Origin: a virus
Taxonomy: Duplodnaviria; Caudoviricetes
Virus record (IMG/VR): IMGVR_UViG_3300011624_000001
Span: 1 to 64,000 of that record
DNA length: 64,000 nucleotides
Reading direction: 5' to 3' (one strand)
The notes under the pieces are model-generated. The model did no database searches. It had not been told where the DNA came from and saw only the letters and a list, made by a program, of their open reading frames with translations. A program made the translations under genes and the position numbers. Below are positions 1-64,000 of this stretch, piece after piece. Within the stretch, counting starts at the first letter, position 1; each line of letters begins with the position of its first letter.

Positions 1-120
1 GGGCTGTACGCGCAGGGCACCGCCGCCATGGAGGCGAACCGCGCCAAGGTGATCGAGCGCAAGCGCCGCACCCTGGAGGCGGAAACCGTGGACGTGCGCG
101 AGGTAAAGCGTGGCGGCTAA
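1..120 (+). CDS. 3' end of upstream gene, probably terminase small subunit (partial)
   Basis: Frame 1 open (GLYAQGTAAMEANRAKVIERKRR...GG*), stop overlaps terL start; identity by position only. Confidence 0.45.
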   Translation, partial: GLYAQGTAAMEANRAKVIERKRRTLEAETVDVREVKRGG

Positions 121-1666
121 GTCCACCAAGACCCTGCTGGACGATCCGCGCTACCCGGAATTCGTCAAGCGCTATGCGTTCGACCTGCCCCGGTTCGCTA
201 TCGAGGTGTGCCGGGTGATCCCGACGCACCAGCAATGGGAAATGTTCGAGAGCGTGCAAGACCCTGGCTCGCGCACCTCGATTTCGTCCGGCCACGGCAC
301 CGGCAAGACAGCGGGCTACGGCATCATCGGCTTTTGGCACCTGCTCTGCTACAAAAACAGCAACACGATCCTGTCCGCGCCGAAGCTGACGACCGTTTCG
401 GACGGCGTGTGGAAAGAGTTCTCCGACCTGATGGGCAAGATCAAGGCCGGGCCGCACGCCTGGATCGCCGAATACTTCGAGGTGCAGGCCGAGCGCGTGT
501 TCGTCAAGGGCTTCAAGCTGGCGTGGTGGATCGTTGCTAAGACCGCGCCGCGCGGCTCGCCTGAGAATCTGGCGGGTGCCCACCGCGACTGGCTGCTGTT
601 CCTGGTCGATGAGGCCTCGGGCGTGCCTGATGCGAACTTCGGCGTCATTACCGGCGCGCTGACCGACAAGCGCAATCGCATGTGCATCGCGTCGCAGCCG
701 ACCCGCTCGTCCGGGTTCTTCTACGACACGCACCACACGCTCAGCATTGCCGAGGGCGGCGCGTGGAACAACCTTGTGTTCAGCTCGGCCGACTCGCCCA
801 TCGTGTCCGCCGAGTTCATCGCCGAGAAGAAAAAGCAGTACACGCCCGAGGAATTCGACATCAAGGTGCTGGGCCGGTTCTCCGAACAGTCCAGCAAGTA
901 CCTGCTCGGCCCGAAGGCCATCCAGGCGTGCGTGGGCGTGGTCGCTGTGCGCCCCGACGAGGCATTCGGCTGGCTGATCCCGGTGGACGTGGGCGGCGGC
1001 GGCTATCGCGACAAGAGCGTGGTGCTGGCGCTGCGCGTGACGGGCGAGGGCGAATACGGCGAGAACGCGCGCCGCGCCCAGCTCGTCAAGGTGCCGGTGT
1101 GCGCGAACGATCAGGACGTGTCGGACCTGCCGGGGATCATCGTGAACGAGGCAGGCCAGCTCAATGGCGCGATGGCGCTGGTGGACGCGGGCGGCATCGG
1201 CCTGGGCGTGTGCAAGCAGCTCGAAAAGGCCGACTTCCACAACTTCCGCAAGGTCAACTGGGGCTCGCCGAACTTCCGCAAGGAATACAAGGACCGCTAC
1301 ACGAACCAGCGCGCCCAGGCCATTTGCGGCCTATCGCGCGCCGTGCAGGAGGGCCGCTTCGGCATTGATGAGGGCATCGACCCGGCCATCGTCAAGCAGA
1401 TCGTGCGCGAGGGCTCGCGCATCCCGTACCACTACGACGAGAAGGCGCGCCGCTACATCGCCAAGAAAGAGGATATGAAGAAAGACGGCATCCCATCGCC
1501 CGACGTGTGGGATTCGCTGTCGTTCACCTTCCTTGAGGACGCCTACTACAACGAATCCGGCGAAGAAGCCGCAAACGACGGCAGCGCCAAGGACGTGGCG
1601 CGCGCCAAGCTGATGGCGTCGATGGGTCTGAACCCCGACGGCACCCCTATGGAGAAAGCAGCATGA
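110..1666 (+). CDS. terL: Terminase large subunit (P1 PacB-like)
   Basis: Walker A SSGHGTGKT, Walker B FLVDEASG, nuclease motifs PVDVGGGG..DKSV and SPDVWD. Confidence 0.92.
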   Translation: MAAKSTKTLLDDPRYPEFVKRYAFDLPRFAIEVCRVIPTHQQWEMFESVQDPGSRTSISSGHGTGKTAGYGIIGFWHLLCYKNSNTILSAPKLTTVSDGVWKEFSDLMGKIKAGPHAWIAEYFEVQAERVFVKGFKLAWWIVAKTAPRGSPENLAGAHRDWLLFLVDEASGVPDANFGVITGALTDKRNRMCIASQPTRSSGFFYDTHHTLSIAEGGAWNNLVFSSADSPIVSAEFIAEKKKQYTPEEFDIKVLGRFSEQSSKYLLGPKAIQACVGVVAVRPDEAFGWLIPVDVGGGGYRDKSVVLALRVTGEGEYGENARRAQLVKVPVCANDQDVSDLPGIIVNEAGQLNGAMALVDAGGIGLGVCKQLEKADFHNFRKVNWGSPNFRKEYKDRYTNQRAQAICGLSRAVQEGRFGIDEGIDPAIVKQIVREGSRIPYHYDEKARRYIAKKEDMKKDGIPSPDVWDSLSFTFLEDAYYNESGEEAANDGSAKDVARAKLMASMGLNPDGTPMEKAA

Positions 1667-2010
1667 CCAGCACGCCTACCCCGGACCTCGAACGGTTCGC
1701 CGAATACTTCCGGCCGGGCTTCCTGCCCTGGTTGGCGCAGAACGAGCCGATCTACGCCCAGTTCGAGCAGCAGACCCTATCGCTGATCGACGCCGGGTGG
1801 ACGCACTTCGCCGCCCGGACCATCGTGGAGGAAATCCGCCACTACACGCGCCACCGCGAGGGTGGGGTGTGCTCGCTCAAGATCAACGACCATGCCGCGC
1901 CCGATATGGCCCGCGTGTTCGTGATCCGACACCCGCAACACGCTCACCTGTGGGAATACCGGCGCGCCGACTCGCAAGCGTTCCTGGCGGCCGTGCGGGC
2001 GGCAGCATGA
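1663..2010 (+). CDS. Conserved phage hypothetical protein
   Basis: ATGA overlap with terL; KIND..P..ARVF motif resembles a common phage family. Confidence 0.75.
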   Translation: MTSTPTPDLERFAEYFRPGFLPWLAQNEPIYAQFEQQTLSLIDAGWTHFAARTIVEEIRHYTRHREGGVCSLKINDHAAPDMARVFVIRHPQHAHLWEYRRADSQAFLAAVRAAA

Positions 2011-2318
2011 GCGAAGTAATCATCATCGGCGGCGCGCGGGTGGGCCGGACCGCCATGATGGCCGCCGCGCTGCTGGCCCTGCGCGCGCAAGGCGTCGCCG
2101 TGGTCCTGGCCGAACGTATGCCGCCACCACCGCCTGACCCGTTCGAGCTGGGCGCGGCCCTGCTGGATGCCGCCCTGGTGCGCAAAGTGCCTCAGTTCGC
2201 CCGACCGCTGCCCATCCCGGCCGCCCTGGTGGCGAACTTGCCAAAACGGGCAAGTTGGCAGGTTACGGCCCGCAGCCTGCCGCGACCGCGTGAGCAGCGC
2301 ACCCGCCGCGACAAGTAG
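2007..2318 (+). CDS. Hypothetical protein (103 aa)
   Basis: ATGA overlap at 2007-2010; start MSEVIIIGG within the 1797..2318 ORF. Confidence 0.55.
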   Translation: MSEVIIIGGARVGRTAMMAAALLALRAQGVAVVLAERMPPPPPDPFELGAALLDAALVRKVPQFARPLPIPAALVANLPKRASWQVTARSLPRPREQRTRRDK

Positions 2319-2420
2319 TGCCGAAATCGAACGCATGCGGACACCCGCTGCGCGCCATGCGCAAAACCCAGCCTAGCGGGTTTCGGACAGCTCAATATTT
2401 CCGTACAGTGATTTAGGACA
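2318..2420 (+). repeat. Left res-like array of TGTCCG-type half-sites (inverted homologue of 7802..7903)
   Basis: 26-bp site GTGCCGAAA-N8-ATGCGGACA, 32-bp site TGCGCAAAA-N14-TTTCGGACA, then TTCCGTACA and TTTAGGACA. Confidence 0.7.
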
Positions 2421-2424
2421 AGAT

Positions 2425-2661
2425 ATGCACGAAAAAGTGAGTTTGCCGGTGCTGGTGATGAGCCAGTCGGACGTTGCCTACTTCGAGCGGGCCGGGGTCG
2501 ATCTGTCCGGGTATGACGTGCGCCAGCCCGAGCGCATCCCAGTGCCGCCGCCAGTGCGTCGCGTCGCCACCGGCCAGCCGCAAGGGCCGACGCGCCAGCG
2601 CACCGGCCGCGAACTGCGCCGGGCGGCCGCCAAAAGATCGGCGCGATTAGAGGCTCTGTAA
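2425..2661 (+). CDS. Hypothetical protein (78 aa, basic C-terminus)
   Basis: ORF starts 4 nt after the left array; ends before terminator. Confidence 0.55.
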   Translation: MHEKVSLPVLVMSQSDVAYFERAGVDLSGYDVRQPERIPVPPPVRRVATGQPQGPTRQRTGRELRRAAAKRSARLEAL

Positions 2662-2703
2662 GGCGTTCGAGCCGTCGGACGGCCCGAGACATCGGACGGA
2701 CGT

Positions 2704-2727
2704 AAAAAAGCCCGCTGGGCGCGGGCT
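2704..2727 (-). terminator. Intrinsic terminator
   Basis: AAAAAAGCCCGC-TGGGC-GCGGGCT; U-tract on - strand. Confidence 0.75.
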
Positions 2728-2852
2728 GGCGTGGCTTGCGGGCTATTGGACGCGCCGCATGATTCCTCGGCTACAGGCATGGCATCCGTCGCCGTCCGGC
2801 TGGGTAGTGGATTCTGTTCTGCAATAGGTGCAGCGAACAAGTGGACGGTAGC

Positions 2853-3203
2853 TCATCCTGCAACCACCTCAGCGCGCTCGGCCATCACGGCATCGACCAC
2901 TTGGCGGCATTGTTCCGGTTTCGCGGCGCGCGCCCGGCGCAGTTGGAAGGCGAGCGCCCAGCCTGCCTCGGTCAGATCGCACCAGTAGGATACGCTGCGC
3001 GCGAACGTGCCCAGCAGCTTGCCGGGGATGCGGCCGTAGGTGAGCATGCCAGCCGCGACCAGTTCCTTGAGGGCGTCATGGTCGGCCGTGTTCATGCGGA
3101 TACCTTCCAGCAGGCCGCCGTAATCGACGGCACAGGTTTCCGCGTACATGAGGATGCTGCGCTGCTCGCGCGTGATGGTGTCGAGGGTGATAGTGGTGGT
3201 CAT
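2853..3203 (-). CDS. Hypothetical phage protein
   Basis: Start MTTTITLDT with GGAG RBS; operon context. Confidence 0.7.
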   Translation of the reverse strand: MTTTITLDTITREQRSILMYAETCAVDYGGLLEGIRMNTADHDALKELVAAGMLTYGRIPGKLLGTFARSVSYWCDLTEAGWALAFQLRRARAAKPEQCRQVVDAVMAERAEVVAG

Positions 3204-3219
3204 GGCTTCTCCGTAGTGA

Positions 3220-3480
3220 TTATTCTGGTAGCAACAGCGTGTAGACGCGCTTGCTGGACATCGTGCCCGCGTCATCGCGGATCAGGCGGGAGTCGATCAG
3301 CATGCGCAGGCTGTCGCGCACGGTGCTCTCGCTCAGCAGCGTGTCCTGGCAGAGCTTGCTGACGGTCGGCCAGCAGCGGCCGTCGTCGTCGGCAAGGTTC
3401 GCCAGCGCCACAAGGACGAACTTCGCGGGCGCGCTCGGGCCGGTGGCCTTCATCGCCCAGGTCAGCGCGTGGATACTCAT
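3220..3480 (-). CDS. Stand-alone winged HTH (replication-initiator N-terminus-like)
   Basis: MSIHALTWAM..AKFVLVALANLADDDGRCWPTVSKLCQDT.LSESTVR..LR.L. Confidence 0.7.
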   Translation of the reverse strand: MSIHALTWAMKATGPSAPAKFVLVALANLADDDGRCWPTVSKLCQDTLLSESTVRDSLRMLIDSRLIRDDAGTMSSKRVYTLLLPE

Positions 3481-3482
3481 GC

Positions 3483-3740
3483 CTACGCCCCTTCCGGGAT
3501 CAGGGCCGTTACGCCTTCGGCCGTGGTGATCTTCATGTACATGCCGCCGCACTCGGTACAGGTCGCGAGCGTCGTCCAGCGGCCGCCAGTGTTGTTCTCA
3601 CGGCTCTCCTGCGTCGCGCCGCAGCATGGCACGACGTAAGACAGCAGCTTGATTCCGTCCGCGCGCAGCTTGGCGTTGTATTCCTCGGCCTTGCGCTTCA
3701 GTTCGGCCAGTTGCGTGCCGGGGCTTATGGTGGTGGTCAT
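3483..3740 (-). CDS. Hypothetical Cys-containing protein
   Basis: PCC...CTEC; tight operon spacing. Confidence 0.7.
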   Translation of the reverse strand: MTTTISPGTQLAELKRKAEEYNAKLRADGIKLLSYVVPCCGATQESRENNTGGRWTTLATCTECGGMYMKITTAEGVTALIPEGA

Positions 3741-3771
3741 AGTTGTCCTTTCAGGTGGTGAGTGGTGCGCG

Positions 3772-3999
3772 TCAGGCCGGGATGCCGTTGCGCGGAGTGA
3801 GGTCCGAGGCCAGCGCCACGGCGGCCATTATGCGCTCGACCAGGGCGGCGCTCGCAACCGGATCGACCGGCACCCGCAGCACGCGGCCGTTCTTGTAGCG
3901 GTGCAGGCTGATGCTGTTGCCCTGGACGGTGTAGAGCTTGCCGTCGGTGTCGGTGACAGAGAACGTGTCCGGGGTGAAGCGGTTGCGGATTGCTTTCAT
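3772..3999 (-). CDS. Hypothetical protein, first gene after early promoter
   Basis: Directly downstream of promoter 4032..4061. Confidence 0.7.
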   Translation of the reverse strand: MKAIRNRFTPDTFSVTDTDGKLYTVQGNSISLHRYKNGRVLRVPVDPVASAALVERIMAAVALASDLTPRNGIPA

Positions 4000-4031
4000 G
4001 TGGTGCGAGCGCTTGTGCGATAGAGAATCAC

Positions 4032-4061
4032 AGTGTATGCGCTCATAATATGATGCGTCAA
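4032..4061 (-). promoter_or_regulatory. Early-type sigma70 promoter with spacer operator, copy 1
   Basis: TTGACG-catcata-TTATGAGCGCA-TACACT. Confidence 0.8.
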
Positions 4062-4082
4062 GCGGAATGAGCGAAGCGCAAC

Positions 4083-4106
4083 AAAAAGCCCGGTCGGTGC
4101 CGGGCT
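4083..4106 (-). terminator. Intrinsic terminator after recombinase operon
   Basis: AAAAAGCCCGG-TCGGTG-CCGGGCT. Confidence 0.75.
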
Positions 4107-4116
4107 GGTTTGGTGG

Positions 4117-4716
4117 TCACGCTGCGGCCGCTATGGGCTGCGGCCGGGCCTCGCGCGCCCGGATGATGGTCTGCCGGGAGGTGTTCAGGTCGCGCGCTAT
4201 CTCTGACACAGGCACGCCCGCATCGAGCATGCCGTACACCAGCTCCTTCTCGCTGTCGCTCAGGGCTGGCGGGCGACCGAAGCGCTTACCGCCCTTCTTG
4301 GCGCGCGCCAGCCCGGCATTGGTGCGCTCGATGAGCAAGTCCCGCTCGAACTCGGCGACGGCCGCGATCACGCCCATGGTCATCTTGCCCGCTGCGCTGG
4401 TCAGGTCCATGCCGCCCAGGGCGAGGCAATGCACGCGCACGCCGGACGCTTCCAGCTTCTCGACGGTGGCGCGCAAGTCCATCGCGTTGCGGCCCAGGCG
4501 GTCCAGCTTCGTCACGACCAGCACGTCGCCGCGCTCCAGGCGGTCCAGCAGCTTGACGAACTGGGGGCGCTCGGTGGCGGCCACCGACCCGCTGATTGTC
4601 TCGGTCAGGACGCGGCGCGGGTCCAGGGCGAAGCCTGCGGCCGCAATCTCGGCGGTCTGGTTGTCGGTGGTCTGTTCGCCGGTCGATACGCGGCAGTAGG
4701 CAAATACGCGGCTCAT
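4117..4716 (-). CDS. Serine recombinase, resolvase/invertase family
   Basis: AYCRVST catalytic Ser, [24 protein letters not shown] then C-terminal HTH; 199 aa. Confidence 0.93.
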
Positions 4717-5267
4717 CCCTTGATCGCTTTCGTGACGGTGACGGGGTTCATGTGCATGCTCATCGCGGCGATGCGGCGCAGCTCGGCGCGGCGCTCGGGC
4801 GACAGTTGCGGCTCGTCGTCCTCGTCCTCGTCGTCGGCCTTCTCGCGGGGCGGCCCGAACAGCTTGTTCGTGTGCAGGAAGGCCATCATCAGGTTTTCTA
4901 CTTCCTTGGCAAAAGCCGCCTTCATCAGCGCGAACAGGAATTCGACCTCGACGTGCTCGGCCGGTGCCAGCTCAACGAAGTAGCGCGAGCGGGTTTTCGG
5001 GATGCGCTTGATGTAGAACTCGCGCTGCTGCGTCACCTTGCGAATGATCTGATCCATCAGCATTTTCTCATTCTCGCCGCTGAACGAAACTTCGACCCAC
5101 TTGCGCGCGGGCTTCTCGTCTTCGATGTCGGCCAGGGTGAGATTGTGCCGCGCCAGGATGGATTCGAGCATTGCCTGGGCGGTCGCTTGCTCGCCATCGA
5201 CGCCGCGCTCGGCCAGCGCTTTGATCTTGCCGATGCGGCGCATCAGCGCTTCGCTAACCACGCTCAT
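4713..5267 (-). CDS. DUF2786-like phage protein
   Basis: [14 protein letters not shown]...A.A.L..IL N-terminus; ATGA overlaps both ends. Confidence 0.65.
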
Positions 5268-5662
5268 CGCGCCTCTCCCTTGTCGTCGCCTTCGCGAACC
5301 CACTCCACGCAAACTGGGATGGTGATGCGTTCTTTCTGACCTGGGCGTGCGCCATGGCGCAGATCGACCCGCCCGAGGACGGTCGCCAGTTTGATTTCGC
5401 CTACGGTATAGCGCGGGACGTATCCTGGTGCTGGTGGTTCTGGCTTGTAGAAGCTGGTGCGTAGCAGCAGCGGCCGCAGGGCTTCTGTCAGCAATTGCTG
5501 CGTGAACATCAGCGTGCCATCGTGCGCCTGCTGCCGTATGATTCGGTACTGCGGCTGCACGGTCGGATCGTAGGCAATGAAGGGCTCGCAGCCGTCCTTG
5601 AAGCTGACGCCGATTTTCTCCATCACGCTATCCAGCGTCAGTCGTTGTTTTCGGAAATTCAT
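5264..5662 (-). CDS. Hypothetical protein
   Basis: Coupled stop/start overlaps. Confidence 0.7.
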   Translation of the reverse strand: MNFRKQRLTLDSVMEKIGVSFKDGCEPFIAYDPTVQPQYRIIRQQAHDGTLMFTQQLLTEALRPLLLRTSFYKPEPPAPGYVPRYTVGEIKLATVLGRVDLRHGARPGQKERITIPVCVEWVREGDDKGEAR

Positions 5663-6402
5663 GCCTCGCCTCCCTGGTCGCCGTCGGGCTGGGCGGCGCG
5701 GACTGGCAGAATTCCGCTATGGTCGCAGCGCGCGCACAGTTCCTTGCTGCTGATCCGGCCGGTGCCGTCGCAATCCGGGCATTCGCGCATCGCCGCCTGC
5801 GCGCCGAGCGTCTTGGCATCGGCATTCCAGGCGTCCATCAGCTCGCGGCCGGTTCGGGCCGACTCGGGCGAGAAGTCTGCGGCGGTCAGTGGAGTGCGGA
5901 TCATATCCGCGACGCTCCTTTGTTCGGCCAGCCAATTCACCGCGCCGTGCGCCACCGTGCAGCGGTCGCCCCGCGCGCCCTGCATCACATAGCCGATCAC
6001 GCCATAGCCGCGCTGCTCCAGCTCGCCGCGCTTGCGCTCGGTGTTTGCCATCAGGCCCGCGCGCTGGCGTTCCTCCAAGGGCGCGGCCGGTGCGGCGGTC
6101 GTCATCGCATCGAACAGCAGACCGCAGGCCGATGCCGATAGCAGGACAGGCTTGCCGGTTTCGTGCGAGCTGGCGAACAGGCGGGCGAGGTCGCTCAGGT
6201 CCAGATCGGCCCCGGCGACGGCTGGCGCAGCGCGCGTGAAGCGCACCGCGGCCTCTGCATCGGCCAGCTCGTCTACCGGCGCACCGGCCGTCGCCATCGC
6301 GTCGAATACCATGATGGCGGCGTTGCGGCCGACGGGCTGGCCGTTGTCGCCCAGGACGGCCGCGCCTGCGGTGATCTGGTCGTTCGTGAGGGTGGTGCTC
6401 AT
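5659..6402 (-). CDS. Hypothetical protein with C-terminal CxxCxGxG-type Zn finger
   Basis: Start MSTTLTND at ATGA overlap; CPDCDGTG...CARCDHSG; internal duplicated FDAM.TA motif. Confidence 0.7.
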   Translation of the reverse strand: MSTTLTNDQITAGAAVLGDNGQPVGRNAAIMVFDAMATAGAPVDELADAEAAVRFTRAAPAVAGADLDLSDLARLFASSHETGKPVLLSASACGLLFDAMTTAAPAAPLEERQRAGLMANTERKRGELEQRGYGVIGYVMQGARGDRCTVAHGAVNWLAEQRSVADMIRTPLTAADFSPESARTGRELMDAWNADAKTLGAQAAMRECPDCDGTGRISSKELCARCDHSGILPVRAAQPDGDQGGEA

Positions 6403-6884
6403 GCTGGTCCTTTCCAGTCGATTAGCGGCTGGTCGCCGCGCACATACAGAGGGTGGCGCGGTGCGCCGGTTTTCTTCGTCGTGCCGAGACACTTCAAGCG
6501 AATGCCGCTGGCCTTCAACATGGCCGCCACCTCGCGCACGCGGGACGGCTCGGCATCGCCACCCCAGGCGCAAACGACTTCCTCGGCGGCCAGGGCAAAG
6601 CGCGCCAGCCAGTTGTCGTTCTCCGGGCCGACTGGATCAGCGTGGTCCCACAGCGCGTCAGGATCGGTTGAGCGCAGCGCGTACAGGTTGACGACTTGGA
6701 TGCCGCCGCATCCCCAGGTGCGCGCGAACGAGCGGCAGCGGCCGATGGTGCGGTCGTCCAGCGTGGCGTCGGCGGTGCTCGGGTTCAGCATGATGAACAG
6801 GGCAGGGCCGCGCGTGGCGCTGGCGTCGCCGGGCCGCGACAGCATGTAGCGGTATTGGCCGCATGCGCTGATGACGGCGCTCAT
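6399..6884 (-). CDS. DUF1643 family protein
   Basis: SAVISACGQYRYML, FIMLNPSTAD...DD.T, VVNLYA, VVCAWG, PRHPLY. Confidence 0.88.
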   Translation of the reverse strand: MSAVISACGQYRYMLSRPGDASATRGPALFIMLNPSTADATLDDRTIGRCRSFARTWGCGGIQVVNLYALRSTDPDALWDHADPVGPENDNWLARFALAAEEVVCAWGGDAEPSRVREVAAMLKASGIRLKCLGTTKKTGAPRHPLYVRGDQPLIDWKGPA

Positions 6885-7282
6885 GCTGGCGCTCCGGTGG
6901 TCGGCAGGCCCGCTGCCTTGTCAATAGCGGTATCCCATTCCTCGGCGGTTGGCTCGCGCGAGTGTCCGACGGCGGCGGGCAGGGCCAGCGCCATCGCGTC
7001 AATGAACTTCTGGTCCTGCGCCACCATGGCATCGCGCCACGCGACATAGCGCGCGGCGTTGCGGCCCACTCCGGTTTTGTCGGGGTCGGTCCGGGCGATA
7101 TAGGAGGCCGCAGCCTTGAGCCTTTCGACAAGCGGCTGGGGCGCGCCCGAGCTGCCCAAGTAGGCCGCGATGTGCGACAGGTCGCGCTGGGCGTCCTGGG
7201 CGGTGTCGGGCTGGCATGCCGGGCAAGGGCAAGGTTGCTCCGGGCGCGTCGCGCCGTAGCAGTTGGCGATGGGCTTGGTCAT
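6881..7282 (-). CDS. Hypothetical protein
   Basis: ATGA overlaps in operon. Confidence 0.65.
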   Translation of the reverse strand: MTKPIANCYGATRPEQPCPCPACQPDTAQDAQRDLSHIAAYLGSSGAPQPLVERLKAAASYIARTDPDKTGVGRNAARYVAWRDAMVAQDQKFIDAMALALPAAVGHSREPTAEEWDTAIDKAAGLPTTGAPA

Positions 7283-7794
7283 ACTGGTTCTCCGGTAGGG
7301 GTAGCGGCTTCGGCGGGCATGAAGATTTCATGCACGCGCGGGTGTTCGAGGAAAGTGGATTTGACGACGACGCGCAGCCCCTTCCCCATCGTGCCGAACA
7401 GGCCGTAGGATTTCCAATCGCAGGGCTTGCCGTTCTCGCGGGCGGTTCCAGAGTTGCACTCGTAAGGGTCTGTCGAGATTCCGGCGCAGGCGGGGCATGT
7501 GTACTTGCGCGACGGGTAGGCCGCGATGAACGCCTCGGGCGTGTCGAACACAGTCACGTCGCCCAGCTTCGGGAAATTGGCGTCCTGATAGTAGTTCATC
7601 GCAGCGTAGGTGCGCTTCGCTTCGATGGCGGCCAGCACTTCGTCATGGGTCAGGCCCAGGACGGCGGCGTATTCCGGCAAAACGCGGTCGAGCAGGGCTT
7701 GCACGCGGGCGGCACGGCGCTGGCCTTCCTCGCCCGACCAGCTCGCCACGCACTCGGCGGCAATCTTGGTGATGATTTCTACGGTAGTTGGCAT
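7279..7794 (-). CDS. Conserved phage hypothetical protein (Cys motifs)
   Basis: CPAC..C..CDWKSYGLF; starts just after the right res-like array. Confidence 0.75.
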   Translation of the reverse strand: MPTTVEIITKIAAECVASWSGEEGQRRAARVQALLDRVLPEYAAVLGLTHDEVLAAIEAKRTYAAMNYYQDANFPKLGDVTVFDTPEAFIAAYPSRKYTCPACAGISTDPYECNSGTARENGKPCDWKSYGLFGTMGKGLRVVVKSTFLEHPRVHEIFMPAEAATPTGEPV

Positions 7795-7801
7795 TTTTGC
7801 G

Positions 7802-7903
7802 TGTCCGAAATGGGTGTGCGAATTATAGAGGGTGTCCGAAATAAAGCAAGCTAGGTTTTGGTCACGCTTGCGGAGTGTGTCCGCAAGCGGTCGATTACGG
7901 TGC
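7802..7903 (-). repeat. Right res-like array containing a sigma70 promoter
   Basis: Reverse complement aligns to 2318..2420; -35 TTGCTT (7844-7849) and -10 TATAAT (7822-7827) on - strand. Confidence 0.7.
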
Positions 7904-8161
7904 GGGCTTGATCTTGCGGCGAGCCTTCTCCAGCGCTTGCTCGAACGTGTCGCCGCGCGCCAGGGTCACGTCGTATGCCTTGCCGTACAGGCCCGCGCCT
8001 GGGCGCTGCCACACATAGCCGACCTCCCAAAAGCCCGCGCCGGGCGGGTTCGACACGGTGGCGCGCACATGATGGCGGCCCATCTGGCGCGCTATGACGG
8101 AGGTCACGGCGGCGGCCTGCTCGCGCTGCTCGGGCGTGCCGTGGACGTAGGAGGTATTCAT
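7895..8161 (-). CDS. Hypothetical protein
   Basis: Start MNTSYVHG at ATGA overlap. Confidence 0.65.
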   Translation of the reverse strand: MNTSYVHGTPEQREQAAAVTSVIARQMGRHHVRATVSNPPGAGFWEVGYVWQRPGAGLYGKAYDVTLARGDTFEQALEKARRKIKPAP

Positions 8162-8499
8162 GGCATCCACTCCCCGGCGTCGTTGCGCAGCGGCAGATCG
8201 CGGCCGCGCTCCATCGAGTCGGTATCGGCCTGGGTCCAGCGGCCGCTGTCGAAGTCCTCGCGGCCGTCCACGTCCGGCCACTCGTAGCGCGCGCCATCGT
8301 AGAACCATTCCGCGCCGATGGCATCGGGCGAGCAGGTATCGCGCTCGCCGCTCACCGGCACAAGATGGACGCAGCCAACGTCTTCCGGCTCGGGCGTCTC
8401 CAGCTCGGCCACGACGCGGGCGACGCCGCGCACGGTCACAGTGTCGCCGACGCTGATAGGCTCGCCGTCGTCGGCGCGGATCAGCTCGAAGCGGCTCAT
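8158..8499 (-). CDS. Hypothetical acidic protein
   Basis: Start MSRFELIR at ATGA overlap. Confidence 0.65.
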   Translation of the reverse strand: MSRFELIRADDGEPISVGDTVTVRGVARVVAELETPEPEDVGCVHLVPVSGERDTCSPDAIGAEWFYDGARYEWPDVDGREDFDSGRWTQADTDSMERGRDLPLRNDAGEWMP

Positions 8500-9008
8500 G
8501 CTGCGCTCCCGGCTTTGGCGGCGGCCTGGGCAGCGTCGCGGGCGGCCTTGATGTTGGCATGGCACTCGTCAATGACGCGCTTCGATTCCGAGCGCAGGAA
8601 TGCGGCGTCGTGGTAGCACGGCAGCTCGCCAGTCGCGAGCGAGTCGATGCACGCCAGCGCGGCGGCATACTCACGATTGCGCAGGTTCGACTGGGAGAGG
8701 GCGCGGCCCAGGTGGTCATAGTCGGCGCGGCTCTTGGCGAGGGCGGCGCGGCACTCGGCCAGCTCGACCAGGGCGCTGTAGTTGGTGCCCTTCTCGCCGT
8801 AGGGCAGGCATTCGCAGCCGTCCGGGTGCAGGCGCACCACGTCGGCCAGGACTTTCGACACGCCATCGGTGCCGGTATTGGTGTCCTTGCCGCCGACGCT
8901 GCCCATGACGCGCGCCGAAGCGATGGTATTGCGGGCGGCTTCTTCGCTCACGGCTTCGTGTACAAGCCAGTTGGTGCCGTCTACGTTCAGGATTTCTTTT
9001 TTCAGCAT
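8496..9008 (-). CDS. Hypothetical protein
   Basis: AAGGAG RBS before MLKKEIL. Confidence 0.65.
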   Translation of the reverse strand: MLKKEILNVDGTNWLVHEAVSEEAARNTIASARVMGSVGGKDTNTGTDGVSKVLADVVRLHPDGCECLPYGEKGTNYSALVELAECRAALAKSRADYDHLGRALSQSNLRNREYAAALACIDSLATGELPCYHDAAFLRSESKRVIDECHANIKAARDAAQAAAKAGSAA

Positions 9009-9025
9009 GGTCATGCTCCTTTGGG

Positions 9026-9226
9026 TCAGTCGTCGGAATTGCGTTCGAGGGCGGCCACGTCGGCAGCGTCGCGGCAGATGGCGGCGGCGGCCATGCCGCG
9101 CGCTTCGGCCCACTTGAACAGTTGAGCCCAGGCCGAGCGTGCGACGCGGCGGGCATGGCCTGGGTGGCACGAATTCACGCGGTCGATGTAGCGTTGCTGG
9201 GCTTGGATCAGGGTCATCAAGGTCAT
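9026..9226 (-). CDS. Hypothetical protein, first gene after early promoter
   Basis: Downstream of promoter 9267..9296 with GGAG RBS. Confidence 0.7.
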   Translation of the reverse strand: MTLMTLIQAQQRYIDRVNSCHPGHARRVARSAWAQLFKWAEARGMAAAAICRDAADVAALERNSDD

Positions 9227-9266
9227 TCTCCGGTCATGCCGCGCACAGTGCGCCGCCTTGAAACAG

Positions 9267-9296
9267 ATTATATGCGCTCATAATTCGGAGCGTCAA
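9267..9296 (-). promoter_or_regulatory. Early-type promoter/operator, copy 2
   Basis: TTGACG-ctccgaa-TTATGAGCGCA-TATAAT. Confidence 0.82.
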
Positions 9297-9307
9297 GCGG
9301 AATGTGG

Positions 9308-9329
9308 AAAAGCCCGCTCGCGGCGGGCT
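9308..9329 (-). terminator. Intrinsic terminator
   Basis: AAAAGCCCGC-TCGCG-GCGGGCT. Confidence 0.65.
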
Positions 9330-9371
9330 GGGGTGATTCGAGGGAGTAGAGCGGCTAGAGGGTGGCGCTGG

Positions 9372-9698
9372 TCAAGCTGCGGGCTCGCCTGAGCTGGCCG
9401 GTTCGGCGACTTGGCGCACCAGCGCGCGCCATGCGCTGTGCTGGCCGAGCAGCTTGTGTTTGTCCTCGGCGGCCGCGTTGGGCAGCTCGGCGTCGAGCTT
9501 GCTCATGCTGCCCAGCGCATAGCCGTACAGCAGGGCGCAGTCTTCGCGGGTCGCCTCGATCATGACGGCCCCGGCTTTGTCCTCGCGCCCGGCCGCGACT
9601 TCGGCTTCGATCCGCTTGAGGATGCCGCCCTCGGCGGCCAATGCCTCGGCCAGCATGGCGGCTACTTTCTTGGAGATTTTCAGGTTGGTGGTGCTCAT
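9372..9698 (-). CDS. Hypothetical protein
   Basis: ORF with RBS, operon context. Confidence 0.7.
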   Translation of the reverse strand: MSTTNLKISKKVAAMLAEALAAEGGILKRIEAEVAAGREDKAGAVMIEATREDCALLYGYALGSMSKLDAELPNAAAEDKHKLLGQHSAWRALVRQVAEPASSGEPAA

Positions 9699-9704
9699 AC
9701 GCTC

Positions 9705-10034
9705 CTATTCAGGGTTGGGGTTGGTGGGGGAAAAGGTGATGACCTCCTGGGCGATGTTCAACGGCAGTTTCGGCGTGTGCATGACGACGTTGCCACCGTA
9801 GGCAATGATGGCGCGGCCGCGCACGATGGTCCCGGCCCCGATGGCGAACGGCGCATCGTCGGGTGCCGGGCTTTCATCGAACAGCAGCATATCGCCGTCG
9901 TTCACGCGCAGGATTTCGAGGTATTCCGCGCCGATGAGCGCCTGGAAGTGCTCGATGGTCCCGTCCGACTCGACGGCGCGCACGGTGCGCGCTACCGGGT
10001 CGATCAGGATGACGTGCTGAATACGGGTGTTCAT
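9705..10034 (-). CDS. DUF3846-like protein
   Basis: ILIDP...V.......HFQALIG..YLE......DMLLFDE pattern. Confidence 0.65.
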   Translation of the reverse strand: MNTRIQHVILIDPVARTVRAVESDGTIEHFQALIGAEYLEILRVNDGDMLLFDESPAPDDAPFAIGAGTIVRGRAIIAYGGNVVMHTPKLPLNIAQEVITFSPTNPNPE

Positions 10035-10567
10035 GGGTTCGGCGCGTCGGCACCGAGCGCATTCGCCCTGGCGCTGCGCTGGCTGGCGACCAGCTCGCAG
10101 GCGGCGGTGATGCTGTCGATGGCGGCGCGGTGCTCGGCCAGCTCGTCGCGCGTGTGGTCATGGTCGGTCGCAACGCTTTGCAGCACGACGCCCAGGCGCG
10201 CGAGGTTGCCCGCGATCTTGGCGGCGGCCGCCGTCTTCGAGTCGTGCGCGTTGATGGCCTCCAGCGTGATGCCGCCGCCGTAGGGCAGCTTGCCGAAAGC
10301 CTGATTGACCAGTTCATGCGGCTGGGGCGTGTCGGCCGAGGCGGGCGGTGCGGTGTACAGCGTCCGGGCGGCGGTGACGGCCTCGGACAGCAGGCTCAGG
10401 CGTGCGTCCGCTTGCAGGGCCGTGTCGGCGGGCGATTCCACGATGCTGATGATGCGCGCCAGGGCGCAGGACACATCGCCATACAGCGGCAGCGCGGCCA
10501 GCGCCAGCAGCTCGTCCGCGCGGTGGATCGCGGCGTCTTGGACTTCCAGTGGGGTCATTGCGTTCAT
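10031..10567 (-). CDS. Hypothetical helical protein
   Basis: Coupled with both neighbours. Confidence 0.7.
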   Translation of the reverse strand: MNAMTPLEVQDAAIHRADELLALAALPLYGDVSCALARIISIVESPADTALQADARLSLLSEAVTAARTLYTAPPASADTPQPHELVNQAFGKLPYGGGITLEAINAHDSKTAAAAKIAGNLARLGVVLQSVATDHDHTRDELAEHRAAIDSITAACELVASQRSARANALGADAPNP

Positions 10568-10804
10568 TCAAGTCTCCGGTTCGATGGGGTCGTCGCTGAC
10601 GATCCAGATGGTTTTGCCCTTGTAGCGTTTCAGCTCGGGCAGGTTCGCGCGGTAGCACAGGTCTTGGTAGGCGCTGCGGGTCAGGAAGATGATGACGGAG
10701 CCCTTCGCATTGGCCTCGATCACGGCCTGGTTGGCGATGGCCGTCCCGTTGAAGTCGGCGGCGGCGAATGCGGCGGCGACCATGGTGGCGATATTAGCTT
10801 TCAT
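10568..10804 (-). CDS. Hypothetical protein
   Basis: Stop abuts next start. Confidence 0.65.
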   Translation of the reverse strand: MKANIATMVAAAFAAADFNGTAIANQAVIEANAKGSVIIFLTRSAYQDLCYRANLPELKRYKGKTIWIVSDDPIEPET

Positions 10805-10931
10805 AGTCGCCAGCGATCAGCCGCGCGGCCGTCGTGAAGATCGAGCGTTCCACGGCGCGCAGGCCGTAGCGGGCCGCCAGCTCGTCCAGGCGGGTGACGG
10901 ATTGGGTCAGGATCAGGGCGGTGATGCTCAT
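10794..10931 (-). CDS. Small hypothetical protein (45 aa, MSITALILTQ...)
   Basis: Read manually; GAGAG RBS; fills gap between promoter copy 3 and the 10804 gene. Confidence 0.5.
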   Translation of the reverse strand: MSITALILTQSVTRLDELAARYGLRAVERSIFTTAARLIAGDYES

Positions 10932-11035
10932 GCGGCTCTCTCGTTATGGTTCGGGTGTATGCGCGCAACAACTGTACGGTGTTACGCGCCGGGGCGTCGT
11001 CCTCTATCGCTTCCTGGCACGGCAAGCGATACGGA

Positions 11036-11065
11036 ATTGTATGCGCTCATAACATCGAGCGTCAA
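11036..11065 (-). promoter_or_regulatory. Early-type promoter/operator, copy 3
   Basis: TTGACG-ctcgatg-TTATGAGCGCA-TACAAT. Confidence 0.82.
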
Positions 11066-11093
11066 CAGGAAAACGACCAGCGCCACGCCGGGT

Positions 11094-11136
11094 TAGGAAA
11101 ACGCCGCCCAGGTCGTCCGGCACCGGCTCGTAAAGT
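11094..11136 (+). promoter_or_regulatory. Late-type promoter motif, copy 1
   Basis: TAGGAAAA-N29-TAAAGT(G). Confidence 0.65.
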
Positions 11137-11291
11137 GGCCTCACCAACGGCGGAACTCTGTTGCTACCGAGCGCAAAGCCGGGCTGATTGCTGGCCCGGT
11201 AGGAAGGCGGATTTGCGCGCCCTGGCTGATTATCTAACTCGACAATATGATTTCTAATGTCGAGTAAAAAGCCTTTAGAATCAAAGACTTA

Positions 11292-11319
11292 CGTTCGCAT
11301 AATCTATCTTATGTTAAAT
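11292..11319 (+). other. dif: XerCD dif-like recombination site
   Basis: CGTTCGCATAA-TCTATC-TTATGTTAAAT; XerD arm 11/11 and XerC arm 9/11 versus E. coli dif. Confidence 0.88.
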
Positions 11320-11340
11320 CGTAAAACGGAGAATTTAACA

Positions 11341-11490
11341 ATGTCGAAGCAAAGCACCCTCATCCCTTCGCGCTCGTTCCACGTCGGCGATTACAAGCTG
11401 GCCGAATGGCTCCTTCTGGTGTCGCTGATCGGCGCGTCGTGCGTGGTCGCCGCCAGCGGCGTCAAATGGCTGCTCTCCCTGGTCCCATAA
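11341..11490 (+). CDS. Small membrane protein (49 aa)
   Basis: GGAG RBS; hydrophobic WLLLVSLIGASCVVAASGVKWLLSLV. Confidence 0.55.
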   Translation: MSKQSTLIPSRSFHVGDYKLAEWLLLVSLIGASCVVAASGVKWLLSLVP

Positions 11491-11512
11491 CCCCTCATCA
11501 AAGGTATTGAAA

Positions 11513-11800
11513 ATGATTCGTCACCGTAGCCGCATGATGTTCCTGGCCGCCGCGCTGATGTGCGCCGTGAGCGCCAGCAGCGTAGCAACCGCAACCGACG
11601 TGGCCTACACGCCCGGCTCGAAAGCCCAGGCCGTCCACTCGGTTCCCGCCATGCCGGTATCGGTCGCGGATCACCACGTCGCCCTGGTGGCCGCATCGCC
11701 CAGCTTGGCGGTGGTGGCGGTGGCCGTCGGCTCGATGATCGCAGGCCCGGTGAACCCGGTGCCGCACCGGCCGCGTGAGAAGCCGCGATTGTGGGGATGA
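11513..11800 (+). CDS. Putative exported/membrane protein
   Basis: Basic N-terminus plus FLAAALMCAVSASSVA signal-like segment; second hydrophobic stretch; followed by terminator. Confidence 0.55.
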   Translation: MIRHRSRMMFLAAALMCAVSASSVATATDVAYTPGSKAQAVHSVPAMPVSVADHHVALVAASPSLAVVAVAVGSMIAGPVNPVPHRPREKPRLWG

Positions 11801-11824
11801 CCAACTGCGTACCACTGCCAAAGT

Positions 11825-11853
11825 AAAAAGCCCCGATCCGTTCGGGGCTTTTT
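11825..11853. terminator. Bidirectional intrinsic terminator
   Basis: AAAAAGCCCCGA-TCCGT-TCGGGGCTTTTT between convergent genes. Confidence 0.85.
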
Positions 11854-11858
11854 CGTTG

Positions 11859-12260
11859 TCAGAACAGGGATAGCTGCGGCGCGTTCACCGGCTCGGCCTT
11901 GGGACGCGGACCGAATAGCGCTGGCGCTCGCGCAGCGGCCGCAGGCGGCGTTTTCTCGGCGGCCGCGCTGGCGCTGTACTGCTCATGCTGGCGCAGCAGC
12001 TTGGCGGCCTTCTCCGCGATCCAGGCGTCCTTGGGCAAGTGCATCCCGGTCGTGCCGTCCCAGTCGAAAAACTCGCGGTCGTAGAACAGCACCCGGCCGG
12101 TGAAGTCGCGTTGCAGCGCCACCAGCTCGTCCGACCAGCGCTGCCATGTGTCGTCGCTGACAATCGGGCTGTCGAGCTGGTAGTACAGGTAGGAATGCAC
12201 CGCGATCTGCTGGCGGCGCTGCCGGATACGCTCGGCGGTGGTCTGTGCCGTCGCCATCAT
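11859..12260 (-). CDS. Stand-alone NAD-dependent DNA ligase domain Ia-like protein
   Basis: IAVHSYLYYQLDSPIVSDDTWQRWSDELVALQ matches LigA Ia pattern; no KxDG adenylation domain. Confidence 0.75.
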   Translation of the reverse strand: MMATAQTTAERIRQRRQQIAVHSYLYYQLDSPIVSDDTWQRWSDELVALQRDFTGRVLFYDREFFDWDGTTGMHLPKDAWIAEKAAKLLRQHEQYSASAAAEKTPPAAAARAPALFGPRPKAEPVNAPQLSLF

Positions 12261-12712
12261 GCGCCCTGCCGCGCATCGAGCCCGCGCAGGTATTCGCCGA
12301 GCTGGCCGCGCTGGGTGCCGATGCCGCCCTCCGTCATGCGCACCCACCCGTAGGGATCGACAATCCCGGCCTCGCGGAGCTGGTCAAGGTAGGTAAGCGC
12401 CAGGGCGCGATAGGCCCGGCCGCCAGCAATGAATACCTCGCTGTAACGCTTGCCTGCGAAGCCCACCAGCGGCACGGCCTGCGTCGATAGATCGCGCGCG
12501 CGGTCGAGTGTCATCGGCTGCTCGTAATTCTCGATCAGCGTGTCGGCATGGATCAGGCCGTGCTTCGCCGAGAGGATGCAAATGTCCGGCCGGTTGTCCG
12601 GCATCCACTTGCGCAGCACCGAGAACATGACGCCCCGGTACAGGTCGAGCGCGCGGTGCGTGCCTTCCAGCTTGGGAGCGGAACACGCGATCAGCAGCAG
12701 CGCGGCGGTCAT
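12257..12712 (-). CDS. DUF6884/YaaA-like protein
   Basis: LIACSAPK....ALDLYRG..F, ILSAKHGLI.ADT.IENYE. Confidence 0.7.
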   Translation of the reverse strand: MTAALLLIACSAPKLEGTHRALDLYRGVMFSVLRKWMPDNRPDICILSAKHGLIHADTLIENYEQPMTLDRARDLSTQAVPLVGFAGKRYSEVFIAGGRAYRALALTYLDQLREAGIVDPYGWVRMTEGGIGTQRGQLGEYLRGLDARQGA

Positions 12713-13029
12713 GGCTTCGCCTCGGCAGTCTCCAGTAGCGCCTGCTGCGCGCGGTCGGCGGCCTCCAGGGCGGTCAGCAGCTCCCTGCCCGCGTCCACGA
12801 TCATATAACCGTCGTCCCAGTCCCAGCGCGCCAGCTTGCGGTCGCAAAGTGGCTTGACGAAGCGCGAGGCGGCCAGCGCCGTGCCCTGCGGCGACGGGTT
12901 GCGCTTGTGGTTCTCGGTGCGGTCGGTGAACAGCATGTAGCCGATGGCCGACAGGTTGCGATACGGACCGTGATCGCGCAGGATGGTCAGCGCCTTGCGT
13001 TCGTAAGGCGTCAGGTTAATGTCAGTCAT
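12709..13029 (-). CDS. Hypothetical protein (winged-helix-like)
   Basis: LT.YERKAL.IL...; ATGA overlap. Confidence 0.65.
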   Translation of the reverse strand: MTDINLTPYERKALTILRDHGPYRNLSAIGYMLFTDRTENHKRNPSPQGTALAASRFVKPLCDRKLARWDWDDGYMIVDAGRELLTALEAADRAQQALLETAEAKP

Positions 13030-13054
13030 TTGTCGATTTATTGTAAGTTTTTTG

Positions 13055-13261
13055 TCAGTCCAAAAACGTCCCATTCGGGTCGCGGCGGCGGTTGCCAGCG
13101 CCAGCGGCCGTCTTGAGGCAGTATTCGATGCTGTGCTTTTTGCTGCCGCAGTAGGTGCAGCGCAGGTGCAGCAGCGCCGAGCTGCCGCCGTAGGTGTGCG
13201 GGCAAAGCGCGACCGAATGCGCCTTGCCGCAGTAGGTGCAGTATTGGGCGCTCACCGGCAT
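13055..13261 (-). CDS. Tandem CCHC zinc-knuckle protein
   Basis: CTYCGKAHSVALC and CTYCGSKKHSIEYC (exact CX2CX4HX4C). Confidence 0.75.
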   Translation of the reverse strand: MPVSAQYCTYCGKAHSVALCPHTYGGSSALLHLRCTYCGSKKHSIEYCLKTAAGAGNRRRDPNGTFLD

Positions 13262-13695
13262 GGCCCTAGCACCGGGTCGGCCGGGTCCACGCCGTTTGCC
13301 TCGGCCATCGCGCGATAGTTCGTGTGCAGCTCATGGCCGCCGTCGCTGACCGCATCGAAGTCGTAGCGTCCGCTGCTGTAGCCTAGTCGCACGGCAAGGT
13401 TGTGATCCGCGCCGCGCAGCAGGAACCCGGCGCACGTCGCGGGCTTCTTCGCGCCCGATTCGTGGCATGAGAACACGGACTGGGCCATATCATACGAGGT
13501 CGGCGCGGAGTGCTTGAATGCCCCGGCCGGGAACGCGCCAGTCTGGTCTATGCGCCACGGACAGCCGCCGCACGGCTCGCGGCGATACTGGCCGCCGCCG
13601 CCTTCAATGGTGACGACTTGGTGGTTTTCGTCCACTGGCCGCACGCCAGTGACGCGCGCAGTCTTGCGCGGCTTCTTTGTTGCTTCGGACATCAT
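13252..13695 (-). CDS. DUF6283-like Cys/His protein
   Basis: PCGGCPWR...FSCH...CAGFL. Confidence 0.65.
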   Translation of the reverse strand: MMSEATKKPRKTARVTGVRPVDENHQVVTIEGGGGQYRREPCGGCPWRIDQTGAFPAGAFKHSAPTSYDMAQSVFSCHESGAKKPATCAGFLLRGADHNLAVRLGYSSGRYDFDAVSDGGHELHTNYRAMAEANGVDPADPVLGPCR

Positions 13696-14165
13696 TCCCC
13701 TCGCGTGTCGAAGAACTCGACGTTCTTGTGGTGACTGGTCCCGCTCACTACCATCGACGTGATGAAGTAGAAATTGCGGCCCCGGTCGTAGACGATTTCC
13801 TCATTGTCCGTGCCCGGCTTGATGATCTCTTTAACGGTGGCAGTATGGGCCTTGTCGCCGATAGTGAAGCGTAGGCGCTGGCGCACGCGCACCTGCCCCG
13901 GCCCGGTGACGGGCTTCCACTGGGCCACGTCGAGGAACTGAATCATATGCGCGGCGACGGTGATGACGTTCCCATCGGGCAGCTCGACCACGGCCGCCAT
14001 GCCATGCACGACATCATCCGGGCCTTCAGTGCTCTCCGGGCCGAACATATGGAACAGGGCTCGCTCATGCAGCACCGTGCGCGGATAGTCGTAGCCGCCG
14101 CCCTCCTTCGGCGTGCGTAGATAGTGGTAGACGCGCACTGGGCGCGGGAGCTGGCGCGAAGTCAT
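13692..14165 (-). CDS. Hypothetical protein
   Basis: Start MTSRQLP at ATGA overlap. Confidence 0.65.
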   Translation of the reverse strand: MTSRQLPRPVRVYHYLRTPKEGGGYDYPRTVLHERALFHMFGPESTEGPDDVVHGMAAVVELPDGNVITVAAHMIQFLDVAQWKPVTGPGQVRVRQRLRFTIGDKAHTATVKEIIKPGTDNEEIVYDRGRNFYFITSMVVSGTSHHKNVEFFDTRGE

Positions 14166-14479
14166 TGCGCCTCCGGGGTGCGGCGCGCCCACCAGACGGT
14201 CGGGCCGTCCTCGGTATCGTCAATGGCGAGCATGAACCAGCCTTCGCCCTGCGGCGGGGCGGGGTTCCAGGAGGCGAACCGGCCAGTTTCAGCGCATTCC
14301 GCGTGCGCTGGGCAGTCTTCGTCCTCGGATTCGAGGGAGTTGTAGATCACCTCCAGGCCTTGCTGCTCGATCCATTCGTGGTACTTGTGCGCGTCGCCCT
14401 CATCGAACAGAGGCATATCGGGGTGGTCCCATGCGCCGCTTGCGTCGCGCCACACGGCGGCAGGCTGAATCAGTTCCAT
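14162..14479 (-). CDS. Conserved phage hypothetical protein
   Basis: RD..G.W.HP...W.P.PP.GEGWF.L.I.DTEDGP..WW. Confidence 0.75.
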   Translation of the reverse strand: MELIQPAAVWRDASGAWDHPDMPLFDEGDAHKYHEWIEQQGLEVIYNSLESEDEDCPAHAECAETGRFASWNPAPPQGEGWFMLAIDDTEDGPTVWWARRTPEAQ

Positions 14480-14481
14480 GC

Positions 14482-14934
14482 TCAGGCTCCCGTCGATCCA
14501 AAACCGCCCTCGCCGCGCGCCGTGGCGTCCAGCTCGTCCACGACCTCGAATTCCGCATCAACCTGCCGGATGAACTCGATCTGTGCGATGCAGTCGCCCG
14601 CGCGCAGCTTCTTCGCGCGGTGCGTGCCGCTGGCGTCGAAGCGAATGGATACCTGCACCTCTCCCCGGTAGTCGCAGTCGATCAGGCCGGTGCTGTTCGA
14701 CAGGCGCAGGGCCGACTTGAAGCCATGGCCGCTGCGGCTGTGAATCTTGAAGCCCCAGCCCGGATCGCACTCGAACGCGAGGCCGGTGCGGTAGTGGGTG
14801 GCGTGATCGTCGCTCGGGTGCGGTTTTCCGTCGTCCAGGGCGTACAGGTCGTAGCAGAGCGAGCCGGAGGTGGCGCGCACTGGCAGCTTGGCGGCAGGGT
14901 CGAGGCGCTTGATTCGTACTTTCAGGTTTTGCAT
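14482..14934 (-). CDS. dut: Trimeric dUTPase
   Basis: Motifs CYDL, SRSG, GLIDCDYRGE, IAQ, RGEGGFGSTG. Confidence 0.95.
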   Translation of the reverse strand: MQNLKVRIKRLDPAAKLPVRATSGSLCYDLYALDDGKPHPSDDHATHYRTGLAFECDPGWGFKIHSRSGHGFKSALRLSNSTGLIDCDYRGEVQVSIRFDASGTHRAKKLRAGDCIAQIEFIRQVDAEFEVVDELDATARGEGGFGSTGA

Positions 14935-14944
14935 GGTGGTGTCC

Positions 14945-15529
14945 TTATTGGTGGATTTCGGGCAGTTCAGGAGTGCTCAGGCGCAGCCAGTAGCCGCCGT
15001 ATTCGTCGCACATGATGGCGTGGCCGGTGTGGGAATGGTTCATCGGAACAAAGCCCTTGCGTGCGGTGCCGCTGTACAGGACGTGGATGACGCTCGGGGC
15101 GCTGTCCGGGTCGCCGTTCCAGTGCCAGTATTCGCCCTGCTCTACTGGCGGCTTCATCGTCCAGGCCGAGCGCGGCACGCGGGGCATGTACGGGCCGTAA
15201 GAGAGGCGGTGCTGGCGGGCCACGTCCGATACCTTGGCGCGGTCGCGGTCCCAGTAGATCACATTGCCATTCGGCGCGAGGACGGCCCAAGCGTCATCCT
15301 CAACCGGGATCGGCGTGACGTGCGACAGGCAGTAGCAGCCGCTCACGCCATCGAGCCATACCACGGCCGTGTGCCCGGACAGGATTTGCGCCTCGGTGCG
15401 CGTGGTGGTGATGAGGGGCTTGTCGGTGCCGTCGATCTTGACGGCCACGCGGCCGCCTACGCGGCAATCGAAGTTGAAAACGTCGCATTCCGCCTGGAGC
15501 GATTCGCGCGATGGTGCTTTGCGGGTCAT
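14945..15529 (-). CDS. Hypothetical protein
   Basis: Start MTRKAPS at ATGA overlap. Confidence 0.65.
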   Translation of the reverse strand: MTRKAPSRESLQAECDVFNFDCRVGGRVAVKIDGTDKPLITTTRTEAQILSGHTAVVWLDGVSGCYCLSHVTPIPVEDDAWAVLAPNGNVIYWDRDRAKVSDVARQHRLSYGPYMPRVPRSAWTMKPPVEQGEYWHWNGDPDSAPSVIHVLYSGTARKGFVPMNHSHTGHAIMCDEYGGYWLRLSTPELPEIHQ

Positions 15530-15840
15530 TGTGTGTCGTCCTTTGCAGGGGTTGGGTATCCAGGGCAACCGCCGCCCTCTTTGTAGTTGAATCCAGTGCA
15601 GCCCTTGTCGGCGTGGCCGCAGGGGGTGCCGCATTCGTCGCCCATCGGCAGCAACTCGCGGCCTGCGGCGAGGTCGGCGCGCAGGCCGGACAGTGCCGCC
15701 GCATTCGTCAGCGATTTGCCGGTGTTCTTGTCGTTGAAATACGACTTGGCGCGTGGGCGGCGGCCCTCAAGGTCGCGGATCGCGCCGCGCACGCTCAGGG
15801 CGATACTGAACGTGCGGCCGCCCTTCATGGTGTTGGTCAT
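15526..15840 (-). CDS. Hypothetical protein with C-terminal Cys cluster
   Basis: CGTPC....C.GF....GCPG. Confidence 0.65.
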   Translation of the reverse strand: MTNTMKGGRTFSIALSVRGAIRDLEGRRPRAKSYFNDKNTGKSLTNAAALSGLRADLAAGRELLPMGDECGTPCGHADKGCTGFNYKEGGGCPGYPTPAKDDTQ

Positions 15841-16400
15841 GCTGCTGGTTCCTCTCGCGGCGCTTTGGCCGCTTGGTGGTGGTCGAAATAGGCTTGCAGC
15901 CGGGTCAGGTCGGAGCGCATGCGCAGCAGGTCCGCGCGCCATACCAGCGCCATCTGGTCAGGGACCGGCGCGGGCTGCTGGAGGGCGCAGGCGGCGCGCA
16001 GGCGCTCGTAGGATGCGGCCTTGGCCTCGGGGCCGTGGTTCGCCAGCGGTGCCAGCCCTTCCGGCTTGGCGAACAGCGCGACGTGCTGCTTTGCCCGCGC
16101 GTTCCACCCGTACTTGATGAGGTAGCTGCGGGTGTCCGAATACGCGCCATTCGGATGGCGGGCCAGCGGGATTTTGTCCGAGCGCACCGGGTCGCGCGCC
16201 CAGCGCTCGAACAGGTAGGTTTCGTCACGCGGCACTTGCGCGGCCAGCGGCAGCTCGAACGTCAGCACGGACTCGATCAGTAGCGCGGCGCTGTCAATCG
16301 AGCCGGTGACGGCAAATTGGTGCCCGGTGCCGAGGTCGTCGCGCACCTCGAAGCCCGCACCGCGGAATGCGTTCATCACGTCTTGAACGATGGTGGTCAT
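15837..16400 (-). CDS. Hypothetical protein
   Basis: Coupled in operon. Confidence 0.7.
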   Translation of the reverse strand: MTTIVQDVMNAFRGAGFEVRDDLGTGHQFAVTGSIDSAALLIESVLTFELPLAAQVPRDETYLFERWARDPVRSDKIPLARHPNGAYSDTRSYLIKYGWNARAKQHVALFAKPEGLAPLANHGPEAKAASYERLRAACALQQPAPVPDQMALVWRADLLRMRSDLTRLQAYFDHHQAAKAPREEPAA

Positions 16401-16402
16401 GG

Positions 16403-16798
16403 TTATAGCTTTCGGTAAAACAGTGTCAGCAGCGGGTCGAACGCCTGGAGTGTGTAGCCCTTCTGCCCTTTTGCCTTGCGGTAGCGCGCGCCGCGCCGCC
16501 GCGCGTCGGCAAGATAGTCCTCATACAGCCCGATTCGCCTCAAGCCCGCCCTATACCTGGCCTGTAGCTCGGCCTGGGTAAAGCGTCTTGGCCGCCGCGC
16601 ATCCTTGCCAGGGCCGCGCACGTACACGGCGGCGAAGTCGCCCAGCGTGCGCTCCCACCGGCCGATGTGGATTGCCTCGGCCTTGCGCAGCCGGGTCATC
16701 CACTTGTGCAGCGTCGAGGTAGAGCTGATACTGAGCTGCGCCAGCAGCCTGCTGGTCGTGGCGGGCAGCAGCTCCAGAATGCGCTCGCCGGTCGTCAC
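16403..16798 (-). CDS. Hypothetical HTH-like protein
   Basis: GTGA overlap; helix-turn-helix-like N-terminus. Confidence 0.6.
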   Translation of the reverse strand: MTTGERILELLPATTSRLLAQLSISSTSTLHKWMTRLRKAEAIHIGRWERTLGDFAAVYVRGPGKDARRPRRFTQAELQARYRAGLRRIGLYEDYLADARRRGARYRKAKGQKGYTLQAFDPLLTLFYRKL

Positions 16799-17556
16799 GA
16801 TGGCGGGAACAGATCGGCCTGCGGGTCGAGCGCGCGGACGGCAGCGCGCAGGGCATCGCGCGCCGTGCTGGCATACCCGATAACGCGCTCGCGCGGCTCG
16901 TCGGCGTGGTATTGGATGACGGAGAATTCCTTGTCGATGTCGTCGCCGACCAGCGCGGGCACATTTCCGGCCTTGACCGTGACCAGATTGGCTTCCACGA
17001 AGTCCAGCAGCTCGCGGTCGTTCTTCGCCGCCGCCATCTTGCCTGCCACGGTGCCGTCGGGCTTGCCGTCCATGTGCCAGCTCGAATGGCGGTCGAAATA
17101 GTCCTGCGCGTTCTTGAGCAGCGGGTTGTCGCCGTCGTCGTCATCGTCCTCGCCAGGGATCATGCCAGGACCGGCGAGGCCGTTCTCGACCCACTGCATA
17201 CCGGCTTCCGCGCCGTCGCCGTGCTTCCACTCGATCCAGGCGGCCTGATTGGCAACGGTCAGGTCATGGATGATGCTGCCCAGCTCGCGATTCATGCGGG
17301 TGCTCACGGTGACGTGCCGGATGATGTCGGCCGCGTCCAGGGGCTCTTTGCCGTTCACGGCCAGCACCTTGGAAACCTGCGCCAGCGTGGCGGCCGCGCC
17401 CTCGGTGATGGCGCGCATGACCTCGCGCACCAGCATGGCCGCGTTGTCGCCGGTCTGGTCTTCCAGCAGGCCACGAATCGCTTCATCGACGCCCGGCAGA
17501 TCGCAAATGCGCTGTGCCTCGGCCCATTCGCCGATGGTGTGGATGGTCGCGCTCAT
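16795..17556 (-). CDS. Hypothetical protein
   Basis: Start MSATIHTIG at ATGA overlap. Confidence 0.65.
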   Translation of the reverse strand: MSATIHTIGEWAEAQRICDLPGVDEAIRGLLEDQTGDNAAMLVREVMRAITEGAAATLAQVSKVLAVNGKEPLDAADIIRHVTVSTRMNRELGSIIHDLTVANQAAWIEWKHGDGAEAGMQWVENGLAGPGMIPGEDDDDDGDNPLLKNAQDYFDRHSSWHMDGKPDGTVAGKMAAAKNDRELLDFVEANLVTVKAGNVPALVGDDIDKEFSVIQYHADEPRERVIGYASTARDALRAAVRALDPQADLFPPS

Positions 17557-17888
17557 ACCGGCACCGCCCCGCCGCTGAGCGAATTGAGCTGCGCCGAAAA
17601 CTCGTCCTTGATCGCCTGGGTGCTGGCCGTGATCGCATCGTCCTGATTGCGGCTGATCGCATAAACGGCGGCCGCTTCGTCGGCGGTGTCGCACAGGTAC
17701 ACGCACGACTTGCGGGAAATGAAGTTGCCCAAGTTAGCGCCGTCGCGCTCGGCGACGTACACGCGCTTGCCCGACGACTTCGACACCTTGCGCGGCGCTT
17801 CGCAGATGCGATGGATCAGGCGCGAGGCCGGGCATACCCATTGGCCGGGCACGATTTCGGTTGAGTCACTGACTTTTTGGATTGCCAT
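17553..17888 (-). CDS. Hypothetical protein, first gene after early promoter
   Basis: GGAG RBS; downstream of promoter 17917..17946. Confidence 0.7.
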   Translation of the reverse strand: MAIQKVSDSTEIVPGQWVCPASRLIHRICEAPRKVSKSSGKRVYVAERDGANLGNFISRKSCVYLCDTADEAAAVYAISRNQDDAITASTQAIKDEFSAQLNSLSGGAVPV

Positions 17889-17916
17889 GGTTTTGCCCCT
17901 CCGTTAATGAATCACG

Positions 17917-17946
17917 ATTGTATGCGCTCATAAAGTGGATCGTCAA
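17917..17946 (-). promoter_or_regulatory. Early-type promoter/operator, copy 4
   Basis: TTGACG-atccact-TTATGAGCGCA-TACAAT. Confidence 0.82.
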
Positions 17947-17950
17947 GCGA

Positions 17951-18331
17951 TTATGGAATGCAGCGCGGCGAGCCGCCGCACACGTTGCGGTCGCTGAGGT
18001 CGAACTGGTGCGGTTCGCCATACCATTCGCGGTCATGGCCGCAGGAGCGGCACTCGAATTTCAGCGTGCCCTTCGCATCGCGCCAGAGCCCGTCGGGCAG
18101 TTCTTCGTTGTCCCATTCCTCCTGCTGCCATGCGGCGTGCTCGTCCGGCTTGCACACGCGGCATGGCAGGCGCGCCACGCTCGGGTCGTGCCCGTCGGCG
18201 TCCATATCGCTCATGTAGCCGTCGGTACACATCAGGTCCGGGTAGCTGGTGTCGCCGCTATAGCCCTGGCGGCCGCAGCCGGTAAAGGGCGGCAGCGCGC
18301 GACGGTGCTGGCGGCGCTGGTAGGCGTTCAT
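17951..18331 (-). CDS. Hypothetical Cys-rich protein
   Basis: C.DG....CRVC, CRSC, CGGSPRC.P. Confidence 0.7.
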   Translation of the reverse strand: MNAYQRRQHRRALPPFTGCGRQGYSGDTSYPDLMCTDGYMSDMDADGHDPSVARLPCRVCKPDEHAAWQQEEWDNEELPDGLWRDAKGTLKFECRSCGHDREWYGEPHQFDLSDRNVCGGSPRCIP

Positions 18332-18726
18332 GAGGCATCCCCTTCTGCTGCGGCTTCTATTGCCTTGTCGATGGCGCGATTGATCTGGTCCGCAAGCGTG
18401 TCTCCGTCGAGGCCTCCGATGTCAAAGCCTTCGGGGTCGTACAAGATCGCGATACCAGCGCCCTTCTCCACTTCGACGGTCAGCTCGTAGCCTTCCGGCA
18501 GATCGCCAGCGGCGCGCTTGATGGCCTTGCCCAGCGCCAGCCAGCGCGCGTCATCGCGAGAGGGGATCGTGGTGCCCTGGCGGCGAACCTGCGCCACCAG
18601 ATCGACAAGGCTGGCTTGCTTGGCCGCGCCGTCCACGCCGTTGAGCAGCACGTCCAGTTCGCGCACCAAGCGGCGATGGTCGGCCAGCACCTCGGCATAG
18701 ACGGCCGGGATTTCGCTGCCGCTCAC
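18328..18726 (-). CDS. Hypothetical protein
   Basis: ATGA overlap; RRLVRELDVLLNG..GAAKQASL.DLV motif. Confidence 0.7.
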   Translation of the reverse strand: MSGSEIPAVYAEVLADHRRLVRELDVLLNGVDGAAKQASLVDLVAQVRRQGTTIPSRDDARWLALGKAIKRAAGDLPEGYELTVEVEKGAGIAILYDPEGFDIGGLDGDTLADQINRAIDKAIEAAAEGDAS

Positions 18727-18863
18727 GACTGCGTTCCTGCGGCGGGCGCGGGCTGCGCTGGGGCGGCCGTTTGCTGCGGCGCGTGCTCAGCATGCCAGTC
18801 GGCGACGCTGGGCGATTCCGGGTATGGGAGCGGGACGGCCCGCACGGTGATATTGGTGTCCAT
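18723..18863 (-). CDS. Small hypothetical protein
   Basis: Likely start MDTNITV; start uncertain. Confidence 0.4.
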   Translation of the reverse strand: MDTNITVRAVPLPYPESPSVADWHAEHAPQQTAAPAQPAPAAGTQS

Positions 18864-18886
18864 AGATAGGTTTCCTGATAGTGATA

Positions 18887-19123
18887 TTAACGGCAACGGT
18901 CCAGAGCGTCGGCATCGTCCGAGCGCTGGCGGCATTTGGCGTCGCAGAAGTGCATGACGACCGGCTCGGGCAGCACGCGGGTATAGCGGCTGCGGCGCTG
19001 GGTCGCAGAAAAGATCGGGCGCTTGAGGGAGGTCGCCGGGTCTACAGGCTTGAAGCACCCGCCGCACGTCGGCGCGCGCGGGGGCGATACTGCTGGCGCT
19101 GGAGGTAGGTCTTTCGCAGACAT
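18887..19123 (-). CDS. Small Zn-binding hypothetical protein
   Basis: CGGC...HFCDAKC. Confidence 0.55.
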   Translation of the reverse strand: MSAKDLPPAPAVSPPRAPTCGGCFKPVDPATSLKRPIFSATQRRSRYTRVLPEPVVMHFCDAKCRQRSDDADALDRCR

Positions 19124-19130
19124 TTCTGTT

Positions 19131-19203
19131 CCTATATTTCTACTGGTAAATATAGGTATTCTAATTGAAACGTATGCGTGAGGAAATAGTGAAGCCTATA
19201 TTT
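19131..19203. promoter_or_regulatory. Palindromic operator-like site plus third half-site
   Basis: CCTATATTT-CTACTGGT-AAATATAGG (19131-19156) and CCTATATTT at 19195-19203 in an AT-rich divergent gap. Confidence 0.6.
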
Positions 19204-19210
19204 TATGGGG

Positions 19211-19253
19211 TAGGAAAAGCCAAAAAAGCCGGTTTGTACCCGCCCAGTAACAT
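19211..19253 (+). promoter_or_regulatory. Late-type promoter motif, copy 2
   Basis: TAGGAAAA-N29-TAACAT(G), before baseplate operon. Confidence 0.8.
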
Positions 19254-19258
19254 GGCGC

Positions 19259-19552
19259 ATGGACAAAATCACCGCCACCGAATTGCAGGGCATGGTGTCG
19301 CACTGGGTTGCGACGCCGCCGAACGGCTACCTGGGCAGCAACTACGGCGCGGACGCGCATTCGATGCTGCAAAACCCGATGAGAACCGGCCTTGCCGACT
19401 CTTTCCTGAACAAGCTGCGCAACGACGTGCCGCTGGTGGGCGCGCTGCCGCCTGGGGCCGTCAATATGTACGCCCAGGATGACGGGCTGGACAAGCGAAC
19501 AATCATGATCGAGGCATCCGGCCAACTGGTCGCCCTCGGGAGCAACACGTAA
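19259..19552 (+). CDS. Baseplate assembly protein (gp25/PmgA-like)
   Basis: HWVATPPNGYLGSNYG; position before wedge gene. Confidence 0.6.
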   Translation: MDKITATELQGMVSHWVATPPNGYLGSNYGADAHSMLQNPMRTGLADSFLNKLRNDVPLVGALPPGAVNMYAQDDGLDKRTIMIEASGQLVALGSNT

Positions 19553-20985
19553 TGGCATACACCCTCGAAGACTTCCAGGCGGCGATTGCGGCCGAAATCT
19601 CAAACTACCCTATCGCCTCCCAGTTCTACCAAGCGGGCGATCCGCGCCTGCTGGCCCAGCTCGGCGCGATGGCGACCATGCTCACGATGGTGTCGCAGCA
19701 GCTCGACGTGGAAAGCATGGAGCCCTTCACCAAGGCGCGCGATACGACCGTGCTGGCCGACGCCACCCTGCGCGGTATCCTGCCGTTTGCGCGCCCTGCC
19801 CGCGTCACCCTGGCCGTCACGAACGGCTCGAACGCGCCGCTGCCCATCAGCATCGGCCGCCGCCTGATCGGGCCGCAGAATCGCGTCTATGTTGTCGAGA
19901 CTGCCGCCAACATCAGCCCAGGCGCAACGGTGACGGTCAGCGCCAAGCAGCTCACGACGCGCACCTATTCGCACACGGTCGCGAACTCGGCCCCCTTCTA
20001 CTCGGTGAAGGTGCCGCCGTCGGCCGACACGGAGCAGTTCATCAGCGGTGTCTACGTGTCCATCGCGGGCGTGCAGTACCCCTACACGCCGGAATTCGCC
20101 AACCTCGGGCCGAACGAGCCGGGCTTTACCCTGGAAACCGACGAGTACCGCAACCTGCATGCCAAGTTCGGCTGGAAAGACACGTTCGGCGTCCAGCCCG
20201 CCAATGGTGCCGTGATCGACTTCATCATCGAAGAATCGGGCGGCCAAGCCGAGCTGGCCGCCAGCGCCCCGTTCACGCTGGAAACCAGCGTCACGCCCGC
20301 CGACCTGGGTGCGCGGATCGTCCTGAGCGCCGTTGCCTTCCCTGGTGCGCACCCGTTCAACGTGACCGAGCTGCGCGAGCTGTCGCAGTACCCGAGCACC
20401 TACGATGCGTCGGCGGTCTACCTGGGCAATTTCGAGTTCCTGGTGCGCTCGAACATCAAGCCGCTGCGCTTTCTGTCGGTCTGGAACGAGAAGATCGAGG
20501 AAACCGTGCGCCCGGCCGCCTTCAAGAACATCAACAAGCTGTTCATCGCGGCCCTCATGGACGGCACCACGCCCGCATGGCTGCAAGGCGAGATTGCCAA
20601 GGTCATCGGCGCGGCCGACGACTCGTACTACCTCGAATTCGTCACGCCGGTCAGCGTGGAAGTGCCGGTAACGGTCAACGCCCAGGTGTCGATCGTGCAT
20701 GACCCGGATGACATCAAGAGCAAGATCAAGGGCGCGCTGCTGGCGCTGTACGGACGCGATTCGTCGGCCGCCTCGCACGGCATGCTCGCCTTGAACAACA
20801 AGCGCATGTACGACGAGCTGCGCGCCAAGGTGACGGCGCTGCAAGACGCCGGGAGCGACTTCCAGCTTTCGGTGCCGTCGCTGGCCGGGGCCGTCAAACC
20901 CGAGCACTACCGCTACCTGACGGACGCCTCGATCACGGTCAACGTGACGCAATCGACCTACAACGATGGCCTGTGGAGCCATTAA
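19552..20985 (+). CDS. Baseplate wedge protein (baseplate J / P1 BplA-like)
   Basis: 477 aa, G.LP..RPA..TL, F.FG....G..P..G motifs, context. Confidence 0.7.
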   Translation: MAYTLEDFQAAIAAEISNYPIASQFYQAGDPRLLAQLGAMATMLTMVSQQLDVESMEPFTKARDTTVLADATLRGILPFARPARVTLAVTNGSNAPLPISIGRRLIGPQNRVYVVETAANISPGATVTVSAKQLTTRTYSHTVANSAPFYSVKVPPSADTEQFISGVYVSIAGVQYPYTPEFANLGPNEPGFTLETDEYRNLHAKFGWKDTFGVQPANGAVIDFIIEESGGQAELAASAPFTLETSVTPADLGARIVLSAVAFPGAHPFNVTELRELSQYPSTYDASAVYLGNFEFLVRSNIKPLRFLSVWNEKIEETVRPAAFKNINKLFIAALMDGTTPAWLQGEIAKVIGAADDSYYLEFVTPVSVEVPVTVNAQVSIVHDPDDIKSKIKGALLALYGRDSSAASHGMLALNNKRMYDELRAKVTALQDAGSDFQLSVPSLAGAVKPEHYRYLTDASITVNVTQSTYNDGLWSH

Positions 20986-20988
20986 GCG

Positions 20989-21879
20989 ATGTCGAACCTG
21001 ACCCCGATTGACCCGCCCAGCCTTGCCCCGCTGGCGGGCAGCTTTGAACAGAACCAGCTCGAAAGCGAGCTGAAAAAAGTGTTCCTGGCCGTGTTCGAGA
21101 AGCTGGTTCGCGAGCGCGAGCGGGCGCTGAACCTGTACGGCATGGCGCACCTGGGCGGCGACGAGCTGGTGGCGCGCAACCTGTACGGCGATGGCCTCGC
21201 CGTGATCCGACGCGACGCCGAGCGCGTGCGCTTTCTGCTCAAGGCATGGCGTGCCCGCAACCCGAAGCGCGGCATGCTGTTCCTGCGCACCTACCTGCAA
21301 ACGATCTGGCCGAACGAATGGCGGATCGACCAGTTTTGGCACCCGATTGCAACCGCGCTGGAATACCCCGCGCACAAGACCACCTACGGCAGTCCGAAAA
21401 CCCACTTTTTGACCAGTCGCGTGCGCGTGGGCGTTACCGTGGAAGCCGACGACGGCACTGGCCTGGTGGCGATGCAGAAGGCGCTGCGCTCGACGCTGGC
21501 CGCGCGCTTGGTGCTGGAGCTGGTGCTGAACGTGGAAATGGAGAACGCAGGCGCAACAGGCCTCGGGCTGTCCAATGGCGGGATCGGGATGACGCTCCTG
21601 CATGGCGAGGGCAAGCTGATTGCGCAGGACGTTGTGACCTCGCCGCTGCCGATCCTCCTGGGCGCTGTCATTGGCATGCCAGCGAAGTTCCAAGGATCAC
21701 TGCGCATTCCAGGGGTGTACGGCAATGGCGTCGCCATCAACGACGGCGCGGCCATCGACCAGTCGGTGAGCTTGATCGGGTCAATGACGCAGGCCGATTC
21801 CTGGGGCGGCGAGCTGGCATATGCGAACGGGATGGACTTGGGAATGCCGGTGTACATCGTAGGCAAAATTCGACTTTAA
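20989..21879 (+). CDS. Baseplate wedge partner (P1 gp16-like)
   Basis: Follows wedge gene; RGMLFLRTYLQTIWP. Confidence 0.55.
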   Translation: MSNLTPIDPPSLAPLAGSFEQNQLESELKKVFLAVFEKLVRERERALNLYGMAHLGGDELVARNLYGDGLAVIRRDAERVRFLLKAWRARNPKRGMLFLRTYLQTIWPNEWRIDQFWHPIATALEYPAHKTTYGSPKTHFLTSRVRVGVTVEADDGTGLVAMQKALRSTLAARLVLELVLNVEMENAGATGLGLSNGGIGMTLLHGEGKLIAQDVVTSPLPILLGAVIGMPAKFQGSLRIPGVYGNGVAINDGAAIDQSVSLIGSMTQADSWGGELAYANGMDLGMPVYIVGKIRL

Positions 21880-21888
21880 GGGCAACAC

Positions 21889-22734
21889 ATGACTGACATT
21901 ATTCGCTACAACGTGAACGAGCGCGGCCGCCAGCATCGCGGCCAGGATCGCCATTTCGACCTGCGGGCGCTCGCCGCCCTGGTCAACTCTCCCGCCGTGC
22001 AGGAGCGCGTGCGCAACCGCGATATGGTCGGCTACTACGGCCACTGGCAGCGCATGCGCTTCGGCATGACGCCGCCCGAAACCGTCATTGTGGACGGCAA
22101 GAGCGTCAATATCGAACCGGCCATTGTCACGACCTACTTGCGCGCCGAGGCGGACGGCACCATCGAGCACCGCACCGAATTCCTCGACACGGCATCGGGG
22201 AAGGTAGCGCGCCGCCTGGACAAGAGCAAGACGGGCGGCTTCTCCAGTGCCATCGACGCCATCGCGCGCGGCGGCCAGCATGTGCCGACCCTGTTTGCGG
22301 GCTTCGACTACGTGCTCGAACCGAACTATACGACCAATCGCACCTACCTGCTCGACAGCGCCCAGGCGGCCGCAGACGGCTCGATCTTCGATTTCGTGAT
22401 GGCTGACCATTACCAGAGCACTGAGCGCATGGCGGCCCTGTACGACAGCCTGCAAGGCGACCATATGCGAGCCATGGAAACGATGCAGCGCCTCATGGAA
22501 GAAAACGAGCAACTGCTGTCCATGATTTCGTCGGGGCGTGGTGCCGCGATCCTCGATAGCGTCGGCAGCGAAGCCATTGCGCCGCGCATGGTGTCGAAGA
22601 AGGCCACCGACCACTTCGCCAGGACGGCCGCCATGTTCCGCGGCGCTTCCCTGGCCGCCCTGGATAGCCTGCCGGACGAGCGCGGCGATATGATCCTCGA
22701 CCAAGTGAGCCAGCATTACGGGGTGCCGAAATGA
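21889..22734 (+). CDS. Prohead (head-processing) protease
   Basis: YYGH, GGFSSA, GFDYV..PN: His/Ser/Asp arrangement of phage prohead proteases; coiled-coil C-terminus. Confidence 0.7.
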   Translation: MTDIIRYNVNERGRQHRGQDRHFDLRALAALVNSPAVQERVRNRDMVGYYGHWQRMRFGMTPPETVIVDGKSVNIEPAIVTTYLRAEADGTIEHRTEFLDTASGKVARRLDKSKTGGFSSAIDAIARGGQHVPTLFAGFDYVLEPNYTTNRTYLLDSAQAAADGSIFDFVMADHYQSTERMAALYDSLQGDHMRAMETMQRLMEENEQLLSMISSGRGAAILDSVGSEAIAPRMVSKKATDHFARTAAMFRGASLAALDSLPDERGDMILDQVSQHYGVPK

Positions 22735-23519
22735 GCATGCTGACCCCGTTGCAGGAGGCCTTCGGCGGCTACATGGGGCGCTTCTACGCCCAGCTCGTCG
22801 CCGACACCCCGGCCATGGCCGAATTCATCGCGCGCGGCCTGCCTCGGTCGATTGCCTGGGCACCCGGCCGCATGATCGACGCGGTAGAGGAAATGCTGGC
22901 CGAGTGGCGCAAGAACGACAACGCCGACGGCCCGAGCGATTCGGCATACCTGCCCGTCATCCTGTGCGCGATGAGCAAGGACTTCACCCCATCCATGGCC
23001 GACTGGAACGTGTCCGTAGGCCGGGCCATCGACGTGATGAGCCCGGACGATCCGCACCAGCGCCGGTTCAAGCTGCGCACGTCGTCCAACGAATACCGCG
23101 TGCAGATCGTGTTCATCGCACCCGAGGCGGGCACCGCGCACAGCCTCGCGATGCAGTTCAACGTGTGGGCGAACGGCGACGGCGGCCGCCGCTTCACGCA
23201 CCGGCACATGCACGCCGGGGTGGCGCACGACTTCCCGGCCGTGCTGGAGGAAATCGACATCGGCGCGATGGACGCGCGCGCCGAGCAAAAGAACATCACG
23301 ATCCTGACCGCCAACATGAACGTGCGCGCCTCGATCCCCATGTTCCAGGCACCGGGCGCGGGCGAGGCGAACGACAGCAAGCCAGCGCCAGCCGGATACC
23401 CGGTCGTGCTGGAGGTCAATGCGTTCGACACCGTGAGCCGCAATCGCATCATCAGCACCGTCGAAGCCGACCGGCAGCTTGTAACCCAATGGGTACACGA
23501 AGATGGAGCGAGCCAATGA
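22731..23519 (+). CDS. Putative structural (neck/tail completion-like) protein
   Basis: Late operon position only. Confidence 0.55.
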   Translation: MSMLTPLQEAFGGYMGRFYAQLVADTPAMAEFIARGLPRSIAWAPGRMIDAVEEMLAEWRKNDNADGPSDSAYLPVILCAMSKDFTPSMADWNVSVGRAIDVMSPDDPHQRRFKLRTSSNEYRVQIVFIAPEAGTAHSLAMQFNVWANGDGGRRFTHRHMHAGVAHDFPAVLEEIDIGAMDARAEQKNITILTANMNVRASIPMFQAPGAGEANDSKPAPAGYPVVLEVNAFDTVSRNRIISTVEADRQLVTQWVHEDGASQ

Positions 23520-23974
23520 CGATCCGACTGCAAGCGGAGGTGACGGGCTACAACGGCCCGGCCGTGAACCTCCTGGGTGCGCTGGACCCGGATAGCGGGC
23601 TGCTGATCGTGGCGCGCGAGCTGGCCGTCGGCGAGCGCCAGGACGAAACGATGGTCACGTCCAACGACCCGCGATCCGAGCGCCGCGACCGGCTCTTTTC
23701 GGAGGACGATCTACAGGAGTCGATCCGGCTGTTCTTCCGGGCGAAATCCACCGCCATGATCGAGCTGCTGCCGACCGTCACGAAGCATGAGCCTGCGCAC
23801 AAGATCGAGACAAACGGCATGGACGAACACGGCACCAAGTACCGGCTGTCGCCCGACATCACGAACGGGAACGTCGCAATCCTGGCGCTGGCCGCCCTGG
23901 CTGACCGGGCCTATAAGTCGCAAGCGGCCACGTCGTTCTCCGACGAGCTGGCCGAGCTGTTCGCCTCGATATAG
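23516..23974 (+). CDS. Hypothetical late protein
   Basis: Start MTIRLQA at ATGA overlap. Confidence 0.65.
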   Translation: MTIRLQAEVTGYNGPAVNLLGALDPDSGLLIVARELAVGERQDETMVTSNDPRSERRDRLFSEDDLQESIRLFFRAKSTAMIELLPTVTKHEPAHKIETNGMDEHGTKYRLSPDITNGNVAILALAALADRAYKSQAATSFSDELAELFASI

Positions 23975-24014
23975 GAAAAGCGCCGCCAGCGCGCGCGTGC
24001 GCGGACCGCAGAAT
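23972..24014 (+). promoter_or_regulatory. Late-type promoter motif, copy 3
   Basis: TAGGAAAA-N29-CAGAAT(G); TAG is the upstream stop codon. Confidence 0.8.
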
Positions 24015-24040
24015 GATGTAACCCGTCATTCGAGGCATAC

Positions 24041-25147
24041 ATGGTTCCGCTTAACCCCAAGATTACAAACGCTGGCCTTGCGCTGTTTCCCAACCCGACC
24101 GCGACGGGATTTCAGGTAACGCTGACCCATATTGGCATCGGCACGGCGCGGTACAACCCGACCGGGACCGAGGGCGCGCTGAAAGCCGAGGTGGCCCGGT
24201 TCCCGATCATCGCCGGGGGCATCGCCGCCGCCGTCCCAAACCAAGTCCAGATCGGCGCGAACATCACCGACAAAGACCCGTCCGGGCGCTCGGCGAACGA
24301 CCAGTGGATCGGTGAAATCGGCTTCTATGCGGGGCCGGTGCTGTTCGCGGTCTGGAGCCGGGCCGACAAGGCGCTGTTCTATAAAACGTCCGACTTCGAT
24401 GTGCCGGTTGCGTATCGGATCGACGTGTCGCGCCTGCCTGTCAACTCGGTGACTGTCACCGTGGATGCCGGGAGCGCAGGCATGCAGGCGCTTCTATTCC
24501 AGCATGAGAATCGCGTCGATCCGCACCCGCAATACCTGACGAAAGAGCGCGGCGACGCACTGTTCCTGACGCCTGCCGAGGGCAATGCCGCCTACGAGGC
24601 GCGCTTCCCGAAGGGCACCCGCCTACTGTTCCAGCAGACCGCTGCGCCAGTCGGGTGGACGAAGATCACCGAATTCCACGATGCCGCGCTGCGCGTGGTC
24701 AATGGCGACGCGGGCTCGGGCGGCACGATGAATTTCTCGTCCGCGTTCACCTCGCGCACGCCCACTGGCTCTGTCGATACTTCCGGCTCGGTGCGCACCA
24801 GCGGCACCGTCACCACCACCGGCACGGCCGCGCCGACCACGCTCAGCTCGTCGCAGATGCCTTCGCACAACCACAGCAGCGGCGAGTACAGCTACCTGTT
24901 GCGTCCGCCATATGTCGATTCGTTGACGGGCGATGACTATGTTGGAAGTGGCTATGAGCAGGCCGTCGGCCCCAGTGATGGCGGACCAATTAGCAGCGCT
25001 GGCGGCGGCGGTTCCCACTCGCACGCCCTGGCTGTGTCATCGACCTTAAGCGCCAGCTCAAGCTTTTCCGGCTCGTCCTCGTTCTCGGGCACGGCCATGA
25101 ACTTCGCCGTCAAATATGCCGACGTGATTATCGCGAGTAAAGACTGA
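24041..25147 (+). CDS. Receptor-binding/tail fibre protein 1
   Basis: Shared N-terminal anchor; DPHPQY; collar-like FQQT.AP.GW; SH.H motifs. Confidence 0.8.
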   Translation: MVPLNPKITNAGLALFPNPTATGFQVTLTHIGIGTARYNPTGTEGALKAEVARFPIIAGGIAAAVPNQVQIGANITDKDPSGRSANDQWIGEIGFYAGPVLFAVWSRADKALFYKTSDFDVPVAYRIDVSRLPVNSVTVTVDAGSAGMQALLFQHENRVDPHPQYLTKERGDALFLTPAEGNAAYEARFPKGTRLLFQQTAAPVGWTKITEFHDAALRVVNGDAGSGGTMNFSSAFTSRTPTGSVDTSGSVRTSGTVTTTGTAAPTTLSSSQMPSHNHSSGEYSYLLRPPYVDSLTGDDYVGSGYEQAVGPSDGGPISSAGGGGSHSHALAVSSTLSASSSFSGSSSFSGTAMNFAVKYADVIIASKD

Positions 25148-25473
25148 TGGAACTGAAAACTGACAAATTCTGCCCCCTCATCAAAAAGGACTGCAAGCAG
25201 CTCGGCTGTAGCTGGTTCACGCGCGTGCGCGGCAACGACCCGCAATCCGGCCGCGAGATAGATGAATGGGGCTGCGCGATCACATGGCTTCCTGTCCTGT
25301 TGATCGCGACCGCCAACGAGGCCCGCCAGGGCGCGGCCGCCACTGAGTCGTTCCGCAATGCTGTCGTCGGCGCGCGGCCAGCGCACGCGGGCGCGCCATC
25401 AAGCGTAGCAGCGCAAGCAGCCGACGTGATCGAAACGGTCGCAACGCCACCACAAATCCAAACCGAGAGCTAA
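25147..25473 (+). CDS. Fibre-associated Cys-rich protein
   Basis: FCPLIKKDC..LGCSWF...WGCAI.WLP. Confidence 0.65.
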   Translation: MELKTDKFCPLIKKDCKQLGCSWFTRVRGNDPQSGREIDEWGCAITWLPVLLIATANEARQGAAATESFRNAVVGARPAHAGAPSSVAAQAADVIETVATPPQIQTES

Positions 25474-25476
25474 ACA

Positions 25477-26133
25477 ATGAAATTGACCATCATCCCCGAC
25501 GATCAGACCGTCACCATCGACGGCGAGCGCTTCGCCATTGACTGCGCCGATTTAGTCGCGCAGCGTATTCACGCGGTCCAGTGGGATGGCGTGCGCGGGC
25601 ACATCGAATTCCGCGACGCCGACGACGGCAACAAGCCAGCCAACGAGCTGATCGAGAGCGTCGCCCGCTTCCAGCCCTTGATCGACGCATGGCACGATGC
25701 CAAGGGCATCAAAGAGAATCCGCCGCCGCCTGCCCCGCTGTCTCTGGAGGCGGCCAAGGCGAGCGCGCTGCGCCGCATCAACGCGCGGTGCGCAGTCGAG
25801 CTGAAAAACGTCAAGGAGGGCTATCCAGGCGACGAAGTGCAATCGTGGGCCAAGCAGGAGGCCGAGGCGCGCGCCTATACCGCCGACACGGCCGCCCCAA
25901 CGCCACTGCTGTCGGCCATGAGCGAGGCGCGCGGCGTGCCGCTGGACGAGCTGGTGCTCAAGGTCATCGAGAAAGCGGATTTGTTCGCCGTGGTGAGCGG
26001 CCGCATCATCGGCACCCGGCAGGCCTGCGAGGACGCCATCATGGCCGCGCAGGAGGCCGAGGAAGCGCTGGCCGTGACGTGGCCTGAGCCAGAGGTGCCC
26101 GAGGCTCCAGAGCCCGAGGAATCACCGCTGTGA
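25477..26133 (+). CDS. Tail fibre assembly chaperone-like protein
   Basis: IHAVQW, E..SW.KQ..EA.AY, Position after fibre. Confidence 0.65.
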   Translation: MKLTIIPDDQTVTIDGERFAIDCADLVAQRIHAVQWDGVRGHIEFRDADDGNKPANELIESVARFQPLIDAWHDAKGIKENPPPPAPLSLEAAKASALRRINARCAVELKNVKEGYPGDEVQSWAKQEAEARAYTADTAAPTPLLSAMSEARGVPLDELVLKVIEKADLFAVVSGRIIGTRQACEDAIMAAQEAEEALAVTWPEPEVPEAPEPEESPL

Positions 26134-26414
26134 GCCGCTGGGCGATGCTGGGGCTATGGTTCGTCGCGCAACTGGCCCATATCTTCGCTTCCGTGCGCAT
26201 GATCTTTTTCATCATCGGCGGAAGTGAGCGCGGTGAGCGCGTCCTGCTCGCGTATGACCGCCTCGGTAACGTGGCTGCCGGTGGCGAGGACAATGAAACC
26301 ATCAGCAGCCGTGCCAATCGTGAGCGCCAAGCGGGATCACGCGGCTGGTGCCTGCTCTGTCGCATCCTTGATTGGTTCGACAAAGACCACTGCGAGAAAT
26401 CGGCCGGGGTGTAG
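26130..26414 (+). CDS. Conserved phage hypothetical protein
   Basis: D.LGNVAAGG..NETISSRA...C.LC..LD..DK.HC. Confidence 0.7.
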   Translation: MSRWAMLGLWFVAQLAHIFASVRMIFFIIGGSERGERVLLAYDRLGNVAAGGEDNETISSRANRERQAGSRGWCLLCRILDWFDKDHCEKSAGV

Positions 26415-26454
26415 GAAAACCGGGGCCAATCTAGCGCCCCGCCAGCCCGAGAAT
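26412..26454 (+). promoter_or_regulatory. Late-type promoter motif, copy 4
   Basis: TAGGAAAA-N29-GAGAAT(G); TAG is the upstream stop. Confidence 0.8.
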
Positions 26455-26480
26455 GAGGCAACTAATCATTCGAGGACGTA

Positions 26481-28640
26481 ATGCTCAATCTCAGCCCCAA
26501 GATCACGACGGCGGGCCTTGCGCTGGTGCGCGAGGCCGCGAAAACGCCCGGCGTCAGCGTGGCGATCACCAACGTCGCCATCGGCTCCCAGTCCTATGTG
26601 CCAATCGGCAACGAGGTCGCGCTAAAGCAGGAATTCGGCCGCTTCCCGGTCAGCGGCGGCGCATCCATCGACGGCACCCAGGTCAATCTCGGCTTCACGA
26701 TCACCAACACCGACCAGCAGAACCGCTCGACCAGCAGCCAGTGGGTCGGCGAAATCGGCTTCTACGCGGGCGACACCCTGTTCGCGGTGCTCAGCAAGCT
26801 CGAACCAGCGTTCTTCTACAAGTCGCAGGACATCGACATCCCGATTGTGTACACAATCGACATCACCGCCCTGCCGCTGGGCAGCGTCACGGTCAATTCC
26901 ACAGCCGCCCCTGGCACGCTGTCGGCACTGATTGCCAACCACGAAGCGAATGCCGATGCCCACCCTGGCCTGCTCATCACGATCAGGAACGCCATCGTGA
27001 GCATGTTCGCGGCCGCAAACGGTTCGAGCCTGCTGGGCTTCAAGCAAGGCGGCGTGGGCTCGGTGACGCGGACGATGGAAGCGAAGGCGGCCGAGTCCGT
27101 GAGCGTGAAGGACTATGGCGCGCTGCCCGGCTCCCCTTCGTCGCAGCATGCCGCATTCATCAACGCCATCAACGCCCTGACGGCTGCGGGCGGCGGGCGG
27201 CTGGTCGTCAACGGTGGCGGCGACTACCTGATCGGCCAGTCCATCCTGCCTTCCCTCATCACCAGCGACATCGAAATCGTATTCGAGGCAGGCGCTCGGC
27301 TGGTGGCTGCGTCCGGCCTCAGTACCCCGGTCATGGACCTGCGCGCATCGAATTCAGCGATCACCGGCCGCATTCTAACGATCCGCAACCCGCGCATCGA
27401 CTGTAGTGCAGGCAGCACGCAGGCTGGCGTGCAGGGGTGCAGCGGGATCAGCGCGCAGTATTTCAAGTCGCTTGTGATCGAGAACCCGTCGATCTATGGC
27501 GGTGAGAATCCGAACACCTCGACCGCCGATAGCGGCATCACGCCGATCTGCTGCAACTACGTGCTCATCGACGGCGGCGATATTCGCGGATTCAGCGACG
27601 GCGGCGTGTACATCGGCGGCGACAACACCGCAGGAGCGGTCGGCGATGGCGTGACGGCGACCGTTCGCGGCGTCCTCATCGAACGCTGCAACAATGCCGT
27701 ATTGGCAAAGCGCGACCTGAACCACTTGCGCGTGACCGGCTGCGCCATCAACGAGTGCAATTCAGGCGTCGTCGGCGCTGAAATCACCACGCCGAATTAC
27801 ACCAACCCGGTGCGCAGGCTGGAGGTGGAGGGCAACCGCTTCAAGAAGATTGTCGCGAACATCGTGCGCTTCCGTGGCCCATGCAAGGGCAGCATGCGCG
27901 ACAACGAGGTGGAGGACTGGGGCTACCGCTTCGACGGCACCAGCCCGGCCGGAGCAAACGCATATGCTGTGGTCATCCAGGGCAGCACCGGCATCGACGT
28001 GGCCGACAACGATTTCAGGATCATCGACTGGCCGCAGAACGATCAGCGCGCGGTCCTGCTCCAGAACGTCACGCTCAACGGCCAGCAGTACGTCCAGGGC
28101 GGCCACCTGTTCTCGGGCAACAGCTACCGCAACGTCGGGCGCGTCGTCGTGGAGGAAGTCGGCGGGGCCGCCAGCGCGTACCTGAACGAATACTACGAAG
28201 GGCTGTCTACCGCGAAATTCTCGGGCCTGAACGCCGAGAGCGTAGTTACGTTCCGCGAGCAGGGAAAGCCGGGCCTTTGGCTACGCAGCGCCGGATTCGA
28301 GCGCCAGATGGGGCACCCGGCAATCATCGACAGCGCCACCGGCCTGACCCTGGCAGAGAAGGATTCCGGCTACACGTACACCAACGTTGGAGCCCCGGCC
28401 GAGGCGGTCTTCAATCTGCCACCGGCAGCGAAGGGGCTCACGTTCGACTTCATCTGCATGGATGACTTCGGCGTGCGGCTTCAACCGGCTGCTGGCGACC
28501 TGATCCGCGTGAACGCTTCAATCTCGCCTGCTGGCGGCGCAGCAAAGTCCATCGTGGTCGGATCGGCGATCAGGCTGACGGCGGTGGATGCGACATACTG
28601 GGTCGCGCAAAGCCTCACCGGGACGTGGGTGTGGGCCTAG
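26481..28640 (+). CDS. Tailspike 2, beta-helix (pectate-lyase-like) depolymerase
   Basis: Anchor domain, VSVKDYGA..G, repeated V.I.GN.F beta-helix strands. Confidence 0.8.
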   Translation: MLNLSPKITTAGLALVREAAKTPGVSVAITNVAIGSQSYVPIGNEVALKQEFGRFPVSGGASIDGTQVNLGFTITNTDQQNRSTSSQWVGEIGFYAGDTLFAVLSKLEPAFFYKSQDIDIPIVYTIDITALPLGSVTVNSTAAPGTLSALIANHEANADAHPGLLITIRNAIVSMFAAANGSSLLGFKQGGVGSVTRTMEAKAAESVSVKDYGALPGSPSSQHAAFINAINALTAAGGGRLVVNGGGDYLIGQSILPSLITSDIEIVFEAGARLVAASGLSTPVMDLRASNSAITGRILTIRNPRIDCSAGSTQAGVQGCSGISAQYFKSLVIENPSIYGGENPNTSTADSGITPICCNYVLIDGGDIRGFSDGGVYIGGDNTAGAVGDGVTATVRGVLIERCNNAVLAKRDLNHLRVTGCAINECNSGVVGAEITTPNYTNPVRRLEVEGNRFKKIVANIVRFRGPCKGSMRDNEVEDWGYRFDGTSPAGANAYAVVIQGSTGIDVADNDFRIIDWPQNDQRAVLLQNVTLNGQQYVQGGHLFSGNSYRNVGRVVVEEVGGAASAYLNEYYEGLSTAKFSGLNAESVVTFREQGKPGLWLRSAGFERQMGHPAIIDSATGLTLAEKDSGYTYTNVGAPAEAVFNLPPAAKGLTFDFICMDDFGVRLQPAAGDLIRVNASISPAGGAAKSIVVGSAIRLTAVDATYWVAQSLTGTWVWA

Positions 28641-28683
28641 TAGGAAAAGGCCAGCGATAGCGCAATTTCGGGAGCCTCAGAAT
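28641..28683 (+). promoter_or_regulatory. Late-type promoter motif, copy 5
   Basis: TAGGAAAA-N29-CAGAAT(G). Confidence 0.8.
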
Positions 28684-28709
28684 GGTTTTAACGCCATAAC
28701 GAGGTTCCT

Positions 28710-31058
28710 ATGCTAACCCGAAATCCACGCATCACCGCTGCCGGTCTTGCCCTGTTCACCAAGCAGGCTCCCGGCTTTTCCGTCGCCCTCACGCATGTGG
28801 CGGTCGGCACGGCCGTTTATGACCCGACGGGCAACGAGACAGCACTGAAAAGTGAGTTTGCCCGATTCCCCATCGCCACCGGGGTGGACATTTCAGCCAG
28901 CCAGCTCCAGGTGGGGGCGCTGGTCAAGGACACCGACCCGCAGGGCCGCTCGGCCAACAACAAGTGGATTGGCGAGATCGGCTTCTACGTCGGCACGACC
29001 TTGCTGGCCGTGATGAGCCAGTCAGCGCGCGCGCTGTTTTACAAGTCGCCCGAGCTTGACGTGGCGCTCAGCTACATTCTGGACTTCTCTACCCTGCCCC
29101 CTGGCTCCCTGACGGTCGGCGCGCCCAAGCTGTCCGAGGACATTCGACTGGCCGCCCAAACCGCCCTGGCGAGCGCGCAGTCGGCGACCGGCGCAGCAGC
29201 GACGATCCGCGCGACCTATTACGGCAATTCGGCAGTCGCCCCGACGCTGCGCCCGGATGGCACGGCCCGCCAGAAAGGCGACCGCTATTTCGATACCGTT
29301 GCCAATGCAGAGCGCACTTGGAACGGTGCGCTGTGGGGCATCGCGAACCCCGATGCCGCTTCCCTGGCGAAGCCAAGCGGCGCAAGCATCGTCGGCTACA
29401 AGACGGGCAGCGTCGCAACCGCGCTCGAAGAGGTGGACGGCAAGATCAACGGCACCACGCAGCAAATCAACGACCTGCGAAATCGCATGTATCGCCGGTC
29501 TGTCGTCCACAAAATCCCCATGCGGTTCCCTGGCTATGCGACCGTGATCGCAGCCAAGGGCTACACCTACCTGTTCCCGCAATCGTTCACGATGCACGCG
29601 ACCGAGCTGTACATTCTGTACGGGGCCAACACAGGCGCGGCCGGGACGGGCTCGTTCGTGGCGATACACAACCGTGCAACCGGCGCTTATATTTCCGGCT
29701 TCTCTATCGGCGAATCCTATGGCGAGGGCATTGTCGTCAAGATGGAAGGGACCAAGAAATACCTGTACGCGCGCCACAAGTCGAGCGTCCTGGGCAAGTA
29801 CAACATCACGAACCGGCCCGCCAACCTGAGCACCCTCGCGCCCGAGTCCACCACCGACCTGGGCTTCTATTCGTTCCTGAGCTGGGACGGTTCGCAGTTC
29901 ACGATGCAGGTCTTGACGCGCAGCTCGCGCGCGTCGCAGCCGCGCAACCTGTTCGTGCGGCTCGATGAGTCGCTGGCGCTCCAGTCCCGGCTGGAGTTCA
30001 ACCGGCTCGATGCATGGAATCTCAGTGCCGAGCAGCGCGACCTTGCGCCGAAGCTCCAGGGCTTCTCGCACTACCGGGGCGGCTACGTGCTCGGCTACGG
30101 CGCGACGCACTACTACGGCGGGGCGAAGAAGCAAAGCGACTTGTGCGGCATTAAGCTGTTCACGTCCGCGGGCGATCCGACTGAATCGGCGCTGATGAAC
30201 CCGGATGCCTTCATCGACATTCTGCGCGCCAAGGGCTATTCGTGCGACCTGATCGAGAACGAGGGCATGCACTATGCCGATGATGGCGAGCTGTATGGCA
30301 TGTGGGTAACGAGCAGCCATACGAACACCGGCAATTACGGCATCCTCATCACGCGCGAAATGGGCGGCGACATCGACTGCACGGCAGCGGCGACGGCCGC
30401 CACGCCGGGCGCGTCGCTGGAGCACATGCTCGCGAAAGTGGATCACGACGACAAGGGCATCAAGAACCCGATGACCGGCGCGCCGTTCACGACGCTTGTC
30501 GAAATCGTGGAGTTCATGCGCGAAACGCAGCTCTCGCAATACGGTTTCACCACGACCGGATCGACCATCAAGGACTTGGCGGGCAACAACCTACCGGGCG
30601 GGCATATTTTCATGCTCATGACGGGCAATTACTTCTCCTGGGAGGTGCTGGACTATTCCTCCAGCGGCATCGCGACTTCGTGGATTTCGGGGGAAAAAGG
30701 TGCGCTGGTCCAGGCCTACCCAGCCTTCACGCTGGGCGGGCAAGCGTCCGAAACCATGAACAGCGTCAGCGTCGGCGTGGGTTCGGCCGCAAAGATCGCC
30801 ATTGGCCGCAATACGACCGATCTGGTGAGCTTGTTCGAGGCCTGGGGCGCAGATGGCGTCATCGGTCGCATTTCCACCATCGGGGCCAATACCCGCTTCT
30901 ATATTGGCAAGGGCGCGTTCATTACGGGCGGCACCGGGTCGCCAGAAGGCGTGGTAAGTGCGCCGCGCGGGTCGATGTATCTGCGCGAGGATGGAACGGG
31001 GCAATGCCGCTACGAGAAGGAATCGGGCAACGGCAATACTGGCTGGGTACAGCGATAA
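28710..31058 (+). CDS. Receptor-binding protein 3
   Basis: Anchor domain; beta-rich core; C-terminal GTGSPEGVVSAP.GS.Y.R.DG. Confidence 0.78.
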   Translation: MLTRNPRITAAGLALFTKQAPGFSVALTHVAVGTAVYDPTGNETALKSEFARFPIATGVDISASQLQVGALVKDTDPQGRSANNKWIGEIGFYVGTTLLAVMSQSARALFYKSPELDVALSYILDFSTLPPGSLTVGAPKLSEDIRLAAQTALASAQSATGAAATIRATYYGNSAVAPTLRPDGTARQKGDRYFDTVANAERTWNGALWGIANPDAASLAKPSGASIVGYKTGSVATALEEVDGKINGTTQQINDLRNRMYRRSVVHKIPMRFPGYATVIAAKGYTYLFPQSFTMHATELYILYGANTGAAGTGSFVAIHNRATGAYISGFSIGESYGEGIVVKMEGTKKYLYARHKSSVLGKYNITNRPANLSTLAPESTTDLGFYSFLSWDGSQFTMQVLTRSSRASQPRNLFVRLDESLALQSRLEFNRLDAWNLSAEQRDLAPKLQGFSHYRGGYVLGYGATHYYGGAKKQSDLCGIKLFTSAGDPTESALMNPDAFIDILRAKGYSCDLIENEGMHYADDGELYGMWVTSSHTNTGNYGILITREMGGDIDCTAAATAATPGASLEHMLAKVDHDDKGIKNPMTGAPFTTLVEIVEFMRETQLSQYGFTTTGSTIKDLAGNNLPGGHIFMLMTGNYFSWEVLDYSSSGIATSWISGEKGALVQAYPAFTLGGQASETMNSVSVGVGSAAKIAIGRNTTDLVSLFEAWGADGVIGRISTIGANTRFYIGKGAFITGGTGSPEGVVSAPRGSMYLREDGTGQCRYEKESGNGNTGWVQR

Positions 31059-31061
31059 GGA

Positions 31062-31397
31062 ATGAGCATGAAAAAGAACTGTGTAGTGCATGAGGGGAAG
31101 GTGATCCACGTCGGCCAGTGGGAGGCGCACGTCATCCACTATGACCACGACGATGGGGGCGCGCTGGTGCCTGTCGCGACCGCTAACCCGATGCCCGAGG
31201 GGGCTGTCCAGGGCGAATTCGACATCGAGTACACCACGGACGGCAGGATCGTTCTGGCGTCCGATTATCGCGAGCTGCGCGCCGCCGAGTACCCGTCAAT
31301 CGGCGACCAGCTCGACGCACTGTTCAAGGGTGGGGCCGCCGCGAAGGCCATGGCGGACCGCCTGGGTAGCATCAAGAAAAAGTACCCGAAGCCGTAG
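31062..31397 (+). CDS. Fibre chaperone-like protein
   Basis: R..EYPSIGDQLDAL......IK.KYPKP. Confidence 0.7.
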   Translation: MSMKKNCVVHEGKVIHVGQWEAHVIHYDHDDGGALVPVATANPMPEGAVQGEFDIEYTTDGRIVLASDYRELRAAEYPSIGDQLDALFKGGAAAKAMADRLGSIKKKYPKP

Positions 31398-31437
31398 GAA
31401 AACCAGCGGCAGAAGGCAGCGGGGCGAACCTCAGAAT
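31395..31437 (+). promoter_or_regulatory. Late-type promoter motif, copy 6
   Basis: TAGGAAAA-N29-CAGAAT(G); TAG is the upstream stop. Confidence 0.8.
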
Positions 31438-31466
31438 GGTTCCAACTATTCCGAGGAACCCGCTGC

Positions 31467-34436
31467 ATGATTAACCTGAATCCCACCCTCACCGCCGCTG
31501 GCTTCGCGCTTTTCCGGGGCCAGTCTCCAGGCTTCAGTGTGGCTATCACGCACGTCGCTTTTGGCGCGCAAAAGTATGACCCGCTCGGCTTCGAGTCGAG
31601 CCTGAAATCGGAACTGGTTCGCTTCCCGATTGACGGCTCGGCGCTGATTTCGCCAAGTGCGATTCAGGTTGGCGTCCTGATGAAAAATGCCGCTCCAGAC
31701 GGCCGCACCGCCAACGACAAGTGGATTGGCGAAATCGGCTTCTATGCGGGCGATACGCTGTTCGCGGTGCTGTCGCAGGCCGCCGCCTACCTGTTCTACA
31801 AGTCGCCGGACATCGACATTCCTGTGACGTACGTGCTCGATTTTTCGGTTCTGCCAGCGGGCTCGATCACCGTCAACAACGATGCGCAGTCGGCAAGCAT
31901 CGCCCTCGCCTCCAGCTACGCCCAGGCGGCCGCCAAAACGGCCCTGAACGCGCAGCAGGTCATTTCCTCGACCTATTACGGCCCGTTCGCTGCCGAGCCT
32001 ACAGCTCGCCCGGATGGCACGGCGCGCCAGCCGGGCGACCGCTATTTCGACACGAAGGCCAAGGCCGAGAAAACGTGGTCCGGCACCGACTGGTATGCGG
32101 CGAACCTCAATGCGGCAATCCTGGCATCCAAGGACGGTGCGGCGAGTGTCGGTGCGACGTGGTTCGGCGGCGTCCTCGGCAAGCTGTCCGACCTTGCCAC
32201 AGCCGCAGGCTCAGGCTTGGTCGGGTTCGTGCAGGGCGGCGTAGATGCGGTTGCCCGCAGCATCCAGGACAAGCTGCGCGAGCAATATGACGTGCGTGAT
32301 TATGGTGAATTCATCGCTGGCGGCACGTCGGCGGCCGTGGGCAAAATCAATCTGGCAACCCTGAACAGGGCGATCCTGGCTGTAAGCAATGCCGGGGGCG
32401 GCATCCTGCGACTGCCGCCAGGGACGTTCGTGTTCAGCGCTCTGCCGGGCTCGACCGTGCCCGACAGGTGTATCGTGTTGCGCCGCAATGTGGAGCTGCG
32501 CGGCTGCGGAGAGGGCATCACGGTCCTGCGCCGCAACCAGCCGTCCACGCTGATGACCAACGCGCCCAACGGTGCGGTCAACATGGGCTACGGCGGGGGC
32601 GAGAACAACGTCGGGCTGCGCGACCTGACGCTAGACGGCAATGCGGCCTACTCGGCGCTGTACCCGGCCAACATTTCCTATTGGTTCTGTTCCGACCATA
32701 TCCGCATCCGGCGCGTGACCTTCCTCGATACTCCAGGCCTGCATGCCATCGACATGAACGGATGCCGCGATGCTGTAATCGAGAAGTGCAGCTTCAAGGG
32801 TCAGAATGCGGAACTGACGGCCGTTTTCTCGCCGAATGACCCGAATTACTTCCCTGAGGCTATTCAGCTTGCTGGGGAAACGAACGGCTATACCATCGAG
32901 GCGCTGGCACCGAAGAAGATCAAGGTTATCGACTGCTATTTCGGCCCATCGGAAACCCAGGGGTCGCATTGGGTGGCCGTGGGCAATCACGCTCTGAATT
33001 ACAACGTGCAGACCGAAGACGTGCTCTTGAGGGGCAACATCATCGACAACCCGCTGCGCCATGGATTCCGCCCGTTCGCATGGAAGCGCACGAAGATCAT
33101 CGCCAATACCTTTATTGGCGGCAGTGTTGGTATCACGCTTAGTTCAGCCGTTGACGTAAAGGACTCTACCGGAACGCCCACCGGCTTCTCGCAAAGCGGC
33201 GAGGATATGCTCATCGCCCTGAACCACTTCAAGGATGTTGCGAACGAGTGTGTTTCCGTGTCGGCAGGCCACGTTGGCGCGACCACCTACCAGAAGTGGC
33301 GCAATCTGGCCATCATCAACAACACGGTCACAGGCAAGCTCACTACCTGCACCCCGTTTAACATGCGTTGGGTGTCGAGGCTGACGATCAGCGGCAATAA
33401 CCTCAACGGTGATTTTTACCGTGGCATCTACATGCGCTTCTGTGACGCGGTGCGAGTTACCAACAACCACATCGAGAACACGAATCTTGAGGCATTGCTG
33501 GTGGTCGAAGAAGTGGAAACCGCGTGGTCCGGCACCGGCTTGACCGCTGACTATGTCATCAGCGGCAATTCGCTGGTCAATACCGGCTACTCGGGGATGA
33601 ACCTCCAGGCCATCGTCGGCGGCACCATCACCGGCAATACCGGCAAGAACTTGGGCTCTGTGGCTCCGGGCAAGCGGCCATTCATTGGCGTCAGCGCCTT
33701 CTGCAAGAACCTCGACATCACGGGGAATCAGGCTGCTGGCGGCACCTATGTCGTTGACGTTTCGGCGAGCTGCGCGGACATTCGTGTGGGTCCGAATAAT
33801 GCGATTGGCATGGACAGTGGCACTATTCGCAACCTCGCCACCGGGAACAGCGCCACGTCGGACATGACGGCTACGAAAGGCAGTTGGACGCCCTACAGCG
33901 ATAACCTCGACAGCTTCGGTTCGGCCGTGCGTCGCTATGCGCAGGGCTTCTTCTTCGACCTGCGCGTGCGTAATAACCTGCCGGTGCTGGCCGTTGTCGC
34001 CCAGGCCTACGTGTCGGCATCGGTGACGGGCACGACGGACGAAACGGTCCTGGCTACGGTGAAGATCCCGGCAGGCTTGCTCGGCCCGAACGATATGCTC
34101 GAAATCTCGGCGCACTGGGGCTTCAACAACAACGCCAACATCAAGACGCCGAAGATCAAGCTCGCAGGCGTGGCCTACTACCAGCCGAGCATCACGACCA
34201 GCCTCCAGGCATTGAGCATCACCCAAATCCGCAATGCCAACTCGCAAACCGCGCAGATCGGCGGCGTGAGTTCGGCAGGTGTGCAGCACGGCATCGGCAG
34301 CAGCGGCGCGGCCCTGGCTACGTCCGCCATCAACATGGCCCAGGAACAGACCCTGACCTTTACCGGCACGCTGGCAAACGCGGCCGACAACATCACGCTA
34401 CTCGGCTACACCGTCAAGTACGTGCCCGCACCATAA
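31467..34436 (+). CDS. Tailspike 4, beta-helix depolymerase (989 aa)
   Basis: Anchor domain, DVRDYG, L.LPPGT, V.L.G.G..T.L, many I.GN repeats. Confidence 0.82.
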   Translation: MINLNPTLTAAGFALFRGQSPGFSVAITHVAFGAQKYDPLGFESSLKSELVRFPIDGSALISPSAIQVGVLMKNAAPDGRTANDKWIGEIGFYAGDTLFAVLSQAAAYLFYKSPDIDIPVTYVLDFSVLPAGSITVNNDAQSASIALASSYAQAAAKTALNAQQVISSTYYGPFAAEPTARPDGTARQPGDRYFDTKAKAEKTWSGTDWYAANLNAAILASKDGAASVGATWFGGVLGKLSDLATAAGSGLVGFVQGGVDAVARSIQDKLREQYDVRDYGEFIAGGTSAAVGKINLATLNRAILAVSNAGGGILRLPPGTFVFSALPGSTVPDRCIVLRRNVELRGCGEGITVLRRNQPSTLMTNAPNGAVNMGYGGGENNVGLRDLTLDGNAAYSALYPANISYWFCSDHIRIRRVTFLDTPGLHAIDMNGCRDAVIEKCSFKGQNAELTAVFSPNDPNYFPEAIQLAGETNGYTIEALAPKKIKVIDCYFGPSETQGSHWVAVGNHALNYNVQTEDVLLRGNIIDNPLRHGFRPFAWKRTKIIANTFIGGSVGITLSSAVDVKDSTGTPTGFSQSGEDMLIALNHFKDVANECVSVSAGHVGATTYQKWRNLAIINNTVTGKLTTCTPFNMRWVSRLTISGNNLNGDFYRGIYMRFCDAVRVTNNHIENTNLEALLVVEEVETAWSGTGLTADYVISGNSLVNTGYSGMNLQAIVGGTITGNTGKNLGSVAPGKRPFIGVSAFCKNLDITGNQAAGGTYVVDVSASCADIRVGPNNAIGMDSGTIRNLATGNSATSDMTATKGSWTPYSDNLDSFGSAVRRYAQGFFFDLRVRNNLPVLAVVAQAYVSASVTGTTDETVLATVKIPAGLLGPNDMLEISAHWGFNNNANIKTPKIKLAGVAYYQPSITTSLQALSITQIRNANSQTAQIGGVSSAGVQHGIGSSGAALATSAINMAQEQTLTFTGTLANAADNITLLGYTVKYVPAP

Positions 34437-34448
34437 CGAGAGGAAACC

Positions 34449-34772
34449 GTGTCGCCGCACTCCCCTGCATCGACCTCTGCATTCGTCAAGGCCGTCCGCG
34501 CGTTCTCCCTGAGCACGCCGGACTGGGCCGAGGCGATCCGCTATTTCACCAAGCCGGACGAGCGAACCGACATCACCCTGATTGCCGAGCGGGTCTACGG
34601 CAACCGGGGCGAGTTCATGACCGTGTTCGCTGCGGCCGGGCTCGATACCCTCGAACAAGTGCTGGACGAGCGGCAACTGGTGCTGCCGACCAGCGCCCAG
34701 TTGCAGCTCATCAAACGACAGACAGGATACCTGACCGATGCAGAGAAACGCGCGTATAGCGCCCTCCGTTAG
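34449..34772 (+). CDS. Baseplate LysM/tail-X-like protein
   Basis: DITLIAERVYGN....VFAAAG...L.LP pattern. Confidence 0.55.
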   Translation: MSPHSPASTSAFVKAVRAFSLSTPDWAEAIRYFTKPDERTDITLIAERVYGNRGEFMTVFAAAGLDTLEQVLDERQLVLPTSAQLQLIKRQTGYLTDAEKRAYSALR

Positions 34773-35766
34773 CGCGGCTACCGCCCGGCTCACTTCGGCC
34801 CGGCGAGAGGCTCAGGAGGCCGCTGAATTCGATCTGGCGCGGCGGCAGGCGGCGCAGACCATCCTGCGCCCGAACGAGGTATCCGGCGAGTATGATGCTG
34901 GCCGCCTGCTCACGACGACGCTGCGCGGCGAGGTGCGGGCGCTCACCCAGGACGACATCAGGGCGTTCCAGTCGAACGTCCAGCAGCTCAAGAAGAAATT
35001 CAAGGGCGGGATCACGGCCCAGTCCGTCATCGACCTTGCCCTGGAGTCGGACAAGACGCGCGCGAACAAGCAGATCAACATGGCCGTGCCCGCCTCGATC
35101 ATGGGCGGCAAGGTGCATTTCATCACCAACGCCGGGCCGGATTCGGACGTGGCGCGCCACCACGTCCACGTCGAGTTTCTGGACTTCGATGCGGCCGTGG
35201 GCGCGTCGCCGAACGAGCCGAAGAAGCTGGGCAAGCTGGTGGCGGGCGGCCGCCTGCGCTTCGACTGCGATTGCGGCCGCCACACGTTCTGGTATCGCTA
35301 CATCGCCACCATCGGCAAGTACAACACCGGGCGGGCCGAGACGGGCTACCCGAAGATCAGGAACCCGAAGCTGATGGGCGTGGCGTGCAAGCACGTCCTG
35401 CGCACCATGCACGTCATCCTCAAGGACAGCGCCGTGCAGCTCAAGCTGGCCCAGTCGGTGCTCAAGGCGCGCGACGTGCTCGACGGCCGCAAGGTCAAGG
35501 CCGAGCGCGTCAAGGTGGCCGAGCTGCGCGCCATGGCGGACGCCCAGGCGGGTAAGCGCAAGAGCAGCACCAACCTGCGCACGTCGGCCGAGAAGAAGCA
35601 AAAGGCGGCCGTCGAGAAGGCCCGGCGCGATATGAAGAAGGCGGCCGTCGAACGGGCCAACCCGACCGCGAACCTGCGGCAGATCGAGCGGCATGCGCGC
35701 TCGCTGCTCGACCTGGGCGCGATCACCCAGGCGCAGTATGACCAAATTGTAAAGGCAGCAAAATGA
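34738..35766 (+). CDS. SWIM-type zinc-finger protein
   Basis: FDCDCGRH.FWY...G.ACKH; basic C-terminus. Confidence 0.7.
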   Translation: MQRNARIAPSVSAATARLTSARREAQEAAEFDLARRQAAQTILRPNEVSGEYDAGRLLTTTLRGEVRALTQDDIRAFQSNVQQLKKKFKGGITAQSVIDLALESDKTRANKQINMAVPASIMGGKVHFITNAGPDSDVARHHVHVEFLDFDAAVGASPNEPKKLGKLVAGGRLRFDCDCGRHTFWYRYIATIGKYNTGRAETGYPKIRNPKLMGVACKHVLRTMHVILKDSAVQLKLAQSVLKARDVLDGRKVKAERVKVAELRAMADAQAGKRKSSTNLRTSAEKKQKAAVEKARRDMKKAAVERANPTANLRQIERHARSLLDLGAITQAQYDQIVKAAK

Positions 35767-36269
35767 TTAACAGCGTACCAGTAGCGATCACCAAGGCGGC
35801 CAAGGCCGTCACGCGCAGGCACCCGAATTCCCTGGATTGCGTGGTCTACCGCAAGGTGCTGACCGCGCCAGCCGGGGAGCAGATGGGCGGCCTGCCCACG
35901 CTGGGCGGCATGGGCGTGCTGAAAAGCGAGGACGATCCCGACTTCGAGTACCGGAAGGTAGGGATGGGCCGGATTCACGTCACCGGCCGCTTCGACGGCG
36001 GCGATATGTCGGACCGGGGCGACAGCATCGTGCCGGACCAGCCGATGCAGGAGGCGAACATCGTCAGCGCCGACGACCTGCCCGGCTTCGAGGTGCAGAA
36101 GGGCGATCTGATCGGGATGATGCCGGGCGGCGGGGTGCTGATCGGGTTCGAGATTGTCGGGCAGACCGGCAGCGTGGCGATCTACCCCTATGTGACGAAG
36201 TGGATCATCGCGCCGCGCGACGAGCTGCACGACCTTGAACCATGGAAGGGTGATGCGGACAACCCTTAG
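35763..36269 (+). CDS. Putative head-tail joining/structural protein
   Basis: End of late operon; beta-barrel-like pattern. Confidence 0.5.
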   Translation: MINSVPVAITKAAKAVTRRHPNSLDCVVYRKVLTAPAGEQMGGLPTLGGMGVLKSEDDPDFEYRKVGMGRIHVTGRFDGGDMSDRGDSIVPDQPMQEANIVSADDLPGFEVQKGDLIGMMPGGGVLIGFEIVGQTGSVAIYPYVTKWIIAPRDELHDLEPWKGDADNP

Positions 36270-36481
36270 AAAAGGGAGAACCGCGGATTGCGGGTAAAGA
36301 CGATCTGGCCGGGCTCGACAAGGCTGTTCGCCTGGACCTGATCCCGATAGCGCGGCGGGACATCGACCGTTGCGCCAGGGGCGTGATACAGCACGTCGCC
36401 GTTCGCCAGATCATAGCCATGTTCGGCGAACAGGTTGCGCAGCGCGGCCGCCGTCATGCTTTCGCCGAACAGGTCGCACAT
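36266..36481 (-). CDS. Hypothetical protein
   Basis: Last gene of early operon; stop overlaps convergent stop. Confidence 0.55.
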   Translation of the reverse strand: MCDLFGESMTAAALRNLFAEHGYDLANGDVLYHAPGATVDVPPRYRDQVQANSLVEPGQIVFTRNPRFSLF

Positions 36482-36483
36482 GG

Positions 36484-37017
36484 TTATGCCGCCTTGCGTT
36501 TGCTGCGCGGCAGGGCCGCATAGGCGATCAGCGCGTCCGTCAGCGCCTCCCGCACCGCGCCGCGCTCGGCGCTGCCGCCTGTAATCTTGTCGAGCGCTTC
36601 GGCCGCTTCCTTCGGGAGCCAGGAGGTCAGGCGGCGCTCGCCGCGCTCACGCTTCGAGGCGTCCGAATCGCCCCGCTTTTCCTTGTCGTATGCCTTGCGG
36701 CCCTCGGGGTCTTTCGGCACCTTTGGCGCGGCCGCAGCGCCCGGCGACGGCTTGCGGCGCGGCAGCGGCGCGTAGTCGGTGGCGTCGAGCGAGCTGGCGG
36801 CGAATGCTTGTTCAGGCGCGGACAGGGCAATCTCGCATTGCTTGCGGTTGCCGGTGATCGTCCAGTACGTCACCAGATGACGCACGCTGATGCCAATGCC
36901 GAAGTTCGCCAGGGCGGCCACGGCGGTGCGCTGCGATGACGCGGCGACTATGACGGCGCGCTGCTTGCCGTCGATCATGCTCGAACCGCTGTAGACCTTC
37001 AATTCTGCTTTTCTCAT
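36484..37017 (-). CDS. Hypothetical protein with possible C-terminal RHH-like DNA-binding region
   Basis: RLTSWLPKEAAEALDKI...VREAL..Y. Confidence 0.65.
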   Translation of the reverse strand: MRKAELKVYSGSSMIDGKQRAVIVAASSQRTAVAALANFGIGISVRHLVTYWTITGNRKQCEIALSAPEQAFAASSLDATDYAPLPRRKPSPGAAAAPKVPKDPEGRKAYDKEKRGDSDASKRERGERRLTSWLPKEAAEALDKITGGSAERGAVREALTDALIAYAALPRSKRKAA

Positions 37018-37039
37018 GCTGCTGTTCCTGAATCTGTAA

Positions 37040-37414
37040 TTACGTTCTCATTGCATCAAGGATCGCCGGGCCGGGGATGGCCGTCAGCTTGTCCTCACTG
37101 TACTCTGCCGCTTCCCATACGACGTTCACAATCGCCCGCCCGTCCTTCGCGTGCCCGGCGATGTACCCGAGATAGCCCTCGGGCGTATAAACCTGCTGGA
37201 AGCGCTCAAACTGGGCCTCCAGGGGCGTTTCCTCGGTGGGCTGGTCTGCCGGTGCAAACTGTGTGCCGAATTTTGCCAGCAGCGCGGCACGCTGGCGCTC
37301 GCGGGTTTCCACCATGACGCGCCCGAGTAGCGCCAGCATTTCCTCGGGCGAGCTGTCCGGGCTGTAGGTTGCCTCGTCCAATATCGCTTTGATGCGGTCG
37401 AATTCGTTGCTCAC
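37040..37414 (-). CDS. Hypothetical protein
   Basis: GTGA overlap. Confidence 0.65.
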   Translation of the reverse strand: MSNEFDRIKAILDEATYSPDSSPEEMLALLGRVMVETRERQRAALLAKFGTQFAPADQPTEETPLEAQFERFQQVYTPEGYLGYIAGHAKDGRAIVNVVWEAAEYSEDKLTAIPGPAILDAMRT

Positions 37415-37674
37415 TTCGGCCCTTTCGCCCACTCGCTGAAATCATCGACAATGCGCCGCGCCTCCGCGAGCTGGGCCGCCTCCGCATCGTTCTCGGGCAC
37501 CATGCAGCCCATCAGCATCCCCTGCCCGCTCGCCAGCTTGTCAAAGCCCTCCAGTAAGCGCTTGCGGTTTTCGATGAAATGCGGCTGCAACGTCGGGTGA
37601 ACCGGAATCTTCCCGTCGGTCGCGCTACGGTACAGGTCAAGCAAGCTCTGCAAGCCTTGAACGTCAATTTTCAT
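37411..37674 (-). CDS. Hypothetical protein
   Basis: Operon context. Confidence 0.65.
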   Translation of the reverse strand: MKIDVQGLQSLLDLYRSATDGKIPVHPTLQPHFIENRKRLLEGFDKLASGQGMLMGCMVPENDAEAAQLAEARRIVDDFSEWAKGPK

Positions 37675-37683
37675 GGGGCACTT

Positions 37684-37983
37684 TCAGGAGTAATCATCAG
37701 GCCACATGCCGCCCGCTACCGGGTCATCTTCGCCCGGCAAGTGGGACAGACTCACTTGCGGCTCGGCGAGCGCATGGCTCGGCTGTGCGGTCGGGTAGGT
37801 CGCCAGCGCGGCCACGTCGTCCTCGAAGCAGTCGAGGAATTGCTTCATGGGCTGGCCTTCAAGTACGCCGCTGGTATAGGTGCCCCAGCCATAGACGCAA
37901 ATCGGCTTGCCGCAGGGCTCCATATCGCGCTTGTACTGGTAGGTGTAGCGGTCGTAGTCGTCCGCTCGGGTATTGGTGCTCAT
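37684..37983 (-). CDS. Hypothetical acidic protein
   Basis: GGAG RBS before MSTNT. Confidence 0.65.
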   Translation of the reverse strand: MSTNTRADDYDRYTYQYKRDMEPCGKPICVYGWGTYTSGVLEGQPMKQFLDCFEDDVAALATYPTAQPSHALAEPQVSLSHLPGEDDPVAGGMWPDDYS

Positions 37984-38002
37984 GTGTTGCTCCATGGTGA
38001 GA

Positions 38003-38563
38003 TTAGAAGCCGTATTTCTCGGCACAGATAGGGCCGATTCCGCGCTCGATGGATTCCGGGTCGGTCAGCTCGCGGCCGCAGCACGCGCACTGGCCGGTTT
38101 GTTGGCCGTAGGCGACGGCGGCCGCCAGTGGGTCGGCGCACAGGGCGACGATTTCGGCCTGCTTGGCGGCGTCGCAGTCGCGGGACGGGGTGAAAGTGCC
38201 GTCAGCGATCTTGCCCATGTACTCATCGGCGGCGGTGACGTAGATCGCGCCTTTGTTGCGGCCGGTGGCCGGGGCCAGCTTGAGCACGAAGCCGGACAGG
38301 CGCATCTTCGGGCGCTTCAACCCGCTCTCGATGGCACTGGCGAACGCCTCCTGCATCTTCGCGACGCTGGCGACCTCTACAGCGGTGCCGGTGGCGGCGG
38401 CGGCCGACTGGCGGGACAGGATGCCGGTGACGGCCGCAACCTGCTTTTCGGACAGGGTGCCGGTGCGCAGCAGTTGCTTATCGAGCGAAAAAGCGAAGTC
38501 GTTGGTGCTCGCGTGGGCGATGATCCACTTGATTTCCGGCGCGTTCGATTTGATTTGCAGCAT
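38003..38563 (-). CDS. DUF6011-like protein
   Basis: C-terminal CACCGRELTDPESIERGIGPIC. Confidence 0.8.
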   Translation of the reverse strand: MLQIKSNAPEIKWIIAHASTNDFAFSLDKQLLRTGTLSEKQVAAVTGILSRQSAAAATGTAVEVASVAKMQEAFASAIESGLKRPKMRLSGFVLKLAPATGRNKGAIYVTAADEYMGKIADGTFTPSRDCDAAKQAEIVALCADPLAAAVAYGQQTGQCACCGRELTDPESIERGIGPICAEKYGF

Positions 38564-38588
38564 AGCGGCCCCCGTAGTTAATGAGCAG

Positions 38589-38617
38589 ATTGTATGCGCT
38601 CATAAATAGCGCGTCAA
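38589..38617 (-). promoter_or_regulatory. Early-type promoter/operator, copy 5
   Basis: TTGACG-cgctat-TTATGAGCGCA-TACAAT (17-nt spacer). Confidence 0.82.
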
Positions 38618-38632
38618 GCGATAATGCCGGGG

Positions 38633-38675
38633 CAGGAAAACCGGCACCGCCCTGCCCTGCTGCGCGCCTGACAAT
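38633..38675 (+). promoter_or_regulatory. Late-type promoter motif, copy 7
   Basis: CAGGAAAA-N29-GACAAT(G). Confidence 0.75.
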
Positions 38676-38680
38676 GACGC

Positions 38681-41320
38681 ATGGACAAATTCGCCAACAT
38701 CGACAGGGCCGCGCACGCGGGCGCAAACGGCCACAACCACATGCGCCCGGCGACGCCGGGGCAGCACGCCGCAGGGAACTACCTCAAGGGGCGGGAAGTC
38801 CTGCACGGCATGCGCATCGCCATCGAGAACCCGCGCGGCACCGTGCGCGAGTGGCGCGCGGCCGACGGCACCAGCGGCAGCAACCTGATGAAGTTCCACT
38901 ACGGCTACATCGCGGGCACGCTGGGCAACGACGGCGACGAGCTGGACGTGTTCATCGGCCCGATCCCCGAGGCTGGCCGCGCCTATGTGGTGAACCAGAG
39001 CCACGCCGACGGCAGCGGCTTCGATGAACACAAGATCATGCTCGGCTTTCCCGACCAGCGCACCGCTGTGGCCGGGTACATGAGCAACTACAGCGCAGGC
39101 TGGCCGGGCTTCGGTAGCTGCATCGGCTGCTCAATCGACCAGCTCAAGTGGTGGATCGCCAACGGCAACAAGACCCGCCCCCTCACGCAAGACCAACTCC
39201 CCTACGAAGGAACGGATGACACGATGGAAAAAGTAATTTGGGACAGCGCCGCACCGCACATGCCGCTGCGCTCGACGCTGGACGCGGTGCTGTACGGCAT
39301 CCGCATGCACGACGCCGCCGATGGCCTGCTGTATGACGCGGTGAGCATGGCCGACGTGCTCGGCGACGCCGAGGGCGTGCTGACGCTGGACGCCCTGGTG
39401 ATCCCGTTCGCACGGATCGAGCAGCGCATGGCGGTCATGCGCAAGGTCATGGACCGCACCGGCCGCGCCGTCAAGATCGCAGCCATGCAAGTGTCGGACC
39501 CATTCACCCAGCGCGGCACCACGAACGTGGCCGTGATCTACGAGCTGAGAGACGGCCAAACCGTGTCCGTGTTCTTCCATAACCCAGACGTGACCCCGAA
39601 GAAGATCGTTCCCGGCGACGATCTGGTGTCGTGGAAGTGGATGCTCAACAAGAAGGACATCACGGTAGCCGTCGCCCCGGAAAAGGGCCGCGATCTGGAG
39701 CCGCGCATTGTCGCCGCGCGCATCATGGCGCTGGCCGAGAAGAACAGCGACCGCTTCACGAAGGCGAACGGCAAGCGCGCCGAGCGCATGCAGGCCATTG
39801 CAGGCCTGCAATCGGAGCTGGATGAGAAAAAAGCGACTTTGGCCAAGCTGGAGCAGCAAGTCGAAGCTCTCCAGGCGGCGCGTGACGCCGAAGGCCTGGG
39901 CGACGCCGATCCGGTCAACCCGGAGCCGCAACCAGAGCCGCAGCCAGAGCCAGCACCCGCCCTGGACGTGGACAGCCTCAAGGGCGTAGTGGCCTACACC
40001 GACCCGATGGTGGGCGTGCCTCATGGCGACAACTGGGTGCTGATGAACGCCCCGCGCCCGCTGCTGGGCACCGAAACCATGAGCAACGGCGAATTCCTGG
40101 CGGGCCGCTACTACGCCGCCATTGACCCGTCGGACGGCATGGCCGCCGCCTACATCGCCGAGAACGTCAAGCTCAATGCGAGCGTGGTATTCATCGCCGA
40201 CGAAGCGACGCAGGAAATCATGGCGCTCAACACGGTCAAGCCGGACTACCTGCCCGCGTACATGGAGATGGACGAAGGCGAGCGCCGCAGCGCCCTGCGC
40301 GGCTTCATCGAGAAGCTGCACGGCCGCAAGATTGGCGACCTCAAGGCGCTGGCCGCCAAGGGGATGCCGGTGGCCGACTTCTGGAAGCGTGACGTGGAAG
40401 CATTCGGCTTCAACCGTTCGGGGTTCTTCGGTCGTGCGCTGGGCATCATGGGCGGCGATCTGCTGAACAAGCAACCGGCAGGCACTTGGACTATCGCCAA
40501 GCTGGAAAGCGGCCGGTTCGTTGCAATGTTCGGGACTGGCGAAGGTTGGAGCTACGCCGCCGAGTCCGACACCATCGAGCAAGCGCACGCCGCCATGCTG
40601 GAAAATGCGCAGTACATCGCCGCGACCGCCCCAGCCCCGGAGCCCGAGCCTGCGGAGCTGACCGCCGAAGAAAAGCAGGCACTTTCGGAGAAGCGCGACA
40701 CGATCATCGACCTCCTGGCCGACAACCCGGATCGCAGCGGCGCGGACCAGATGCGCGCTGAGCTGGAGCGCATCAACGGCATCCTGGGGCCGGTGCCTGA
40801 AAAGGCCAAGCGCGAAGCCGTCAAACGTCTGACGGCCGCCGAGGGCGACCCGGCCTACATGCAGGCAATCTATGACCTGCTGTACAAGTGGGAGTCGTCC
40901 GGGGCCGATCAGCGCCTCGACTCCAAGTTCGTCGGCCAGATGAAGCGTGACATTCGCGCGCTGGCGAAGAAGGTTCCGGCGTCGGACGAGAAGGCAGTCT
41001 TTTACATCGACAAGCTGGTGCTGGCCGTGTTCGGCGACTACGACCCGAAGGTGGCCGCCGTTGAGTTCGCACCGGCTGTCGTAATAGTGGACCCGGCCGC
41101 GAAGGAGGCCCAGGAGGCCGAGGAAGCCGCTGACGGCGATTTCCTGGCGCTGGCCGCTGGTGGTGACGTGGACTTCTACGATAAGGCCGTGACGGACCGC
41201 CTCGCAGCCCTGGCGCGCAAGTACACCGACCCGGAGGGCGCATACCTCGATCTGGTCATGCAGGCCAAGACCGCCGCGAAGAATTTCTTCGTCAACGAGT
41301 TCAAGAAAAAGGTGGCCTGA
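38681..41320 (+). CDS. darA: DarA-like internal head protein with N-terminal inorganic-pyrophosphatase-like domain
   Basis: IAIENPRG..R, YGYI.GT.G.DGDELDVFIG; DarA-N-like DGQTVSVFF..PD; helical DarA-C-like tail. Confidence 0.7.
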   Translation: MDKFANIDRAAHAGANGHNHMRPATPGQHAAGNYLKGREVLHGMRIAIENPRGTVREWRAADGTSGSNLMKFHYGYIAGTLGNDGDELDVFIGPIPEAGRAYVVNQSHADGSGFDEHKIMLGFPDQRTAVAGYMSNYSAGWPGFGSCIGCSIDQLKWWIANGNKTRPLTQDQLPYEGTDDTMEKVIWDSAAPHMPLRSTLDAVLYGIRMHDAADGLLYDAVSMADVLGDAEGVLTLDALVIPFARIEQRMAVMRKVMDRTGRAVKIAAMQVSDPFTQRGTTNVAVIYELRDGQTVSVFFHNPDVTPKKIVPGDDLVSWKWMLNKKDITVAVAPEKGRDLEPRIVAARIMALAEKNSDRFTKANGKRAERMQAIAGLQSELDEKKATLAKLEQQVEALQAARDAEGLGDADPVNPEPQPEPQPEPAPALDVDSLKGVVAYTDPMVGVPHGDNWVLMNAPRPLLGTETMSNGEFLAGRYYAAIDPSDGMAAAYIAENVKLNASVVFIADEATQEIMALNTVKPDYLPAYMEMDEGERRSALRGFIEKLHGRKIGDLKALAAKGMPVADFWKRDVEAFGFNRSGFFGRALGIMGGDLLNKQPAGTWTIAKLESGRFVAMFGTGEGWSYAAESDTIEQAHAAMLENAQYIAATAPAPEPEPAELTAEEKQALSEKRDTIIDLLADNPDRSGADQMRAELERINGILGPVPEKAKREAVKRLTAAEGDPAYMQAIYDLLYKWESSGADQRLDSKFVGQMKRDIRALAKKVPASDEKAVFYIDKLVLAVFGDYDPKVAAVEFAPAVVIVDPAAKEAQEAEEAADGDFLALAAGGDVDFYDKAVTDRLAALARKYTDPEGAYLDLVMQAKTAAKNFFVNEFKKKVA

Positions 41321-43221
41321 TGAAGCAAGGGCAAGATGAGTTCTTCGCCGTCGTCGGCGAAGGCGCTGCCTTGTTGAAGAATCTGGACGAGCAATCGTCT
41401 GGGTTTTTTGACGACCTGAACCGCCTGCGCGAAATCCTGGCGATTCTCGGCTACGAATCGGCTACAAAGCCGCTGGCGTTCTCCCTGTCGGATAAGAAGG
41501 GTTCGCTCGAAGCGCTCAGGAACTATTTCGATGCCGGGCTGGGTGCGCTGCCGGACGAGCTGGCAATCTATGAAATGATGACGATCAGCGACTTGGGCCA
41601 GCTCGTCGGCATCGACGGCACCATGCTGCCCGAGGCCATGTGGGATCGCCAGAACGCGATCAACCTGCGCCCGGCCGACGCCGACGCCAAGCTGGCCGTG
41701 TTTGGCAAGCTGGCGGCGCGCGGCATCAAGCACGGCATCGAGCAGGAGGTGCTGGAGCAGGCCGTCAAGGACGCCGCCGAGCTGCTGGCGAAGCGCATTG
41801 ATGACGACCCTGCCGTGGTGGCGGCGCGCGAGGAATACCGCATCGCCAATGAGAAATACAAGCAGTCCTGGCAGGCCATCGAAGCGCTCGGCACCATGAT
41901 CCGCGACCACATGCGCGACGGGCTCGACGTGACCGAACTGAAAGCGAAGCATGACGCGCTGGCGAATGAATCCGGGGCCGAGCAGACGGCCGCGTATGAG
42001 CGTTTCAAGGCTGCGGGCGAAAAGTTCAATGCAGATCGTGCCAACGCGCACCGGGCGCTGTTCGAGGCGAACGGCGCGGCCATTATCGCCAAGGTGGCCG
42101 ACGCATCACCGATCACCCAGGAGCAGGCCGACGCCTGGGCGGCCGAGCAAGTCATCGACGCCAACGCGCGCGCCAAGCTCAAGAAGCTGGGCTACAAGCC
42201 TGAGGACGTGGTGCGCGATATGGCCGAGTTCTACCGCCTGACGGGCGGCAAGGCTTCGGCTATCCGCATCGGCATCGACGGCGGCAAGCGCGCCAACGCT
42301 GTCGGGATCGGCGAGCGCCTGGGCGAGAAGGTCATCAACCTGGGATCGCGCTTCAACAAGACGGTGCTGTTCCATGAGCTTGCGCACCACCTGGAGAACG
42401 ATCCGATTGCAAAGGCGGCCTCGAACGGCTTCCTGCTCAAGCGTCGGGAGGGCGATGGCGCGTACAGCCTGCGCGACCTGACCGGCAACAGGGGGTACGA
42501 CGCGCGCGAAATCGCCTACAAGGATCATTTCATGGACCCTTACGTGGGCAAGATTTACCGCGACGGGATCACGGAGGTGTGGTCGATGGGCGTCCAGTAC
42601 CTCGCCAACCCGAAGGATGCGGCCATTTTCGCGGCGAAAGACCCGGAAATGTTCGCCCTGATTACGGGCTACCTGACGATGCAGACCACCCCGGCGATGC
42701 ACGCCAAGCTCAACATGCACAAGAGCGCCATCGGGGAAATGCAGGAGCAGCAGAAGACCCTGGAAGTCCAGTACGAGCGCGCCATGGCCTACCTAGCGGC
42801 GCGCGCTCCTGTCGCGAAAGACGACTGGTACGACTCGCTCGACAGCTATGACCCGGTGAAAGTCATGCTCACCTCCTATGTGCTGTGGAAGGCGAAAGGC
42901 GAAACGCAGTATGTCGGCGCGAATGGCAACTACCGCGTGTTCTCGGGCGTGTTCCGCAACAGCGCCACGAAGCGCAACGCCAAGGGATACGTGATCGTGG
43001 ACATTACGACGGGCGGCGACCAGGGCGATGGCCGCCGCGCATTTCCCGAACACGAAACGATCCATGGCGACATGGAGAAGGTTCAGGCCGTAATTGCCTT
43101 AGCCCAGCGCGACGGCACCGGCCTGTTCCAAGCGGTATGGAACTACTTCCGGGATACCTGGGGCGGCGACAGCCGCAAGAAAAACCTGATCGAAACGGTG
43201 GGATCGGAGAACCTGCAATGA
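41320..43221 (+). CDS. Zincin-type metallopeptidase-like internal head protein
   Basis: LFHELAHHLE (HExxH) plus downstream E..SMG; polyvalent-protein type. Confidence 0.7.
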   Translation: MKQGQDEFFAVVGEGAALLKNLDEQSSGFFDDLNRLREILAILGYESATKPLAFSLSDKKGSLEALRNYFDAGLGALPDELAIYEMMTISDLGQLVGIDGTMLPEAMWDRQNAINLRPADADAKLAVFGKLAARGIKHGIEQEVLEQAVKDAAELLAKRIDDDPAVVAAREEYRIANEKYKQSWQAIEALGTMIRDHMRDGLDVTELKAKHDALANESGAEQTAAYERFKAAGEKFNADRANAHRALFEANGAAIIAKVADASPITQEQADAWAAEQVIDANARAKLKKLGYKPEDVVRDMAEFYRLTGGKASAIRIGIDGGKRANAVGIGERLGEKVINLGSRFNKTVLFHELAHHLENDPIAKAASNGFLLKRREGDGAYSLRDLTGNRGYDAREIAYKDHFMDPYVGKIYRDGITEVWSMGVQYLANPKDAAIFAAKDPEMFALITGYLTMQTTPAMHAKLNMHKSAIGEMQEQQKTLEVQYERAMAYLAARAPVAKDDWYDSLDSYDPVKVMLTSYVLWKAKGETQYVGANGNYRVFSGVFRNSATKRNAKGYVIVDITTGGDQGDGRRAFPEHETIHGDMEKVQAVIALAQRDGTGLFQAVWNYFRDTWGGDSRKKNLIETVGSENLQ

Positions 43222-43859
43222 CCACGATGTATCAAGCCATCACGCCCTACGGGGCGTTTCAGGCCACCTGGGGCGATGACGAGGAAAGTCGTGTCGAATA
43301 CACCGGCAGCGCCGATGCAATCGCCTACTTCAAGGCGTTTCTCGACCTGAATTCCATTTCTGGCGCAGGCGGTGCGCTGCTCCAGTTCGACGCCCTGGAA
43401 CCGGCCGACCTATACGGATTTTGCCAGTCCGAACAACACGGCATTAGCGTCCTGCCGACCGAGGACGACTTGATGGACGAAGCGCGAGGCAAACAAATGG
43501 AAATGACCCTGATGGACGCGGTGAGCCCGGCCGTGGCATTCGAGCTGATCGGCGAAGGTGCGCAGATTCTCAACCGCCTGGACGAGAGCGCCGATACGTT
43601 CTTCCCTGACCTCGACCGCCTGCGCGTGATCGTGCAGGAGCTGGGCGACGATGCGGACGACCCGAGCGCCGAGGCGCGCGCCTACCTGCAAGCCGTGATC
43701 GACGGCCCAGGCCTGTCCGCGCCGATGCTGGCCGACGAGCTGGGGAAAATCCACGACGCGCACGGCGGCAGCGCGGATATGCTCGCTCTGTTCAAATCGG
43801 CCGTCACCGCGTATGCGCATCACGCCATCGCGCAGGCGAACGAAGCACTCAAAGGATAA
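43218..43859 (+). CDS. Dar-operon protein with DarA-C-like tail
   Basis: Start MTTMYQ at ATGA overlap; shares segments with neighbours. Confidence 0.7.
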   Translation: MTTMYQAITPYGAFQATWGDDEESRVEYTGSADAIAYFKAFLDLNSISGAGGALLQFDALEPADLYGFCQSEQHGISVLPTEDDLMDEARGKQMEMTLMDAVSPAVAFELIGEGAQILNRLDESADTFFPDLDRLRVIVQELGDDADDPSAEARAYLQAVIDGPGLSAPMLADELGKIHDAHGGSADMLALFKSAVTAYAHHAIAQANEALKG

Positions 43860-43862
43860 ACA

Positions 43863-45491
43863 ATGCCGGACCCAGTTCAACACGTCGAGCTTGACCCGAA
43901 TGCACAGCCGGGGCCGCAGCCGGTTTCGTGGCTCGGCTTCAAGCTCATCAATCAGGCCGCAGCGGACGAAATGGGCGCAACCGTCCTGCCGTCCGATAAG
44001 TCGCTTTCCGGTCGCGTATGGCTCGCCCTGACCGATTCTGATGGCGATGCGCTGTATGTGGCCGGTATCGTGGTGGGCGTGTCGTTCACGGCCGCCGCCG
44101 TGCGCTACTCGGTCGCGTTCCCGGTCGCGCCGCAGCCGCGCGAGGGCGAAACCATGTACGCCGTCGTGGACAACATCGAGTCGGGGCTGGTGCTGGACGC
44201 CCTGCCGGACGATGAAACCGTGTTCGATGCGGTGCTGACCAAGGACGCCGCCGAGCTGCTGCCGGTGGCCGCCGTGGTGCCGGTCCCGGCCCCAGTGCTC
44301 GATTCGGCTGGCCTGCTGGCGGTCGGCCGCCTGGAGGGCGAGCTGGCCGAGCGCGTCACCGCCCTGAAAAGCGCCCTGGCTACGGAGGCCGACTCGATCT
44401 ACACGCTGGGCGTGGTCCGCGAAGTGGTGAGCCTGACCCAGCAAGTGCGGGCCGGTGAGCCTGCGCCAGTGGTCGAGCTGGACCCGACGGAATGGCCGGG
44501 CTATGCCGAGGTGCTGCGCGACGAAGGCAAGGCAATCAAGTGGCAGGACCGGCTTGATTCGTTCTTCCAAGAGCGCCTTGTCGCCGTGCGCAACGCCCTG
44601 CGCGGCCTCGGCTGGACCGGCGAGCAGCGCGCCGCCCTGACCAAGAACGGCATCATCGCCCGCTTCGACTTCTGGCAGGTCGGCGCTGGCAAGAACGTCG
44701 TCGGCATGACCGTCAACGGCATCCGTGACGACCTGACCAAGAACGTGGACGAGCTGGCCGCCGCCATCGACGCCACCGCTGCCCTGCCCGAGCCCGCAGG
44801 CCCATCCGATCAATTCGGCACCTATCGCGCCTTCATCGAGAAGGAACTGGCCGAAGGCCGCACCATCCCGGCTGGCATGCTGGAAATCATCCGTATGGAT
44901 ACCCGCCTGAACGACGGTGAGGCCGAGCAGCTCGAAGCCCTGGCCGCAGCCCCGGCACCAACCCCGCAGGAGAAACGAAGCATGGAACAACTCATCAAGA
45001 TCGCCGCCGACAGCCTCGCCCAGTTGCGCCGGATCGACGTGTACCGCGTCCTCAATTCCGCAGGCGACCAGCGCGCCGAGCTGGCGACCTACATCGCCGC
45101 TGGCCGCGCCGATCTGGTGCGCGAAGTCACCGATGTGATGGCCGAGGAATGGCCGGACCTGGGCTGGACGATGTTCGCGACACCTGCCGTAGTCGAGCGC
45201 TCGGACGGCGGCGGCGAGCTGCTGGTGCCGAACAAGGATGGAGCGCCGAAAGAGTTGGACGTTCCACCCATCCCGCCCGAGGCAAAGTCGGAGCAAGAAC
45301 TGAATCCGGCCCGCGTGGGCGATATGGCGTTCCTGAACGGCGTCATTTCGCATGGTGTCGATATGTGGGATGACGGGCTGGCCGACAAGATCGAAGGCAT
45401 GGCCGCAACCTATGAAGGTGACGCTGAAATCATGGAGCTGGTGGGCCGCGCGATCAACTCTTACACCGACTTCATGTTGGCAGCCGCGTAA
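43863..45491 (+). CDS. Dar-operon multidomain protein with DarA-C-like tail
   Basis: 542 aa; C-terminal FL..V..G.VD.WD..L.D.I....Y.GD.E. Confidence 0.75.
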   Translation: MPDPVQHVELDPNAQPGPQPVSWLGFKLINQAAADEMGATVLPSDKSLSGRVWLALTDSDGDALYVAGIVVGVSFTAAAVRYSVAFPVAPQPREGETMYAVVDNIESGLVLDALPDDETVFDAVLTKDAAELLPVAAVVPVPAPVLDSAGLLAVGRLEGELAERVTALKSALATEADSIYTLGVVREVVSLTQQVRAGEPAPVVELDPTEWPGYAEVLRDEGKAIKWQDRLDSFFQERLVAVRNALRGLGWTGEQRAALTKNGIIARFDFWQVGAGKNVVGMTVNGIRDDLTKNVDELAAAIDATAALPEPAGPSDQFGTYRAFIEKELAEGRTIPAGMLEIIRMDTRLNDGEAEQLEALAAAPAPTPQEKRSMEQLIKIAADSLAQLRRIDVYRVLNSAGDQRAELATYIAAGRADLVREVTDVMAEEWPDLGWTMFATPAVVERSDGGGELLVPNKDGAPKELDVPPIPPEAKSEQELNPARVGDMAFLNGVISHGVDMWDDGLADKIEGMAATYEGDAEIMELVGRAINSYTDFMLAAA

Positions 45492-45500
45492 CAAATGGCT

Positions 45501-45543
45501 TAGGAAAAGCCCCGGTTTTCGGGGAGTGGACGGGCAGCAAACT
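45501..45543 (+). promoter_or_regulatory. Late-type promoter motif, copy 8
   Basis: TAGGAAAA-N29-CAAACT. Confidence 0.7.
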
Positions 45544-45565
45544 TTCGGGTGCGCTGCCCGTTTTT
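45530..45565 (+). terminator. Terminator-like hairpin overlapping darB promoter -10
   Basis: ACGGGCAGC-N14-GCTGCCCGT-TTTT. Confidence 0.55.
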
Positions 45566-45584
45566 CCATTCCTGAACCGGACCT

Positions 45585-48500
45585 TTGATGAGAATTTTTG
45601 ACGACGTATCACCCGGCAATCCCCTTGCCAATCTCAAGCTCGCGCGCGAGCTGGCGCAGCTCAAGAAAGAGCGCGCCGCCATCCCGGCTGACGCCGACAC
45701 GAAAGCCAAGCTGCGCCTTCTGAAAATCGGCGTGCGCGTGCGCGAAATCGTGCAGGCGCTCGGCCGCCGCCCGGCCGCTGCCGTCATCGTGCCGCCAGTT
45801 GGCGAGCCCGCAACCGTTACCGACCACTTCTACCCGGACGAAGGAAGCCGCACCAAGGGCCAGCGCCAGCGCGACAACAACGCCGCCATCGCCCTGCTCG
45901 CGAAGATCAAGGCCGGTGAGGTGGCCGTGACGGACGCCGAGCGCGCCATCCTGGCGAAGTACAGCGGCAACGGCGGCGGCCTGACGGACGCCAACGGCAT
46001 GACCGGCTCGCCCTACGAGTATTACACCCCGAAGCCCATCGCCAAGGCCATGTGGACCATGCTGGAAGAACTGGGCTTCCAGGGCGGCACCGTGCTCGAC
46101 CCGTCGGCGGGTTCCGGCGTGTTCACCGCAACCCGCCCGGCCAGCGCCGTGATGACGCAGGTAGAGCTGGACGAAACCAGCGGCGGCATCAATGGCGCGA
46201 TCAATGACGGCCCGACCGTCAGCACCACCATTTCCCCATTCGAGGCGGTCGCGGCCGCTACGCCGGACGAAATCTATGATGCCGTCGTCACGAACGTCCC
46301 GTTCGGCGATCTGGCGATGCGCGGCGACAACCCGTTGAAAGACAAGCGCTTCCAGAAGGCGAATTTGCAGGAATACTTCATCCTGCGCTCGCTGCAAAAG
46401 CTCAAGCCGAACGGGCTCGCCGCCTTCATCGTGCCGAAGTCGATTGTCTCGGGCCTGTCGTCCAAGGAATCGAAGCTGCGCACCAGCGCCTCGCTCATGG
46501 CCGAGTTCCTGGGCGCATACCGCCTGCCGAATAGCGTGTTCACGACGGCCGCCGCCGACGTGACCACCGACCTGATCGTGTTCCGCAAGTTCTCGCGCGA
46601 GGCGGCGACGAAAATCGCCGAGGTGCAGGAGCAGAACCCGGCTCTGCTGGGCGAAGCGGGCGTGCTGTGGGATGAATTCCTGTCCGGTAAATACTTCGCT
46701 GGCGTGGGCCGCAAATACATCCTGGGCGAAGAAGGCACGACCACTGGCCGCTACGGCGAGGTGGCCGCCATCATCAACGACGACAGCATCTCCAACATCG
46801 CAAAGCTCATCAAGCGTTTCCCGGCGTCGCACATCAACTGGGAGCTGCTGAATACGGCCGAAACCGCGCCCATCACCTACGCCGACGGCGACGTGATCCA
46901 TTCCAACGGGCAGACCCTGGAGTTCAAGGACGGCGCATGGGTGGCGCTGGAATCGGACGTGGCCGAGGACAAGGAAATGCAGGGCGTGGGCACGAAGGTG
47001 CAAACCCCGCTCGAATGCGTCAACAACGGCATCACCTGGGATCAAGCCGCGCGCTGGATCGACTACGAGAACATGAGGGGCCGCCACATGGGCACGCCCC
47101 ATTGGCTCCTGGCCGTGCGCAACTCGCTCGACCACCTGGGCGAAGGCGAGCGCCAGAGCTGGTGGGAGGCGATCAGCGCCGGGCTGGCCGTCATGGGGCT
47201 CATGCAGGAGTCGAGCAGCGTCGAGCCGTACAACTACAAGGAAGGCTACCCGGCCCTGTCGGCCCAGCTCGCGCGCGTCCAGTCCTACGGCAACAAGTCG
47301 TTCGGCCGCGCCGCCAAGGTCGTCAAGGACGGGCTGCTGTCGATCCGCAATGCCCGCGTGAAGGGCCAATTTACCCCGTTCTGGCTGGGCGAAATCCTGG
47401 CAACGACCGAGGCCGCGGTGCTCACGCCATCCCAGCTTTACGAGAAGGTCAAGTACGAAGCCGAGGACGAATCGGGCTATGTGCCGGTCGAGAAGATGGC
47501 GCAGGCATTCTCGGGCTTCGATCCGCTGGCGGATGAGGACTGGTGCATTTCGGCCGACGGCAAATCCGTCATCCACGCCAACGACTACTACACCGGCAGC
47601 TATGCCGACTTCCTGGCGAGTGCGGCCGCCGAGCTGGAGGCCTGCGACGATCCGGCAATCCGCATGAAGCTGGCGCGCCAGCACGAAGCGGCGAAGACCC
47701 GCCTGGGCACCGTGGACGTGTCGCGCATGACGTTCTCGCTGTTCACGCCCCACGTCACGATGCTGCAAAAGCTGGAGTTCCTGCGCGCCTACGTGAGCCC
47801 GGACATCTTCCTGACCACCGACGCGCTCGGCCGCGACCAGTTCGACATCAAGCAGCCGTCGCTGTCGAAGTGGGCCACGCCCGAGCAGGCGGCCGCGCAC
47901 AAGTCGATGCAGCGTTTCGTCAAAGGCTATCTGAAAAACCAGAACATCACGACCCAAAGCAAGGCCGTAGATGTGGAGTCGGACCCGGAGAAAGAGGCGG
48001 CGCTGGTCCGTCGCATCAAGGAAATCGCCGACGGCGCGAAGGCACAGTTCGACGCCTGGGCGCGCGCCAACGACGAAGTGCAGGCCGGGTTGAATGCCCG
48101 CCTCAACTCTCCCGAGGCGCTGCGCTTCATCCAAGAGCCGGACACCTCGCCCCTGGAAATCCCGAACCTGAACGTGCAGGACTTCCGGCCGCACGGCTAC
48201 CAATACGGGGCAGTGCGTCGCTTTTCGCGCAACTTCGGCGGCGTCCTGGGCTTCGACGTGGGCCTGGGCAAGACCCTGACTGCGCTCGCAACCGTCCAGT
48301 ATTGCCAGAGCATCGGCGTCAAGCGCAAGACCATTTTCGTGGTGCCGAATGCGACCCTGACCAACTGGAAGAAGGAAAGCGGCAAGGCCTATCTCGACAC
48401 CTCCGATTGCCTGTATGTCGGTCTGGTGCAGGGCAAGAGCGGCAAGGACAAGATCGACAATGCCCAGGTGAAGCTGGACCTGAACACGATCCGCGAAAAC

Positions 48501-51500
48501 CGCCACTCGAAAATCTTCATGACGCTCGAAGCGTTCAAGATGATCCCGCTGCGCGACGAAACGATGGCCGCCTACGTGCAATACCTGACGGAGAACGACG
48601 ACGCCTATCTGCTGGCCGAAGAAGACGCCAGCAAGAAGAAGGCCAACATCGCAGCCGACAGCAAGAGCAAGGCCGTCAAGGATACCGGCGAGAAGTCCGG
48701 CGCACTGCCCTACTTCGAGGATATGGGCGTCGATTCCCTGGTGCTGGACGAGGCGCACAACTACAAGAACAGCAAGATGACCAGCTCCCAGTTCAAGGGC
48801 GCGAAGTATCTGGCCGACCCGAGCAAGTCGCAGCGCGGCATGGATATGCAGGCAAAGGCCTGGTTCCTGCGCGGCCTGTCGCCCCGCAACGACGGCGTGC
48901 TGTCCCTGACCGCAACCCCGGTGACGAATTCGCCGCTGGAGGTCTATGCGATGCTGACCCTGGCGCTGGGTGAGCGCGAAGTCAATTCGATGTACGGCGT
49001 GACCGGCGCGGACTCGTTCATGGCGGCCGCATGCGAGATTGACGAGCGCGAAGAAGAAAACATCGTGGGTATCATGCGCCCGGTGCGCGTGTTCGGCGGC
49101 CTGCAAAACGCGGGCCTGCTGCGCCGCCTGCTGCAAACCGCTGCCGTCATCAAGACCGCCGAGGACGTGAAGGCCGACGGCCTGAACATCAGCGTGCCGG
49201 ACGCCGACGAAGTTGCCGTGTCGGTCGATATCGGCGGCGACGCCATGAGCACGATCATCGGCTACAAAGATGAGTACATCGAGGCAGTCGAGGCCGTCAA
49301 GGCTGGTGGCGCGTCGCCCGAGGAAAAGCTGGCCGCCAGTCCGTTCAACCTGATCCGCAAGATGACGAAGGTCATCAACGACCGCGAGCTGGACACCGGC
49401 ATTTTCAGCTTCAAGCATGGCGCGGCGCAGAGCGAGGCGGCCGCCAAGGCAGTTGCGGCCTTCAACAAGAAAAACGTCGTGGAAGAACGCGACTACGTGG
49501 ACGAGAACGCCGACCCGGCCGACGTGAAAACCCGCGTCGTGAAGGACATGGAAACCGGCGAATCGGTGACGAAGTTCCTCATCACCGTGCGCGCCCGCGC
49601 GGCGGCGAGCGGCAACGCGGTCGAGCTGCTGTCAACTGACTTTGAAACCCAGGACGTGCTGCTCAAGCTGCTGGCCGCCAACGGCATCGAGCCATCGGTG
49701 AAGATCAGCCCGAAGCTGGCCGCGATGATCGAGAACGTGCGCAATGAGGCGGCGACCCCGCGCCACATGGGACAGGCCAAGCAGATCATTTTCTGCGACG
49801 AGCTGAGCCTGCACCACAAGATCAAGCTGGCGCTGACGCAGGCCGTCGGCATCCCGGCATCGAAAATCAAGATCGTCAACGCGGTGAGCGTGGACACGGC
49901 CGGTATGCAGGACGTGCAGGACGGGTTCAACGCCGATGGCGAGGACAACAAGTACACCATCGTCATCGCCAACAAGAAGGCCGAGGTGGGCATCAACCTG
50001 CAAAAAGGCTGTCAGGCGATCCATCACCTGACTATCGGATGGACGCCGGACTCGATCCACCAGCGCAACGGCCGTGGCGTGCGCCAGGGCAACCCGGTGA
50101 GCAAAGTCAGTGTGTACCACTACGACGCCGACGGCACTTTCGACGGCTACAAGCGCAAGCTGGTGGGCATCAAGGCCGATTGGATCGGCGCGCTGATGTC
50201 CGGCGACTCGGCTTCGATCAAGATCGAGGGCGATATGTCGAAAGAGGACTACGAAATGCTGGCGAACGCCGTGGGCGACGCGGGCGCGATGGGCCGCATC
50301 AGCGAGGAAATCGAAAAGCGCCAGAAGCGCCAGAAGATCGCCGCCGTCAAGGTGGCCCAGTTGCAAAGCCTACGCATCATCGAAGCGCAGTCGAAGTGGC
50401 TGGCGAGCTTCGGCGAGGCCTCGGGCGCGCGGCCGCTGACGGGCTTCTCGGCGTGGTGCAAGGGCAAGATGGTGGCAGCGACGCAGACCACTGCCGCGAT
50501 CCGCAAGGTGCAAGAGCGCCTGGACGAAACCGAAGGCCCGATTCTGTCGGCGCGCCTGCGCAAGCAGATCGAGGAACTGACCGCCAAGCGCGCGGGCCAG
50601 CTCGCCATCCTGGGCGGCCTGCCAACCGATTCGAGTGGCATGCCGATTGCGCCGTCCGAATACACCCAGCTCAACGACGCCATCAAGGCGACGGAGGCCT
50701 ATGCGAACTGGCAGAAAGACCTGTCCATCGTCACCCGCATGCGTGACGAAGCCGCAGTCAGCTTCAACATGCGCGCCACCGAGGGCTACAGCAAGGACGA
50801 TCTGGCCGCATTCCAAGCCGGTGAGGCCGAAATCGTGACGGGCTCGCTCGCCACCGTGGGCAGCTTCGTGGAGTTCGGCGACAAGCTGCTGGTCGTGATG
50901 AAGCCGCGCGCCGGGGTTGCCCTGGTGGGCTTCAATCCTGCGGACCAGAGCACGACCGAGCTGCTGCGCATGACCGGCGCGAAATTCGTCGCCCGCAGCT
51001 CCGACGAGTGGAAGGCGACCGTGCAGCGCGCGGTTGATCTGGACAAGGCGCGTATCGCCACCGGCCAGGGCTTCCAGGCCAACGACCTGTCGCTGTATTC
51101 GTCCCTGGTCGCCGACGTGCGCGACGCCCTGGACGTGGCGATTCCTTCGCAAAGCCTGAACGCCGACACGTTCCAGTTCAAGGAGCCATATTTCCCGTTC
51201 GCGCTGGAGCAAGGCGCAAAGGGCGGCGCGCTGGTGGCGAAGATCATGGCCGAGCATGCGCCGCTGATTCAGTCCTACGGCCGCTACAAGCAAGTGGTGC
51301 TGACGGACCTGCGCAACCTGGGCAGCGGCGGCTATGCGGCCGAGGAAGGCAAGATCAAGGCGCTGGCCGTGTACGCCATCGGCCACAAGCTGCGCGCCAC
51401 TGAGGCCGATCTGATGGCCGTGAGCGGCACTAGCATGAGCCGGGCACTCACCATCCTGGGCACCCTGAGCGAGTTCACCAATGCCCTGCCGGGCGGCGTG

Positions 51501-52385
51501 GCGAGCGCCAAGACGCACGACGAGCTGGACGCCTGGGCTCTCAACTTCCTGCGCACCCAGCAGCAGGCGGTTGACGTGGAATCGCTGGAAAGCGCACTGG
51601 GCTACCAGTATCCCGCCTACGTGAAGCGCCGCAACACGATTGACGACGGCATCGAGCGCTGGCACCTGTTCCCGGCAGACACCAAGTACGCGATTCAGAC
51701 GGTGGCCTCGACCGCACTGGCCGAGGCCGTCCAGAAAGGCCTGCTGTCCGACGAAATCGCCGCCGCATCGGGCGAATACTCGCTCCCGTATGGCTTCATG
51801 GCCGACCACGGCCGCAAGCTGGTCGAGGTGCTGTTCGCCGAAGTGGGCGAATATGTCGAGCTGAAAGTTGGCGCGGCCGAGGCGCGTGCCCTGCAAAGCC
51901 TGCCAGCGTCGGCGCGCATGCACGTCAAAACCTGGACGGTGGCGCAACAGATCACGGAATACTTCGCTTCCGCGAGCTGGTACAACCTGCGCAAGCTGGG
52001 CAAGGCGCACAAGGCCATGCACTCGCTCGACGTGGCAGGCGTGGACGCTGACGGCATGCTCAAGGCGCTGCGCAAGCTGCCGGGTGTCGTGTCGGCCGTC
52101 GTGGGCACCGCCGACGAAATGAAAGCGGCAGACCGCTACTCGTCGAGTTACTTTTACGCGGCCAACGGGTACATTCTGCTGAAAACGACCAAGGGCACGC
52201 CAACACACGAAAAGATCGCCACCGCTGGCGCGGCCGGGCTGCAAGGCCGCACGTTCGACAACTCGGCCAAGGCATTCCGGGTGACGATCAAGGACGGCGA
52301 GAAATTCAGCGACGGCAAGCCAGTCGCGTCGGTCGCCAGCCTGTTTGCACACTTGGGCCTGAACATCGGCGACTACCTGCTGTAA
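45585..52385 (+). CDS. darB: DarB-like N6-adenine methyltransferase + SNF2 helicase (2266 aa)
   Basis: VLDPSAGSG, VVTNVPFG, DVGLGKT, LDEAH, TATP, GWTP...QRNGRG.RQGN. Confidence 0.88.
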   Translation: MMRIFDDVSPGNPLANLKLARELAQLKKERAAIPADADTKAKLRLLKIGVRVREIVQALGRRPAAAVIVPPVGEPATVTDHFYPDEGSRTKGQRQRDNNAAIALLAKIKAGEVAVTDAERAILAKYSGNGGGLTDANGMTGSPYEYYTPKPIAKAMWTMLEELGFQGGTVLDPSAGSGVFTATRPASAVMTQVELDETSGGINGAINDGPTVSTTISPFEAVAAATPDEIYDAVVTNVPFGDLAMRGDNPLKDKRFQKANLQEYFILRSLQKLKPNGLAAFIVPKSIVSGLSSKESKLRTSASLMAEFLGAYRLPNSVFTTAAADVTTDLIVFRKFSREAATKIAEVQEQNPALLGEAGVLWDEFLSGKYFAGVGRKYILGEEGTTTGRYGEVAAIINDDSISNIAKLIKRFPASHINWELLNTAETAPITYADGDVIHSNGQTLEFKDGAWVALESDVAEDKEMQGVGTKVQTPLECVNNGITWDQAARWIDYENMRGRHMGTPHWLLAVRNSLDHLGEGERQSWWEAISAGLAVMGLMQESSSVEPYNYKEGYPALSAQLARVQSYGNKSFGRAAKVVKDGLLSIRNARVKGQFTPFWLGEILATTEAAVLTPSQLYEKVKYEAEDESGYVPVEKMAQAFSGFDPLADEDWCISADGKSVIHANDYYTGSYADFLASAAAELEACDDPAIRMKLARQHEAAKTRLGTVDVSRMTFSLFTPHVTMLQKLEFLRAYVSPDIFLTTDALGRDQFDIKQPSLSKWATPEQAAAHKSMQRFVKGYLKNQNITTQSKAVDVESDPEKEAALVRRIKEIADGAKAQFDAWARANDEVQAGLNARLNSPEALRFIQEPDTSPLEIPNLNVQDFRPHGYQYGAVRRFSRNFGGVLGFDVGLGKTLTALATVQYCQSIGVKRKTIFVVPNATLTNWKKESGKAYLDTSDCLYVGLVQGKSGKDKIDNAQVKLDLNTIRENRHSKIFMTLEAFKMIPLRDETMAAYVQYLTENDDAYLLAEEDASKKKANIAADSKSKAVKDTGEKSGALPYFEDMGVDSLVLDEAHNYKNSKMTSSQFKGAKYLADPSKSQRGMDMQAKAWFLRGLSPRNDGVLSLTATPVTNSPLEVYAMLTLALGEREVNSMYGVTGADSFMAAACEIDEREEENIVGIMRPVRVFGGLQNAGLLRRLLQTAAVIKTAEDVKADGLNISVPDADEVAVSVDIGGDAMSTIIGYKDEYIEAVEAVKAGGASPEEKLAASPFNLIRKMTKVINDRELDTGIFSFKHGAAQSEAAAKAVAAFNKKNVVEERDYVDENADPADVKTRVVKDMETGESVTKFLITVRARAAASGNAVELLSTDFETQDVLLKLLAANGIEPSVKISPKLAAMIENVRNEAATPRHMGQAKQIIFCDELSLHHKIKLALTQAVGIPASKIKIVNAVSVDTAGMQDVQDGFNADGEDNKYTIVIANKKAEVGINLQKGCQAIHHLTIGWTPDSIHQRNGRGVRQGNPVSKVSVYHYDADGTFDGYKRKLVGIKADWIGALMSGDSASIKIEGDMSKEDYEMLANAVGDAGAMGRISEEIEKRQKRQKIAAVKVAQLQSLRIIEAQSKWLASFGEASGARPLTGFSAWCKGKMVAATQTTAAIRKVQERLDETEGPILSARLRKQIEELTAKRAGQLAILGGLPTDSSGMPIAPSEYTQLNDAIKATEAYANWQKDLSIVTRMRDEAAVSFNMRATEGYSKDDLAAFQAGEAEIVTGSLATVGSFVEFGDKLLVVMKPRAGVALVGFNPADQSTTELLRMTGAKFVARSSDEWKATVQRAVDLDKARIATGQGFQANDLSLYSSLVADVRDALDVAIPSQSLNADTFQFKEPYFPFALEQGAKGGALVAKIMAEHAPLIQSYGRYKQVVLTDLRNLGSGGYAAEEGKIKALAVYAIGHKLRATEADLMAVSGTSMSRALTILGTLSEFTNALPGGVASAKTHDELDAWALNFLRTQQQAVDVESLESALGYQYPAYVKRRNTIDDGIERWHLFPADTKYAIQTVASTALAEAVQKGLLSDEIAAASGEYSLPYGFMADHGRKLVEVLFAEVGEYVELKVGAAEARALQSLPASARMHVKTWTVAQQITEYFASASWYNLRKLGKAHKAMHSLDVAGVDADGMLKALRKLPGVVSAVVGTADEMKAADRYSSSYFYAANGYILLKTTKGTPTHEKIATAGAAGLQGRTFDNSAKAFRVTIKDGEKFSDGKPVASVASLFAHLGLNIGDYLL

Positions 52386-52434
52386 ACTCTAACCCGCCGC
52401 CCCATCACCGGGGTGGCGTCACCGAAAGAACGAT

Positions 52435-52836
52435 ATGAGCGAACCGGATTTCAAGATGGACCCCGACTACCTGCGCGGGAAGCTGGTCGAGCTGGGCGCG
52501 CAAGTGGGCGGCAAGCCCCTGCTGCCCATCTTCATCGAGCAGACCCGCAAGGTGCTGGCGAAAGACCCGAAGAACTACCTGCGCTACGGCCCCTACTGGT
52601 GGGCCATGAAGCGCATCCTGCGCGCAGGCGGCGTGGCCGTGGGCACCTACGATGAGCCGGTATGGGCCGACGAATACGCGGTAAAGGACGGCGACGCGGT
52701 GAGCCCGGAACTGACTTTGCTGGCGGGCTGGGATTTCGGCGACGACCAGATAGGCAGCGTCGGCGTGCTGACCAACGAATACGACCTGGGCGGCCGCACG
52801 TTCGTGCTGTATGACCCGGATCAGGCTTCGCGCTGA
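52435..52836 (+). CDS. Conserved protein after darB (Ulx-like by synteny)
   Basis: Position directly after darB as P1 ulx; YGPYWWAMKRIL. Confidence 0.55.
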   Translation: MSEPDFKMDPDYLRGKLVELGAQVGGKPLLPIFIEQTRKVLAKDPKNYLRYGPYWWAMKRILRAGGVAVGTYDEPVWADEYAVKDGDAVSPELTLLAGWDFGDDQIGSVGVLTNEYDLGGRTFVLYDPDQASR

Positions 52837-52858
52837 CCAGCGCCAGCCCGCAGGACCG

Positions 52859-52882
52859 AGCCCGGCACGACCGGGCTTTTTT
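52859..52882 (+). terminator. Intrinsic terminator
   Basis: AGCCCGG-CACGA-CCGGGCTTTTTT. Confidence 0.8.
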
Positions 52883-52902
52883 ACGCCTGATGAAAAAAGC
52901 GG

Positions 52903-52932
52903 TTGACGATGCGGATTATGAGCGCATACAAT
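52903..52932 (+). promoter_or_regulatory. Early-type promoter/operator, copy 6
   Basis: TTGACG-atgcgga-TTATGAGCGCA-TACAAT. Confidence 0.82.
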
Positions 52933-52982
52933 CTGTTTCATTGATGCGGCGCACGGTGCGCGGCGAACGACGGAGAATTCAA

Positions 52983-53573
52983 ATGTCGAAGAAGGCAAAG
53001 AACAAATTCAGCTTTACTACCGCCGAGGGCAAAGTGGAAACCCGTAGCAGCGACCGCACCTACACCCACGTCGTTGTCATGCGTACCAATGTTGCCGCCC
53101 TCCGCGTGGAAGCGGTGTCGGCAGAGAATCGCAAGCAGGACCGCAAGAACTTCGCGTTCTTCGCTGCGATGGCGTCGGGCGAGGTGGGCAAGATTCCTGC
53201 GGTTCCTGGTGGCTGGAACTGGCCGCTCAAGCAGGAGGACAAGGACAAGTACGCGGCACAAGTCGCTCCGTACCGTGACGCCGAGGATTACGCCGACAAG
53301 CGCGCGGCTGCCCGCCTTGAGCACATCAACAAGCAGTACGGCGCTGCCGATATCGGCCCTGAATATGTCGCCCAGTGGTCTATGTCCGAAACGAACGCAC
53401 GCAAGGGTGTTAAATCGTCGCAGTGGATTGCCAGCGCCCGAGTTGTCGCCCTGGCCTGCCCTGCGCCTGCTGCCGACAACCTGAGCGGCTGGGTGCCGGA
53501 AGATGACCCGGATGCCTGGAAGGCGCGCGACGACTCCCTGATCGCTGCCGCTGCCGCGAAGCGCAAAGCCTAA
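52983..53573 (+). CDS. Hypothetical early protein
   Basis: GGAG RBS, start MSKKAKN. Confidence 0.75.
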   Translation: MSKKAKNKFSFTTAEGKVETRSSDRTYTHVVVMRTNVAALRVEAVSAENRKQDRKNFAFFAAMASGEVGKIPAVPGGWNWPLKQEDKDKYAAQVAPYRDAEDYADKRAAARLEHINKQYGAADIGPEYVAQWSMSETNARKGVKSSQWIASARVVALACPAPAADNLSGWVPEDDPDAWKARDDSLIAAAAAKRKA

Positions 53574-53614
53574 TAACCCGCGCCCGAAAGGGCGCACTAC
53601 TGGAGATAGAGAAA

Positions 53615-53797
53615 ATGAGCACGGCCGAGCAAAAGCTGAATTACAACCCGAGTGACCCTGACAAGATGGACTTGCCGGTCGGCCTGACCTGCGGCGACTG
53701 TGCGCATATCAGGCGCTGCAAGGCGATGTTCGGCCACGTCGAAAGCGACACCTCCTGCGACTGGTCGCCTTCGCGCTTCGTGGTTAAGACCGCCTAA
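53615..53797 (+). CDS. Small Cys-rich phage protein
   Basis: M.LP.G.TCGDC.H..RC...FG......CDW.PSRF. Confidence 0.75.
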   Translation: MSTAEQKLNYNPSDPDKMDLPVGLTCGDCAHIRRCKAMFGHVESDTSCDWSPSRFVVKTA

Positions 53798-53828
53798 CAC
53801 CAGCCCGCGCCCGCTACGATGGGCACAT

Positions 53829-53853
53829 AAAAAGCCCGCCGCGTGCGGGCTTT
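53829..53853. terminator. Intrinsic terminator (A- and T-tracts)
   Basis: AAAAAGCCCGC-CGCGT-GCGGGCTTT. Confidence 0.7.
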
Positions 53854-53860
53854 CTTCATT

Positions 53861-53903
53861 GGGGAAAACCAGCGCCGGACCACCCTCCCCCGCACGCAAC
53901 AAT
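53861..53903 (+). promoter_or_regulatory. Late-type promoter motif, copy 9
   Basis: GGGGAAAA-N29-AACAAT(G). Confidence 0.75.
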
Positions 53904-53931
53904 GCAGGCTGACACATCACCGTGAAAAGCC

Positions 53932-55548
53932 ATGCAAGAACTCTCCCTAACGTCCAAAGCGCGCTCCTTCCTGGGCAAGCTGTTCGGCCCGAAGAACGTC
54001 GAGAACAGCGCCATCGGCCAAGCCGAGGAAATGGACGCGATGACGGACGGGCTTTCAATCTCGACCCTCCTGGGCACGTCCAAGCGCACCGCGCGCAACC
54101 GGCAGCAGCTTTTCATGAAGTGGCTGGATATGACCGGCGACCCGATCATCACGACCGCCCTGCGCCTGCACGTCACGGCCGCGCTGGGCGGGCATGAGAC
54201 ATCAGGCGATGTGGTTTTCCTCGAAGACAACCCGGCGCTCAAGGGCGACAAGGCGGCCGCCAAAATCGTGGAGGAACTGCGCACCGACCTCAACGGCATT
54301 TTCAACCGGATCGCCTACACCGTGGCCTACAACGGCGCGGCCTATGGCGATGGCTATGGGCGCGTGTACAGCGACGGCAAGAACGGCGTGGTGGACGTGT
54401 ACGTGGACGAAATCGTGCATCCGTCGATGGTGACGGCCTACGAGCGCGGCAACGCCACGGTGGGCTTTGTCGTGGCGTCCGGCCAGAAGTTCAGCGAGCG
54501 CCTGGACCTGTCGCAGATGGCGCGCATGAAGATGCCGCGCACGGTCTACATTCCTCAGGTCCGGGCAATGGAAAAGGCGATCCGGCTGGCGCTGCGCGAG
54601 GACGACATCAACGCCCTGCCGATCCTGCCGTCCCTGTTCGGCGGCTCGTTCCTCGACGTGGCCGAACAGCCCTATGAATCGCTCTCGACCGCCCTGGCCG
54701 GTCTGGTGGGCCAGCGCGTGCTGGACTCGATTGATGAGTCCATGCTGACCCTCAACATGGACGGGATGACCAAGGAGCAGCAGCGAGAGTACAAGTCGAA
54801 TCTGGTCAAAATTCTGACGGCCTCGAAGAAGCGCGCCGAGGATGCCGTCAAGACCGGCAAGCCGGTTCTGTCGCGCATCTACAACCTGATCCCGGTATGG
54901 GGCGAAAAGCAGCTCACCGCCCTGACCGGCAGTATTGCGGGCGGCGGCGGGCGCGGCCAGTCCGGCACGATCAGCATTGAGGACGTGCTGTTCCACGCAA
55001 AGCTACTTGCCGGAGCGATTGGCATCGACCTGTCCATGTTGGGCTTTGCCGAGCTGCTGACGGGCGGCCTGGGCGATGGCGGGTTCTTCCGCACGTCGGC
55101 GCAGGCGGCTGAGAAGTCGCGCCTGCTGCGCGTGGGCATGGCCGAGTTCTTCAACCACATCATCGACATTCACACCTTCCACAAGTATGGCGTGGTGTAC
55201 AAGGCCAGCGAGCGGCCGTGGGTCGTGAACTTCTACGGCTCGATCAGCGCCCTGGAAACGGAAAAGCAGCACACCAAGACCGAGGCCATGAATACCGGCG
55301 CGATCCTGGCGCAAACCCTGGCGCAACTGCGCGACCTGCGCCTGGATGACGCGGCGCTCAAGGAAGTGCTGACGAAGATCATGCTGCTGGACGAGGATCA
55401 GGCCGACTTGATCGTCAAGGGCATGGCGAAGCCGCCGCCAGAGGACGGTGGCGGCGGCGGGTTCGGCGGTGACGGGTTCGATGGGGGCGGCGGCTTCGGC
55501 AGTGGCCCGAAACCGCCAGTGCCGGGCGTGAAGGATGACGAAGAATGA
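53932..55548 (+). CDS. Portal protein (P1 Prt-like)
   Basis: 538 aa; M..DPII.TAL.LHV..A, YGD.Y.RVY; size and context. Confidence 0.72.
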   Translation: MQELSLTSKARSFLGKLFGPKNVENSAIGQAEEMDAMTDGLSISTLLGTSKRTARNRQQLFMKWLDMTGDPIITTALRLHVTAALGGHETSGDVVFLEDNPALKGDKAAAKIVEELRTDLNGIFNRIAYTVAYNGAAYGDGYGRVYSDGKNGVVDVYVDEIVHPSMVTAYERGNATVGFVVASGQKFSERLDLSQMARMKMPRTVYIPQVRAMEKAIRLALREDDINALPILPSLFGGSFLDVAEQPYESLSTALAGLVGQRVLDSIDESMLTLNMDGMTKEQQREYKSNLVKILTASKKRAEDAVKTGKPVLSRIYNLIPVWGEKQLTALTGSIAGGGGRGQSGTISIEDVLFHAKLLAGAIGIDLSMLGFAELLTGGLGDGGFFRTSAQAAEKSRLLRVGMAEFFNHIIDIHTFHKYGVVYKASERPWVVNFYGSISALETEKQHTKTEAMNTGAILAQTLAQLRDLRLDDAALKEVLTKIMLLDEDQADLIVKGMAKPPPEDGGGGGFGGDGFDGGGGFGSGPKPPVPGVKDDEE

Positions 55549-56330
55549 GCCTGTTCGACCAGATCGCCAACAAGGTGTCGGCGGGCATGGCGTCCCGCGT
55601 TCCGTCGCTGGGCTCGATCAGTAGCGGCATCAGCGGCGCACTGGTGGGCAAGTTCGTGCCGAAGAAGCTGCAAGGCAGTGTCAACCGCGCGCTGCGCGGC
55701 GACATTGGCGGGGCCATCGCTGACGGCCTGGGCAATGCCGTAGCGGGCGCAGCAGCGAATAAGCTGGGCAAGCTGCAACTGCTGGGCGGCATTTCGCTCA
55801 GCGAGGCCGAGCGGATCGCCGCCGAGGTGCAATCGACCAACTACGCCAAGAAAAACCTGTGGTATCTGCAAATCGGGGAGTGGGAGACAGAGAGCGGCTA
55901 CGAGGACATCGGGCACGCCTTCAATATGTTCGCCACCGATGTGTCCTACTCGTCCCGCTCGATCACCAGCGAGGGCAAGCCTATCGGCATGGGCGCGATG
56001 GATGCCATTTCCGGTGCCGAGCGCGCCGAGCTGCGCATCACGACCTACGATGACGCGCGCGGCACGATCCGAGGCTGGTTCACGTCCAAGCTCGCCAAGG
56101 TCGCGCACGATGACGGGACGGTGGGCCTGCCGATTGAATACCTCATCAAGATTCTTGTCGGCCAGTCGGCAACGGACGAGCTGGGCGGCACCCTATTCGG
56201 CCAGTTCACGGAAACCTACCTCCTGCGCCCGACATCAATCGAGCATGAGCTGTCTCGCACCGAGGACGGGCTACAGCAAATCCAGATGACGTTTTCCCAG
56301 TTTGACACCTTCATGTACAAGGGCACCTAA
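55545..56330 (+). CDS. Baseplate/tail tube initiator-like protein
   Basis: Tube-fold-like C-terminus; precedes tape measure. Confidence 0.55.
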   Translation: MSLFDQIANKVSAGMASRVPSLGSISSGISGALVGKFVPKKLQGSVNRALRGDIGGAIADGLGNAVAGAAANKLGKLQLLGGISLSEAERIAAEVQSTNYAKKNLWYLQIGEWETESGYEDIGHAFNMFATDVSYSSRSITSEGKPIGMGAMDAISGAERAELRITTYDDARGTIRGWFTSKLAKVAHDDGTVGLPIEYLIKILVGQSATDELGGTLFGQFTETYLLRPTSIEHELSRTEDGLQQIQMTFSQFDTFMYKGT

Positions 56331-58486
56331 TGGCACTCAATTCCGACCGCGACGGGTTCCTGCTGCCGGACCGCAGCCTGCGCGCCGACGACCTCGCGCA
56401 AGGCATCGGCGGCATCAAGCGTAATACCGACGCCATCCTGACGCTGCTGCGCGGCCGCACGCGCCACTTGGAGCGCACCCGCGTCGCGAACCCGAACAGC
56501 CGCCCGCGCGGCCCTGGTAGCCCGCCTGGGCCTGCGCCAGCACCAGCGGCGCGCCAGAGCCGCGACCGCGCCTCTATTCCTGTCCCTGTGGGCGGCGGGT
56601 CGGCTGGCGGCCCACGCCCGCGTGACGGCCGTGGGCGGTTCGTGCGCGACCCTGGCGCAGAGGTGGCCGGTGAGGTGCGCCAGTTGACGCGCCAGCAGGC
56701 GCAGCAGAACGCCGAGCGCGAGCGCGCCGAGGAATCGCGCCGCACCCGCGAAGGCACGGACCAGACGCGCGACTCGCGCGGCCGCTTTGGCGCTGGTGGC
56801 GGGTCGGACGGTGGCGCAGCCGGTTCCGACGACGACAAGGGGCTGCTCGGCCGGATGAGGGAGTTCTTCAAGGATCACAGCGGCGGCCCGGCGCTCGATG
56901 GCGCAGACAAGGTGGACCCGGCCGTGGAGTCGGCCAAAGAGGTGGCGGGCTTGATGTCCGGCGCTGTCGGCGCGGTCAAGGCTACTGGCGAGCTGGGGCG
57001 CGCTGTCGTTGGCCGGGGATTCGGCGGCCGCAGCGGCGACCGCGAAACGCCCTGGTTCAAGCGCCTGCTGCAACAGCTCAAGCTAATGCGCCGGGATGAT
57101 GCGCAATTCCATCGAGCCGAGCTGCGCGCGCTGAACGAGCCGCGAGCGGCTGGCGGCGGCAGCATTATCACCGACTTGCTCAAGCTGGTCTTTAGCCCGC
57201 TAGGGGCGGCTATCGTCGCAGCGCTGGCGGGGGTCTGGATGGGATTCGGTGACAAAATCACCGGAGCGTGGAGCGGCTTCATCGGCAGCATGAAAGCAAA
57301 GTGGGATACGGCAGTAGAGAAATTCCTGGGCATTTGGGAGCCTATTGCCAAATTCTTCGCCGACAAGTTCGGAATCGTTGCCAGCACGGTCGCAGCGGTA
57401 GGCAACAGGGCGAACGAAGCGGTCAAGCAGGCGACCGGTGTGGACGTGAAGAATGCAGCCTCGCGCGCTGCCGACGTGGCCGCGTCCAAGGCCGGTTCCC
57501 TGGCCGAGCGCTTCAACAAGGGATACCGGCACAAGGCCATGTTCGACGGCATCAAAGGCGGCGACGATCTGACCAAGTACGGCCGCTACACCGATGCCGA
57601 GGCTGCGAAAATCCGCCAGCTAAAGTCGAGCGGAGCGAACACCAGCGCCCGCCTGCCGGGCGGCATGAGCAAGCAGACGCGCGACAAGATCATCGCGCAG
57701 TCCAGGGCGGCCGGGGTGGACCCGGAAACCATGCTCAAGTTCGCGGCGATGGAGTCGGGCGGAAACCCGAATGCGGTATCACCCACTGGCGCTATCGGCA
57801 CCTTCCAGATCGTTGGCGGCACCGCGTCCGGGCTGGGCGTGGCCGACCGCTTCAACGAGGACCAGAACATCGCGGGCGGCGTCAAGCTGGCCCAGGCCAA
57901 CGCCAAGTACCTGACCAAGCACAAGCTGCCAGTGACGGCCGAAAACCTCTACATGATGCACATGCTCGGGCCGCAGGCAGCACGCGAGGTCATCGTGGGT
58001 GCGCGCCAGGGCAAGCAGGTAAGCGAGCTGTCGCAGGGCACGCGCGACGCGATAGCGAAGAACCACGGCAGGGGCGCGAAAACGGCGGCAGAGTTCATCG
58101 GCATCAACAAGGGCGCGATGGAGCAGCGCTACGGTGCCGTGGTGCCAGCAGGCGCGGAAACGCAAATCGCGGCAGGCAAGGCAGGCGGCAATCAGGCCGC
58201 TGCGATGCGCGCGGCCAGCGCGCCGGGCAGCGCATCGCCGTCGATGATGCCGACGATGGCAGGGACGGTTCCGGCCGTTGGCGTGCTGTCCGGCTCGCCG
58301 CGCATCGCGACGGTGACAGTCCCAGCGCAAACGCCCCCAGCGCCGCCGCCGCGCGCCGACACGCAGATTCCACTGGGAAGCAAAGCGCCGGTCGAGGTCA
58401 CGGTGCGCAACGGCAGCAAACTGGCCGGGCAGGACGTAAAGGACCGGCGACTGGCGCACATCGCCACCGGGGGAATGTCGGGTTGA
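56330..58486 (+). CDS. Tape measure / lytic transglycosylase (P1 Sit-like)
   Basis: SLT motif MESGGNPNAVSPTGAIGTFQI; helical and hydrophobic middle. Confidence 0.8.
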   Translation: MALNSDRDGFLLPDRSLRADDLAQGIGGIKRNTDAILTLLRGRTRHLERTRVANPNSRPRGPGSPPGPAPAPAARQSRDRASIPVPVGGGSAGGPRPRDGRGRFVRDPGAEVAGEVRQLTRQQAQQNAERERAEESRRTREGTDQTRDSRGRFGAGGGSDGGAAGSDDDKGLLGRMREFFKDHSGGPALDGADKVDPAVESAKEVAGLMSGAVGAVKATGELGRAVVGRGFGGRSGDRETPWFKRLLQQLKLMRRDDAQFHRAELRALNEPRAAGGGSIITDLLKLVFSPLGAAIVAALAGVWMGFGDKITGAWSGFIGSMKAKWDTAVEKFLGIWEPIAKFFADKFGIVASTVAAVGNRANEAVKQATGVDVKNAASRAADVAASKAGSLAERFNKGYRHKAMFDGIKGGDDLTKYGRYTDAEAAKIRQLKSSGANTSARLPGGMSKQTRDKIIAQSRAAGVDPETMLKFAAMESGGNPNAVSPTGAIGTFQIVGGTASGLGVADRFNEDQNIAGGVKLAQANAKYLTKHKLPVTAENLYMMHMLGPQAAREVIVGARQGKQVSELSQGTRDAIAKNHGRGAKTAAEFIGINKGAMEQRYGAVVPAGAETQIAAGKAGGNQAAAMRAASAPGSASPSMMPTMAGTVPAVGVLSGSPRIATVTVPAQTPPAPPPRADTQIPLGSKAPVEVTVRNGSKLAGQDVKDRRLAHIATGGMSG

Positions 58487-58539
58487 CGGGCAGCGGCCGC
58501 GATGCGTGTAGAATCTCGAAAATAATTCACGGAGGAAAT

Positions 58540-58977
58540 ATGCTCAAGCAAATTGTCGTGGCGGCCGCCCTGCTCGCCAGCGCCGCGCCAGCGCTGGCCG
58601 ACTCATGGAACAGCAACAAGAACGTCGAGCGGGCGATGAGTGCCGCCCTGGCGACCTATCGCGAAGCCGGAATAGGTGGGGCGGTGGACGAGTCGCAAAA
58701 CTGCTATGCGGGCCTGGACACCAGCCTGCGCAACAAGAATGCCGGGCGTGACGTGGAGTATTGCATCGCCTACGAGTTCGCGGCGTCGGAAATCGACCGG
58801 CAGATGGTCGCGGCGATGCAGTTCCCGCCGACCGAAAGCCTGGAGCTAGGCATCGTCATGTTGCGCGCCACGGCCGCGCTAGAAAAGGCAGGCGTAGCGC
58901 GCCAGCGAAGTGACTTCGAGGCGTATCTGATCCCGCGCTACAAGAAAATAAAGGACGAGCTGCCCGCGAAAATGTAG
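58540..58977 (+). CDS. Secreted/periplasmic moron protein
   Basis: GGAGG RBS; signal peptide MLKQIVVAAALLASAAPALA; two Cys; own terminator. Confidence 0.75.
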   Translation: MLKQIVVAAALLASAAPALADSWNSNKNVERAMSAALATYREAGIGGAVDESQNCYAGLDTSLRNKNAGRDVEYCIAYEFAASEIDRQMVAAMQFPPTESLELGIVMLRATAALEKAGVARQRSDFEAYLIPRYKKIKDELPAKM

Positions 58978-58994
58978 CCGCCCGAACCCCGGCA

Positions 58995-59022
58995 AGCCCG
59001 TGCGATCGCGCGGGTTTTTTTT
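58995..59022 (+). terminator. Intrinsic terminator
   Basis: AGCCCG..CGGG stem followed by T8. Confidence 0.75.
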
Positions 59023-59034
59023 CGCCTGAGCGGT

Positions 59035-59077
59035 TAGGAAAACCGCGAGAAATGCCCCTGTTGTGGTGCCGCAAAGT
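59035..59077 (+). promoter_or_regulatory. Late-type promoter motif, copy 10
   Basis: TAGGAAAA-N29-CAAAGT(G). Confidence 0.75.
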
Positions 59078-59111
59078 GTGATCTTCAACAATCCATTTTG
59101 ACGGGTGACAC

Positions 59112-59600
59112 ATGACTACTTCGACGGGCGCATATCTGGCGGCCTCCTACGGACAGGTGAAGGCGATGGGCGACAAGTCCGTTTCGTCCGATGCCATGTT
59201 CGTCATCGCAGGCTTCGAGCACCTGCGCCTGCTGTGCAAGCAATTCCCCTGGCCTACCCTCTCGCCGGGCGGTGAAATCGCCATCGCTACCCCGATGGGC
59301 GGCGAGGCGTGGCAACCACAGCAGCTCAAGGTGAACCAGCAGGGCCAAGTCACGTTCTACGAAACCGTGCGCGGCGACGTGGAGCAGTTCATCGAGCAGA
59401 TCACCGCGCAGGGCACCAAGTTCAACGCCGAAGTCTATGAGGGCACGATGGAGCGCCACCATCGCGGCGCGCGCATTGTCGATTGCTTCCTCCAGCTCGA
59501 CAACCCGGATCGCGACTGGGAGAACCGTTCGACGGCCACCACCGTGTCCGGCACGCTGTTCTTCCACTATTTCGGCGAAAAAATTCCCGGCAACATCTAA
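59112..59600 (+). CDS. Tail tube-like protein
   Basis: 162 aa; LLCKQFPWP...GEI...; tube-type beta pattern. Confidence 0.6.
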   Translation: MTTSTGAYLAASYGQVKAMGDKSVSSDAMFVIAGFEHLRLLCKQFPWPTLSPGGEIAIATPMGGEAWQPQQLKVNQQGQVTFYETVRGDVEQFIEQITAQGTKFNAEVYEGTMERHHRGARIVDCFLQLDNPDRDWENRSTATTVSGTLFFHYFGEKIPGNI

Positions 59601-59610
59601 GGGCTGAATC

Positions 59611-59994
59611 GTGACTCTTGGAGAGCTGGCCCTGTCGGTCAACTGGACGTTCGGCCTCATCATTGATGGGGACGAGGTAATCAAGCAGGCATGCGCGGCC
59701 GCACGCCAGTACCTCGCATGGGGTGAAATCGCCAGCATTGGCGCTGATGGCGCTCCTGCGGTCCTGGCCGACGTTGACGCGCATTGCGTCATCACCCCGA
59801 GCGAATGGGGGCTCATCAAGCCCCTGGCGGCCCTGTACGTCGAGCGCGAGAATGCCCGCGCCTTGGAGGCCTCGCGCGGCCAGGGTGTCGATGTGTACGG
59901 CCGCTCGGTATCGGAAATCGAGCAGTCCATCACGCAGTACGAAGTGATGGACCTGCCTCGGCTGGCATTTAGCTGCGCACCGGAGTCGATCTGA
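59611..59994 (+). CDS. Head-tail connector-like protein
   Basis: Helical; context. Confidence 0.45.
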   Translation: MTLGELALSVNWTFGLIIDGDEVIKQACAAARQYLAWGEIASIGADGAPAVLADVDAHCVITPSEWGLIKPLAALYVERENARALEASRGQGVDVYGRSVSEIEQSITQYEVMDLPRLAFSCAPESI

Positions 59995-60242
59995 TGGCGG
60001 GCGGGCTCATCAACTTCGAGATTTCGCAGTTCCCCGGCGAGGTGCGCGAGATGGCGAATGGCAACGAGCGTGACCTTGCTTCGTGCGCTGGTCACGATTT
60101 CCGCGCCCTCAACCAGTTCATCTACAACTCGCATTTCGCCTGCACCCGCTGCCAGGGCGTCGTTGACTACCTGACGGCCCTGCGCTTCGGCGCGCAGATG
60201 ACCGCGCCCTACTACGAGCGCATCGCCCAGGCGGCCGCATGA
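59994..60242 (+). CDS. Small Cys/His protein
   Basis: CAGH...CTRC; coupled both sides. Confidence 0.55.
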   Translation: MAGGLINFEISQFPGEVREMANGNERDLASCAGHDFRALNQFIYNSHFACTRCQGVVDYLTALRFGAQMTAPYYERIAQAAA

Positions 60243-61117
60243 TCGCGATAGAGGGAATCTCGCCCGCGTTCCTGCTGGCGGCCTGCCTGCGCTATGACAT
60301 GGCACCGATCCCGGTGACGTTCGAGGCACAGATTCGCCTGACCAGTGAAACGGCCCAGGTCGTGCAGGACGGCGCGCTGATCCGCGTAAATGAGATCCCG
60401 TTTCGGGTCATCAAGTGCGAGCCGCTGCGCAATGCGGGCGGCAGCGTGCAGGGAGACTTGCCGCTGTCGGCCGTGGCGATCACGGCGTTCCCTGATGCCC
60501 TGGTGGGCGTGGCGCGCAGGCGTCGCGCGGCCGTCATCGGCATGAGCACGTCTTTCTCGACCATCTACCGGGCTTGCGGCGCAACCATCGGCGTTGACGG
60601 GGATATGAACATCGGCCGGTTCGCGTGCTTCAAGGGCGAAGTGCCCACGATGCAGCTCGCGCGGGTGCTGCAAGAGGAATCCGCGGTGCTGGTCTGGAAG
60701 GCTGGCCGGGTCGCCCTGGTGCGCCTGCGCGACCTCATGGCGCAGGAGCCGATTGCCGGGCTGACGGTGACGGCATCGGAAGACGTGCAAAGCGACTTTC
60801 TCGAAGCCGACGAAATCCCGCAGTACGTGTCCACCGGCCCGGACGGTGCATTCCTGCTCGGCGAGCGCCGCAACGAGGCCCAGGCGGTCATGTACGCGCC
60901 ACGAAAGACCTCGCGCGAGCTGGGCCTGATGGGGCGAGTGCTGGTGCGCCGCAAGATCGTCACCGGACACCCGAACCTCGAAGTGCAGGCCGGGGCCGTG
61001 ATCGACGTTCAGGGCATTCCCATGGCCGTCATGACGGCCGTTCACTACATGCAAAACGGGACCGACGGCGGCGACGTGTCCCAGTATTCGCGCTACTGGC
61101 TAGGGAGCTTTAAATGA
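60239..61117 (+). CDS. Baseplate hub-like protein
   Basis: Precedes spike gene; size and pattern. Confidence 0.55.
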   Translation: MIAIEGISPAFLLAACLRYDMAPIPVTFEAQIRLTSETAQVVQDGALIRVNEIPFRVIKCEPLRNAGGSVQGDLPLSAVAITAFPDALVGVARRRRAAVIGMSTSFSTIYRACGATIGVDGDMNIGRFACFKGEVPTMQLARVLQEESAVLVWKAGRVALVRLRDLMAQEPIAGLTVTASEDVQSDFLEADEIPQYVSTGPDGAFLLGERRNEAQAVMYAPRKTSRELGLMGRVLVRRKIVTGHPNLEVQAGAVIDVQGIPMAVMTAVHYMQNGTDGGDVSQYSRYWLGSFK

Positions 61118-61725
61118 TCGGACTGATGCCCGCCGAGGTCGATTCCATCGACCGTGAGAAGCGCATCGCTCGGGTGCGCATACCGGGCCTGACCGACGGC
61201 GCAACGGAGCTGCCCGAGGCGCAGTTCTGCAACCCAGTCGGCGACAAGAGCGAGCACACGGAAATTCGCATCTTGCCGGGCGACCGCGTATGGCTCGCGT
61301 TCGAGGGCGGCGACCCGCGCTATCCCGTCATCGTCGGCTACCGCCCGAAGAATCAGGAAAACGGCGTCGATTGGCGGCGCTTCCATCACGCAAACTTCCA
61401 GTTCGATGCCGATGACCAATTCATCATCAATGCGAAAACCGTCACGGTCAACGCGGAGAAGGTCGTCGTCAATGCCAAGCAGATCGAGGCCAACGCGAGC
61501 GAAAAGGCGACTGTCGTATCCCCGGAGGTGCTGATTGACTCGCCCGATTCCAAGTTCACTGGGAAGGTGGAGGTGGCCGGGGCTTTCACCTACAAGGCGG
61601 GCATGACGGGCACAGGCGGCGCGGACATTGGCGGGTCCATGAAGAACAACGGCGTGAACATCGGCAGCACGCACACGCACGGCGGTGTCGCCACCGGCAG
61701 CGGCAAGACCGGCAACCCATCATAA
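61114..61725 (+). CDS. Baseplate spike (gpV/gp5-like)
   Basis: A.V..ID....ARVRIPG, PGDRVW.AFEGGD.RYP.I.G, C-terminal HTH (His-x-His) metal site. Confidence 0.85.
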   Translation: MIGLMPAEVDSIDREKRIARVRIPGLTDGATELPEAQFCNPVGDKSEHTEIRILPGDRVWLAFEGGDPRYPVIVGYRPKNQENGVDWRRFHHANFQFDADDQFIINAKTVTVNAEKVVVNAKQIEANASEKATVVSPEVLIDSPDSKFTGKVEVAGAFTYKAGMTGTGGADIGGSMKNNGVNIGSTHTHGGVATGSGKTGNPS

Positions 61726-61735
61726 ATACAGGCAC

Positions 61736-62215
61736 ATGAAAACACTGATTTTCGATTTCTTCAAAGCGTCCGACAAGGACAAGTCCATCGCCAAGGCGAA
61801 GCGCTATTTCGAGCAGGCCGGGGCAAGCGTCACATCGGTTGACGTGGACGCCAAGGTCAAGCGCGTGGCAGGCGTGTCGTTCCGCGACGTGCATTTCGGC
61901 TTCGCGGACAGCCAAACCATCAGCTTCGGCGTCAAGGAAACCGGCGACGTGTATCAGGTCAAGGTCAATGGCCGCCTGACGCCACTCAAGCATCAGGACG
62001 ACCACCTCAAGGCTATCGGCGAGCTGGTCGCGGCGATGGCAAAGGGCCGCGTCAAGTTCCAGTTGGCGCTGGCAAAGGTCAAGGTCGAGCTGCCCAAGTC
62101 GATCCGCACCGCCGCGCCAAAGATGGAAGTGGCGCTGCGCGAGCAAATCGCGGCCGTCGATGAGGCTATCGGCGTGGCCCAAGAACGCCTTGCTGCGCTC
62201 CAGCCGACCAGTTAG
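61736..62215 (+). CDS. hdf: Hdf-like (DarA N-terminal domain) head protein
   Basis: KRVAGVSF....F.FADSQT.....TGDVYQVKVNG: DarA-N-like. Confidence 0.65.
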   Translation: MKTLIFDFFKASDKDKSIAKAKRYFEQAGASVTSVDVDAKVKRVAGVSFRDVHFGFADSQTISFGVKETGDVYQVKVNGRLTPLKHQDDHLKAIGELVAAMAKGRVKFQLALAKVKVELPKSIRTAAPKMEVALREQIAAVDEAIGVAQERLAALQPTS

Positions 62216-62255
62216 GAAAACTCGCGACGGCCGCCCCTTGCGGCCGCTTGAAAAT
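62213..62255 (+). promoter_or_regulatory. Late-type promoter motif, copy 11
   Basis: TAGGAAAA-N29-GAAAAT(G); TAG is the upstream stop. Confidence 0.8.
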
Positions 62256-62333
62256 GAAGTCTCTGCATGTGCGGGGTTCCGCGCATCGGTTTTTGTAGTG
62301 AATCACATTCCAATTTCTTTATAGGGCAACACC

Positions 62334-63968
62334 ATGAGCGGAACTACCCCGAAGTACACCCCGCAGGATGCGAGCGAGCTGCAATCGTTCGTCGCCAGCG
62401 CAACCCAAAACGACGGCAAGTCGGGCGCGATGTTCGACTCGGCCGCCGCCAGCGAAACCGCATTCGACTCGATCAAGAGCGAATCGGGCGGCGCACCGGC
62501 CATCGTTACCGAGCTGCTGGGCAAGGCCACCAGCGACGATGAAAAGAAAATCGTCAAGGCCATCTTCGACGGCGCGCAGGCATACAACCGCGAACACGGC
62601 TTCATGCCGAGCGGCGACGTGCTGCTGTCGGCCGTGCATCAGGCCATGGGCGTCTACGACTCGGTGAACAACGGCCACCACAACCAGATTTCGGTATTCC
62701 CGAACGCGCCAATCGTCGCCATCATGGGCGCGATGGCCGAAGCGACCCCGTTTGCTGGCTACCTGCCAGCCGACAAGGGCTCGAACGAAGCACGCCTCAT
62801 CATCGTGAACCACACCGCTGGCTCGAACTGGGGCGACTACAAGACCGACGACATCATGGACGGCGTGGCCGCTGGTGGCGACTACATCAGCTCGTCGCGC
62901 ACCAAAGAGCTGGCCGCACCGAACGACACCGCGAACTACAAGTTCAACTTCGTCGCCAACAAGGACGGCGGCCCTGCCTTGAACCTGCTGCGCGGCCGTA
63001 CCCTGGTCTACGTCAACGGCCTGCCAGCCATCACCGAAACCCCGAACGGTTCGAGCGGCGCGGCCAGCGTGCCGATCAGCGGCTTCATCACCCTGGGCGG
63101 CACCGAATACGCGCTGTCGGGCGTCGTCAAGCCTGCGAGCGGCGAAGTGATCGTCACCCCAACCCCCGCCCTGCCGGTCGGCTCCGTCGTGGCGGTCGAA
63201 GTGTTCGTCGATTACGAAAAAGACCCGAGCGTCACCCCGCGCATGGCCGTCCAGGCGCGCAGCTACGCCCTGTTCGCCAGCCCGTACCGCGCCGTGTACC
63301 AGATCACGCCGGAAGCGCGCTCGCAGTTCGCCAACGAAGTCGGCGTCGATGCTGGTGCCGAAGCGATGCTGGCCGTGCGCGGCCAGTACGCCCTGGAGCG
63401 CCACTACAACGCGATCCGCAAGGCCAAGATGATCGGCAAGTACGGCAACAGCGTGCCTTTCGACTTCGGCTACGCGGACCAGATTCTGCAAAAGACCATC
63501 CCGCAAATCTGGCAGAACTTCCAGTCGGTCCTGGGCGCCGTTTCGCAGCAGATGTCGGAAGACACCGCCGACCACGGCGTCACGCACCTGTACGTGACCA
63601 AGACCGTGCTGGCGATGTTCCAGTCGCTGCCGCGCGAGCTGTGGGAGCCGTCGGGCATCGTCGCCCGTCCTGGCATCTACCGCGCCGGTCGCCTGTTCGG
63701 CATGTACGAGGTGTACTACACCCCGAAAGGCCTGAACGAATCGGCTGGCGGCGAGACTGCCGAAATCCTGTGCGTCGGCCGCTCGACCCAAACCGCGCGC
63801 TGCCCGATCATCTTCGGCGACGCATCGGCACCTGTGTTCGAGGCGCTGGGCCTGGGCACCGACCAGCTCTCGGGCTATGCCTTCAATGCGCGTTCGTTCA
63901 CCACCGCGAACCCGCACCTGATGTCGGCCAAGGGCTGCGCGCTCATCACCGTGTCGAACCTCAAGTAA
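62334..63968 (+). CDS. Major capsid protein (P1 gp23-like)
   Basis: 544 aa, strongly biased codon usage, propeptide-like N-terminus, own late promoter. Confidence 0.75.
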   Translation: MSGTTPKYTPQDASELQSFVASATQNDGKSGAMFDSAAASETAFDSIKSESGGAPAIVTELLGKATSDDEKKIVKAIFDGAQAYNREHGFMPSGDVLLSAVHQAMGVYDSVNNGHHNQISVFPNAPIVAIMGAMAEATPFAGYLPADKGSNEARLIIVNHTAGSNWGDYKTDDIMDGVAAGGDYISSSRTKELAAPNDTANYKFNFVANKDGGPALNLLRGRTLVYVNGLPAITETPNGSSGAASVPISGFITLGGTEYALSGVVKPASGEVIVTPTPALPVGSVVAVEVFVDYEKDPSVTPRMAVQARSYALFASPYRAVYQITPEARSQFANEVGVDAGAEAMLAVRGQYALERHYNAIRKAKMIGKYGNSVPFDFGYADQILQKTIPQIWQNFQSVLGAVSQQMSEDTADHGVTHLYVTKTVLAMFQSLPRELWEPSGIVARPGIYRAGRLFGMYEVYYTPKGLNESAGGETAEILCVGRSTQTARCPIIFGDASAPVFEALGLGTDQLSGYAFNARSFTTANPHLMSAKGCALITVSNLK

Positions 63969-64000
63969 TTCGGCCTCGATAACATAACCAAGGACGGCAA

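Follow-up and report, generated by a model that had tools for sequence, protein, structure and literature searches.

Two mirror-image arrays of ~105 bp bracket a small serine recombinase gene in the window (the 64,000-nt stretch of viral DNA analyzed here). They are probably res-type arrays of that recombinase, the right one combining a self-regulated operon with a resolution site and the left one being a second copy. From sequence comparisons, the arrays are very probably this recombinase's own sites, because an array lies upstream of homologous recombinase genes and the half-sites change together with the recognition helix.

Anatomy of the arrays and their surroundings

The initial annotation had proposed that 2318-2420 is homologous to the reverse complement of 7802-7903. 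Direct reading and alignment recovered this homology, with a local alignment score of 49 compared with 14.2 ± 2.1 (maximum, 27) for 500 shuffles. Mean column identity was 76% between 2318-2424 on the plus strand and the reverse complement of 7794-7903, and realignment of the two 26-bp sites I returned the value given earlier (21/26 identical). Across the 88,435-bp genome, the best non-self match to the left array on either strand was the right array, each being the sole good match of the other, and a profile built from eight arrays returned exactly two copies in this genome. Both arrays carry four TTTCGGACA-like half-sites in identical order and with near-identical spacing. The single half-site word was not enriched genome-wide (52 matches versus 43 ± 6 expected), and only the two clusters were prominent. 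A 25-bp palindrome with two good half-sites at genome positions 84229-84253 was not accepted as a third site; its geometry is 12+1+12, it falls within an ORF, and its occurrence does not exceed what chance would give.

The arrays lie ~5.4 kb apart in inverted orientation, and the block between them spans ~5.5 kb. As first described, they sit at the stop codons of the flanking ORFs and point inward. The stop codon touches or falls inside site I (TAG, 2316-2318; TAA, 7895-7897), and each array ends 4 to 8 nt ahead of an inward-pointing ATG (2425 on the plus strand and 7794 on the minus strand). The 26-bp sites previously called imperfect palindromes are present as 12+2+12 sites of the crossover type, although their symmetry is weak (6 to 7 of 12 arm positions); at the homologous position in the homologues, site I is palindromic at 10/12 to 12/12. 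In both arrays, site I is degenerate in its outer (left) half. Accessory half-sites follow as a 32-bp inverted pair and two direct half-sites, and this arrangement is kept in relatives and distant homologues. The TTGCTT-16-TATAAT arrangement noted earlier in the right array was located at the positions given in Table 1 and constitutes a predicted promoter, with a −35 matching at three of six positions. A consensus promoter scan reported neither array promoter. The left array scores below the right one on the half-site matrix and, with a weak −10-like sequence and no −35, may not be a promoter; its promoter activity in this phage is uncertain.

Table 1. Coordinates of the arrays and neighboring features in the window
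Feature	Position	Strand	Details
103-aa ORF	2007..2318	+	Last gene of terS-terL unit; stop abuts left site I; not conserved in relatives
Left array (putative res type)	2318..2420	+	Site I at 2318-2343 (12+2+12, center AA), then 14-nt spacer
Left site II	2358-2389	+	Inverted half-sites, 32 bp
Left direct half-sites	2399-2407, 2412-2420	+	
Left half-site 3′ ends	2343, 2389, 2407, 2420	+	
Left promoter features	2394-2399	+	AATATT, weak −10-like; no −35
78-aa ORF	2425..2661	+	Right behind left array; cargo slot, with other genes there in relatives
Terminator-like hairpin and T-run (intrinsic)	2709..2727	-	Ends unit 3999..2853
Four-gene separate unit	2853..3999	-	Own promoter-like site, 4061-4032
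Terminator-like hairpin and T-run (intrinsic)	4087..4106	-	10 nt past recombinase stop; ends right-array operon
Small serine recombinase, 199 aa	4117..4716	-	Resolvase and HTH_7; last gene of operon
Six overlapping ORFs	4713..7794	-	5′ of recombinase, same operon; 171, 133, 161 (DUF1643), 247, 132, and 184 aa
Right direct half-sites	7823-7815, 7810-7802	-	ATG at 7794
Right promoter (predicted)	7849-7844, 7827-7822	-	−35 TTGCTT; −10 TATAAT
Right site II	7864-7833	-	
Right half-site 3′ ends	7878, 7833, 7815, 7802	-	
Right array (putative res type)	7802..7903	-	Site I at 7903-7878 (center AC), then 13-nt spacer
88-aa ORF	7895..8161	-	Stop codon within outer half of right site I

The recombinase has the catalytic domain (PF00239; E value, 1e−37), C-terminal HTH (PF02796, HTH_7; E value, 1e−7), and length (~180 to 200 aa) of small serine recombinases. 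The catalytic serine and the D-R-x-x-R motif are present, RVST and KLDRLGR aligning with Gin and γδ resolvase. Gin was the best structural-database match (E value, 6e−29), and further matches were γδ resolvase (3e−25) and Sin (3e−13), the last a distant sequence relationship. No other site-specific recombinase was found in the genome, which is ~97% complete (no tyrosine recombinase or PF00589 match, and no second serine recombinase or PF00239 match). A CI-like S24 repressor and a ParB-type HTH are also encoded. Products of the separate four-gene unit are of 75 aa, 85 aa (Mu gp6-like), 86 aa (HTH_36/O-like N terminus), and 116 aa. The 78-aa cargo gene and most operon genes received no functional assignment from Pfam, PHROGs, or NCBIfam.

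Relatives and homologues of the array-recombinase pair

Both arrays were found in the same inverted arrangement in all four related phages, as islands of 61 to 88% identity amid mostly unrelated flanks. The exception was the left array of relative L002, for which a global alignment failed (18%) and which the profile still detected (E value, 0.0019). Gene content between and beside the arrays varied among the relatives, one of which carries a type VI secretion Hcp-Tae4 cassette behind its left array. TerL scans (metagenome_contigs and genome_contigs) added only a duplicate of relative L004, a Formosimonas prophage already in hand as L008, and a Noviherbaspirillum MAG contig with 71% TerL identity and neither array nor recombinase; as these scans gave no further usable genome, the comparison of orientation rests on five distinct genomes. 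Megablast of window positions 1-12000 against a named-phage collection returned no match. Exact-protein look-ups with the 78-aa and 171-aa products returned only this phage, with its arrangement unchanged, and no alternative-junction contigs.

In unrelated virus contigs of high and low GC content, recombinases with 61 to 69% identity are accompanied by one full-length array <130 nt upstream of the ATG, identified by the profile with E values down to 1.7e−8. Two plasmids examined, from IncR Klebsiella and from Citrobacter, also have one full-length array <130 nt upstream of the recombinase ATG (nhmmer E value over the full length, 4e−16; blastn identity, 72.5% over 99 nt). In these plasmids and viruses the array is directly ahead of the recombinase gene and the other operon genes are absent, while in the window it precedes the operon that ends in the recombinase. 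Sites in the homologues are near-perfect 12+2+12 palindromes, with −35 and −10 boxes interleaved with half-sites. Half-site and recognition helix covary, the GGACA type occurring with SRQTI(I/L/M)R and the GATACA type with SR(S/A)AIQR. One of two models put forward initially, that the recombinase acts as repressor of two promoters, one of them that of its own operon, fits arrays that precede homologous recombinases, wrap the −35 and −10 boxes, and covary with the helix. With no recognizable −35, the left array is less certain as the second promoter.

Recombinases of this clade (60 to 80% identical) are carried by >1,800 sequenced plasmids. Members annotated as "recombinase family protein" (WP_008502231.1 of IncR plasmid pQDE2-D and WP_012695450.1 of Citrobacter plasmid pS40-1) are 68 to 72% identical to the phage protein, and their arrays have the same subsite order and TATAAT position as in the phage; each of these plasmids has a single array directly before the gene, whereas the tailed phage carries two, inverted and 5.4 kb apart. 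The res site of the plasmids is unannotated, and no experimental paper was found on it. Literature searches likewise turned up nothing published on this clade of res sites, nor on serine resolvases of P1-like phage-plasmids. The F-type ResD is a tyrosine recombinase, which counts against equating it with the IncR-plasmid homologue. Identification of that homologue as the backbone gene resD (PMC7707992) was rejected, as same-gene identity lacked support.

The Tn3/γδ (Tn1000) TnpR protein, acting with its three-subsite res, is also a small serine recombinase with a C-terminal HTH, and its site likewise spans ~100 to 115 bp, with a crossover site I, accessory sites, and a TGTCCGAAA-type half-site. 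In both systems the site overlies a promoter, from which a second role of the recombinase as repressor would be expected. The phage system differs in protein identity (~35 to 40%), a site I of 26 rather than 28 bp, last accessory half-sites that are direct rather than inverted, the lack of a transposase, six other genes between promoter and recombinase, and the presence of a further complete site in inverted orientation. Direct-repeat accessory half-sites, self-regulation, and, on some plasmids, inverted copies are known for Sin res and β six of Gram-positive plasmids.

Proposed roles and alternative readings

Each array consists of a 26-bp crossover-type site I followed by accessory half-sites over a promoter region. 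The right array is probably the ancestral unit, with a predicted σ70-type promoter in which half-sites cover the spacer, the −10/+1 region, and the leader; it would drive seven genes as one operon, with the recombinase gene and a terminator at the end. Since half-sites cover the promoter of the operon that ends in its gene, the recombinase would, by analogy with Tn3/γδ TnpR and res, bind there and repress its own operon. A further probable function of the right array is to resolve dimers of the putative circular plasmid-prophage, a role suggested because no other recombinase was found and because of synteny with P1, and it could perhaps cyclize terminally redundant DNA. It would thus fill the place that lox-cre has beside pacAB in P1. 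TerL shares 34% identity with P1 PacB, and the left array lies 0.65 kb past terL, compared with 1.6 kb from pacAB to lox-cre in P1; in both P1 and this P1-like phage-plasmid, the system sits shortly after pacA/pacB-type terminase genes. The shared expected role, multimer resolution and possibly cyclization, is a functional analogy only, as P1 Cre is a tyrosine recombinase with a 34-bp site lacking accessory sites. The left array, an inverted second copy located where the terminase unit ends and ahead of a variable cargo slot, most likely puts that slot under recombinase control or acts as a second, independent res site.

The left array could instead be a decaying relic without present function, left over from duplication or res-mediated cassette acquisition, with the right array alone at work. 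Its lower half-site matrix score, missing −35, and degenerate outer half of site I would suit decay, as would the far greater divergence of the left arrays of L001 and L002 (E values, 6e−11 and 2e−3) than of the right arrays (~1e−22). A relic nevertheless seems unlikely, as the left array is kept at the same place in all five genomes despite replacement of both flanks, with half-sites more conserved than its spacers. The L002 left array, although different in sequence, retains the architecture and has a canonical TTGACA and half-sites resembling those of its own right array.

Alternatively, the arrays could be heterospecific res sites (AA on the left and AC on the right, each type conserved across the clade) forming a natural cassette-exchange device. 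Co-resident phage-plasmids or plasmids would exchange the whole 5.5-kb accessory/early block through left-by-left plus right-by-right crossovers, never inverting or deleting it, while the terminase-proximal copy would, like lox in P1, cyclize terminally redundant DNA. This fits arrays that are conserved islands at mosaic junctions, the variable content between and beside them, and the Hcp-Tae4 cassette of one relative, and is considered distinctly unlikely.

The other initial model held that the recombinase inverts a 5.6-kb block (2330-7890) by crossover of the two site I copies, swapping the arm read from the terminase side. Two complete, inverted sites around an intact recombinase gene speak for it, as does the 26-bp length of site I, which is that of hix and gix. 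Inversion between inverted res-type sites is known from staphylococcal Bin/Sin-type segments and from β recombinase with six. Hin/Gin/Cin/Pin segments similarly have two inverted 26-bp sites near a small serine recombinase, but the arrays are of the full res type with accessory sites, rather than the bare hix type, and resolvases with accessory sites select for direct repeats. The cargo comprises neither alternative tail fibers nor any mirrored gene pair. Despite the inverted orientation, the identical central dinucleotides of Hin/Gin-type inversion are missing: across the five genomes, every left array was centered on AA (AG in L001) and every right array on AC, a mismatch in either site alignment that extends a caveat already attached to the model. 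The second orientation sought among relatives did not appear; all five genomes and an independent Logan assembly of the same phage were collinear, bearing in mind that an assembly shows one orientation even when a minority of molecules is inverted, and left-type and right-type features never changed sides. Mismatched overlaps give only trace recombinants (PMC11607074), so left-by-right crossover would be expected to yield at most traces, which argues against the 5.5-kb block being a working inversion switch. Flipping of the DNA between the arrays is very improbable, and the inversion model is not supported.

The arrays as operators of another operon-encoded regulator, or as shared promoter architecture with the recombinase a passenger, can be given hardly any weight: several operon genes have no known function, yet the array stands directly before the recombinase gene where the other operon genes are absent, and its half-site covaries with the recombinase's recognition helix. 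The half-site also resembles that of γδ res. A γδ res primer ends in the same word (PMC4049104).

Significance for phage-plasmids

With the arrays read as res sites of the recombinase, a P1-like phage-plasmid without Cre appears to have acquired a resolvase/res unit of plasmid type at the genomic position that lox-cre has in P1. The analysis documents an unannotated res architecture that the phage has in common with at least two enterobacterial plasmids examined; what is new is the conserved second full res copy, inverted and crossover-incompatible with the first. An inversion switch would have been a striking result, but it is not what the evidence supports. Should each of the two sites recombine with others of its type, they would form a natural parallel to engineered cassette exchange. 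If the recombinase regulates the left array, this would be a case of a recombination site turned into a portable operator serving cargo genes.

Genome context and gene layout

The virus record is a single sequence of 88,435 bp (63.8% G+C), and the window covers the first 64 kb of it. The ends of the record (window 1 to 124 and genome 88315 to 88435) repeat 121 nt, the unit being ∼88.3 kb, and the same phage was recovered as an 88,341-bp contig, SRR1749284_357, in an independent Logan assembly of SRR1749284. Together, these sequence features indicate that the assembly is circular or circularly permuted, although the record is classed as linear. The element is a temperate tailed phage; its TerL shares 34% identity with P1 PacB (E value, 3e-77), and its other gene products include a CI-type HTH/S24 repressor, a lambda-P-like loader, and a ParB-type HTH protein. 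The nearest TerL match in the bacterial genome collection (71% identity) was found on the Noviherbaspirillum MAG contig CBHCMF010000029.1, which hints at a host in Burkholderiales. Both arrays and the recombinase were absent from this contig, which suggests that acquisition of the res module was specific to the clade.

The gene layout was derived from an ORF scan and from gene calls on the independent assembly. A good hairpin with a T-run lies directly after the recombinase stop codon, and the genes beyond it form a separate unit with its own promoter-like site and terminator; the predicted operon headed by the right array thus ends with the recombinase as its last gene. Two products of this four-gene unit, encoded at window 3220 to 3740 on the minus strand, are an 85-aa protein resembling Mu gp6 and a protein of 86 aa. 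The latter matches lambda-O-type initiators at the N-terminal HTH only (HTH_36; phrog_1032) and appears to be an origin-binding domain, either truncated or stand-alone.

Features around the two arrays, in map order (coordinates on the minus strand are given in the direction of reading)
Feature	Position	Strand
terS	end of record	+
terL	110-1666	+
115-aa ORF		+
103-aa ORF	2007-2318	+
Left array	2318-2420	+
78-aa ORF behind left array	2425-2661	+
Terminator of four-gene unit	2727-2709	-
Four-gene unit with own promoter-like site	3999-2853	-
Hairpin and T-run after recombinase stop	4106-4087	-
Seven overlapping ORFs (171 aa, 133 aa, DUF1643, 247 aa, 132 aa, 184 aa, 199-aa recombinase)	7794-4117	-
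Right array	7903-7802	-
88-aa ORF, end inside right array		-

Array architecture and its association with the recombinase

The mirror-image homology reported in the initial annotation was upheld: positions 2318 to 2424 align with the reverse complement of 7794 to 7903 at 76% column identity, and site I, the 26-bp crossover-type site lying at 2318 to 2343 on the left and 7903 to 7878 on the right, is identical at 21 of 26 positions between the two arrays. The left-right local alignment scored 49, versus 14.2 ± 2.1 in shuffles, and the best non-self match of the left array in the whole genome was the right array. A profile built from eight arrays likewise detected exactly these two copies. Each array carries four TTTCGGACA-like half-sites, all directed at the downstream ATG with near-identical spacing; the single half-site word showed no genome-wide enrichment, and the signal consists of the two clusters. 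A 25-bp palindrome formed by two good recombinase-type half-sites was also seen outside the window (genome 84229 to 84253), within the 428-aa ORF behind the lambda-P-like gene; its 12+1+12 geometry is unlike that of site I, and such a pair is within chance expectation.

The recombinase is intact, with Resolvase and HTH_7 domains, the catalytic Ser, and a DRLGR motif, and is about equally near to Gin and to the γδ/Tn3 resolvase. Virus contigs encoding recombinases of 61 to 69% identity, some high in GC and some of 35% GC, carried one array copy, in each case within 130 nt before the ATG of the recombinase gene. In these homologues a 12+2+12 (or 13+2+13) palindrome is followed by a short spacer, an inverted half-site, the −35 box, a half-site in the promoter spacer, a −10 box overlapped by a half-site, another half-site, a ribosome-binding site, and the ATG. 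The array profile covered the homologue upstream regions at full length, with E values down to 1.7e-8. Recombinases of 60 to 80% identity were encoded on >1,800 PLSDB plasmids; the upstream region in the IncR plasmid pQDE2-D fits the profile end to end (E value, 4e-16) and has its TATAAT in the same place, and BLASTN with the right array retrieved Citrobacter plasmids at the intergenic region immediately before the recombinase gene. In these relatives, the palindromes at the homologous position are almost perfect (10/12 to 12/12), and they place the axis of symmetry in the weaker sites of the window between the two inner CG dinucleotides.

Half-site type also covaried with the recognition helix: among the contigs compared, half-sites ending in GATACA were found with SR(S/A)AIQR, and those of GGACA type with SRQTI(I/L/M)R in all such contigs. 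Given this covariation and the association with the recombinase gene, we infer that the arrays are the recombinase's own res-type sites. Half-sites of γδ res look like those of the arrays, as was pointed out in the initial annotation. A published γδ res primer that ends in the same word as the array half-sites (PMC4049104) agrees with this likeness and supports it indirectly.

In a more distant relative from Formosimonas limnophila (NZ_BMZG01000011.1, L041:11509-13155, equivalent to L008; TerL 48% identical), a small serine recombinase just 35% identical to the one studied lies ∼1.1 kb downstream of terL, with hix-like palindromes of the TTCTCAAAAAC type upstream. Site-specific recombinases may have settled repeatedly in this place beside the terminase genes.

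The left array and the adjacent cargo slot

The left array was kept in every relative, with both flanks replaced. Its identity to the window copy was 61 to 80% in three of the four relatives, where the flanks gave 35 to 63% and the background averaged 48%; the left array of L002 is a different sequence for which global alignment failed (18%), and the profile still detected it. A canonical TTGACA is present in the L002 copy, and those of the window phage, L004, and L005 lack a −35 box and have a weak −10 only. The gene behind the array is a 78-aa ORF in the window phage and L004 and an 88-aa ORF in L005. In L001 (IMGVR_UViG_3300046455_000467, positions 5013 to 6417; same in L007), this place is taken by genes for Hcp (PF05638; E value, 2e-39), a 71-aa ORF, and the type VI amidase effector Tae4 (PF14113; E value, 9e-10), a type VI secretion cassette that would appear to be phage-plasmid cargo for lysogenic conversion. 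Since the genes behind it differ among relatives, the left array marks a cargo slot. The array itself may be a recombinase-controlled promoter or roadblock, an independent res site recombining only with its own kind, or a slowly decaying relic.

Possible roles in resolution, block exchange, and inversion

In its anatomy, the right array is like the combined resolution site and self-repressed promoter of Tn3/γδ and many plasmid systems. The res module lies just after PacAB-type terminase genes, the position of lox-cre in P1: the gap here runs from the end of terL at 1666 to the start of left site I at 2318, and in P1 from the end of pacB at 93206 to lox at 94784/1. Searches of the genome, whose record is estimated to be 97% complete, gave no tyrosine recombinase, no AAA_31-type ParA, and no second serine recombinase. 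With no other site-specific recombinase found and a lox-cre-like position, the likely cellular role of the module would be multimer resolution of the plasmid prophage, possibly with cyclization as a second role. Less probably, the two heterospecific sites would let co-resident replicons exchange the block between them; accessory-site resolvases are expected to be topologically selective, which argues against such exchange.

Inversion of the block between the arrays, as initially proposed, was assessed by comparing orientation in the window, the Logan assembly, and four related phages on IMG/VR contigs (L001/L007, L002/L003, L004, and L005; TerL 85 to 90% identical). Both arrays occurred in each relative, the left type after terL and the right type on the opposite strand; all four relatives and the Logan assembly were collinear with the window, and exact-protein look-ups with the 78-aa and 171-aa products turned up no contig with an alternative junction. 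Left site I has an AA centre in the window phage, L002/L003, L004, and L005 and an AG centre in L001, and right site I is centred on AC in 5/5 right arrays, so that the overhangs mismatch in either alignment of site I. Crossover between sites with mismatched overlaps yields no more than traces of recombinants (PMC11607074). Left-typical and right-typical array features never swap sides. Resolvase accessory-site architecture selects directly repeated partners. Taken together, the mismatch, the collinearity, the fixed sides, and this architecture make a working inversion switch very improbable; a minority of molecules may still be inverted on rare occasions.

A resolvase with a res site around its own promoter is a textbook system. 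What is new is a res architecture, so far without annotation, that a very widespread clade on plasmids shares, the placement of a res module at the lox-cre position in a P1-like phage, and a conserved, inverted, crossover-incompatible duplicate of it beside a variable cargo slot.
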